Of a stretch of 64,000 bases of DNA, positions 1 through 64,000 are shown piece by piece. The notes under the pieces were generated by a model. It worked only from the letters and a program-made list of their open reading frames with translations, ran no database searches and was not told where the DNA came from. A program made the translations under genes and the position numbers. Numbering within the stretch: position 1 is the stretch's first letter; each line of letters opens with the position of its first letter. The stretch is from Mytilus trossulus. Taxonomy: Eukaryota. The DNA is taken from contig NC_086378.1 in NCBI RefSeq assembly GCF_036588685.1, positions 5,394,001-5,458,000 on the forward strand, written 5' to 3'.

Positions 1-414
1 AGTTGGGCCTTTGAACATATTTTTCTCTTGCACGTAATGATTTCGATAGTATATATTTCTTGCAGATTCGTTAAAAACAATATGCATTTTATTTTTTCAA
101 GAAATACAAATTGTCACATCAACATATTTAGAAGAGGATACTACTTTGTAACATTATTCTTTTATGTTTTATGTCTTTACGGTAGCCTTCTGCTGTACCT
201 GATCAAAATCTTTTAATCACAGGTTTCTTCAAATGACTTTCTACAATGTCGAATGATTCCATTTGATTTGTATGGTAGTGAATTATCGAAAAGACCATAG
301 TCATTCTTTCGCTGGCTTGTCTTGTGTCTGTATTTAAACAGTAAATGATTTAAGTATGGAGCTTTGTCAATTTGACGATAAACACGAAGTTAATAAAAAC
401 AAATGGCACTGTGC

Positions 415-3400
415 CTAAGACTTGGTCTTTTGCAGAAGTTCCTCCCCTTTTTTTGTTAGCAAATTTACAATTTCAATTTTCCTGTTTATTATAGCATAGT
501 GCAATGGGTTGTATCCTTCTAAGCATAAAATGTCCCTACTTTTGACATCATTTACATATTCTAGTATAAGTCTTACTATATCAATACTGCCTTGTATGCA
601 TACTACGTGTAAAGGAGTAAGCATTGATGTTGATGATCGTGTTTCTACATCTACGGATCCTGTATATTTGAGCAGTAATGAAACGATGGGATATAAATTT
701 CTTTGACAAGCAATGAACAACGCTGTATTGTTATCATTGTTTGCCAAACCAACTTCGGGTTTAGCTTGAAGAAGTAGTTCAACCACTTTTATATTCGCAA
801 TCATGCAGGCATTGTGCAACGGTGTATTACCAGAAATATTTCGGATATTGACATCGATCGAATCTTTTTTCAATAATGCCTGGACGATTTTTACATATCC
901 TTTGTCAGATGCAATATGGAGGGGAGTTTCATTTTGAACATTGATATTATTGATTGCAGCGTTGTTTTTCAGTAACACTTCTAAAACTTCAGTATCATTA
1001 TTCTCACATGCAGCATGGAGGGGTCTTGTGCCATCTTTATTTGGTTGATTAATATCTGCATTGTATTTTGTCAAAACATCAATAACGTCTGAATGTCCTT
1101 CTTTCGATGAGATGAATATTGGCGTTTGCATTGATGTATTCCATTTATTGACATTAGCATTATTGCTTAGTAATAATTTGGCTACTTGTTTATGACCCTC
1201 TGAACATGCTAGATATAGTGGAGTTCTACCCTTATCGTCACTTTTGTTCAATTTCGCTTTATATTTTACAAGGATTTGTACAAGCTGATAATTGCCGTTC
1301 AAACATGCCATTTGTAAAGGCGTACAAGTGTTGTCCCCATCATCAACATCTACACCCTTTTCAAGCAAAAGTTGAGCTATTTCTATGTTACGTTTTTGGC
1401 AGGCATGGTACAGTGGAGTTGCTTGTCCTTTAATTTTTTTCTTGATTAAACCATCAAATTTTAGGAGTAGATCGACCATATCAGCATTAGAGTGAATGCA
1501 TGCTAAATGGAGGGGAGTAATGCCTCTGTTGTCACTTTGAGTGCTTATGGCCTTGTGATCAAGTAATAAATTTGTTAGTTTTATATTATTACTCTGACAT
1601 GCCATATAAAGTGCAGTCATGCCATTTATATCACGAATTTCAACTTCAATATCCTTCAGTTTAATAAGGCTTCAGTAAGCTCCTGATGTTCATAAGAACA
1701 TGCTACGTGAAGCGGAACCAACTCGTTTTGAAAATATTCATTAACACTTGGACCATTTTGCAAATTCAAAATGTCTTCGACTATCTCTGTTCTTCCATTA
1801 AGACAAGCTATGAAAAAAGGAACGCAATTATCTTCGTCAGTTAAACTTAGCAACGCATTATTTTTAAGTAAAACTTTGACAAGTTCTAATGGCCCCTTTT
1901 GACAACTTAGATGTAGAGGCGTTGAGCCTTTAATATTAGGTAGGTTAACAATGCTCTGATTGATTGAGATCATTCGTTCTACTATTTTGGAATGTCCTTT
2001 TATACAGGCTATGTGAATTGGTGCATTGCCATCGCGATTTTTCTTTTTAAGCCGTACTTCATTTTCAAGAAGCAAGTCTACAAGTTCACAGTGTCCCATT
2101 TCACATGCAATAGACAGAGGTGTTTCGTGATCATTGTCTTCACCATTTTTATCACTGCCAGTCTGCAGTAGAGTTGTACAGATTGCTTTGTACCCAAAAT
2201 AACAAGAAATATGGAGAGGCGAAAACCCATTCAGATTACATTTATTGATGTCTGCCCGATTAGAAATTAAAATTTCTACTATTTCATTTCTCCCATAGAA
2301 GGAAGCTATATATAACGGAGTTGCTCCTGTGTTTGTAATTTTATTAATATCCGCGTGTTTTGTAAGTAATAAATTGACCATATTTGTATATTGCATCATG
2401 CAGGCGACGTGAAGGAGAGTCCATCCATGTATATCATCTTTGTTAATAAATTCGTAGTCGGATGTTATTTCTAATATACTAACAACTTTTTCTTCGTTTC
2501 CTTCTCTACAGGCCTTATGAACTTCGTCTTCCTTTTCCTGTATTCTGTAGTCTTTTGCATTGTGACGCTGTAACAGGTTAATAAGATTTGCATTATGGCT
2601 TTTGAGTGCTACAGATAAAGGAGTTTTTTTAAATTTGTCCTCAATATTTACGTTGGCGTTACATTTGATCAATAACTTAGCTATGTGAATTTTTTCCGAC
2701 TTGCAGACCATTAATAAACACGTTTCGCCTTTGTTATTCTTAAGGTCAATATTTGCTTTCAGCTTCAACAAAAGCTCGACCAAATCTGCATTTCTAGAAT
2801 TACATGCAATATGAAGCGGTGTCATTCCTTCATTGTTATATATATTTACAGAAATATCAGTTTGGTAGCCATTTGAATCATAACATAATAGTTTCACTAT
2901 ATCAGTATTATTAGAATACTTTTTGCATGCTACAAATAACGCCGTTTCGCCATCGAAATTGCGTGTGTTTAACCTGGAAAGTGGCACAAGTTTCTCAACT
3001 ATTTTTTTATGATTGTTATGACAAGCTTTATGTAAAGGTGTTGTACCATCTATATCGTAATGATAAACTGCGCAATTTTGTTCCAGTAAAAAGTTCACGA
3101 TATGCAACTGTCCTCCGCGACAAGCTAAATGTAACGGAGTTTCTCCTCTGTAATTGCACTGGTTAATTGCAGCATGGCGTTCACAGAAACATTTGGCAAG
3201 TTCGATAAGACCATGCTCACATACATAATGAAATGGATTGTTTCCGTTTGTGTCACATTGATTTATCGTTGCATTGGATTCTAACAGAAGCTCGACAATC
3301 CCATAATGTCTATGCAGACATGAAACTTGCAATGGCGTCGAATTTTGAATATTCCCTTGATTAACAATCGCGTCATTTTCTATCAATATCTTACATATAC

Positions 3401-4460
3401 TTTCAAGTCCCATCTTGCACGTTTCGTATAGGGGTGTCTGACCTTCTATGTCTACATGGTTTATCAGTGCACCTTTCTTCAGTAGGAGATAGCACATGCT
3501 TTTATTATCACCAACACATGAAACATGTAAAGGAGTACGACCTTGCTTATTACCTTGATTCACAGACGCTCCTTTGGACGTTAGATATTCCACTATATTT
3601 TCAAAACCGTTTGTGCATGCTTTAAAAAGTGCTATTTCTCCAAACATATCTGCTGTTTCGATTTCTGCAGCATTTTATATAAAGAAATCAATCATCGCTT
3701 GGTCGCCATTTTCGCAGGCTAAATGTAAAGAAATAATTCTTTCTCCTCCAACTGTATTAACTAGGGCGTCATGATTCAATAACAATTGAACAATATCTGT
3801 GTTCTGAGCTAATACGGCTGCATGAAGAGGTGTAAATCCATTTATTGTGTTTATATGGACAGAAGCGTCAAACTTTAGTAATAATTTGACCAAACCTTTA
3901 TGACCTTTCTGGCTTGCTATGTACAAAGGCGTACTCCCTGTACCAGTCCCGCAGTTAACTTCTGCATTATTTTGCAGTAATGTTAAAGCTATCACATCGT
4001 TGCCTATTTCACATGCAAGATAAAGAGGTGTTGCTCCAGTGCTTATTTTGCTATCTAAAATTTTACAATTTCTTTTCAGTATCAACTCAACTATGACAGT
4101 AAGTCCTTTAAAGGAAGCAATGTGTAATGCGCTCCACCCATAATCATTTGCACAGTTGATATCTGGGTCCTTGTCCAGCAATATCTTACTTACATCCATA
4201 TGTTCGTTGTAACAACTCAGCATAAGAGGAGTTACATTATTACAGTCTTTTGCATTGATTGAACTATCATTCTTTAAGAGTAGTTTTACTATTAGATTTT
4301 TACCATAACTAGCTGCATAGTGCAATGGGGTTCTCCCTGTATTATCTACTGCTTCTATCATCGAAGCTTCTATTTCAAGAAAAAAATTGTGTCAGGTTGT
4401 AATAACCATGCGCTGCAACAACATGCAATGCTGTGGATCCATCTTTTAAAGTCTTTTGAA
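415..4460 (-). CDS. Ankyrin repeat array (about 35-40 repeats), interrupted
   Basis: Continuous 33-aa G-x-TPLH-x-A repeats across four ORF pieces. Confidence 0.95.
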
Positions 4461-5588
4461 GACTTAACTCATTATTCTTCAACTGAGTAATTAATTTTAC
4501 TCTGTAATCCTTTATTTGTGTTTGGTTGCTGCCTAGTACATCCCAGTTCATCCCCTCTCTTAGGTCCCTTAAAGTTCTGGTGAAAAATGCGTCCTCAAAT
4601 TCTACTGGAATTGATAAGATGTCATTGCTATGAACTGTTTTGAGGGATTCTAAACGTAGTTTGCTGCTAATGAAAGAAGAATTTCCATGTTCTATGATAC
4701 ATTTGATAAATTTCATTCCTATCTGTTGTGAAGCTACATCAAAAATTGTGTCGTGAATGAATGAAAAGTACGAATTCTTTTTAATGTAACAGTGATTGCT
4801 TAGTATATCCCAAATTGTTTTTGTGATGGAGGATAGCCCATGCGATGTTGGTATTAATCCTGCATTATTATTATATAACTATCGTTTGTCAAGGATGCAT
4901 CTAATGCATTATTGAATACTATTAGAAATGCAAGAGCTAAATACGATTCATCTGATTCCTTCATTATATCAATCTCTCCAAATGGAATTGATTGTGACGT
5001 CTGGTCCAACCGCAGTGAGCACAGTAAAGGGAAACTTTTGTATTTTTCAATTGTTGCATCGTCCGGTAACCTGTTTATTGGAAAATAAAGTTTAGCCATT
5101 TCTTTTTTCTCATTCAAAGATAAATCTTGCATTTCATAAACACTGCAGTTTGAAACTATTCCTTCTAAACCTCTTTCTTTGACACTTTTATAAATATCTG
5201 ACCTGCAGGTCAAAAAAATCTTTGTCTTCGTTTTCTCTACAAATGTATCATATATATTGTTCATACAATTTTGCCAACAGTTAATGCGATAAGAATCAAA
5301 AGAAGATATTCCAAAAACGTCATCTAAGACGAATACCTGCTTTTGAAAAGGGTTAATAAGAGCCGTTATGTCAGCACATGTGGAGACCGCAGTGAGATTG
5401 TATCCTTGCTTTTCTTCCAAATTCAACGCAATGTAAAATGCTATGGCTGATTTTCCTGACCCAGACAGTCCAGATATCAATATAATTTGATTACTTGACA
5501 CGAGTTGTTCAACAGCTTTAGTGTTCTCGGAGTAGTCAAATTTCGTCAACTTTTTTTTCCATTCATTTTTTTTTAGGTCTTCCCTTTT
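4460..5588 (-). CDS. nSTAND3-type STAND NTPase and downstream helical region (frameshifted)
   Basis: Walker A GLSGSGKS (5471-5448), Walker B VFVLDD (5336-5319), sensor LTCR, FPLLC and FIHDTIFD motifs typical of bivalve nSTAND3-ANK proteins. Confidence 0.8.
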
Positions 5589-7094
5589 CTGAAAAAAGAG
5601 CAATAGCATTATTTTACAGAATGATTAATTTACTTTTATATAAAATAATTCAATTTTGAAATAGAAGATCAACCTTGCTAATTGAAAGATAAGTGAAGCA
5701 TTATCATGGTATATCATTCTTTGTCGATCATGAAGGTCAGGTTATGATATTGTTGCACTTGTGTACTTCATCATTGTCTGTCAAATGTATGGCTCGAATC
5801 TCTACCAGTTATACCCCTAATGATACTAGAGATACACTGGCACTCGTATACATGTAGAATCTACCACTGTATCGACGGTGATTCGATATTCACCCACTTG
5901 CGACACTTAATTTTTAATTTAAAATGCAAGGCACGCCGAGTGGATAAAATTCGTATTGCACAAGACTTGTTGGTGTAATCTGTTTCTCTAATGATTTTCC
6001 AACGATTTCCAGACAAACGCAATACCTTCTTCTGGATGATCTACAAAAAGGTGTGTTCTTTGTGTGACGACATCAGGCATGGTCGCCTTTTTTCTTGACG
6101 TAACAATAAAAATATCGATTAAAACAGCAGAATTTGATGTTATTATCGAATTTTTACTAATGAAAAAATTAATCAAACGAATCACACGTTTAGAATAGAA
6201 ATATTCAACAGGTCAGGTAAGGCTAAATCGTGTTAGATTTTGAAAAGTATAATAGTCATTGATGACAGTATTTGGAATGCAATACAATATTTGTAAGACT
6301 GAATGATTCTATGTTTAATACAAAAATAAATTATGTGGTTATATTGCCAATGAGCCAACTCTTCACAAGGAACCTAAATGACACAGCAAAGCCAATATCG
6401 CATAGTCAACTATTAAATGCCCGAAAAGAACATATAAAACAATTTAAACGAGAAAACTAACGGCCCTGTTTATGTAAAAAAAAAATGAAAAAAAAACAAA
6501 TATGTAACAAACACTGATATACAGGCTCCTAACTTGGGACAGGCACATACATAAATAATGTGGCGGGGTTAATAAACATGTTAGCGGGATCCCAACCCTC
6601 TCCCTAACCTGGGACAGTGGTATAACAGTACAACATAGGAACGAACTATAAAAATCATTTGAAAAAGAAAGAACTCATCAGATGGACAAAAATACAAGTG
6701 GAAGTGTCCGGGTACTTATACATCCCGAGACAAAAAGACAAAATGAACAGATCTGAGAGTACTCGCAGTTATCTGACAGCTAGTTCAAAGCCGCTAATAG
6801 CCAATAAAAAAAAAATACATGCATCTAAGACTAAACTATCAATTATTATGTTTGTTGTTTTTATGTTAAGCCGATCCGATGAGTCAAGCTCTTTCCTTGT
6901 GAGCTACTTCAATACTGTCCAACATTTTGGAAAATGGTTGATAAAACACCGACATATTCATACAAAATATTTTGGATATTGTTGGTTATTGTCTTCAATA
7001 ACTGTGTTTGTAATTATGTTCAGTTTTCACAAACCAGGTTCAAAACATGAAATGCCCTGAACCAAGTCAGGAAAATGACCATAGTTACATTATA

Positions 7095-7311
7095 CCGTAT
7101 AGCGGGTTATTTTCGCGGGTGTAAAATTTCGCGATTTTCATTGAACAAGGTATACGAAATATTTTGGCGGTTATTATTTTGGCGGATTAAAAACTTGTAT
7201 TAATACCTTTGTATGTACACTTTTAATTTGGCGGAATTTATTTTGGCGATTAAGTTCTTTCCGCGAAAATAAGCGAAAATTTGCACCCCGCGAAAATAAC
7301 CCGCTATACGG
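7095..7311. mobile_element. MITE with TA target duplication (Tc1/mariner-type)
   Basis: TIR ccgtatagcgggttattttcgcggg...cccgcgaaaataacccgctatacgg, flanked by TA; second copy at 26515-26731. Confidence 0.9.
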
Positions 7312-7767
7312 TAGTTCGTTGCTGTGATTTCATTACGGAGTTGTGTCTCACACCTCAGAATACAGTGCTTATAGTTAGGTTACCTACTAACACCGAATGC
7401 CGTTAAGTAAGTTGCTACATACATGTATATAAATGTAAATAGAAAAACCAAATCACGAAAATTCAAAAGAGAAAAACAACACTAATCAGGAATAAAGAAA
7501 GGCAAAATCAACAGTAGTATACCACTGTTACAAATTCATGAATCGAAAGAGAAAAAACAAATCCGGGTATCAACATAAAACTGAGGGAAACGTATCAAAT
7601 ATTAGAGAACTACGACACAACAGAGACACAACTTATTGATATTAATTGCGATTTTCGTACATCAAATAAACTTGTTTTCGGTTATGGTCGATTTTCTTCT
7701 TTCGATTGAAATTTTTTCGGTTTTAATATACCACATATTTTACAAGTACAACTATAATGAACATTAC

Positions 7768-7903
7768 CTTCTGACATTTGTCTAATGAACATCATTGACA
7801 TAACTTGTTTTTGCAATTGTTCATATAGAGTTGGATCAGTTCTACGAAGTTCAGAAAACTCGTCGCAGTCAGATATCAAACTGGGTTCTAACACACATAT
7901 ATT
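7768..7903 (-). CDS. Exon 3, HEPN C-terminus / helical linker
   Basis: tttcag|NICVLEPSLISDCDEF...QMSE G|gtaatg; phase 0 entry matches the end of exon 2. Confidence 0.7.
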
Positions 7904-8252
7904 CTGAAATAAAGAAGAAACTAGTTTATCCTTTTCGTCGTGCATTCATTTCCCTTAATGTTATTATCTGCATATATCTGAAATATTTTTTAGGTTACTG
8001 TAATAGTTTTGTTAAGAAACTGATATTTGGACAGCTGTAAAGAGATCTTTACACAATCCTTTTATTCATATTTTACTTAAAAAGGTTGAAACTTATACTG
8101 ATATTTAAGGTTTATTATACCTTAATTCCTTTTTTTTTTAAATAATAATGACTTTTCTTAAAGAAAATAAGGTTGAATTAACATGTCAATTCTTTATTTC
8201 TAATGAGTGGCAAATAAAAAATATTAAATTAATTAACTTCTTTACTTAATAC

Positions 8253-8476
8253 CTCCACAATGTCTTGCACGAGATTTGAATATACTTCCTCTGCAACAGA
8301 ACCATTATTTGTGTGTGAATATTTATTTCTGTAGAACTTTAATATGGAAATAGCTTCGCCTTCACTTTTATCACGATGTAAGGGCAATTCATCACATATC
8401 CCAATATCAGTCAAATGACGCAGGAGGAACACCATTAATGTAATATCAAACTTTTCAGAATCAGGATCCGGCTCAC
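8253..8476 (-). CDS. Exon 2, HEPN core
   Basis: FDITLMVFLLRHL...LP...D.SEGEAISILKFYRNKYSH; RxxxxH motif (RNKYSH) at 8330-8313; phase-compatible splice sites. Confidence 0.85.
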
Positions 8477-9502
8477 CTGCAAATAATCAAAGAAAATTGA
8501 TTTCCATATATAACTTGCCGCGCAAATTTCACAGTTAAATTTATAATTTTTTTATTATTTTAGGTAGTGAACCTCTCCCTTGTTTTGCAATCTGAAAACT
8601 TGATATCCTAAAGTCCAGATTTATTTTCCCCGTTATTTTTTTAACTACTATTATCTTAAGATTCGGGAATGTTTTTGTAAAATGGCTTTTATTTATTAAT
8701 ATCACAATATATTTTATAATGCATTTTCATTAAAATCAAAAACAAAAATATGGATGGAACTAACACGATGATTTAAATTAACTGTAAATAAGATGATAAT
8801 TCTATATGATTTGCATATAAGGGAATACGTTGATATGATTGGCCAAGGGGACTTCCGGTAGTTGTTCTTGACGTTGGTTATTTTACGATAGACGACGTTG
8901 ACCGAACTTTTTTCGTTACCAATGTAAACAATATGGTGGCAATAATAACAGTGACGTTAACAAAATTTATTTTCACTGCACGTAAATCATAAAATAGAAT
9001 AATACACACAAAATCATTCGTTTGAATGATATTAAGAGTTTTTGCAAAGTATTTTTATCAAATAGCAAATTTCATTGTGTACATATTTTGGCGTTAACCA
9101 ACAAATTTATTCGTGCACCAGGCCTATTTAATGACATGATAATACAATTTACGTTAACGAGCGTGGAAAGGTATATGGTGGACTAACATGTGTTCTATTA
9201 TTTTTGAGAGAAATATTATTGCATCTCAGAATGAACAAAAACAGATAACAATTTTATAACGCGTATTTGTTATTGTTTGTATGTGGAAATCCGGCCATAT
9301 GCACCAAACAATCATAGGTAAATATTGTAATGCCAAAATATTTAAGATGATATTAACATACTTATGGAATTACATTTTAGGAATCACGTAGCTGCAAATG
9401 ATAAAGAATCAATGATAAAAACTGAGGATTCTTATTGATGGCATAATTAGTTGCAAACATGCTCAGATTATATCAAAGTCCAAATTCACTTATTTGAATC
9501 AG

Positions 9503-9892
9503 TTCGGACGCAAGAAATTAATAACGTGTTGTTTTCAATATTTTACATCACTGGGTCGATACCTCTGCTGGTGGACTATCAGTCCCCGAGGGTATCATCA
9601 GCTCAGTAGTCAGTATTTCGGTACTGACATGATTAAACAACTTTACTAAAATTGTCCGTTTATAAATTTATAAATTATTAAGAAACTAAGGTTTCAACTC
9701 CCTCAGGCAAAGTTGGCTTTAGATGAATTTGACTATTTATTTTAGGTATTTTTGACATACAGCTCTTCAACGGTTTCGGTACTTATACATCTTCGGATTT
9801 CAAATGTTTGGCTTTGAGCGTTCCTGATGAAGGTAAATCCAGAAAAGCGCTTCGGACGCAAGAAATTAATAACGTGTTGTTTTCAATATTTT
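9503..9892 (+). mobile_element. Non-LTR retrozyme-like unit (348-nt monomer plus about 42-nt terminal redundancy)
   Basis: Direct repeat ttcggacgcaagaaattaataacgtg... at 9503 and 9851; contains a hammerhead motif; internal similarity to the 45965-46525 family. Confidence 0.8.
9818..9859 (+). ncRNA. Minimal type I hammerhead ribozyme (variant)
   Basis: Stem I GCGUUC/GGACGC, CUGAUGA 9824-9830, weak stem II (A-GG-uaaau-CC-A), GAAA, stem III with GCGC loop, UUC cleavage site after 9853. Confidence 0.7.
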
Positions 9893-9984
9893 AGGTAGTT
9901 ATTATGTTTGTCATCGATCGGATGAATAGAATGAATGTACAAACTATTTGATAAAGCATTAAAATAAAACAAAATGAATCATAC

Positions 9985-10189
9985 CATATGAGGGGTATAT
10001 CAGATTCCATTGGGGTGTACTGATGAATTGTTTCTTGCCCTGAAGTTTTCTTCTACTTTTATTCAGGTGTTCCTTCAACTTTTTTGGATGTATTTCTCTA
10101 TTGAAGACAACCCTGACAGCTTTCGTCGATACAACATTTAAAAGGTATATTAACCGAAAATAATTCACCTGATCCTTTTCTAAATCCAT
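9985..10189 (-). CDS. Exon 1, N-terminal half of DZIP3-like HEPN domain
   Basis: MDLEKDQVNYFRLIYLL...AVRVVFNREIHP...QWNLIYP; acceptor tttacag before 10203, donor G|gtatga. Confidence 0.8.
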
Positions 10190-10559
10190 GACGTCAGGTG
10201 TTCCTGTAAAAATCAATATAAAAGAAAAGAAACCATTATCAACTGTTTTTTTAAGAAACTAATCATTATTCCTTGTTTTCCTCTAACATTGTGTTTGATG
10301 TCTTCATGTATTGCTACTCATGATAATTAAAGGTGTATTTTGCCATATCATAGAAAATAATTTAGAACTGACTTTGCAGTATGAGTTTAATTCATTGTTG
10401 AAGGCTATATACAGTAAGTTATGTGTCATTTTACCTCTTGTGGAGAATTGTCTCATTGGCAATCATTTAATATATTTTCATTTTATATTGTAAGATTTTG
10501 CGGTTTCTACATGATATCGTTGTCAGTTTCTCTTCGACGAAGACGAATATTTTTCAAGC

Positions 10560-11068
10560 AGGTTGTCATGATTTCCTTGATGAAGGGTTAATGCTCACAA
10601 GGAAGCTATAAAACCAAGAGTTCCGAATTTCAAATCAAAGTTCAAATCATCCTTTCGTAAGTTGAACATACGCCATCATGAGTTGGTTGACTGTTATGGA
10701 ATAACAGTTTCACAGATGATATCGGATATTTTCCTTATTTGTCTGTGTGTCATTTTATTTTTTAGCATATTATTCCTGATGTCATAACTTCAATATATTC
10801 CCCTCAACACGGATGTAACCTGCCAAATTATACTATCTATCGAATTTGTAATAACATGTGGAGCAAGACCTGCTTACACATCCGGAGCACCTATCGATCA
10901 CTCCCAGTTTCTGGCAGGGTTCGTGTTGCTTAGTCTTTAGTTTTTCAATATTGTATCTTGTTTACTATTATTTGTCTGTTTTATCTTTTTCTTTTTTTAG
11001 CTGTGGCGTTGCCATTTTATTTCCAATTGATGAGTTTGACAGTCCCTCTGGTATATTTCGCCCCTTTT
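10560..11068 (+). mobile_element. Penelope-like (Naiad-type) 3' fragment
   Basis: Degenerate match to the RT C-terminus and 3' tail of 59143-60317. Confidence 0.75.
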
Positions 11069-13539
11069 TGAAGCTAGTTCGAAATATAAGCGTAAACTTT
11101 ATCATTTAAAGTGTGTCATTTATTTAATTTTTGTACGAAGGCATAAATGTTATCATATAGGGAATGAAACACACATATGTTATTAGTGTAATATTTCGTT
11201 AAAATATTGCCACGGACTCTAGTGTTCTCTAATATCTATCATTTATATGATTTCGGTGTTATTTGTTTAATCCAAGTAAGGATTTTATTGTCGGGTAAAA
11301 AGTAAATTCAGAAAAGTACTGAACTTTGAGGTAATTTCAAATGGAAAGGCACTAATCAAATAGCAAAAGCAAATGTTCGAACACATCAAACAAATGGATA
11401 ACAACTTTCATATTCCTGATCTTATAGCTAATATTCACGGATAGTTCTCTCAAATTTCAAAATTTTAGCATGTCCGCTATAATCGTAAAAAGTTATGTTG
11501 TCAATATACCGGATAAATAAACAACTGGCTTGCCAGTAGTAGGTTTAGATGGCTATAAAACTAGATTTAATCCACTATTATTTCGACAAATGCATGTATG
11601 GAGTCAGGTATAAGGAAGTTTTTTTTGTCACCTTTTCCGTAAATAGATGACTGTTTATTTTAAAACAGTTTCATTTTTTGGATTTGTCTTGGAGTTCGAT
11701 AATTTTATCTAGTATAAACAAATGTTAATTCACAAAAATACTGAACAAAGAGAAAAATCAATTTCGGAAAGTCCATAATCACATGGCAAAATCAAATAAC
11801 AAAACATATCATATACGAATGGACAGGAACTGTCATACCCCTGACTTGGTACAGGCATTTTCAAATGTAGAAAATGGTGGATTAAACCTTGTTCTATAGC
11901 GCTAACCCTCTCACTTTAATGACAGTCTTATCAAATTCCGTTATATTTACATTGATGCGTTAAATATACAGACACAATTAATAAAATAGTCAAAATATGG
12001 GTACATCAGTCATAATGTATACTGTCACGTCTCCCCTCAGCTTTGTACAGTTTATCTGTCTTGTTTCTGATTTTAATTTCGAGTCAGCTGAGTAATATTC
12101 AATGGACATTTCTTTACTTGATTTACCTGTTTATTATAGTGTATCATAATGTTCAAAATTAATAATCACGGTATTCAGAAATGATTCAATCTTATTAAAT
12201 AAATAGTTGATTTAAAATCTAGATTTAATGAATACATTTTATAGTGTGTCTTTCTATGTTGGGATGTAATACTATTGTTTCAGAAAATCAAAAGGTTTGG
12301 TATTATTAAAACGTTAATGCCGCTGAATTGATTGAACCTGTCCTAATTCAGGAATCTGATATTCAGGGGTTGTCTTCTGTTTATGTGGTTCATAAATATT
12401 TCTCGTTTCTTTTTTTTTTATAAAGATTAAACCGTTGGTTTTCCCGTTTGAATGGTTTTACACTAGTATTTTCGGGGGCCTTTTATAGATTTTTGTTCGG
12501 TGTGAGCCAAGGCTCCGTGTTGAAGGCCGTACATTGACCTATAATTGTTTATTGTTATCAATTGTGACTTAGATGGCGAATTGTCTAATTGGCACTCATA
12601 CCACATCTTCCTATATCTATTGATGAATAAACAATACGAATTAATTAACTATCAATTTCTGCTTATAACTTACCAGTGGAATTGAGTGGAACCTGGCCAG
12701 ACGTATAAAACAACAACGTTTACGACTACTTAATTGTATATCAATGTTTTCTGTAACCCTTAAACAAAGTGTCAATTCATTATCAGTTATGTCAGATATG
12801 ATATTATATGTATATCTGATATCATATGGTATAAGTAGAGAGTTTGTAATATACCATCAAACTTAAATATTTGAGTGAACTATCCACTTTTGAAGAAGAA
12901 AAAAAAATCTCGGGGCTTTAAAGTTGCATGCTGGGTTTGAATGCACAAGATCACAGCTTTGATATACAGCTGAATACAATCTTTGTTTAAACCAAACGAA
13001 TAAAACGACTAATGTATTTAACTGTCGCTTTGTCATTTCCCAGAGAGAGCATATACCTGATCCCCAAGCTTGTTGTCGTCACAATAAACACGAAACGTTG
13101 CGATTTAGTGTTTCTAGCGAACTTCAATAAATTACAGCGTTCGTACTCAATGAATTTGAAAGGCGGGCTATAAAACATTTTTTTTCTTACCTTATTTAAT
13201 TTACAAGAAAACCATTCATGATTTCTGGTTTGGATTATTTGCTTTGTCTTCAGTTATCGAAAGTATTTTTAGTATCCTGTACTTTCTGTTTGTTTTGTCA
13301 TTCTATTTTTTTTTTTTTCCTTTTATGGATCTTGTGCTACATTATAGTATGAATTTCAAGATTATATATTCGTCACAATAAAAAGTTTTTTTTTTCTAAA
13401 TCTGTTCTTTGTAAAATACATAAAACCTTGTTGGTAGATAATCCATATCAATTTCATAATTAGAATGTATTTTCTTATTTATTTTTCTTATATTTTTATT
13501 GTAGTCCTGTAATGTTATGTTGCCATTTTAATGTTATAT

Positions 13540-13983
13540 TCAACATTGCCATTAAAATGGGAGGTATGACATTCCACAAAACAAGGCTCAACCCACATTT
13601 TTTCTTAAAAAATGTCCAGTACCAAGTTAGGAATATGGTCATTGTTATATTATAGTTTGTTTCTGTGTGTGTTACGTTTTAAAGTTTATGTTGTGTCGTT
13701 GTTTTCCTCTTATATTTGAGTGTGAATTCGCATGGCTTTACGATGTGTCACGGTAATTTTCTATCCCATATTCATGTATTTAGTTTTTAGTTATATATTG
13801 GCAATCTCATCGAATTTTGTCTTATGCGAGTTTGTTTTTGTGTGTTTTTGCATCTAAATGTTATATCGTTCTTCTCCACTTGTGTTTAATGCGTTTCCCT
13901 CAGTTTTAGTTGTAACCCGGATTTGTTTTTATTTTCTATCTATTAATGAGTTTCGAACAGTGGTTTACTACTGTTGCCTTTAT
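13540..13983 (-). repeat. Dispersed repeat family (aaataaaggcaacagtagtataccgctgttc...)
   Basis: Related copies at about 7495, 19860, 21685, 29781-30160, 57243 and 60667-61025. Confidence 0.7.
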
Positions 13984-15109
13984 TCAATACATAATGTTCT
14001 TGAAGTATCGCTTCTAGGTACTGGCGTTGTCATCAGCTCGATTGTGTGTTATAGTGTTCTTTTATTTGTCTTTGGAAATTTGGATTTTTACTGCCTAGTC
14101 GAGTTTTGGAAGCAGCCCTTTGACGTGGCTCTGTACTTATACGTCTCGTCATTCTGTAATTGTGCTTTGTATATTTCGTGTTCTTTTCTTTCGTTTTTTG
14201 GTTAATATGCCTTGGTTATATGCGCTTTTGTCATTCTTTGTTGACATATTTGTTTGCTTTTATAGTGATCAATAATATAACACAATGTTGACTGCTATAC
14301 CCATTTTTCACTCTTTAACCTTGTATGTATGTACATTTGTTTAGTTTCGCACATTGTTGTCAAAATATGAAATTTTATGAGACTGTCATACAAGTGAAAG
14401 ATTTTGCCTGGTATAGATCATATAATTAAAAAAGGCCTGTAAACATTCAGGTAAAGTGTGAGTTTTTTTCCAATCGTTCGATATACATTCAGAATATTGA
14501 ATTAATAAAAAACACATTTGAGAGAAAGAAAGAGCAGATTTCTACCCCTAAAAAGACGTTGTAAAAGTCGAATTACAATGATTTATCGGGGTAATTATCT
14601 GCTCTATCACCCTATCAGTTATCTGCAACGTATATAATGTAACACAGATAGACACGATTACTTAGATATAGGAAGATGTGGTGTGAGTGCCAATGAGACA
14701 ACTCTCCATCCAAATAACAATTACTTGAATGTATCAGTTTATCAAGGAAATATTCGGTATAAAATCAATTGGCTATCAGCAAATAAACTAATTGATTACA
14801 TGATATTCACAGCTAAATTCATCGTTTACAATACCAATGACAGTCGATGTATACTATTTGCCTATTGAGATAGGCTTTATATTTACATACTAGGTTATCA
14901 AATAGACAAGGCGATTCGTTACATCTTTTGAACTTCGTTTTGGTAGGTTAGATGCGTTAACTGTAGTTTAAAAATTTTCAAACGTATGAATGAAGAGACA
15001 CAAGGGGATTAATAATAAACACAAATTATCCCCAATACAGTATTAAATTGAAAGTATTACTTCACTTGTACTAGACCAATTATTTAGCGTGTTTATATAT
15101 ATTACAAAA

Positions 15110-15185
15110 AGTTATCAAAGGTGCCAGGGTTATAATTAAGTACGCCTGATGCGCGTTTCGTCTACATAAACCAGTGACGCTCAAA
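15110..15185 (-). repeat. Degenerate hammerhead/retrozyme fragment
   Basis: Reverse complement GAGCGTCACTG...ATGTAGACGAAACGCGC with part of the core deleted. Confidence 0.65.
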
Positions 15186-17225
15186 ATTAATGTCTCTTTC
15201 ATTTATCATATATTACTCTTTAAACACAGAAATGATATTTCTTGCTTTGAGTTGCTGTCTCACATTCATAAACCCTTACGCCAATTCCAATTCAACAATA
15301 GTCTGCAGTTTGTAATAAATCAAGTGTGATGAGAAATATACTTGTATATACAAAGACTTAGTACTAAACTATTGTTTAATAAATAGTATACAAATATTTT
15401 ATTTTTTACAATATAGCAATTAGGGACTTACTTATACAAGTACACAGTTAAAACCAATCATGTATATTCTTCTTACCTCCAATCGCAAAGGGAGATAACT
15501 CTATAACCAAATCTTGAAAAAATGTTTTATAGATGGACTTAAACTTTTGAATCGAAGCCATTCATCAAATAATGAAAAAAATAAGATCTTAACAAACAAA
15601 ATATAATAAGTTAAAAGGTAAAAAAAAACCAACAGAAGCAATGTATAAACAAATGAGGCAAGCTGGTGATAGGTCTGTATGTCGTCAAAAATGTACTAAG
15701 GAACATACGTCAGTCAATATGGTGTGAAAATCAGAGACTTAGAGCATACATCAATATCTTTTAACAATGAGGTATTTCTACCTTACTTCAGTATTGTATC
15801 AAAACTGTGAGGTCAATGGTCAGTATAATTTATGCCATATAAGTACAAAGAAATAAAAATTCTTAATCGAAAAAGAAATAATCAAGCATAACATAAATTT
15901 CAATCTAATTAAAAACACATAATAGATTTAAAAGAAACAAATTTTATGAATGAAAATCAAAAATGACACTAAAAACAAGGATGGCGGGGGAATGGTGGAA
16001 AAAAAGCTAACCGAAACGATAGAAGTTCATGTATTATTTGCACCTCGGCATACATCAGACACAAACATCATGTGAAGTAATGACGTAGTCAAATACGATT
16101 AACAATGGAATGTACACAGTGACGTCATTGGCTGTGTGCAATAACTAACCAATAAAGTGAGACGACAAGTTCATAATAAACTAAAATCATAATAAATGAA
16201 AATTTAAATGTTAGCAAAACTTAAAAAACAGTAAAAGCTGCTTATCAAATTTGTACAAAACAACTTCAACTCATACAATGCCAAATGGGCTATTATTCAT
16301 TTGATTAAAGTATAACAAAACGCAACTAACCAGTCACAAAAAACCTTATAATATACGAACATAGGATGATTAATTTCTTGATAACATAATCAGATGTTCA
16401 TAGAATATTAAAAACGTTTATAGAGCAGTATGCCTTGACTGGTTTCTCCTGACTTTCTGTAGAGCACACGGACCTGAATGTAGACGCAGAAACCCATCCG
16501 TATATAATTGCTGTCTTACCAATATCACACTGTTGGCTGCTTTGTCGGCTGTTACGAACACAAATCTCTGTGTGAGTTATAAAAGTGTGTCTACGAGATA
16601 GTATGTAACATTCAGTAGTCTAATAGTATAGTATGGCTTGTAAGTCACAGTACCTCTCATAAATTGCATACTAGATATTTTCATACTTTATTGGGGAAAT
16701 ACATTTCAATATATAGGATATTATTTGATTAACAAGACTGAAAAGGGAACCTGAATGAATTAATTTAAATTTGAAAATACAATAAATCAAATGAATGAAA
16801 GCCATACATTTTTTAAGGCATTTCTTTGTGTAGTTATCAAGGGGATGTATTGTATACATATGTATCAAAACACGTGTTGAAAATATAATTAAACAAAACA
16901 TGAAAAACAATGAAAAGGTCAATAAATTGTTAATATTGAGTCTTATCTTAGTATAAACTTCATTCCCTATATCTTGAGGGTTATTCACTTTTGTTGTGGA
17001 GGAAAAATAACGTCTTGCTAGTTTACATTCTTTATGATCGTAATATGAAAGATATACGTAACAATAACGTTACGTTACATTAACAATAGTGTGCGCGAAA
17101 GTACGGGAAACAATTACATAAGAAAATGATAAAAAGTATCTTGGCCTATATTCACGACACCCTAGTTGTAAACCATGGATCAGCAACGTTTTCTTTCAGT
17201 CGAAAAATTCAACTTTAACAGTACT

Positions 17226-20200
17226 TCATAAAAGTATAAAGCTGACAAGGAATCCAAACATATATGTTACTACTGACACTTGATGGGTTGATGGTGCTTT
17301 CCCGATTGTATTATAATTTAAATTATAATAGTATACAAATGGTTCTGAAAATAGAGGTAGAAAGGTCCATGTTAAGTTAGTGAAAGACTTACCAGAAAAG
17401 TAGATTTTCAATTTGTTATTTAAATTTATATCAGTTGTTCGAATGTTCACAATAACTGTGGTGTAATGATTAAAACGTTAGTTGCTAACTTCTATGTTAT
17501 TTTGTCTTTGGTGGAGAGTTGCATCATTGACAATCTTACCTCATTTTCTTATTTTCATATGAAATAGATATATGAATTGCATGAATGTTTACAATATGTT
17601 GGCAACAATTGTGCAACGGGTTGATCATACCGAATTTTGTTTTCTTATTGGGTATTTAGAGCATTCGGAACTCGATGCACTTTTTTATAAGTGGAATAAA
17701 GAGAAATGTATGGTATGAGCGCCGATGAGACAACTCTCAATATGAACTTAAGTCATAGCAATAGTTTTCAGATTATGACAATACCGTTGTGACTTCTAAC
17801 TGAAGATTAACTAGTCATCAATAATACGATGGTTGTAACTAGCGGAACAAAATAGCTATCTCTATTTTAGCATTTTGATTTTCCCCGGAATTGGAAGGGT
17901 TTGTAATTCAAAGTCATATTTTTATCAGTGTTTGATATCTTTTCATGTGTCTATATTGTATCTTCTTACCGCTTTACATTTGGATTTTTTTTTCGCAGAA
18001 AATATAGCAAATGAAATGGTTTTAAATTAAACATTGCTGATTCCAAATCATTTCGGGAAAAAAAAACAGCTAAGAGAAAATAACACTTTTCATTAAACAG
18101 TATAACAAACATACTCCAAAACTTCATTATGAGTTCAGATGCAATATGATAAAAAAGAAAGTAAGAAAAAGACATAAAAAAATAATAGTAGACAACACAG
18201 AAAAACTAAAGACTAAGCAACACGAACCCCTCAAAACACTAGGGATGATAACAGGTTCTACGGAAGGGTCAACAGATCCTGCTCCACATATGGCACATCG
18301 TGTTTCCCATGTTATAACAAACCCGGTAACTAGTCTAGTTCTGTAGGTCATATTGTATAAATATGCCAGTTAATGTATATTGATCCTCTAATGGTTTTTG
18401 CCTGTTATCTATTCCTTGCATACAAATATATATCTCGTACCACACTGACTATAGGTCAGCGTACAGTCTTTGACAATGAGAATAGCACATACCGCATTAT
18501 CAGCTATAAAAGTCACGAAATGACACATACATACCAAAAAGTGTAAATTTAGCTTGATTCTTTCCAAGTTTATTCAGAGCTGTACAGTAATAGTCTCTAT
18601 AATCGCTTCTTACTACATTGTTTATTTTTAATGTGTACCATTTCTCGTCATCTCTCAACCTCTCATCATATTGTTGTTCTAGCGTGTATTTATCATTATC
18701 CAGAATTTGTTCATTAATTAATGATGTTCTGTTTTCTTTATACCATATAACTTCTGCTCTGGGCTGAGCTAAAAATAAAACAAACATTTGGTCTCGGTAA
18801 TGGGATGGATATTGTATGTTTAAACTGAAACCAAAGACTTAAGATAAATATCTTCATAGTATAAATGTTTAGGAATAATAACGAGAGGCTCTCAAGAGCA
18901 TGTATAGCTCACCTGACACTACTTGGGTTTTAATATCATATAAATAAAGATAAAAAAAACGGTTTAATATTGCATTCCATTCTATGGTTTTCTAAAAGAA
19001 GACATGTGTATGTGTTTCTCAAGACCAATGTTTTTGTGTTGTTTCCATTTTTTCTTAATATCCTCAGAACAGTTCAATTTGTGTGTTACAATAGAGAAGA
19101 TAACGCTAATTGTTGTTTTATGCCCCCGAAACTTAGAGAAAGGGAGCATATTGGTTTATCTCTGTTCATCTGTCTGTCTGTCCGTTCGTCCTTCCATCCG
19201 CCTTATTATGATTATATAAATATTTAGCTCGAGTTCTGCAGTTTGAATTCTATGAAGTGTTCAATTTGCCTTCTGTTCTATATTTATTGAAATTGGTTTG
19301 GGTTTTGATTTGTTTTTTAAATTGCTATTTTGGGAGTTAGTTAAACTTTTTTTTTATTGTATATGCGGTTTGGTGTAACAGTTCTTTTAAAATAACACTT
19401 TGCATCCACAGGGATATTAATTGTGTCACTAAGACACAATAATATCACAAGGAAAGTCCAATATTTACTTTGTTATAATACTATAATACAGCTACCTCAG
19501 AGTGAAGTGAGCGGGCATAACTTTGTCCAGTTTCTATTTATCAAACCTAAATTTCTCATATTGATTTTTTTTATTAATATAACTTTTTAATCAAAACTCT
19601 AATATTGATGGAAACAATTGCAATTTTGTATTTCATATGTTTACCAAATACTAGGCATTCTAATATGGCATGATACATTCGATCTGGTTCTTGTCCGACT
19701 GTATCCTGGATAGCTGTACAATAAGGAGCACATAAGACTTTAAGCTGTACTGAGTATGATGCATGTGGCTTTACATTGTTATCAGCAGAACATATGAATA
19801 ATCCACGATCTGTGGCATTGACATTGTTAATTCTGTATAGTCCATTCTAAAAGTATAATAAATAAAGGCAATAGTTGGTACCACTGTTTAAAATTCATAA
19901 ATCGATTGGGAGAAAACAAGCAAAATCGAAGGAAACAAATCAATTGTAAGAGGACAACAACCGAACACCAGAAACACTACAGGTAATATAATTGTTAAAA
20001 AACGGAAAAAAGATACCAGAGGGATATTCAAACTCATAGATAAAAAAACTGAACAACGTCATGGTTAAAACATAAACAGACAAACTGACAAATAATAGTA
20101 TACAACATTGAAAACTCGAAACAAAAGCAACACGAACCCCACCAAAAGTTTGGGGTGATCTCAGTTTCCCCAACATAGTGAACAGATCCTGCTCCACATT

Positions 20201-23200
20201 TGACACTCATGTTAACTATTTATTTATATGGTTGTTGTTTGATACGTGACATTCAGAATACCATTCTACTTAGAAATTAATCATCGATTCTCTAAAATGG
20301 TACCAACCAATCATCAGAGTTGGTGTTGTTTGATAAGAGACAATTTAGAATACATTATTTCTGATCTAGTAAACTTTGATTCTCTTAATTAAAGCACTTG
20401 AATGGCGTACAAATAGAACCGTTAAAATTATCATCTAAAGAAAACGTAAATGGAATGGTCAATATCTGATTTGGTATTGATAATATTCATACATCTTAGA
20501 AATTTAAAAACAAAATTCATTCAACTACTTTTTCTTAAAAATATATATGACTGAATGAATACAAGTAAAAATGTGTGCAATCATTATTTGATATGCGTAC
20601 AAATAGAGCAAATTGTTCTCACATGCATCCCAATCCCCCAGAAAATAGTCAATGGAATGTGCCGTTTCAAATAAACTTTAACTTTAAGGTAAAAATAGCA
20701 TGGTTGGTCTTTTATCAGTATTCTTTTCCTATAAATAATAAACTAAATATTATTTCTTCGCCATTTTAAACGGTATTGATGATAAAATTGAAATATGACT
20801 TTTTTTCATAATAGCGACATACACAGTGGTTTTGTTTTCTTGATAGAGACAAGCGTTTTGTCAGGTTATATGGACTAGTTTCTTTTAATTTAACTTGATA
20901 TAGGTGTTTTGTAAATACTAGTACCTTTTATGCAACGCATCATTTTGATGCCTGAAGGTCAACTGCATCCTTCCAATCTAACTAATTTTTTTTGTACACC
21001 AAACAAGTGACTTAGGAATTTGCCATTTAGAAATTTCTTCAGAGTGCGGTGCTTGTGTTATTGTACTTTTTTGATATTTATTTTCATACTAAAATGGCGA
21101 TTATCTCGACAGTATTCTATTTTATGTCCACACCCACTGTCGCTCTTATGGGGTTCCCTTAGAATCTTACAACAAGAAGATGCGCTATGATTGTTAATGA
21201 GACAATGCTAAACATGACGTTAACAATTTGTTTCTTATCTCGATTTGTATCTTCAAGATATATTGATGAGATTCGAATAAGGGTGAATTTAGTTTACTTA
21301 AATTGTTATGTGAATGGGACATTAAATATTGCATACAACCATCTGAGAGGCAATCATGTGTACAAATGATCATTTTTTATTTAACTTTCTCAGTTTGAGG
21401 TTATAAAGTTAAACTAAGACTTGTATAACCCTGAAAAATCACATTGAATAAGCGAAATCGCGCTGTTGCTCTGAACTGTTGTAAGCAAGTGCGTAAAACC
21501 AGTGTAACTGGTTGAAATAGATGTTGTATTTGGGTAAAAAAAAAGTGTTTCATTTGTTATACTAAAATTACATTTAAAGCTATCTCTCATATATTTCCTG
21601 ACAGTCAACTAACAAACGACAAGGGTGATCACTACGACACTTATTGCTGTTCATAACAACAAACATAGTTTTTTTTCTGAATTAAATAAAAGCAACAGTA
21701 GTTTACCGATGTTCAAAACTCCTTTATAATAAGAAATGTCATACGTAACACATTGATCCATTAGAAATTAATAAAGTTGTTTTTTTAAAACGATAAACAG
21801 ACGAAATTGAGGCGTACTCTGCATCATTTATATTTCAGCAATATGTAACTTCAAACTTGATAGTAGAATAACTTGAATGTTTAATATTAATTACAAATGC
21901 ACTGTTTTCTAGGAAAATACAATAAAGTTTTCACAGTATATTTCTATGAAAAAAGTATAATAACAAAAATACTGCGTTAAAAACATGTATGAACTTCAAG
22001 ACAGTTGAATTCAGATATACAGATAAATGAATAAAAGCTAAAGTTTTTGGTCAAGGTAGTTTTTCATGAAGTTGAAGTCCAAACAACGTGAAACTTAGTA
22101 AACATGTTACCTATGATATGATCTTTCTAATTGTAATGAACAATTACAGTTTTTTTATCCCAATTTCATGTATCACTGATCATGGAAAATGATGGTGCGA
22201 GTGGGGCATCCGTGTACTATGGACAAATTCTTGTATATGAGAAGATCTGTTTCAATGTATCCTAATTCTTCAAAATTCATTTGGACGGTATAAGACAACA
22301 GCACAAGAAAGTATGTCGGTACAAAGTCAGTTATAAATTATACTGTCGAGATAGTGTAGAGACATACTTCAGGCTTTCAAAAGTGTGTCAATATAAATTC
22401 AGACATATTAAGACTGTCAAGAGTGTGCCGAGACAGAATCAGATGCCATTACGAATATCAAGAATATGTCAAGACAGGCGACAATTTTTATCATTGTTAA
22501 AAGTGTCAAGACATATGTCGAGTCAATTAAAGAAATCACACAGATAGTAAAGAGCAATATCTAGAATATAGATACTTATTTAAGACAAATTCACACAGTG
22601 TCAAAACTTTTTGACAAAATGGAATGTCAGGTAAAATGTTATGTAAATTCAGAATTGGAATTTTAGACTTTGTGATAATTGTTGTGAATGCGTTAAATAA
22701 GAAAACAAAATCGAAATTCTTGTTTTATCTTTATTTGTATAAAAGTTAAAAGTAACTTTTGGGTCAAAAAGTTGCTCATGTAATTGCAGACAATAACGGA
22801 TTTATCATAAATAAAAAATCACAATAATAATAATTTGGTATTGGTATTTTTATTGCACGACAAGATTGAAAATAGAAATGTGGAATATGTCAAGGAGACA
22901 ACAACCTGACAAATGAGCAGACACCAGTCGAATAAATCTTTGATTTTGTTATTTTTTAGAAATATATATTTTAATTGAAGGAAAAATGATCATGAACGTA
23001 CATAAATAAGGCCGTTAGTTTTTTCTCTTTTGAATTGTTTTACATTGTCTTATCGTAGGTTTTTATAGCTGACTATACGGTATAGGCTTTGCTCATTGTT
23101 GAAGGCCGTACGATGACCTATATTTGTTTATGTGTGTGTCATTTTTGTCTTTTGTGGATAGTTGTCTAATTGGCAATCATAACACATCTTCTTTTTTTAT

Positions 23201-26200
23201 ATGAATTTAAAGGAGATGCATAATTTAGTTATTTATACATATAAAGAAATCAATTACACCAAAGGGGGTATAGCAGGGGTCATATAATTGATGTGTGACT
23301 TAGTTTGTAACGTGATATGAGTTGCGCCGGAGATGGGGTGGTTTTGTTGTACAAAAAATGGATATAAATATTATTTTCTTTTTATCTATTGATGTTTAGC
23401 ACTGTTAATCATCTTTATAATCTTAAACTAACTATAAGCTGTAGTCCACCATGATGGAGCGGGGATCCGTCTTCTCTTTTCCATGTGATATTTGGTAATG
23501 GATAACCATAAGCTTCGCAAACTAGTGTGACGTTTTCTCCTTCCTGTACAGTAATAGTTGCAGCACTAGCAGTTGTTATGTACGGAGCAACTGTAAATAC
23601 GTTTTATATGATATTATTTATTAATACGTACTGATTTTTGTTTTTAAACCTTATCGTATATGTATGCAAAATTTATGCAGAACAAAATTCAAATTTTTAT
23701 TTTTTAAACCTTTTCCAGCATTGTGTTGGTAATTGCAGTGGTAATGAGACAGCAACAGTGTTAACTGTTTCCAAAACTTTTTTTTTGAAAAACGTAGGCT
23801 TGTCTACTTCAGGAATAGATTACCATAGCTGTATTTGGCAACATTTTTAGGAATATTCGGTTCTCAATGCTCTTTAACTTAGTACTCTATTTGGCCTTTT
23901 AAACATTTTTGATTCGAGTATAACTGATGAGTCTTTTGTAGACGAAACGCGCGTCTGGTGTAAATATATTGTTTTAATCCTGGCATCTATGATGAGTTTA
24001 TTTGATACTTTAAAATGATATTTTGCAATCGGGATTTTATTTCTGGGATTCGATAGAAATTTGAAATAAATGCATAAGCGGTATGGGGTTTGCTCGTTGT
24101 TGAAGGTCGTATGTAATGCTATAGTTGTCAATTTCTGTGTCATTTTTTCTATTATGGAGGGTTGTCTCATTGGCAATAATGGCTACTTTAATATTTACAC
24201 TGGGCAATAATACTGTCAATAAATTCAGTTTTTAATGATCAACAATAAGTTGTATGTACAGAACCACAGTACAGTACTATAGCAAAAAACACTGATCTAG
24301 AAATGACCTCATGCAATTAGCTAGTTAAAATATTTCATGAATTGTTTAAATAAATTTAGCATATAAATAGAAGTAATGATAAAAATTCTATTTGGTTAAA
24401 AAAAAAAGTGAAAATATACTAAGGTTATATGACTCGACTCATTTCAATGGAGTAAACCAACACATGTAGAAATAATGGGAACGTTACGCATCTTTACATA
24501 AAGGCAACCGTAGTATTATTATATTCAAGAAAAGAAAAAAAAAATTAAGTACAAAGCTGAAGAGTATTGAACACTTGAAAATTTTACAAAATTTTTAAAA
24601 CAATCGCTAGCAAAGCATTTTTAGACTCAAAGTATATAGGTTAATTAACTCGTGATAGTGATAGTAAAACGTATTAAATGTAGATTTTAGTCATTTTTCA
24701 TCACCTGTTAAAGCAATTTTAATAAAGATTTAAAATCCATGTCCTCTGTGTGTCTCTTATTAGATAAAAGATCAAAATGTCAATAAGACTATCGGTTTTC
24801 TATTAGCGCCTTTTTGTGGCGGAAGCACTCATTGAAATGTGGAATTTCAAGTTAAACGACACCATCAATATATCTAAAAGTTAAAATATAGCCTATGAAA
24901 CTTGATTATGACAAACACCCAATTCCCATACAGCATCTTGAACTAAAGTGCAAAACTCCTTGTCCATTTATCACAAAATAGTAAAAAGGTTTTTAATATT
25001 GTCGTAATAAATATAACAGAGTTAAATGACGTATTGTGATCAATTGTTATAACTTACTTTGTACAGTTACACTATTTAACATTCTAGTTAATTCCTCGTA
25101 GTTGTGATTTGGAAGATATATCTGACATGTGTAGTTCCCTGCTTCAATCTCTGTAAGTGACTCTATCATCAGTTGGTACGTTTGACGGTTGTTTCTTCTG
25201 TATTTCACTACACTATATGTGCTTCTCTCTTCAACAAATAGATCAAATCGAACAATGCCATCCGATGAAATATATGACGGATCATCAGTTGAGTGGGTCT
25301 TTGTATTCCATTGTGACTGTCAATCATAACAATGTATTATTTTATGAACAAAATGTCCAACGTAAGGATACATTTTATTTTTGCCCTTCAGATGTGTTAA
25401 ATATATATTTAAGAAAATTTTGTCAATATATGCTGTTGCTACTCAAATTTTATTTTGTCAAAATTGGCTCAATGGAAAAATGATTTTATTTAAAGGCAAT
25501 GTTTTATTTACAATTCAAACATGACGTCCTTCAAACGCTGTGAGTACACATCCGTAGTTAAATATGAATTTATTGCATGGGCTGTTCCAATCGTACTCCC
25601 ACGTCATTTTCTTTTTTATGAATAAGCTTACCGACGTAATAGAACGATAACGTCAGAATATAAGCATTTTACGAGAAAATATACGCTTGTGAAAGCGAAA
25701 ATCATCACAACAATGACACGTGAACAACGATGCAAAAAATGTGCTATATAAACCATTGTTTGTATCCATATAAAACAAAAAAAGTTAAGTTATAATTTAC
25801 TATCATCAAAACCTATCTAAATACGTTATTGAAAATATTTAAAGCATGTCATTTATTAAGTTTGCTCTGTTCTCCCACGTACATTTAAAAGTGGGTATAT
25901 TTATGGGAACGGCAAATAATGCCTTCACCTAGGACGCTTCGATCCAAATGAATTGCCGTATTTGTCCTATTAGAATCGAAATAATCCAGAGGGGCTTGAA
26001 TATATCCTGATTTTACCACGGGTTGTCCCTTTATGTCTATATTTTACTCCTCGCCTTCGCTCAGGGGTAAAATATTTTTCATATAGGCCAACCCGTGGTA
26101 AAATCACGATAAATTCAAGCCCCTATGAATTATTTCTTAAATATGTATATATAACTTTATAAATTTGGAAGTGGAGAACACTCTTCTTTATTTACCTTTA

Positions 26201-29200
26201 GCAGCGATGCTCAAACCCAAACATTTTAATCCAATGATGTAAAGATACTTGAATTTTTTTTTTTATATATATTTGATTTAAATGATTCTTAAAAAGCTTT
26301 AAACACCACAAGTAAATTTTGCCTGCATGAACTCTTAACCTATATTTCGTTATAAGATTCGGTATTGAATAAGCTATCTGTTCTCGGTAAATGATAAGAA
26401 CACTTAGTTGTTAAATAATGCACATTCATGAATCTTTGTTGCTGAATACGAAAGGATCATAGCGTACTACATTGTAATGAAACTCTGACTTGCTACCTTG
26501 ATCTATACATATTACCGTATAGCGGGTTATTTTCGCGGGGTGTAAATTTTCGCTTATTTTCGCGGATAGAACAAAATCGCCAAAATAAATTCCGCCAATT
26601 TAAAAGTGCACATGCAAAGGTAATGTTAAAAATGTTGAATCCGCCAAAATAAAAACCGCCAAAATTTTTCGTATACCTTATTCAATGAAAATCGCGAAAT
26701 TTTACACCCGCGAAAATAACCCGCTACACGGTATTAGATATATTGATGTAAATATACATATTTATTTTCAGGATAATCGTCAATAATCATCAGCATCTAC
26801 ATACTGTGAACTATTATCAATGTTTTGTAATAATCGAATATTCAGATGGAGTTTTAATATTGCAAACTGGAAGCGAAGATAAAAACAAGAAATTATAATT
26901 TAATATTTAAAGAACATGTGTGGCACGATTGAGCTACATTTTCATATCTCCTCTTCAATTGTCACACTTAACCAAACAAATGAAAGAAAAAACTGTTCAT
27001 TGAAAACTTGATTTAACTTGTACGCTTTTCCAATCAAAATAATTGCATTTCAACTACAAAATACTCATCATTGATAAAGTTCATTTGGGTCAAAATCTGA
27101 TTATGAGCAATAATACTAGAAAAATACTTTATATTATAAAGAAAAAAATAATAAGTATATACCTGTTCTTTATTATGTAAATTTATGACAGAACAATTCA
27201 TGTATGCTGTCTGGTCTTCTTTTTTCACAGTTGGTAAACTATTATCTACCTTTTCAAGTCCGACACAAAAAACTGAAAAGGGTAAATAAAAATAAAGACT
27301 GAAAGACTTTCTTTTTACAATGATCAAATATTTAATAGAGCACCCGAACAGTTGTATTTAGTGGCAATTGCATTTATTTTGTCATTGTATACTAATTTGG
27401 ATTTTGTCACATGACGAGTACACTACAACTCCAGCAAGCGTGCTAATAGTACTAAAACACAAAAAAGAGTGGAGATGGTCAAATATCAACTAGATCCACA
27501 CCAGAATTCTTAGACTTAACATAATAAAAAAAGTCAGTAGTATTATTTAAAAATCTCTTTTAGCTGCTAAACATTGATTTTACATATGGAGGAATATTAT
27601 TCGGTAAACTTAATTTTCTGTTATAACTTTACTGAACCATTGTCAGGGATGAACCAGTTATAAAAAGGTTCTTCTTAAAAAATGTTTTTTTATTAAAAGT
27701 ATAGATATCAAAGAGTAATTCGTACATCTGCTACTGATCACTCAAAGTTATGATTAACTATGCTTTTATAACATCGTCGGCGTATACTGACACTATCATT
27801 TTTTATCCATGAGAAAATTTGAGGTTCAAAAATGATCTTTAATGTCGTATCATATATTGGTACTAGAGTAATTTTATTCAAATACCGAGAAGCAATAAAT
27901 AAAACTCCTGCACACTCACTATCTAAAACAGTTATATAGATTCGTAACTTTGAGTTGAATTGCAATTTGTATGAATGTGGGAACAAGTGAACCACGAAAT
28001 TAAATGTTTACAAATCCTTTATTTCCCTTTACTTGTACGTAAACTTCGGTAAAGCCACGAAATTAAATATCTTCGAAAATGCAAGTTTTTCTTAATCCGC
28101 GAATATTGGTACCAGCAAAAATAATTTAATCGTCATTATTAACCAAACTACTACAATATGTTTAGATATGCCTATGCTTTATAAAAGGATAATTTCAACA
28201 ACTGGTCAACTGTAGAAATTTCCGTAGACAGTCATTACGAAATCGTACCCGTACATTACGAAATAACAGTCATGATTCATGAACAGATGAAACGGGACAT
28301 CGATTAAATCCAAATGTTGTTTATCTCTTTAAATAAGTGACAATTTCTTTAAAAAAAAATTCAACTTGATATCATAAAAAAAAGTTTAAATGAAATTCAG
28401 TTTTTTTGTAACGACTTGAAATGAAAATATGTCACAGCCTTTTCGAGTACGACTTTCGATAATTATAACTGTTTCACATCAGTTTATCAATCTTCAAAAC
28501 GCAGACTACTCAAATAGTAAGAATAGTTAAACTTTCTGATTTAATCTTCCAAGCTACTATATCTGCTAGATTAAATGAGTTGTAAAAGCATAAAATTACG
28601 TACTTTGAATTAAAATTCTTAGCCTTTGTTTAATTTAAGAAATAAAACCATTTGATAACATTGTTATGAACTGAATTTTCTGTATTTGTCCTGTATAGAT
28701 TCGTGGATAGCTAAATTTGGATCTGAGACTCAAAGAATGTATTTGAACGAAGTTGCCTTAGTCGGTTATTAAAAGTATCAATATATGGACATAATGGCCC
28801 TGTTACATGCCCTTGGTATTAAAAGTAGAATTAGATACTGTGAAAGTACTTTTATTCGTGGGGTACCAATTTTCGTGGTTTTCGTGGCTGACTTTAACCA
28901 CGAATTTAAGTGTCCAACGAAATAAAACAACCATTGTTCAAATCAAGTCATGGTAAGATCACCATCGGTAGGTTTGACTATTGATATGATCTAGAGAAAT
29001 ATTGAATAACGCCATATCTGCGAATACTTTGATAGCAGTCACAGAACTACAACCGCATGCAGGATTATACCCATTTAATCTTTAATAACCTAAACTGTAC
29101 AACGTTTGATCTTTTTATTCTCATAAAAAATATTTTTGATCGACGAAAGTCAGATTTCCGGTATTGATATGCCAGTATGATAAAGTGTTCATTTTATATC

Positions 29201-30791
29201 CTCATAGTTCTCGTACATATGGGAAATAATAATTTCATGCTGGGCTTGATTTTGATAAGATTTATTTGACAATTGAAGATACGTTTAAAGCATTTGTTTA
29301 TGTTACTGTTTTCTTTAGGTGACATGTTTATGGCCTAATTAACACCTTTGATGGTCTTTAATCTGTTCATCACAATCAAGACTATTTGTAACCTTCGTTT
29401 CTAAAGGCTTTAATTTTTCAATTATTTTTTTTTATTAGAAAACTAAAATCCACGAATTTAAAACCCCACGAACATGTTAATATTGATCAAACCACGAAAA
29501 TTGATACCCACGAATTAAAGTACTTTCACAGTAGTTGAAATGGCCTTTGGTTGTCTGCCTCAGGGTTATAACAACTAAACTTGGCCATTATTAATACCAA
29601 GTTCATGTTACATGGCCAAGATTGAAAGTTCTATACATAAATACTACAGTAATACTACTTTATGGCACTAATATCAAAATTAAGATCAGAGCATTAAAAG
29701 GTTAATCTCTTGAAAATTCCTGCAGAAACTAGTTAAAAATACGAAGGGGATACAAAACAGTAAGTGTTTAAAATTATCTTTAAATAAAGGCAACAGTAGC
29801 ATACCGCTGTTTGAAACGCATAAATCGATTGCGAAAAAACACATCCGGGTTACAAAACTAAAACTAAGGGAAACACATCAAATACAATTGGAGAACAAGG
29901 ACACAACAAAAACACAACCGTGAAATGTAAAAAACACAGAAACGAACTATAATATAACAATGGCCATTTTCCTAACTTAGTACAGAAAAAAATAAGAATA
30001 AATATTGATGGGTTGAATTTGGTTTTGTGGCGTGCCAAATCCCTATTTTAATGGCAGTGTTACATATGACATTAAAATGACAACAGAACATGACATGACT
30101 ACAATACAAATAAATTGGAGAATATATAGGACAGAGAAACTCACGAATAATAGCTAACAAAAGGTACCAGGTTTAGAATTTAATACGCCAGACTTGTGTT
30201 TTGTCCACACAAGACTAACGAGTGGCCCTCGGATGAAAAAAGGTCGAAAGCCAAAACAATTAAAGTTGAAGAACACTAAGGAACAAAAGTTCCAAAAGGT
30301 TGTGACAAATGTGGCTACGGTTTCCTGCTTGGGATAAGAACATCCTTATAATTTAGAGTAATTTATACTTTTGCAAACAGTAAAATTATATTAATAGTAA
30401 ATTTAGAAAAAAATATACATTATTAAGTAAACCGAGAAGTGCAGACTATTGGTAATATCCAAATAAAGTAATTTTCACAGCAATGGCATTGATCTAGTCC
30501 TTACATTTTGTCTTATCGGCGTTTTTAGGTGGGATAATTTTCTCCAATATTGTATAGGTTGTTCTTTTACTTCACTGTTTTCAAACTTTTGATTCTCTTT
30601 TTGTATCGTCTGCCTCTTTTTCCAAATTAGTTTTAGACACAATTGTTTAAAAATGATATTACGATTTAGAATTGTTTTGGTATTTTACCGCTATTATAAT
30701 AATTTGAAAATGTATGTAAAATTGTAAATAATAAATGCTTACCGATACATACCATCGATGAATAAACGGCGAAATATCTCACATTCGTCAT
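17226..30791 (-). CDS. Lachesin/IgLON-like cell-surface protein, 3 Ig domains, probable GPI anchor (copy A)
   Basis: Phase-consistent exons: 30791-30743 (signal peptide), 27272-27163 (TAYMNCSV), 25316-25058 (EAGNYTC), 23590-23433 (VTLVCEAYGYPLPNITW), 19846-19645 (DRGLFICSADN), 18768-18535 (DYRDYYCTALN), 17344-17226 (hydrophobic C-terminus, TGA). Confidence 0.88.
18160..18350 (-). mobile_element. Naiad-type 3' tail fragment
   Basis: Reverse match to about 60040-60240. Confidence 0.65.
20005..20205 (-). mobile_element. Naiad-type 3' tail fragment
   Basis: Reverse match to about 60100-60315. Confidence 0.7.
23918..23961 (+). ncRNA. Minimal type I hammerhead ribozyme motif in a retrozyme fragment (about 23790-24000)
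   Basis: CUGAUGA-GUC-uuuugua-GAC-GAAAC-GCGC-GUC; core intact, stem I weakened. Confidence 0.75.
25978..26138. mobile_element. Small palindromic MITE
   Basis: Inverted arms ggggcttgaat...ttttaccacgggttg / caacccgtggtaaaa...attcaagcccc. Confidence 0.75.
26515..26731. mobile_element. MITE, same family as 7095-7311, opposite orientation
   Basis: Same TIRs and TA flanks. Confidence 0.9.
28838..29531. mobile_element. MITE with TA target duplication
   Basis: TIR ctgtgaaagtactttt.attcgtggg / cccacgaattaaagtactttcacag, flanked by TA. Confidence 0.88.
30160..30500 (-). repeat. Degenerate retrozyme unit
   Basis: Reverse similarity to the 356-nt family; hammerhead core mutated (about 30185-30230). 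Confidence 0.6.
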
Positions 30792-32969
30792 CTCTGTCAT
30801 CAATACTTTAAGTAACAAACTTCAAATTTAGTTAAATCCTGTTTCATGTAACAGGTAAACAACATTTGGTTCAAATGTCAAAGTTGAACAATAATAATAC
30901 GACATGAATGTAAACACGTTTTGGCTTCAATGATTTTAATGTATAAATTGATCTTTACCACACAGGCGATTGTTTCGTTAATATGCGTTCCAAGCCAGAA
31001 AAGTTATTTTGTGTTGTATGCACTCCTGGTACTCTATTTTGGTAAACATAGATATTTTCGATTCATTGTTATGAGCAATCAATGTGGTCCGGTTTTCCCA
31101 ATCCAGGTGAGTAACCCATCCGTGAATCATAGTAGTCATTATATTTCATAACTATCTAATTCTTTTCTAGGTTAAACTACAGGATAGATCTATCGGTGTG
31201 GTATTTCCGGAATCATAATATAAAATAAAATTCTGCCCATCAGTAATTCTTTTTGCTTAATCTACCTAGCAAAGGCTAATGTTTTTCTGCAAACTTGTGT
31301 ATTCTTGTTCACATATCGATTTCAATATAATATAATTTGATGCAACTTTCATATAAGTGAGAAGTTTAGCTTGATTTAACACTATGTTCATCCGGGGGAA
31401 ACATTGATCAGCGTATGTAATACATATATATTTTCAAATACTTCATTAAAAAACAATTACACTGTAAAGAAAATACTTGGTTGATAGTATATGATCTATC
31501 TATACGAAAAATAAAAAAAAGCTAACTAATGCGCATCTGGGACAAGAAAATTGGTACCGTTAATTTTATTTTTATTATATTGACTTGATTAAATTTTCCA
31601 AGAGCATTAAAAACTTCATTGTCTTCACAGCTTGATAAATACCTAATTGTTTGATGATTGTTTAAAAGAGAAAAATAAGGTATTTACACATGGAGTCAAA
31701 AAATTGATTTCATTTTTTCAACACTGCCTGTGGAGCATTTGTTACAAATTCTTTCATTTTGTGGAATATAAAAAAAACAATCAACTTATTGTAAAGTATA
31801 TCAGCAGATATACGTAATTTACAAATAGATCTAAAATAACAGTTCTTTACCAATTGCAAATTTATAATTTTGATGGCCAATTCGCTTTTTTTGAAGGAGT
31901 AGATTCAGTAAGAACCCTTTTTTGCCCAAAAATATAGCAGTTTTACGAAATTATGAAAATGTTATCTTTAAGCTTTTTATTGGCAAGTAAAATGCTTCAG
32001 ATACACAAATATGGACTGTTTAAGACAATACAATGCACATATATCGGGTACTAGCATCATTAAGTCATGCAAAATTAGTGAAATCTTTACCATTTTAGCA
32101 TTTTAGTGAAATTTATACGGTTTCAGTCTCAAATGACAGTGACCGCATTCGTGTTAATTGATGATATGAAATATTAGTTGTATTCGTTGATTATACATAA
32201 CAGATATACATAAAGGTTGAGGATGGACACGGATACGGCCACTTTGACAAAAATGACGATTTTTTTCATATTTGATAGATTTTTCATATTTAAACTTGAA
32301 ACTAATCGTTTTTAATGACTTAATTAGTCAAAATATTTCACATAAACTAATGAATTCAATTTAGTACGGTGACCGAGTAAGTCGCTTATTTAAGAAGTTT
32401 AATTGTCGTCCGAACTATACGGCTATAAATTATAGTATTGGTAGTTCAAATATTAAACTTAAGATTTTGACTTGTCGTCAAAAAATCGTACGGAGTTATT
32501 TTCGTAAAATGGGCTTTGAAGTACGTTAGTTTACTTAAACAAAAAATCGACTGAGAAAAGTTTTGAGGTCAACATATAATAACATCCGTGACATGATTTC
32601 TGTTATTATATACATTGTTGTTACACCTTATTAATGTTATTTTAACGATTTCGAATAAATTTTAGCAAAATTAATTCGTTATTAAAGAGTTTTTGTAAAA
32701 GTTTTACACTACGAATACTTTGCATTTGAAAGAGTACGTTCTAATTTAATTTCATAATTCTTTTAACGCAGAATGTAAAAAAATTAACATTTAAATGATA
32801 TTTCAAATATTTGTACCTTTATTAATCAATAATATCAAATTCATTTGTCTCTGAAGCACTATTGCAGCAATTCAAACAAGACAAAATTCATAACACTCAT
32901 ATGACGGAGCTATTCGAGGATCATATACAGCATCTTATAGATACATATACGCAGTTGGGATGTGATGTA

Positions 32970-33535
32970 TTACTACATTTGCATACTGGGATATGTTCCT
33001 TGAAACAGTAGACATTTAGCTGTCAAATGTAAGAGCAGAACGAGAGGGAATTTGGTCTCTTCCTTGAGATCGTAATCACAAATGTAACATTATGTTTTTG
33101 TAACCAACCGTACCGCACGAAGGTGGATACTCGATATGATTCAATTTTCCGAGAACATGCGATCACCTTTTATAGATGGCTACTTTGCTTTTTAGACAGA
33201 TTTTTGGACATTTTGACAGTACTATGAAATGGCAACAGAAAAGACCGTTATAAAAGCCTCAAGGGGATTAGGTGGCACTGTAGGCATAGCAAATCAAAAG
33301 TCTCTGCTTGTTAGATAAACCCTTACTAGACATTTCATAAAATCCATTAGTCGTGTAATGCTGAAAAGGGATTGAATTGCTGCAAATTATGCAAATTCAC
33401 AAGAAGAAACAAAGTCAACAGCAATGAAAAGAGATGAAGAACATGTTATTGCCAATGTGAACCATCTAAATAATCCATGACTGATCCCTTTGGTTTGGAA
33501 TCCCACCCTCAGTGTCTTATCAATATCTCTTCTTA
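32970..33535 (+). mobile_element. Academ-like DNA transposase relic
   Basis: Pseudo-translation TFAYWDMFLETVDI*LSNVRAEREGIWSL...FIDGYFAFRQ...MATEKTVIKASRGLGGTVGI...LTRH...MTDPF; superfamily assignment from motif recall. Confidence 0.6.
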
Positions 33536-34559
33536 AATGCATGCTTCAAGACATAATCGAGGTTCTTTGCTCACAGTTGTCGAGGAAGGCGTGAACATGT
33601 CTAAACATTTTATTACTAGTGCTCTTTCTTAAGATCAAAAGGAGTTTGTATAGTCCAATATCAAAGTCAAACACAAACCTTAAATATAAATCGGGGGAAA
33701 TACTTTCAGGTCGCATACATCCATAACTTGTCATTAAACGTGCACTGATTTTGGCAAAATGTAGAGATGATGTTATCATAGAACATGTGTTGTCGAACCC
33801 ATTCCATTATCCCCTTTTCAAAATGACGGCACCATGAGAAAATCATGCAAATCGGATTTTGTGAAGCAATTCGAATCTTAAGTCTCTTGTGCACTTTCCC
33901 TATCTTCCTTTTTACCATCACTCACAACTTACATAAGAGATGGTATGGCATGGTTCAATTTATTAATGCTAAAAAAGGTAAAACATACGGCGAATTTGCA
34001 GCTTACTATTAAAAAATATGCCCCAATGAATTTATATGGCGCACATAGAAGCAAATGTTTTGATCGCTACGACACGAACAACTCTATAAAGTCTACCGAA
34101 AGGGAACACCGCACAGAGACTACATGCAGCTTCCATCAAAGTGCATCAGATTATAGAGCGGAGAAGTATTCCTGACTGGAAAACTTTGACAAATCCCATA
34201 AGATTCCACTTGATGTGAGCTTTATATAGTCAGAACGTTTGTTTTTTTTCCGAAATTGTCAAAGTTATTTATACCAACACTGTGTACTATTGTTTCACTG
34301 TTTGTCTTTTTTCATTTTACGCTATGGCTTTTTCAGTTTATTTAGAACTTTGGAACTGATTCTTTATAAGCTAGCTATTGGGTACCTTAAATAAAACACA
34401 ATTATCCAGTTACAGAATAAAGGATGAGCACACTTGTTTATAAACTGGATATGAGAAATTTAGTCATTGTTTTAAATATGATTTTACTGGATAGAGGATA
34501 TATCAAATTATGTCAGGGAATAATTGATTTTAACATGCAGAAATTCAGGATATGTTTAT

Positions 34560-34768
34560 GTTTAAACATATTTATCTATAGTGGATTGGGAAACAAGTTT
34601 TGCAACTTATATTAATCCCTTTCCACTTTGCGGGTGTGAGTACTGCCTTGTAGCGGCATAAGCCTACTCTTTTTCGAAATCGACAAGGGTGTCTTTAACG
34701 TGCAAGAGATATGACTCTCTCTTAACACGGGTCAGCCATTTATCGTCCCCGTCCGACGGACTATCATC
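34560..34768 (-). mobile_element. SINE fragment with Deu/Nin-like domain
   Basis: Minus strand CCGTCGGACGGGGACGATAAATGG...GCACGTTAAAGACACCC...AAGAGTAGG. Confidence 0.55.
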
Positions 34769-37629
34769 AGGATTCAGGATAAAGGGCATTCTAATAGCCA
34801 AAATTCAATGGAAAAAACTACTTATTAATTAAATTTATACACACAACACATGAAAAAGACACAAATATATTAAACTGAAAAAAAGATATGAGATGGATAA
34901 ACCAATCTCATCTTGGAGATTCGAGACATTAGCAGTATGTGTCTTCTAAATAACTACAAATACTTCATGATAAATAATAAATGCTCAAAGTTAATCTGTC
35001 CATATATAACATGGCGCACCAATGTACACACAAGTTACACGAACAGTATAATAATACAGATGATTACAACATGTAGAAATTAATCAATAAAAAATGCAAA
35101 GGAAAATTATAAACATAAAATCATTTTTTTAGAAATATAATAAGGTGCTTCCTTAACGGTCATTAAACTTCCATTGATATCTTGTTATGCTTGTAGTTTT
35201 TTCTGTAGTATTACATCAAAACAGTCTGCCCTTAATTTGTATTACTTCATTTACCTTTAGAAAGTTTATCAATTTTTTTTTTAGATTTCTTCAAAATTGC
35301 ACAAGATATCCTTTTATATCCCTAGATTACATATAAAATGCATTTTTCTCTATAAGAACACATATCAGTCGGTACTGTTTCTAATATTTTGATGAATGTG
35401 TTATTCATATTGAAAAAGCCATCCCCGTTTTTTTTCTTTATCTTATTTATAACATCTGTTTCATAATTTCAACAGAAAAAAATAATTTAACATTTGTACC
35501 ATAATGGTTACTTTTCAATATTGTTGTAATTAGAGCAGATGTTATTTCCCTTTAATGCCATGTTTGCGAGTAATGATAAACAAATCGTTTTATAAATTTC
35601 TTTTTCACTGCCTCCTAGACTACGAAAACGATGATTTAATTTTTTTATGATATAGTAATGATCTAAAATCAGAATAGCTTGTTCTAGTGATATGGTCACT
35701 GAATGAAGTAAAATCTACCAGTTTGTATTCCAACATAACCGCCAACTTGACTACCTCCAATTTTAATTATGTCAATAAAAACTGATATTGCATGGAAATT
35801 ACTTTAAATTATGTTGCCTTTTTCAAAAAAATTACTTATTTTATGGTGGCTGACAAAAGAGTAAAACATTCACAAGAGTCCTGTTCCAAATCTCGTTTTG
35901 AAATTTTCCTTTTTTTTTTGTTATATGCTGTCAAAGATAGTACTGGTTCTTTAAAAAGATTATAATCAATAATCAAAGGGAGATAACTAAACAAATAATA
36001 TATGGCACACATTTAATGAATATATACATGTCTTTTAAAAAACTTCAATGTTGTTATTTTTTTTCAAGTATTTTACATGGAATAATTAGTGAAGAAGATT
36101 TTAAACAAACGTTCATCTTTGAAAGTAACTTGTTGATGATGAAGCTTATGATGAGTCCAAACATAATTGTGACCCTGGAAACTTGGTATGTAGATGGCGC
36201 TTTCCAATCATCAACAGTGTCCTACATGAAAAATGAGAATTAAGTTTGAAGCTGAATCTAATTATTTCATTTTTCTTTTCATTATATCATTGAATATTTT
36301 TTCTGAAAATTGTGACGAACAAAATTTGCAAGATGAGTGTTTTTGTACATTGTTTAATCAAATAAAATAAATAGACAGATAAAGATCCAAATTGTTGTCG
36401 TGTAAGGGCGAATTATAAATGTCTTGCCAGAGCATAAAATCAGTATGCTTACAAACAAAGCTCTTGTTATAATTGCAAAAATATTAATGCAGTAAAGACA
36501 AATTAATTCCTCATTCAGTAATCTATTTGGTGTTAAATTGTTAGAGAAATTCAAATAAAATGCGAATGGAAATAGGGAATGTGTCAAAGACACAACAAAA
36601 CGATCAAAGAAGTCTGGAAAAGCTTTATCTTTATCATAAGTTTGGCAGATAAAACTATAAAATATACATTACATGTAACCGAAGAATCTTTTGTCTTCTC
36701 ATATTTTGGTTGAAACATTATTTTCCATCACTTTCAAACATTCAAACAATTTAAAGTTGAAATAAGTCTCCACCGAAATGTGCAAATTTCGGTTTCTCTT
36801 TAAACTTATATTTTTTAAAGAATGAAAACCATTAAAATTTCTTTAAATCCATATCATTTGGACTCTGTTATAAAGTTGCATTGTTGCAAATCATACATGC
36901 ACCAATTGTCGCTTCATAAATGTCATTACTTTTTTATTTGATAAAATATTACAATGTTTAGTCTATTAAGTATATATGTATATAGATATATGAGTGCCTA
37001 TAAATAGCAGCACATGACATACAAATGTATATAGATATATGTATATAGATATATAGATTTGTGTGTATGTTTCATTGTATTGGTTGAAAAAAGTTCCAAT
37101 CATTATCATGGCAAACCTTAATCACATAGAATACTTACTTTTCACAGTTAAAACACCAAACTTTTGTGGCCATTCATCGTAATTCTGATTTGGTAGATAG
37201 ATCTGACAGGTATAATTTCCTGCATCTGTCTCCGTTAATGATCGAATAATCAGTTGGTACATTAAACGATTGGTATTTCCGTATTTCACCACATCATATT
37301 TCTTTTGTTCTTCTTCCGTTAACACCCATATAGCACAACCACAGATAATAATCATACTAATAAATAACAAAAAATAGTAAAGTGCAATACCACACGACAG
37401 AGCCGAGGGCTGGTTTAATAACAACCATTAAATGATATTTATTGTATACAAATTTCGAATCAGTACGAAAAGTCATCATTTATATAGATATATATACAAC
37501 TCGTCTAAACATCAACCAAATTAGATCTATAAATTTGCTTCCGCAAATTCTTGTTCTTCCCTCGCCGGGATACGAACCTATGCTACTGAGATATCGCGAC
37601 ACCAAATCGCCTGCACTCTAGCCTTCTCG

Positions 37630-37658
<29 letters not shown>

Positions 37659-37660
<2 letters not shown>

Positions 37661-38147
37661 ACTCGTCTAAACATCAACCCAACAATGTTAGATCTGTAAA
37701 TTTGCTTTCGCAAATTTTTGGTTCTTCCCTCGCCGGGATTCGAACCCATGCTACTGTGATATCGTGACACCAAATCGCCTGCACTGCAGCCGTCCCGCTA
37801 GACCACACGACCACCTGGGCTCTCAATAAAAGAGCTTTCGGTGGCCATATGTTACCTTTCCACGTCAGTTTTAATCTAGCGGCGTACTGCAGTACATGAT
37901 ATATAAGGCATGAAGATGTTATTGTTACAGATCAGCTAAATTATCTATAGTAAAGGATCCTACAAATTAATGTAAGATACAGTCACAGAAAATAATTATA
38001 TTCATAAGTACGTCTGAGTCAGTGACAACCCTACAACAGATGTATCCATCGGATCGCCATCAATGATGGTGATACATGGCTGTGTACATAATGTATATAC
38101 AACTCGTCTAAACATCAACCCAACAATGTTAGATCTGTAAATTTGCT
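37659..38147 (-). mobile_element. tRNA-related SINE-like element with 48-bp terminal direct repeats, inserted in (TA)n
   Basis: A-box-like TGGTCGTGTGG (37813-37803), B box GGTTCGAATCC (37746-37736); repeats 37659-37706 and 38100-38147; truncated sister copy 37497-37633. Confidence 0.7.
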
Positions 38148-39699
38148 GTATATATATATGTATTAGTATTTCAATACACACAAACATTTGTAAACAATCG
38201 ATCTCTTAATGCATGATACAAACTAATATCAAATAGCATGGATGTAAAAATTAACGTGACCTATCGAGTAGACCCTGTCGTGCCGAATGATTTAACCGCC
38301 AAATCACACAAACCACTTAACCTAAACGCCACCTATATGGGCAGACAATTCAGAAGAAAATAATTTCATTCTAATTCATAAAATCAACCGACTGAAATTA
38401 TATTTCTTCTTCCGTTAACACCCATATAGCACAACCACAGATAATAATCATACTAATAAATAACAAAAAATAGTAAAGTGCAATACCACACGACAGAGCC
38501 GAGGGCCGAAAACACAAAGAACGGGAAAATTTAAAAAAGGTGATCTATATCATGTAATAAAGATCTGAAAATAATGCTAGAAATTATCCAAAGAATCCTT
38601 CACGATAATATCGTTTACCGTTTCGGAACACCATCTACCGTGTGTCTATAAACTTAAAACCTAAATTAGCACAAGCACCTTCAGACCTAAAACTGTGAAA
38701 CCCATAACACTTAATCTCAAGAACATACGACAGAACACTTCAATAAAGAGCTCGCGCATCCTATATGACACTGGCGTATTCTTTTACGTAAAACATCAAC
38801 ATCTAAACATTTGGAAAAAATCCAAACAAAAAGTAGAATAAAATAAATAAATAAGTAACCCCATCAAAATAGCTAGAAAAATCAGCCCAATGCAGAAATA
38901 AATCAAATGTTTCACCGACACTTATACGAATGACACTGAATCGACTTCTCTCAATCTGTATACGCTTGTTTTGAAACGTTAAATGACAATAGACATATAA
39001 TGATCTAAAATAACTTAAAATAATCACTTCGTCGAATAGATAGCAACTCAACTCGCAAAAGCACTGAAACACGTACAAATATCAAATACGCTGATTATAC
39101 AAGTCACCAAAAGAAAACATAACAACCCACATTACATGCAGTAATTCTAACGAAACAGGCTCCTTTATATTCGTAGGAGTAGGCAAGCTACGCCTCACAT
39201 CTTCTAGTAGGTTAATTACTAAAGACGAATTCGTCGGTAAACATGATGATCCAATAAGAGAATGTATCCTATGTAAAGAGTAAAACGGTTGTTCAACTGG
39301 ACTAACAGTATTTCTCGAATGTGTCAATACAGCTAAATATAAACCAACGTAATAAGCTTTTGCTGGTACAGTCTAACCATTTTCAATTCTGTTTGATGCA
39401 GCCCAATTATTCCAGCGTAAAATACTCAGATAATATCCTTTATAGTCGAAACTGCTAAGATTCCTACATAAGTTCTGAGAGAAAATTCACTTTGCTAACT
39501 AGTGAAGCAGGTTAATTCTGCAATTCTTCCGGTGAGTGCCTGCAAAAATATATTTGTAATTAAAAAATAAAACATAACTAATAAAAGCAATCTAAAACTA
39601 TCAGCTAAGTACTATGCATCTAATTATCCACAAAATTCATATGAAATCTCAAATCCAAAACTGATGAGATTCAAATCTAGTAAAGCTAGTAATCTATAC

Positions 39700-40410
39700 C
39701 AAGAGATCAAGAGAGATCTATCATATACATGCAAGAGATCAAGAGAGATCTATCATATACATGCAAGAGATCAAGAGAGATCTATCATATACATGCTCAC
39801 ATCAAAGTGATAGTATATACATGCTCACATCAAAGTGATCTATAATACATGCTCACATCAAAGTGATAAATGACTGGATGAAAAATCCATCAGTAATGCT
39901 ATTAAATATGCAAATGTTAAATCAACATTGCCAAATATGGTCTTTTTACTCTACCAGCTATATAAGCATGTCTGTAAGTAGAAAGATCCATAAAATTTGT
40001 CACTTCAGAAAAGAAACCATCACCATATAGAAAAACCATCACCATATAGAAAAACCATCACCATATAGAAAAAGCTTTAGCCAAAAAACCAGCAGAGAGC
40101 CAGTATAGAGTAAAAGTTTAATTTTCACTGTCGAAAATACATTAATTCTTGTGGGAACAAAGAAATAGGTGAAACGAATAACCCCTTAATCCCTCGCCAA
40201 TCAACCGTGAAAGCGTCAATACCTGACGAATTCACTTTCCAAAATCTGGAATAAAAACTATTAATTTAAAAATTGTCACCTGAGGTAAACTAGTCAACCT
40301 CATGAGGTCCCCTAAGGGATTCAACTATCTGAAATACAAATTCAGAATTAGCCTGTAGCCAATCATCAACTATCTGAAATACAAATTCAGAATTAGCCTG
40401 TAGTCAATCA
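39700..40410. repeat. Short tandem duplications inside the YR element
   Basis: 32-bp x3 (caagagatcaagagagatctatcatatacatg), atacatgctcacatcaaagtgat x3, 19-bp x3 (about 40013-40072), 44-bp x2 (about 40320-40410). Confidence 0.85.
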
Positions 40411-43254
40411 TGTTAATCAACAATCCGACTAAGATAATCTGCTCTCTTATCCTCAGTACGTAGACTCACTACCATGTCAATATAAACATTGTGCAATATA
40501 TATGTGCTAAAATGTCTAAAATCAACTTTTGCAATACTGATGTCGTGCTCCTTTTACTAACAACAATTTTAAATGTGGTTACTAGTAATCTTATATTGTT
40601 GCAAGCTAAAAAGTTTATCAACGACAAAAATACATTTTTCAATACTGTGAACTCCTTCCATTTGGAACTTGTAGAAACCTCACATTCTATAAACCACATA
40701 TCGTGAACAATATTACATGGGTTTTCACTGTACGCTATAGTCTGCCAAGAACTTCAGATTTATAAGGTTTAATATTGGCTTCATGTGCATTTAAAACCTT
40801 AAATCTTTTTATAATAATTAAGACCAATACTGTCTACAGATAAATGTATATTACTGCTCCGGTATGAATGAACACTATTTATATCATTAGACAAATGTTT
40901 TGTCAATAAATATACAATATTGCCTATAACTTGAGAAATAGATATATTAAGCTGTCCTGGCTACCAAAGAAGCTATATCTCCCTAACAAATACTTTCCGT
41001 TTTAGCTAAACACAAATCAATGTATGAAATGATATTCATTATCTTGTGTATACAATTGTCAGGAATAGTAAAAACTCCTTTATCTTAGGCCCTGAAATTA
41101 TAAGGTTTTAATAGTAGTCCACAGACGTCTCAGTCTTTGGTATAAAACCGCTACTTGTTGTATTACATAATTCCTCATCGTCATGTGTACCGAATGCATC
41201 GTCTGAGTACATAATAATCTGCTTATTTTCTTCTCTCCATTTTAATGAGATATTCTAGTAAAACTATAACAAGCAAAAACACCGTTAAAGTCCCATACAA
41301 ATCATAGATATTTAGCATGAGGTGGAAACATATAGACTAATGTATAACATACTTAAACGTATATGAATTGGTATAAATGATTATGTAATGTTTTGCAATA
41401 CGCATATCTTCAAAGTTTACACTTGTCTTCCGCAAATACCTGTCATATTCTGTCTCAAATCTGATTTTTAACGTGTTGTTTAACTGAACAGAAACAGTTA
41501 ACGGATTCACAACAAAGTGAATACAAGTATTTGACATCTCTACAATTAAATCATAGCTAATAAATTAGTAATCGCTGATTTAACAAAAGAGGTATCGTAA
41601 AAATAATAAATTATTTGACAAACAATAATCGATATTGTATTTGAATAGAAAGGTAATATACAACCATCTCTTATAGTATCTATAATAAATATAGGCGTGT
41701 CAATATCCATTTAAAATTGAATGTTTCTGCTAGGTCTATCCTTAACAATAATATCAGGTTGACCTACTTGATATTCAATAAAATCATTGGTCAAATTATA
41801 ACCAATACAATTATCTATTATAGCTAAAATTTATAGATAATTTAAATACTCATCTTTCAAAATTTCACTGAGGCCAGGTTTGGTGGGTGATTTACTAGTG
41901 TTCACATACAGACTGCTGGACCTGTAGTGTGTTTAGGACACACAAGAGTAGTATATTCCCATTTCCTTTTCTCTTCACCTGGTACTCCATCAACTCATTA
42001 GCACACTGTAACTTATTCAAGTCCACCAAATTTCTCTCTACCACCAATAATTGCCGACTCAGTACCTCTACTTTGTTGATTTAAAGCAGTTAAAACAGTT
42101 CTCAATGAAATATCGGGTTCACCTTCATAATCCAAGACTAAATTCGAACGTACTAATCGACTAACACAGCTAGAAAAATTAACGTGACCTATCGAGTAGA
42201 CCCTGTCGTGCCGAATGATTTAACCGCCAAATCACACAAACCACTTAACCTAAACGCCACCTATATGGGCAGACAATTCAGAAGAAAATAATTTCATTCT
42301 AATTCATAAAATCAACCGACTGAAATTATATTCCTTTAACAATTTCATCAATACGAATAGTTTCATCGGAGGAAATATGCAAAGGTTCTCCAGATGGTAG
42401 GGTCTTTCTAATCCATTGTAACTGTTACCAAGTAAGATGAAATCAATTAAACTGAATTTTAAAGCCAATATCAAAATAATTCAAAAGTTTAAAATCAATT
42501 GATAAATCATCTCCTATCATAATAATATGGCCCTGACTAGGTATGCCATGCTTGACAAAAAGGTCAAACTATATTCAGTTTAGGAATCCACATTGTCAGA
42601 TAATGATACATTTAATGGCGATCAACCTTGTTATTAAGATATTCTCAAAATTAGCGTATAAACATAACAATTATTACAACGGATAATTCATTAACAGGTG
42701 ATACAGAAAATTTGTTTACAGAAAAGTGAAATTTTACCACCAGCAAACTGAAGACATCTTTATTGTCATGAAAAAGTGTTCTTCCCAACCACTTGTTGAT
42801 TTCTAGGTGTAAATCAAGATTTTAGACCGGTCTTGCTACAATGCAGACAGGTTGGAACTAGGATCGTGAGGGCCTTAGTCATTTTGCGCGATATGAAAAT
42901 CTACCTTATTTTGTGAAACAGCAAGAGACCAAGGGTGTAAATTACTAGGTTGGTGCCCTCCGTAAAAACATTCAGTATGCCTTCTGAATATACAAATGTC
43001 TAGAATTTCAATAACAACCGGGAAACAGACTAGTAAATTACTTGCTTTACGTTTTGTCAGACTTTAAACAACCTAGTCATGAATGGCAGTATTGCATGAT
43101 TTGACTGGTTTAGTCCATATTATAATACCATTCAATCGTAGAAAAAAGTAAAATCACAAAAAAGTCCGAGAAAAAATCAAAATTGGAAAGTCAAAGGATA
43201 CAACAAAGCAAACGAATGGACAAAAACTGTCATATTACAGGTACAAGCATTTTA

Positions 43255-43750
43255 GCTGTATTTGTCAAAACTTTAAGAAATATTTGGTCCTCAGTGCTCT
43301 TCAACTTTTTACTCTATCTGGTCTTTTAAACATTTATTTGATTCAAGCATCACTGATGAGTCTTTTTTTAGACGAAATGCGCGTCTGACGTAAATATAAA
43401 TTTTGATCCTGGTATCTTTGATGAGTGTATTTGCAACCACTTGGTCGATGCCACTGCTGTTGGAGATTTATTTCCCAAAGGGTATCAAAAGCCTAGCAGT
43501 CAGCACTTCTGTTTTGACTTCAGTAATCATTGGTACGTTCATAATTAAAATTAACTGTTAACAAAACTCAAAATTTTTGAAAAACTTAGGCTTTTCTGCT
43601 TCAGGAATAGATTACTTTAGCTGTTTTTGGCAAAACAATTTATGAATTTCTGGTCCTCAATGCTAATCAACTTTGTACTCTGTTTGGCCTTTTAAACATT
43701 TTTGTATTCGAGCTTCACTAATGAGTCTCTTTTTTTTTACGAATTGCGCA
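43255..43750 (+). mobile_element. Retrozyme-like tandem (about 366-nt period) with one near-intact hammerhead (43347-43391) and one decayed (about 43715)
   Basis: CUGAUGA-GUC...GAC-GAAAU-GCGC-GUC; the flanking block is repeated about 366 nt downstream. Confidence 0.7.
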
Positions 43751-45769
43751 ATGCGAAAAAACATCGATGTAGAGCGATCCTGGTCACAGTGTTGAGCTGA
43801 CCAGTCAAAAGTAAGCTTGAAAACATGTTCATTCGAATTTATCACAATCAAAATTATATGATGCTTAATTATGGCAGGACTTGTTTAAAGATAAATTATA
43901 TCAGTAGTGGACCTGTTTCCAAATTAACTATATCGGCAGACATAACAATAGTCCTAGGATCAAGTCCACTTTTCAAGTTCACAAGATTGCAGTCCTTAAT
44001 CCTGTCGTTGGTTTACTTAATGACTTGTTATCAAGTTAAATTGCTGTACAGGTAAGGACGGCACTCATCTGTACCTTTGCTGATGTATGTAAATTTATGA
44101 CAGAACTTTGAATTATGTGTAGAGGTACCTGTGCTGGAGACTGTAAATTTATAACGGAACAATTCAGGTATGCTGTTTGACCCAGTTTTTTCAACTCTGG
44201 TAAAATATCACCCACTATTTCTGGTCTTGCAGCAAACACTGGAACAAATTAAACAATGGTTTGTTCTTAATCAATACACAAATGACATGGTTATCCGTAA
44301 TCTTAAATAGATAAACAAAAACAAAGAATTTTTATAGAGCACGTGATAAAATAACAAAATTGCTCAAAGCGCGTCACTTTAAATCAAAAACACAAAAGGA
44401 AACATTAAATGTAAAAAAATCAAGCAAGCAGACTAAAAATATGCAATACAGTCTAAACTTAATCTTGTCTGTTAAAAATATAAAATGGTATTACAAAAGT
44501 AATTTTTTTAGAAACCCTTAAAAGTAGTTGCAAATATCAGTCCATAAGAACAGTTGTCTCCTGTCGAAACTTTAACTGTACTTAAATCTATACAGTTGTA
44601 TGAGAAAAATTGTTCTTAAAGATAGATACATTCTAGGAGACTTGAAATGCTGTTCTTTGTAATTATTTAATCATATAAGAGAAGTTTATCCATGACGGAA
44701 GGTTAAAAAGTAAGGGACTGATAAGATTGAAAATGGAATTGGAGAATGTGCAAAAGAGACAACCCCCTGACCAACGACCAGACAACATTAATATTTGATT
44801 GGTCCAAGTAATAAGACATACGGTTTGTACTTTAAGTGAGAGATCTCTTCTCAGGATTGTAACCTTTATACCTTTGATAACTATATATTCTCCTTCGTTA
44901 TTATTTTTTAAATGTTTGTAACGGCACGCTATTTCAGAATTCAGTTTACATTGTCATCATTTTTAATCATCTTTTCTGTCACATTAAATTCCTTTAACTT
45001 TGATTTCAAATTATTTCCTTTTCAGGTCATTTATTCTCAAATTGTAATTATTGGAACAAGTTAGTGAAATGACGCTGTTTCAGGAAGTTGAAAAATGAAA
45101 TGATGAATACTTACCTGAACAAAGTATAGATGACAGAACGACGGTAGAGAACAAATATTTCATTTCTTATCAACTTGTCGGTTACATTATTAAATTTAGT
45201 AAATTTTCTATCTTAACTTATTTCCTATTGCATTCCATAGGTAAACACTCTTTTGTTCAAAATGTCGCTGATGAGGTAACTTGATCTTTACACTACTAAT
45301 TATAAAACCAGGTAAACGAATGATCCGTTTATGAATACATCGGTTACAGTTATACTAATACAATAACTCTTTTAAATGTTGTAAGAATGGAATGTACCAA
45401 AGCAGTATTGATGTGTAAAGAAGAGGTAATGTAGTCTCTGAAAAACAAATGGACCATCAAGATAGAATATTTTAAGAGAAAATGAGGTGCTCGAATATAG
45501 AAATAACAGACCATGGCGTTAAAATTATAGAAAACGGAAAAAGGATCTGCCATCCATATCCTCCCTATAATTGAAGACACTAGAGATATATGTCTAACAA
45601 AATAATAAAGTTGTTAGCTATTTTTAAATATACGCAGATCGATGAGTCATTCCCTTTTTAGATTTTCTAAATAACATATTAAACTGACAACGTACGACTT
45701 GAACTCCTCCTTCGAAGTGAAATTTTTGAAATTCTTGATCCGCAAATGTGGTTGTGATAATTCACAAGA

Positions 45770-45774
<5 letters not shown>

Positions 45775-45808
<34 letters not shown>
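45775..45808. repeat. (TA)n microsatellite
   Basis: Perfect TA run. Confidence 0.95.
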
Positions 45809-45814
<6 letters not shown>

Positions 45815-46088
45815 ATTTAATGTACAAATTATCTAGTTCCATACACAAATAGTGCATGAACATATCTTTATGGTTGATGCATATATATTCCATTTCATGA
45901 ACACATGAACAGATAGATTGTGCATTATTTTTTTTATTTGTATTTTGTTTGAAAGAATTCACTGTAAGGATTTTCTTACCCCAGGAGTAGATTACCTTAG
46001 CCGTATTTGGCACAACATTTTGGAATTTTAGGTCCTCAATGCTCTTCAACTTCGTATTTATTTGGCTTTTTTAACTATTTTGATATGA

Positions 46089-46132
46089 GCGTCACTGATG
46101 AGTCTTATGTAGACGAAACGCGCGTCTGGCGT
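46089..46132 (+). ncRNA. Minimal type I hammerhead ribozyme
   Basis: Stem I GCGUCA/UGGCGU, CUGAUGA, stem II GUC/GAC, GAAA, C-GCGC-G, GUC cleavage after 46126. Confidence 0.9.
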
Positions 46133-46444
46133 ATAAAATTATAATCCTGGTACTTTTGATAACTATTTACACCACTGGGTCGATGCCACTGCTGGTGGAC
46201 GTTTCGTCCCCGAGGGTATCACCAGCCCAGGAGTCAGCACTTCGGTGTTGACATGAATATCAATTATATGGTCATTTTTATAAATTTTCTGTTTAAAAAA
46301 CTTTGAATTTTTCGAAAAACTAAGGATTTTCTTACCCCAGGAGTAGATTACCTTAGCCGTATTTGGCACAACTTTTTGGAATTTTAGGTCCTCAATGCTC
46401 TTCAACTTCGTATTTATTTGGCTTTTTTAACTATTTTGATATGC

Positions 46445-46488
46445 GCGTCACTGATGAGTCTTATGTAGACGAAACGCGCGTCTGGCGT
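46445..46488 (+). ncRNA. Minimal type I hammerhead ribozyme
   Basis: Identical core; cleavage after 46482. Confidence 0.9.
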
Positions 46489-47289
46489 ATAAAATTATAA
46501 TCCTGGTACTTTTGATAACTATTTAACGTATGGTTATTTTATTGATTGACCCTTAAGAATGGCCGAAATCGTTTTTGATGTTGTCTAATTTTATATCATT
46601 GTTTTTTTAAATTATTGAACTGATTATGGCAAGAATTGATGCTTAAAATTATTAGTAACCAGAAAAACTTATTTTCATTCTAGTTCACAACAAAACTCTT
46701 TTTCATGTGTATTACGACCAAATAATAGATAAAGATTTACGCATGCCAAGTGTTTCATTAAATGAAACAAAGATCAATTCTACCTATATTTTCGAAAAGT
46801 GTTTTACAAAGTTTATTTTGGGAAACAATGGTTGTACTACTCCTATAATTGGAAGCTGCCCATGCACCTTTGACCTGTATTCAATTTTATCTTTTAAACT
46901 GAGATGCTATTTAAGTGAAATATACAGTACGTCAAAATTTAATCGCCAATTGAATACAGCTAGAAAGCAGTCAGAAATATCACATTTGTTATTCATTTAA
47001 TGTGTTTGAGCTTTTGATTTTGTCATTTGATTAGGGACTTTCCGTTTTGAATTTTCTTCGGATATCAGCATTTTTGTGAACTTGTTTTTTTTTGTCTGAA
47101 TCAAAACTTTAATGTTTGAAAATTGTAATAAACACTTACAGAGTTATATAATAAAATTTGTAATTACTATGATATGTCCCAATCAGAGATAATTGGAATT
47201 TAGCACTTAAAGATATTATATTTGAGAAAAGAAGTCGTGGATGAAATTATACATGTGCACATTCTGGCAAACTTATATCATCTAACAAA

Positions 47290-49095
47290 AGGGATCTCTC
47301 TAAAATTATAAATTGCCCAAAAAGGCATTCATGCCATCAAATTTAGCAATAACCTTCATCACAAATCAATTCTATCACAAATACCTCCTGATTCTAAAAA
47401 TTAGTCTACACCTGTTATTTCTTATACCTATACCAAACCTACCGCAACTTACCTTATCAATTACAGATACTTGTTACTACGAGTCTAAACCTCCTAATTG
47501 CACTTGTACTAGTTCACCATTCATATATAATTCGGTTGGCCACTTTATTACTATTATGTCAATAACACTCTCTGCAAAATGTGGTATCCAAAGGCTAGAA
47601 ATAGCGTGATCCGTTATCCATTACACTTGAAACATAACTTAAACATATCAATGAGTTCATTCGAGGAATATGCAAAAAAATAAATAAAAAAAAATAAAAA
47701 AGACGTTGATACTCTTAAGGCTGTGAGGTTGTTGTTACAATTATAAATTAAAACCTTTACTGAATCTATGAATGTCTATGCTACATCAATCTTTCCAGAC
47801 CCTAATACTGCAAAAGCATGTCGAACTTTCCATTTCTAAGTGGCAACATTCCAGCAGCACCTGCATACGGGGTATATATCTCCCGATACGATATTTCCTT
47901 GCTAGCATTTCCTATCATGATTTTCTTGATAGCGGGTTGCTGCTCACAAGGAAGCTATTATAGACTATTTACCGGATTTGATATCACATTAGCCACACGA
48001 CGGGTGCCACATGTGGAGCAGGATTTGCTTACCCTCCCGGAGCACCCGAGATCATCCCTAGTTTTTGGTGGGGTTCGTGTTGTTTATTCTTTGTTTTTCT
48101 ATGTTCCGTCATGTGTACTATTGTTTGTCTGTTTGTCTTTTCATTTTTAGCCATGGCATTGTCAGTTTGTTTTAGATTTATGAGTTTGACTGTGCCTTTT
48201 GGTATCTTTCGTCCCTCTTTTTTCTACACCCATAACAAATATTGTGTTGTCCCCTCTGATAAAGACCCAAATAACAACGTTTCTTTGTTTAAATCACATT
48301 ACAAAGACTGCTTGAAAAATTAATAAGATATTGACATTTCCTTGGAACTCAACATACATTCCAGGTGTTCTATATTTCTTAAGATTTTCAATCCAAAATG
48401 AAGACATAGATCTTGCCTGATCACTGTATTGAATACCTAAACTGCATAAGTTTTTAAACCCGCTAACATGTTAACCCTGCCACCTTAAGTATGTATGTGA
48501 GTCAGGAGCCTGTACTTCAGTGGTTTTCGATCGTTTATGTGTAACATAAAATTTAGAATGGAAATGGGGAATGTGTCAAAGAGACAACAACCCGACCATA
48601 GAAAAAAAACAACAGCAGAAGGTGTCCAACAAAGTAGCGAGAATTCCCGCACCCGGAGGCGTCCTTCAGCTGGCCCCTAAGCAAATATATACTAGTTCAG
48701 TGATGATAAACGCCATACTAATTTTCAAATTGTACACAAGAAACTATAATTAAAATGATACAAGACTTACAAAGGCCAGAGGTTCCTGCTTGGGACAGGC
48801 GCAAAAATGCGGCGGGGTTAAACATATTTGTTATTCCTTAAGTTTGCTGAATACCGTACGGTGACCTATAGGTGCTAATTTCTCTGTCGTTTTGGTCCCT
48901 TGTAGAGAGTTGTCTCTCTGGCAGTCATACCACATTTTGTTTTTTTATATTTATTGCTAGTTTGTCAGAGTGCTCTACAAAACCTCTTTCTAAATTATTG
49001 CCATCAATTTTCTTAGCTATCAAAACATGGCTTCAATATTATTGTGAAACTATCTATTCCAGAGATGGCATGATTCAGACTCGGGTACTTAAAAA
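47290..49095 (+). mobile_element. Fragmented Penelope-like (Naiad) element with a nested younger 3' fragment (47818-48222)
   Basis: CxC linker KPPNCTCTSSPFIYNSVGH; VVPSDKDPNN; CSTKPLSKLL...YCETIYSR; nested NFPFLSGNIPAAPAYGVYIS plus 3' tail. Confidence 0.75.
48545..48830 (-). repeat. SINE-like dispersed repeat (gaatggaaatggggaatgtgtcaaagagacaac family)
   Basis: Reverse-complement copy at 56055-56450; partial copies at about 53005, 44730, 36565 and 22865. Confidence 0.7.
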
Positions 49096-51733
49096 AATCA
49101 TCCATTGGTATTTAAAGATGTCAAGTTAAAGTATCTCATTTGAAGACAAAACAACAGAACAATTTGAGTTACACAAATTTTATTTAATAATCTTAACTTA
49201 GTACATATAAATTGAAATAATAATATCACTCACATTTTTCTATAAGTCTCATCGAGAATTGACTTTTATAACTTTGTCTCAGAAAATGAGTCCTTTTAAA
49301 TAAAATACATTTTAAAAAGAATATATATATCGCTGAAGGATTATAAATCCCGTATGTTTTAAACTATGATTGTTTTCTTTCATGAAGTTTTTTTAGAAGT
49401 TGCAAATTGTTTAGTCTTTTCTCTTTTATTGATAGTACTTGTAATGTTAATTAGAGGTAGAATTATCAACATTCACTTTTACTCATATTACAAGGGCATT
49501 AAAGTGCAAAGTTCAAAAAGGAGGATTCTTTTAGACATTTCAAGAATATGTTAAACATCTTATACGAAAATGTGTTTGATTCTGTTTCAAATTGATTAAA
49601 ATTTGTGTTTCATGTAGATTTCTGAAGACAATAAGGCGATATTTGTTAAATGAAAAGACAACTAATAATAACTTATTTTTTATATACCTTTTATCCATGA
49701 AAATAACATCTGCTTTAAAAGACAGATGAGCAAAATTTATAATCAAAAACAGCTTACCGGGTTATTGTCTTAGAAATCAATCATCAATAATAAATCAAAA
49801 TAAAAAAAAGATTATATGTCTGTACATTAAATAATTGTAAACCGCGCTTATACATTACAACTCTATTTCAGATAATTGACCTCATTACAAAAACACAAAA
49901 ACAAATGTAACCAGTAAGAATAAACCTTACACTTTTTTCCTAATTAGAGAAGCTGCTTCAAATCAACACAAAGACATCAATTCGTAATGCAATTTACAAT
50001 GCATAATTATTTTGTTTATTTTCAAGCTTATCAAATATTCTTAGCGTGTAAAAAAAACCCATGGCAAATGTAAAATTATTTTCGAGGTTCTGATATTCAT
50101 TTTGCAATAAAACTGATGGTAAACAACTCGTTAATAAATTAGTTATGGATGATGACTTGTTCTTGATATCGGTCGTCTTCTCCTCCATTGTCATACAATT
50201 GATAAATTACTAATTATTCCACGTCTCCCGTCGACAAAGGATCAAAAGATGTAGTCCAAACCCTTAACACACATTTTCTCAAATCCTATACTAAAGATAT
50301 TCATTGTAGAAAAATGAACAATACATAAACAACCAGTCTTAAAGAAAATGATGTAGTTAACATCAATGGGTATATCAGTGAAAAAGTTTAATATAAAATG
50401 TAAACTGATGAAAGATTTGAAAATCCTCTCTTTCAAGTATCAATAAACATGATAAATGCGTCTTATGTTCTGGATAAACATGATACAAATATTTTTCGTA
50501 TTCAGATAATGTTCATTACCTTTTATTTCGCTAGAAATTGTTCAAATAATTCATATCGATTATTAAAAGCACCCCTCGTAAATCTGAAAGTGACACTTAT
50601 TTATCAAGTTTAAGTATAGTAATCAAGCAACACAAGATCAAGCGTCGATGGAAATTCAAACAAACAAAAACAATTAAATTATGATATATATAGTACACTG
50701 ACATTTGATATTTTATACATTATTGACCTCCTAGAGGCAATGATAATGCAAATGATAGATTGATTAAACACAAGTATCCAGTAACATACTATTGGATAAG
50801 CAAAGTTACGAATATGGGATATTTAGGTAAGGAATGACTGTACCTTATACTTTTTGTTTATAAAGAAATAGCATCAGAAATGTGGTGTACAGTACATAAC
50901 CCATTATTTGAAAGTGTGCATCACATTTTGGATGTTATTTCTAATAGACAGATAGATATAACAGTTATTTCTAACAATCTTATTTAAATTCCATTTTGAA
51001 CCGGATTTAACCATGAAAAAAAGTTAAACGTCAATGATGTCACAGTCACACAACAAGACTATGTATTAGAGCTGATAAACATTACAACGTCGGCCAACCA
51101 GAAGACGCGTTTCATCCAAAATTAGACAACAATTTGATTGAGTTATATTTTACTGGTTAAGGGATTATCAAATATTGTTTGATAATATTTGATAAAATGA
51201 GGAGAAAAATTATTTGAATGTAAGACAGATAGAACAAATACACCTCAAAATTGTTACAAAATATTTCAGAAATTTATGTCCAAAGAATCACTACAAATGC
51301 ATTATGATAAATATGTACATGTTTAGCATAGTCTACAATGTACATGTACAAAAATATAACATAAAAAGTATAAAAATAGAAATTATAACAAAATAATAAA
51401 TAAAGTGTTATAAAAAAAATATCAGAGAATTAACAACAGTTTTTCCATTTTTTTTTCACAACAATAATATAACAGTCATTCTTTATACATTTTACCTGTT
51501 GTAAATGTGCAAAATGTCTTTTCGTTTAGAAAAAATATTGCTCAAATACTTTCTTTCGTTTCGCACATTACCATGCAGATCATGATTCTGGTGCATATTT
51601 ACCAACTATATGATGCAATCATTACAAGAGCAAGTGTTGATAAAAAATATCATTATGAAACAAAAAAAAGTACATCATTATATATATATTCTTATTTCTA
51701 AGTGTTGTAAGTAAAGTGTATGATCAACTTAAT

Positions 51734-54700
51734 TCACCTTTTAAAGCAATTTCTGATACTGAAAATAATGGTGAGTCCGAAAATAAACGTAACTATGGAA
51801 ACTTGATAAGTAGATGACGCCTTCCCAGTTGGACAGTTCTGTCCTTCACATTTCGGAGTTTCTGAAATATAAACTAAAAAAAAAATCGTTAGTGATTCTA
51901 CCCTAATTCTTACTTTATCTGAGTTTTGTATTAATTAGCAATGTGCTACGTTTCAAATTACATGGTGGAAGAAAATTAAAATTACAGAACAGGATAGTAT
52001 CTTTGTGATTTTACTTTTAATGAACTAATTAAAGTGCCGTAAAAACAGAGCAAACAATGACCTAGATCAATGATTAAACAAGTAGAATGTGAACTATTTG
52101 TAACTTTAAGAATCCAAACATTAAGTATTCAGAACAGAAAGTTTTAGTAAAATGATCATGCGCCTTCTCAAAAATATATTCACAGTGTGTTGTACTATTA
52201 TTGGGACAAATCATATCAAAATTATAGAAAACTTCATCAGCTCTATCTATCTCAAAATATGGACAATTTTATGTTAAGGGGTTTTGAAATCTTTCTGTCA
52301 TCTTGTGAAGAGCTAATTATCAACCTTTTCAGCTGTACTAAATTTTGTGTCATTTTTGGTCTTTTGTGGATAGTTGTCTCATTGGCAATCATACCACATC
52401 TTCTTTTTTATAAATTCTTCTTTACTTTAAAATTCATGATCCAGGGTAATTTACTTCCCATGCTTCCTTTTTGAGGCATAAAACACGGAGATAATATTTG
52501 GAAGATTATAACATGCACACGTATAAATACTGCGTTTTTCATCCTACGCAATCATAGGTTTGAACGTTGTTTTCAATTTAGATGTGTTTCTATTATTTTC
52601 GTTTAGGCTCGTATTATATCTACCGTATGGCTTATATTATCAGTTCATCATATTTTGACTCAAAACAAAATTCAAGAGTCTATATCCTAACTTGAGGTAA
52701 ATTATATGTCCTTCCAAATACTTTTTCGATCCTTAACTTCACTGAAGAGACATTAATTGTCGAATTTCAGATATGGTGAAAAAAAGAATTTTAAGCACCT
52801 CATGTTTGTGGTTTACCATCTTCGCCGCAAGATTATTGTTTGTATTCTATTAATATAAAGATTCATTTCGTTACATCTTTGTGATCAATGTATTTGGCAA
52901 TCGTTAATGGCAGTCAATAGTATCTAAGATCATCAGTTTTTCGACCTGTTAATCAATGTTTTTGGAGATAAGTGTATTTTTACTGCACTAGTACACAATT
53001 TGTGTAGTGGCCCGCTGAGGACCACCTCCGGGTGCGGGATATTATCGGTGCGTTGAAGAACAATCGTTGGCTTTCGACAATTGCTACTCTTTGTCGGGTT
53101 ATTGTCTATTTCCCCATTTCATTTCTCAATTTGATGAGTATATTATAATGTTTCACGACATGACTTTAAATTTAGTCAACAGAACAATGATAAACCTTGA
53201 TTACTTGTTATAACTTACTTTGCACAGTTAAAACACCGGTCGTTTTTGGCCACTTATAGTGATACCAATTTGGCTGATAGATCTGACATGTATAATTCCC
53301 TGCATCAGTCTCCGTTAATGATCGAATAATGAGTTGATAAATTTCACCATAGTTTGATATATATTTCACCACCTTATATTTCATTTGCCCTTCAACAACT
53401 TCATCAATATGAACAGTTTCATCAGAGGATAAGTTTTTTTGGGGACTAGTTAGCGTGGCCTGTTTAATCCAATGCATCTGTTACAATATAATATAATTAT
53501 GTTAAGAATATTATGGTGTCTTCCTCCATCTTGGATTTTGATACACCAGAAAACATTTGTCTTGATCTTTAATAAAATTTGTAAATTTTGAAAGCAGAAA
53601 AAAAACTGTCTAAGAGTTTTTATTTCAAATTAGAAAATTACATGTTTTATCAAATTAATAGTTGCATTTTACAACAACAAAAAAAACAGAATACGTTTGT
53701 TAAATTCAATTTTTTCAAACCTAAACACGAAAGGGGATATAACTCAAATAAAAGGTCAGATAATTCAGATAAAGTTACTTTTACAATGGAATGTTACTTA
53801 TTTATAATGTGTCAATAAAACAAGTCCCATAGCCCCTTTTTTTCGTATCGAAAGCCCAGTATAAGAACTATCTTCTCATGTTTTATCTCAAAATTATATG
53901 GTAAAGTTTTCGAAAATTGGGTATTCCATGCATAATCTTTACAAAATCTGTAAATTTTGCACAACCTGAAGCGTAAGAATATTCCTTGTGACCTATATAT
54001 TTTCATTATACTTTTTTGAAAAGCATGATGTAAACTACATTTTGAAAATTAAATACTAAGTTCTATGGATTATAATTGAAACACCCCATCTTCCTCCAAA
54101 TCAATTGATATGCATTTTACAGTCCATTTCCAAATCATTTAAAAGTTTGAAATTTAATGATTAATCTCTCAAAATAGATACATGGCTGTACATCGAGTTA
54201 CCCTACCGTCACATTATTCAATAAATAAGGTTGCAAAGACTTGTCTTACATTTAAATAAAAATTCGCAACAAAAATAAGATAGTTTTTATGACAATAGTT
54301 TCTTCCAATGCACTTGTTGATTTCCAGCTGAAAATCAAGATATCAAACTGGACTGGTAAGATTAAATTGTGGTACATGGGTTTTAATTTTAATCCTGGTA
54401 TCTATGATGAGTTTAATTTTCATTAGTTCTTAAAGATAAACAAAACTTAATGGTCCTTGACCGTCAAACATATGTTACTATGTAATAAATGTAATATAAT
54501 AAATATTATAGTTTAAAAACAATATAGAAAACTCATGTTTTATTCTTTTTATCGGAATCCGTCTATTTCGCATCGATTAGAAGAATAAGGACAAAAGGTT
54601 TCTTAAAATAATTGGAAATAATTCTCTATCATAAACAAAAGAACCACGAACAAAGAACAAGGACCACTGCAAGGTCAATGTTTTGTTCATTGAGATATAC

Positions 54701-57697
54701 CAGTTCGGTATAGTAAAGACAGGAAAAATACATTTTTAGCTCACCTGGCCCGAAGGGCCAAGTGAGCTTTTCTCGTCACTTGGCGTCCGTCGTCCGTCGT
54801 CCGTCGTCGTCCGTCGTAGTCCGTCGTCGTTAACTTTTACAAAAATCTTCTCCTCTGAAACTACTGGGCCAAATCAAACCAAACTTGGCCACAATCATCA
54901 TTGGGGTATCTAGTTTAAAAAATGTGTGGCGTGACCCGGTCATCCAACCAAGATGGCCGCCACGGCTCAAAATAGAACATATGGGGTAAAATGCAGTTTT
55001 TGGCTTATAACTCAGAAACCAAAGCATTTAGAGGAAATCTGACATGGGGTAAAAATGTTTATCAGGTCAAGATCTATCTGCCCTGAAATTTTCAGATGAA
55101 TCGGTTAACCTGTTGTTGGGTTGCTGCCCCTGAATTGGTAATTTTGAGGAAATTTTGCTGTTTTTGGTTATTATCTTGAATATTATTATAGATAGAGATA
55201 AACTGTAAACAGTAATAATGTTCAGCAAAGTTAGATTTACAAATAAGTCAACATGACCGAAAAAATGTCAGTTGACCCCTTTAGGAGTTATTGCCCTTTA
55301 TAGTCAATTTTTAACCATTTTTCATAAATCTAAGTAATCTTTTACAAAAAACTTCTCCTCTGAAACTACTGAGCCAAATTAATTCAAACTTGGCCACAAT
55401 CATCTTTGGGGTATCTAGTTTAAAAAATGTGTGGCGTGACCCGGTCAACCAACCAAGATGGCTGCCACGGCTAAAAATAGAACATAGGGGTAAAATGCAG
55501 TTTTTGGCTTATAACTCAAAAACCAAAGCATGTTGAGGAAATTTGAAATGGGATAAAAATGTTTATCAGGTCAATATCTATCTGCCCTGAAATTTTCAGA
55601 TGAATTGGACAATCGGTTGTTGGCTTGCTGCCATCCAATTGGTAATTTTTAAAGAAATTTTGCCGTTTTTGGTTATTATCTTGAATACTATTATAGATAG
55701 AGATAAACTGTAAACAGCAATAATGTTCAGCAAAGTAAGATCTACAAATAAGTCAACATGACCTAAATGGTCAATTGACCCCTTAAGGAGTTATTGCCCT
55801 TTATAGTCATTTTTTAACAATTTTCATTAATTCGGTAAATTTATGTAAATTTTTACCAAATATTTTTCTCTGTTACTAATGGGCAAGGTTCATTATAGAT
55901 ATAATTGTAAGAAGCAAGAACGTTCAGTAAAGTAAGAACTTCAAACACATTACCATCACCAAAATACAATTTTGTCATGAATCCATTTGTGTCCTTTGTT
56001 TAATATACACATAGACCAAGGTGAGCGACACAGGCTCTTTAGAGCCTCTAGTTTTACATCTTCTGACATCAGACTCGGACTTCTTCTTGTGCGTATTGTT
56101 ATGCATTTACTTTTCTTCATTGGCTAGAGGTATAGGGGAGGGTTGAGATCTCTTAAACATGTTTAACCCCGCCTCATTTTTGCGCCTGTTCCAAGTGAGG
56201 AATCTCTGGCCTTTGTTAGTCTTTGGTTTTTTTAAATTTTAGTTTCTTGTGTACAATTTGGAAATAAGTATGGCGTTCATAATCACTGAACTAGTATATA
56301 TTTGTTTAGGGGCCAGCTGAAGGACGCCTCCGGGTGCGGGAATTTCTCGTTACATTGAAGACCTGTTGGTGACATTCTGCTGTTGTTTTTTTTATATGGT
56401 CGGGTTGTTGTCTCTTTGACACATTCCCCATTTCCATTCTCAATTTTATTTGGTAAAAAACCACGCCTTCCTTTAGTTTCGTATCTTTCTGTAATAGTTT
56501 TGTCATTATAAAGAAGCTTTTATAAAGGGAAGATAGTTGTTGCTGTTGTAATCATGTGAAATGATATTTTTTTTTAAAGTTATTGTTTACCAACTGACCA
56601 AGACAAAGGACAAGGTACGAAAAGGCCCTTTTTTTGGATTTTGGACCTCTATGTTCTAATTTTTTAAATTCTGTTTTGGAAAGCTACTGATTATGTTAAA
56701 ATATTCGCAGAGATTTGAACTTTGTTTTGGTGAACTTCAAAACCACTAATTTTAGGAACTAGTTGAGATGACAGGGGTAAACCTTCTGTTATTTTTCACA
56801 TATTGTAATTATTATTCATTTTACAGGGGATTTTAAAACATTTTTTTAGTTTTTGAGTGCCAGCGCCAACCTGACCCAGGATTTTTTTTTATTCCAATGC
56901 CATGCGAACTATTTCTGCTGTCTAACTCGACATAATGTGTTCAGGGTCACATATGCATACGGTATTAAATTTTAAGAAACTGGCCAGAAAACGTCATTTT
57001 TCCTTCTTTTAACGTTTTTTATGACCACCCTCACCCCCTCACCTCACCCATTTTCAAATTAGTGGTTGTGAAGTTCATCAAAACAAACATCAAACTAAGG
57101 GAATATTTTAACGTGATAAGTAGCTTTCCAAATCAAAATTTAATAAATGAGAAAATAGTGGGGCGAAAAATGGGCCTTATCGTACCTTGTCGTCCTTTTT
57201 GTAACTTAACGGACAACTTACTTTTGATTTTTATTTTTGGATAAATAAAGGTAACAATAGTTTATCATTGGTCGAATTTAAAATATCGATTGAGACAAAA
57301 ACAAATATGGGTTACACACCAAACGCGAGGGAAACACATCAATTATAAGAAAAAAACATCGAAACAACAAAAACACTAGAGTGAAGAAACAATAAACGCA
57401 CACATAAACGAACTGTATTGTTAATTTCTATGTCATTTGTGCCTCTAATTGAGCAGAGATGTCTCATTGACAATTATACCACATCTTCTATTTTGTATAA
57501 AATAACACCTGACATTTTCCCGACTCGGTACAGGTCATTTTAAGGAAAAAAGAAAAAGTTTATATAGGAGATTATATTTAGATGTACCTTTGCTCTGTAA
57601 TGCAGTAAATTTATGGTGGAACAATTCAGGTATGCTGTTTGGCCTATTGTTTTCACCTCTGATAAAATATCATGCACTATTTCTGGTCTTGCAAGAA
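51734..57697 (-). CDS. Lachesin-like single-Ig unit with hydrophobic/GPI tail (copy C); 5' end unresolved
   Basis: Exons about 57690-57588 (RPEIVHD...TAYLNCST), 53477-53219 (DAGNYTC), 51861-51734 (TPKCEGQNCPTGKASSTYQVSIVTFIFGL...); all in frame. Confidence 0.78.
52735..52778 (+). repeat. Degenerate hammerhead-like motif of another family
   Basis: CUGAAGA-GACA-uuaau-UGUC-GAAU; stem III and cleavage site not intact. Confidence 0.4.
54733..56053 (+). mobile_element. Non-autonomous Helentron (HINE/DINE-1-like)
   Basis: T-rich ends, subTIR gctcacct/aggtgagc, 5' hairpin, (cgtc/cgt) microsatellite, about 505-bp internal tandem units, 3' hairpin ggctctttagagcc. Confidence 0.85.
56055..56450 (+). 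repeat. SINE-like dispersed repeat
   Basis: Reverse complement of 48545-48830. Confidence 0.7.
56605..57197. mobile_element. MITE
   Basis: TIR gacaaggtacgaaaaggcccttttt / aaaaatgggccttatcgtaccttgtc. Confidence 0.8.
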
Positions 57698-58879
57698 AAT
57701 GAAAAGTATAATACAATTGTATGTATAATGTAATAAAAAAAACAAAAATAAATCTACAAGAAATATTTACAAAGCAGTATCAATTTTCATTCTATAATAA
57801 GTACGGTTGTAAACTTTGCCAAAACTCTTCCCGTTGAAGCTTGAATTTAAGAATGCGTTGGGTTGTATGACCTAATGTGTTCTAAGATACATTGTAAGAG
57901 ACCTGACTTGCTGTTCCTTGTTATCATATAATCATAAAAAAGACTTTTATTCATGACAGCTGGTTACATTGTTAGAGACTAATTAAGAAATAATTATTTG
58001 TTATTTGATTTTGCCATGTGATTATAGACTTTCCGAGTTGATTTTCCTCTAAGTTCATTATTTTTGTGATTTTACTTTTTATGGAAGCCATAGATTTGTA
58101 AGAAATCTACACATGGTCGTAATATTCACATTTTATTCGAATTTTATCCTCAGCGTTAGGCCATGTGTAAATATACAACAAATGGATGGCTTCCATGAGT
58201 TATTTAGTTTTTAATTGGACAAATATGGTCGTTAAGAAACAGTTGAAGCAAGGGTTGGAATGCCGTGTGTGTGGCTGCTTTTTTTACTCCGTGCTAGATA
58301 AAGCTCCTAATTCTAATAAATCTGTAACTTGTATTGATTATTTCATGAATTACCGTTACAAAAAAAACTGTTTAATTCTTTTAACTTGAAACCCAACATT
58401 TGCCATTTTTAATTTACATGTTTTGTAAGCCATCGTTATATCCACAATAGACATTTCGTAACTGACGAGACGCCATGTTTTCCTGCTGAAATCAATGAAT
58501 ATGCATATAATGCAATAGAACAGAAAACGAATCAATACCTACCCCATAATTCCAATTCAATAATATGCCATACGAATTTCGATGATTAACGTTACGGAAA
58601 ACCTTCAACTCTAGCGTTTTCATTTGTATGACGTCATGTTTTGACATGAGTCGAATGCGCCATAACATTGATACACTTTCGAGGAATTTTATTTCATTTT
58701 GATTTTGTTGATTTTTCTCCGAGCTTTTGTGTATTAATTCTTTTTGTTTTGTATCCGAATAAGAATAAATATTCTTTTGTCTTTCTTAAATTGCAATTTT
58801 TAATACAAAAAAAAACGACAAAGCGATTACAAAAAGGTTACAATATATATTGATTTACGTGGAAGTTATATTGTAACTT

Positions 58880-60373
58880 CCAGTTTCGTCCCCGAGTGTA
58901 TCACCAATCTAGTAGTTAAAACATTTCGGTGTTGACATGAATATCAATAACGTGGTCATTATTTATAAGTTTCTTGTTTACAAAACTTTGAATTTTTCGA
59001 AAACTAAAGATTTTCTTATCCCAGGAATAGATTACCTCAGCTGTATTTGGCACAACGTTTTGGAATTTTGGATTAATGCTCTTCAACTATGCACTTGTTT
59101 GGCTTTATAAATATTTTGATATGAACGTCACTGATGAGTCTTGTAACAGTATTTAAGCATTTGACTTTTCTACTCTTTACACAAGTATTCCACATTCCAA
59201 ACTAAAGGACAAATTGAAATAGTTGGTATTACTTTGCTTCATGAAAAAGAATGGCCAACGTAGATACAAGTATCTTGCCTTAGGGAGGGATAAATCCTAC
59301 TTTGTTAAGAATCAATCTGATTCAAACAAAAAATTCTCTGAAACCGATATTAGCAAGATGCTTGATTTCTTGATTGATAACATATTTGTTACGTTCGGAG
59401 GACGTTTTTTTCAACAGACTGTTGGCATCCCAATGGGCACAAATTATGCCCCTCTACTTGCTGACTTGTTTCTTTATTATTATGAGGCTGACTTCATGCA
59501 GGAACTTCTTAGGAAGAAAGGTAAGAAGTTAGCAATATCCTTTAATTCTACTTTCCGCTATATAGATGACGTTCTTTCACTAAACAATTCAAATTTTGGT
59601 GACTATGTGGATCGCATCTATCCCATCGAATTGGAGATAAAGTATACTACAGATACAGTTAAGTCGGCTTCATATCTTGACTTACATCTAGAAATTGATA
59701 ATGAGGGTCGGTTGAAGACAAAAATTTACGACAAAAGAGATGAACTTTCCATTTCTAAGTAGCAACATTCCAGCAGCACCTGCATACGGACTATATATCT
59801 CCCAATTGATACGATATTCCCGTGCTTGCATTTCCTATCGTGATTTTCTTGATAGAGGGTTACTGCTCACAAGGAAGCTATTAAACCAAGAGTTCCAAAT
59901 GGTGAAGTTGAAAGCATCCCTTCGTAAATTTTACGGACGCCATCACCAGTTGGTTGACCGTTATGGAATAACCGTTTCACAAATAATATCGGATATGTTC
60001 CTTACGTCGTAACTACAATCCCCTTCCCTTTCATGAATTTGACCTACCGAATTAGACTATTTACCGGATGGATTTGTAATCACATAAGCAACACGACGAG
60101 TGCCTCATGTGGAGCAGGATCTGCTTACCCTTCCAGAGCACCTGAGATCACCCCTAGTTTTTGGTGGGGTTCGTGTTGTTTATTCTTTAGTTTTCTATGT
60201 TGTGTCATGTGTACTATTGTTTTTCTGTTTGTCTTTTTCATTTTTAGCCATGGCGTTTTCAGTTTGTTTTAGATTTATGAGTTTGACTGTCCCTTTGGTA
60301 TCTTCCGTCCCTCTTTTATGTAGACGAAACGCGCGTCTTGGTTACTAAATTATAGTCCTGATGCCTTTGATAA
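58880..60373 (+). mobile_element. Retrozyme unit (356-nt family) split by a Naiad insertion
   Basis: 58880-59142 ends ctgatgagtctt; the unit resumes atgtagacgaaacgcgcgtc at 60318. Confidence 0.85.
59143..60317 (+). mobile_element. 5'-truncated Penelope-like (Naiad-type) retroelement, RT pseudogene
   Basis: FDFSTLYT, GIPMGTNYAPLLADLFL, FRYIDD, SYLDL, YDKRD; the ORF ends with no C-terminal GIY-YIG; TAG at about 59220 and a deletion/frameshift at about 59740. Confidence 0.88.
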
Positions 60374-60666
60374 TCATTGAAAGCATTCCATGAGTTCATA
60401 GCTTATGATGAGTTAAAATAAAATGAAAACATGGAAACATTTAAGGAGATGGTTTTTATACTGCAACTAATAGTGTTTGTTTTCTAAATATAGTAACACA
60501 GCTTTATTTTGTGCAATGTCATTTTCATCATGGAACACTTTTTCACTCTCATTGGTTCATTAAGGAATGCAAATAAGCTTGAAATTGGTGTTACAATTGA
60601 GTTAGTAATGCAGTTGTTTTTAAAGTTGCATTAAAAAAAACCAGTATTAGGTCAATGTCAGCAATA

Positions 60667-61025
60667 AATAAAGGCAACAGTAGTATACCGCTGTTCAAAA
60701 CTCATAAATCCATGGACAAAAAACAAAATCGGGGTAACAAACTAAAACTGAGGGAAACGCATTAAATATAAGAGGAGAACAACTACACAACATTAAAATG
60801 TTACACACACAGAAACGGACCAAGCATCAGACAAAATCCCACGAGAATAACAAATATAACATCAAAACCAAATACATGCATTTGGGATAGACAAGTACCG
60901 TGACACGTCTTATCGCAATGTGAATTTACACTAAAAAATAAGAGAAAACAAACGACGCAACGTTAAAATGTAACACACACAGAAACGAACTATAATATAA
61001 CAATGGCCATTTTTCTGACTTGGTA
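60667..61025 (+). repeat. Dispersed repeat family (same as 13540-13983)
   Basis: Well-preserved copy. Confidence 0.75.
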
Positions 61026-61133
61026 AAGGACCAAATATCAACTTTTATGTAGAACCTCGCCCTTCCCCAGTTTCTCAGCCTTATACAAAAAGGTGGATAT
61101 TTTTCTGATATTAATCTAATATTGTATATTTAC

Positions 61134-61182
61134 CTACTAGCTCCAACAGATGGACAGTTTTGTCCTTGGCATTCCATAGTTT
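61134..61182 (-). CDS. C-terminal exon of a further lachesin-like paralog (copy D); the rest lies beyond the window
   Basis: tttcag|(E)TMECQGQNCPSVGAS-AG|gtaaat, homologous to copy C TPKCEGQNCPTG. Confidence 0.75.
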
Positions 61183-63235
61183 CTGAAATGTAAAATTGTA
61201 CGTTTAAAGCTGTATAAACATATTTCGTTTTTCTGGTAATTTTTTTACAGATATCTAAAACAATCAGACTATAAACTGAATGTATCTGTCATTATGTAAA
61301 ATGTCCGAAAAAAATAATCATGAAATTCACACCCTGATCAATGATTGGTTAAAATGAGGTCCATGTCAGATGAAACTAGACTATCAGACCGATTATTCAA
61401 TACACAAAATGTAGCTTACTCAATTATTATAAACTAACAGAACAGTAGTTTCCTACTTATTTTTACAGTTCGTGCCGTTTGCGTCTATGTTGTGCTCTAA
61501 TGCATCTAACTATGGTTAAGGAATTGTCAAGCTTTTAAAATCTTGCATAATTTAGGATAACTGTACGTAATCAGCTACTCCATAGATTTTATTTTTAAAT
61601 GTACATTTGGATTCTACTTGTAAACAACATCAGCTTATGAAATAAAAAAGGAAAAAATCGAAAAGCAAGGCAAAAAAGACGAATCAATTGGTACAAAGAA
61701 AGTACTTGGCAACCGTGCTAGTTTCAATCTATATCCTCTTTAAGTTGAAGTTTTAGCGCAAAATTAGAAAATATTCGACGAGATTATTGATTTCTACTGA
61801 AATGTTACTCTATAATCCCCATTGCACAGTGCCGTACAGTATCGTAACACAAATCGTGAGGTAGCACTTCACAGTTTGGTGTGTAGTTTCGCATTTTGGC
61901 CCCTGTAGTTTTTTTTAAATATGAGAGCTAGTGTGCAATTAAATGCATTTCTGTATAGCTAAGGATTGAAATAGCCTTCATATTTGGGATAAAAGAACAT
62001 CAAGATTTTTTATAATAGTAATGTACGTAATATAGGCTATTTTCTGTATGATAGTCTGCATTTGCATATCCATACCATACATTGGTCCGGCAATTATTGG
62101 AATGATTTATTCCAAGTTCTTAATTATTTTTACGAAAAATTGAGGCGAACGACACCCATTTTTTTATTTGATGACAAAGAAAATTTATGTCAATAGTTTT
62201 GTAACGTGTAACCGGGCGATCAATGGATCTGTATCTCAATAAATCAGGATTTCAAGTGTCCAACTCAATTTTTCTCCACAACCAGTTGTCCTATTCAAAA
62301 CAATTAACACATCCTTACATTGATTCATAACAAAAACGATATACACAGCACAATGCACATGAATCAAAATGCCGGGTGAAGTACCTCATTCACAATGCAC
62401 AAACACAATGTTTCATTACAGAAAATATATACACAATGCCACTATGCAATCACTATGCAACATGTATCAGACCGATTTATTCACAATGTCACTAACAGAT
62501 TATTATGCAACATGCATACGGCCCTTTATTACACCATGTCACCAACAGATTACTTTGCAACATGCATCAAGTAAGAATTACACAAAACGTATGAACACAA
62601 AATCACATATATTCAACTTCTATTTACAACGTCCAACAATATGTAGTATCACCTTGTTAGTTTGCAACTAACCACAATAACACAATAACACAATGACACA
62701 ATTACACTCGCACAACGTTTCAATTCACAAGGAATGTATATATAAACACAGCTGAACTCACGCACTAACTATCCTTTTGAGTTCTCACACAATGAATATT
62801 ATCCAACTGGTGAGGTTTAACACAGTGCACTTTCACTTATACACTTCCACAATATTACAACACCAGCAAGTAAACACCTTGTATTCTCACTTATACAAAT
62901 CTATGAAGTATTCACACTTCCTCATAGTACAACTTGCAACACCAGCAAGTATACACCTTGTATTCTCATTAATACAATAACCACTTATATATTTATATCA
63001 GATTCACTTTATACATTGTATCACAATCACTATTGCAATATCCACATATAAATCCGAACACTATTGATATATCCTTTGGAATCACTTAATTCACTCTACT
63101 TACCAGTTGGAATATTTAATCCGGATTTTATCACTTCAACGGTCCACATATAACTGACCAAGTTTCTGATAATGATGTGAGGGTGTTTAGGGTCCGACTA
63201 TCCTGTATGGATATCGCGGACTGTAGAAACCTATT

Positions 63236-63895
63236 CTAAAGACTGGAGTCTGTCGGTCTTTTTGCCTTCATTTTACTTCGACTGCGTTGGTGTTGCTGGT
63301 ACGGAGTATCGGGTCTTGCTGCTTGTATGGCTGATTGAATTGCCTCTTTGGATTGATCAGTGATGACGGGCGATGTGTGTGTTTGTGTGAGCAGTAGGTC
63401 TGGGTGGTCGATGTCGAACCCATCTTCGAAGTCGATCCTACTGCGCTTGCCTCTGTCATTGGTGGAGATATAAAATACCAGGCGGTGGCAGGCCTTGTTG
63501 GGGTTGTAGGGACTGGTGACAATATCCCTATTGACTACTACCCCAACTGGTTCCCCCTTGTACTTCGTTGGTGTTAGTACAGGTTCAACAACGCTGTCTC
63601 TTGTCTCTGTTTGTGTGGTGGTGGTTTGTTGGACTTTGTCAGCAGGTACCTCGGCTGTTTTTGTTGCCTTCCACTGGTAAAAGCGCTTTGCGTCTCTTCT
63701 CCTGGTGGAGGGTGGCTTACTCTTCAGGGCCGGCTTGGATTTACTAGATGGTGCCTCTGGTTTCTTAGCCTTTGTCTTGGTCAACATGAGCTGTACTGAC
63801 ACCTGGTCAGAACTTGCGGAAAACTTCCAGGCAGGTTCTTTTCCAGTTAGCTTCATGGCTGCTAGTAAGGCATTCAAATCATTTGGAATTTCCAT
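63236..63895 (-). CDS. Orphan intronless ORF (219 aa from ATG 63895), probably mobile-element-borne
   Basis: Uninterrupted ORF, clearly GC-richer than its flanks; basic KSKPPSTRRRDAKRFYQW motif; no family recognised. Confidence 0.5.
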   Translation of the reverse strand: MEIPNDLNALLAAMKLTGKEPAWKFSASSDQVSVQLMLTKTKAKKPEAPSSKSKPALKSKPPSTRRRDAKRFYQWKATKTAEVPADKVQQTTTTQTETRDSVVEPVLTPTKYKGEPVGVVVNRDIVTSPYNPNKACHRLVFYISTNDRGKRSRIDFEDGFDIDHPDLLLTQTHTSPVITDQSKEAIQSAIQAARPDTPYQQHQRSRSKMKAKRPTDSSL

Positions 63896-64000
63896 TATGA
63901 TGGTCAACGAAGTTAGTGAGTTGTTTTCAGCTATGATCAGTACGAATACTTCAAACACGACCAAGTTTCTCTGTCTTGAGCTGGCTTATATACTGCCATA

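Follow-up and report, generated by a model that had tools for sequence, protein, structure and literature searches.

Can the HEPN-STAND-ankyrin gene in a 64,000-nucleotide window of Mytilus trossulus contig NC_086378.1 still make an immune receptor? An initial annotation had read it as an innate sensor in which a STAND module drives RNA cleavage. The proposed architecture stood, but three frameshifts, one in-frame stop codon and a clash of reading frames between the HEPN and NTPase exons preclude a full-length sensor from the copy in the window. The locus is probably a member of a large mussel family with the order HEPN_DZIP3, nSTAND3 and ankyrin repeats that survives here as a young pseudogene or a null allele.

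The gene lies on the minus strand and has four coding exons. Exon A (9985 to 10203) follows an acceptor at 10204|10203; its coding part starts at 10189 with an ATG (10189 to 10187) and comprises 68 codons plus 1 nt before a phase-1 GT donor (9984 to 9983). Exon B (8253 to 8476), with a phase-1 acceptor and a phase-0 donor, carries the HEPN core, and exon C (7763 to 7903) carries the last HEPN helix and a linker. The last exon spans 5.2 kb (5588 to 418) and encodes an nSTAND3 P-loop NTPase (first piece, 4857 to 5588), a helical linker leading from the NTPase to the first ankyrin repeat (second piece, 4378 to 4878), and an ankyrin array of about 40 repeats distributed over four frame pieces (418 to 4460). 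The terminal TAG occupies positions 417 to 415, and AATAAA/ATTAAA poly(A) signals are found at about 217 and 93. No Rfam match was found in positions 1 to 12000 of the window in a scan at the gathering threshold.

Profile searches were done exon by exon, and all three of the expected families (HEPN_DZIP3, nSTAND3, and Ank) were matched by the separate exons or frame pieces. Exon B alone scored 46.4 bits (E = 4.6e-12) on Pfam HEPN_DZIP3 (PF18738), covering profile positions 39 to 112, where the curated cutoff is 27 bits. Exon A matched profile positions 1 to 34 (E = 0.0087), collinear with exon B. The DZIP3-type HEPN domain with an intact RxxxxH motif was thus correctly recognized by the initial annotation: RNKYSH, an Rx4H motif, is translated from 8330 to 8313 in exon B. 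The motif is also kept among paralogs, with RNxxxH present in 30 of the 30 nearest paralogous HEPN exons. A sequence search of the PDB with exon B returned a nonsignificant match to a HEPN toxin around the motif, and our literature search found no RNase assay of any DZIP3-type HEPN domain.

Homologs of exon A that share its ending QW.L.YPS were found in four paralogs. Exon C alone had no Pfam match, and no BLAST-level match to it was seen in the paralogs. Its homology follows from the Mytilus edulis protein P0002 and from a short motif, IC..PS...DC, common to exon C and the paralog protein P0014. Exon A is 81% identical to P0002 residues 377 to 444 and exon C is 87% identical to residues 520 to 564, after which P0002 continues as ...MSEGN|KREDL. 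The spliced HEPN domain of P0002 scores 69.5 bits on HEPN_DZIP3.

The NTPase piece scored 87.5 bits on nSTAND3 (PF20720), against a cutoff of 27.2 bits. Both nucleotide-binding motifs were found where the initial annotation had placed them, with Walker A (GLSGSGKS) translated from 5471 to 5448 and Walker B (VFVLDD) from 5336 to 5319. Among 57 aligned relatives of this piece, G43, G45, and K46 are invariant and D89 and D90 are nearly so (≥90%). A PDB sequence search with the piece (244 amino acids) gave only chance matches to P-loops. The AlphaFold model of the piece (pLDDT of 82.9) had as its top Foldseek match the STAND module of EfAvs5 (9jap; E = 8e-7, TM of 0.51), with generic AAA+ proteins scoring nearly as well; Dark, NLRP14, ZAR1, and SAMD9 were also among the matches. 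The linker of the second piece matched no Pfam family except the first ANK. It is collinear with, and 40% identical to, residues 322 to 452 of an intact paralog, in which ankyrin repeats likewise come after the linker.

The ankyrin array was matched by Ank and Ank_2 with E-values of 1e-41 to 1e-111 across the frame pieces. A strict motif counted 35 repeats and about five more lie in double-length gaps, in agreement with the approximately 35 to 40 repeats first estimated C-terminal of the NTPase. As judged by profile and motif matches, the HEPN-STAND NTPase-ankyrin architecture is real. No match to NACHT or LRR was found in the pieces of the window, which contain nSTAND3 and ankyrin repeats instead. 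By its sequence, then, the gene is not an NLR in the strict sense of NACHT plus LRR and is NLR-like in layout only.

The connection between the HEPN exons and the NTPase exon is less regular. The three small exons had been proposed to splice in frame, and this holds for A to B (phase 1) and B to C (phase 0), both canonical. At the end of exon C, however, the strong donor AAG|GTAATG (after 7768, phase 1) is out of frame with the NTPase exon's acceptor, a clash that only a weak donor 5 nt downstream, AAT|GTTCAT (after 7763, phase 0), avoids. In its net frame, the clash is common to M. trossulus and M. edulis.

Three frameshifts and an in-frame TAA leave the last exon in five open pieces. The first lesion is a net −1 frameshift in an (ATA)n tract (4857 to 4878), followed by a TAA at 4856 to 4854; it cuts the linker at a point where the open frames overlap and where the intact paralog at C12:30.607 Mb codes without a break. 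The second is a +1 frameshift in a T7 run (4380 to 4386), followed by a TGA at 4377 to 4375. The corresponding site is uninterrupted in M. edulis P0002 and in the paralog (TQFFLEIEAS...). The third is the in-frame TAA itself (3675 to 3677), which falls within an ankyrin repeat (FFI*NA) at a position occupied by lysine in M. edulis. The fourth is a net −1 frameshift near an A3 run (1659 to 1671), followed by a TGA at 1658 to 1656; the open frames overlap there, and the ankyrin periodicity carries on in the other frame. At each lesion, either the intact paralog or P0002 reads on without interruption. The premature stops all fall in the last exon, after the final intron. Translation up to the first of them, just past the NTPase core, would yield at most about 434 residues, without a sensor; splicing from the strong exon C donor would leave about 200 residues of HEPN only. 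We rejected the reading of these breaks as small introns: the shifts are of 1 nt, and the paralogous and orthologous proteins are continuous across the sites.

Could the gene nevertheless be intact and functional, with the four breaks being either assembly errors or the mark of one null haplotype beside a common working allele? All three frameshifts fall in slippage-prone sequence (T7, A3, and (ATA)n), where assembly errors also occur, and the M. edulis relative reads through the T run and has lysine in place of the TAA. The window copy has also kept its catalytic motifs and ankyrin consensus in good order, and immune gene families of bivalves vary strongly in haplotype and in gene presence or absence (PMC9646362). 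A substitution to TAA, however, is atypical as a long-read error, and the rest of the assembly has many long unbroken frames. Of the 150 listed nSTAND3 matches, approximately 59 belong to open frames with 1,000 codons or more, up to 2,952, and only 6 contain an internal stop. Assembly error is unlikely because frames of that length are incompatible with about 0.8 breaks per kb.

The nearest database protein is an M. edulis model that is 95% identical and annotated as protein coding. Two M. edulis proteins, CAG2228881.1 and CAG2228880.1 ("ANK"), are 81 to 96% identical over the HEPN exons, the NTPase, and the ankyrin pieces, with the same A-B-C-D exon junctions as the window gene. The M. edulis model is uninterrupted at the T-run and TAA sites, but it omits about 100 residues around the first lesion and about three ankyrin repeats, and it stops after roughly half of the repeats. 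These two internal skips and the early end suggest decay in M. edulis as well. Together with the frame clash shared by both species, they count against an intact gene, a reading that we consider unlikely. Intact alleles of the locus may be segregating in the population.

A different possibility is that a truncated product, consisting of the HEPN domain only or of HEPN plus the NTPase core, is itself functional and perhaps partners with or regulates intact paralogs. The first stop (4856 to 4854) comes after an intact HEPN domain and P-loop core, and stops in the last exon should escape exon-junction-dependent decay. Proteins of 267 to 400 amino acids with nSTAND3 only are present in databases, although many may be fragments. 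The cut, however, interrupts the STAND module within its conserved helical part. Moreover, the downstream ankyrin region carries few lesions and still forms repeats, which points to recent loss rather than long-standing truncation. We therefore regard a functional truncated product as highly improbable. The chance is also slim for the somewhat wider proposal that either sensor-less form (about 434 or about 200 amino acids) is kept as a partner or regulator of paralogs, a product comparable to truncated plant NLRs, or that the locus is a balanced null allele of a working RNase-armed receptor with an NTPase from the family seen in Avs5.

Finally, the true gene might be a fusion of an upstream immunoglobulin-domain gene to HEPN-STAND-ankyrin, since CAG2228881.1 and CAG2228880.1 connect Ig exons (window positions 25340 to 17241) with exon A, using the acceptor at 10204|10203. 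We dismiss this as scarcely credible, as the Ig gene is closed by a stop codon of its own: its last exon in the window enters a hydrophobic tail that ends at a TGA (17228 to 17226). The exon A paralog at C13:9.256 Mb likewise starts with Met at the same position, and no transmembrane segment separates the extracellular Ig domains of the fused model from its cytoplasmic domains. The public M. edulis models of the locus are flagged as chimeras in which the Ig gene is fused on and pseudo-introns bridge the frame.

The view that the locus belongs to a large family, represented here by a young pseudogene or null allele, agrees with what is found elsewhere in the genome, where candidate loci number at least 435 for nSTAND3 and at least 582 for HEPN_DZIP3 and the two kinds often lie in pairs. 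When the listed exons were paired by hand, 45 of the NTPase exons had a HEPN exon on the same strand 1 to 12 kb upstream. The closest paralogs of the two parts also go together, the two closest for HEPN being located upstream of the two closest for the NTPase, so the HEPN and NTPase parts evolve as one gene. Other copies in the family are broken, too.

The idea of such a receptor had already been published in silico. DZIP3-type HEPN domains fused to NACHT and ankyrin repeats and expanded in oyster were tabulated in 2013 (Anantharaman et al., PMC3710099), and HEPN domains with Rx4-6H, located N-terminally in NACHT proteins and over-represented in bivalves, were proposed to be antiviral (Takeuchi et al. 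2022, PMC9646362). Lineage-specific expansions of HEPN-STAND proteins in bivalves and cnidarians have also been described in silico (PMC3710099; PMC9646362; PMC8260672). The DZIP3/hRUL138-like HEPN-STAND receptors resemble the window gene in their N-terminal PF18738 HEPN domain with RNxxxH, central STAND-type NTPase, and C-terminal repeats, as well as in their hundreds of clustered copies and proposed antiviral RNase role. They differ in having NACHT rather than nSTAND3 (PF20720) and LRR, TPR, or WD40 repeats rather than ankyrin, and the window copy is broken.

The parallel to the effector-STAND-repeat layout of prokaryotic Avs proteins proved better than an analogy, since the NTPase belongs to the same Pfam family, nSTAND3, reported in bacterial Avs5 (bioRxiv 10.1101/2025.07.08.663546), and EfAvs5 is its best structural match. 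Avs5 (AVAST type 5; SIR2-nSTAND3-TPR/Sel1) shares with the window gene the succession of effector, nSTAND3, and helical-repeat sensor, but its effector is SIR2 rather than HEPN, whereas the sensor here is built of ankyrin repeats and the host is an animal. No PADLOC Avs model was matched at E < 0.01, the best match being the candidate system PDC-S73 (2.5e-10). The likeness to Avs comes from the shared Pfam family and from the fold match, with sequence similarity too low for the PADLOC Avs models. RNase L and Ire1 offer a mechanistic model for the family in that they combine ankyrin repeats and a HEPN-superfamily RNase with ligand-induced dimerization. In these proteins, however, the HEPN domain is of the KEN family and lies at the C terminus behind a kinase or pseudokinase, a STAND NTPase is missing, and the domains come in the opposite order to those of the window gene.

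By analogy with these systems, the ankyrin array of intact members would keep the NTPase off until a ligand is bound. The STAND module would then oligomerize in a nucleotide-dependent manner, as in Avs and NLR proteins, and bring two HEPN domains together, whose paired Rx4H motifs would form an RNase site cutting viral or host RNA. We infer from the same comparison that oligomerization-driven RNase activity may extend across the family.

The locus itself adds little to this picture, being a decaying copy of a receptor whose design and immune reading were already in print. The family to which it probably belongs is a class of animal receptors with a predicted built-in RNase effector and with an NTPase of the same family as that of the antiphage protein Avs5. 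Within that family, the locus is a single dated case of how genes are born and lost.

All coding pieces of the locus were found on the minus strand, where three short exons precede a long last one and the splice sites are canonical. Exon A has its acceptor at 10204/10203, an ATG at 10189 and its end at 9985, with a phase 1 GT donor. Exon B (8476-8253) has a phase 1 acceptor and a phase 0 donor, exon C runs from a phase 0 acceptor at 7903 to one of two candidate donors, at 7768 or 7763, and exon D (5588-418) follows the acceptor TTTTTTCAG/AAAAGG and ends with a TAG at 417-415. Intron 1 contains two perfect 43-nt direct repeats, 348 nt apart (9503-9893); a search of Rfam at the gathering threshold over positions 1-12000 of the window returned no hammerhead and no other family.

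Pfam profile searches were made exon by exon. Exon B on its own passed HEPN_DZIP3 (46.4 bits, profile positions 39-112) and exon A matched profile positions 1-34; thus, the two are collinear on the profile. The start of exon D matched the nSTAND3 NTPase (87.5 bits), with its Walker A (5471-5448) and Walker B (5336-5319) motifs on the minus strand, and was followed by a helical linker of ~130 residues and ~40 ankyrin repeats. The order of HEPN domain, nSTAND3-type NTPase and ankyrin repeats proposed in the initial annotation was therefore recovered, and the RNKYSH motif lies at 8330-8313, where it had been placed.

Three-frame translation divided exon D into five open pieces rather than one. 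The interruptions, all on the minus strand, are a net -1 shift within an (ATA)n tract (4857-4878), a T7 run (4386-4380) that moves the frame by +1, an in-frame TAA (3677-3675) and a net -1 shift at ~1659-1671. These breaks cannot be introns, since an intact paralog at 30.607 Mb on chromosome C12 (1046-codon open frame) is uninterrupted across the first two sites, and the closest database protein, P0002 of Mytilus edulis, shows no break at the T-run and has a Lys at the position of the TAA.

A fifth problem, beyond these four lesions, is a phase clash at the HEPN/NTPase junction. The small HEPN exons had been proposed to splice in frame; P0002 bears out the A-B-C-D junction order, but the frame between C and D is kept only through a weak donor. 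The strong exon C donor, AAG/GTAATG, is in phase 1, as is the intron at the same junction in the paralog, and joining it to the sole good exon D acceptor leads to a stop after nine codons. Only the weak donor AAT/GTTCAT, 5 nt downstream and used by the M. edulis gene model, preserves the frame. An A9 run is found at 5566-5574, where the NTPase exon begins. Judged from the protein (KREDLKNEW versus KREDLKKNEW in the window), the M. edulis relative is apparently 3 nt shorter here, and in both species the length of the run is one base off from that required by the strong phase 1 donor.

Errors in the assembly could also have produced such breaks. Among the nSTAND3 matches listed from the same assembly, 6 of 150 had an internal stop, and ~59 of the 150 belonged to open frames 1000 or more codons long, the longest spanning 2952. 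Lesion density at the locus is ~0.8 per kb, at which frames of that length should very seldom occur. Unlike a homopolymer slip, the TAA is a substitution. Indirectly, this favours real lesions over assembly error. Other family copies are broken as well, at C12:30.58 Mb (three pieces) and C13:9.26 Mb (two pieces), and broken copies are normal for a large, fast-turning family. Both belong to the nearest paralogs; their last exons were divided into 502, 197 and 602 codons (C12:30576001-30592000) and into 442 and 1045 codons (C13:9256001-9274000), respectively. The intact paralog at C12:30.607 Mb is a neighbour of the former. Since the lesions within 5.2 kb are few and the ankyrin repeats and catalytic motifs remain clean, the sequence points to a recently inactivated locus or a null allele.

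A full representative search identified a single close relative, P0002 (CAG2228881.1, named 'ANK'; isoform CAG2228880.1), which is 95% identical across the NTPase and whose spliced HEPN scored 69.5 bits. Its gene model is poor: compared with the locus, it skips ~100 residues around the (ATA)n lesion and about three ankyrin repeats, and ends after roughly half of the repeats. It is also joined to an upstream Ig-domain gene, whereas in the window this gene is separate (17226-25340, same strand; exons at 25340-17241) and corresponds to the N-terminal 425 residues of the M. edulis protein P0152. The last Ig exon ends with a hydrophobic tail, which looks like a GPI signal or tail anchor, and its own TGA at 17228-17226. 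Thus, the Ig-HEPN fusion of the public M. edulis models is an annotation artefact.

The remaining relatives, which belong to Mytilus species or to the ark clam Tegillarca, were at most ~36% identical, and several have the same HEPN-nSTAND3-ankyrin layout. The 1.3-Gb assembly, in which the window occupies C6:5.394-5.458 Mb, contained at least 435 candidate loci for nSTAND3 and at least 582 for HEPN_DZIP3. Pairing the lists by hand, we found 45 listed NTPase exons for which the HEPN list has a same-strand exon 1-12 kb upstream. At C12:30.58-30.62 Mb, the two closest NTPase paralogs among the matches listed (34% identical) are preceded upstream by the two closest paralogs of the HEPN exon (49%), so the two halves have a common history as one gene. 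The linkage of HEPN and NTPase exons therefore holds for the family, as does the motif, RNxxxH being kept in 30 of the 30 nearest paralog HEPN exons.

Fusions of DZIP3-type HEPN to NACHT, ankyrin, Death and other domains were tabulated in 2013, together with the family itself and its expansion in oyster (PMC3710099), and a count of cnidarian HEPN-NACHT expansions followed in 2021 (PMC8260672). In 2022, a paper on a pearl-oyster genome described HEPN N-terminal to NACHT as over-represented in bivalves, noted Rx4-6H motifs and suggested that the proteins act against viruses or transposons (PMC9646362). Given this literature, the HEPN-STAND-ankyrin design is already published, and the locus is an additional, broken member of a described kind.

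The NTPase piece was modelled with AlphaFold (pLDDT 82.9), and the closest fold match to the model was the STAND module of EfAvs5, with generic AAA+ proteins scoring nearly as well; Dark, NLRP14, ZAR1 and SAMD9 were also among the matches. The NTPase of bacterial Avs5 has been reported to belong to the same Pfam family, nSTAND3 (10.1101/2025.07.08.663546). PADLOC gave no match to an Avs model, its only candidate system being PDC-S73. In the literature searched, we found no assay of HEPN RNase activity driven by ligand-induced oligomerisation. Avs and NLR proteins, and RNase L, suggest by analogy how intact members of the family would probably act: capture of a ligand by the ankyrin array would release nucleotide-dependent oligomerisation, upon which the HEPN domains would pair and their Rx4H motifs would together make an RNase site.
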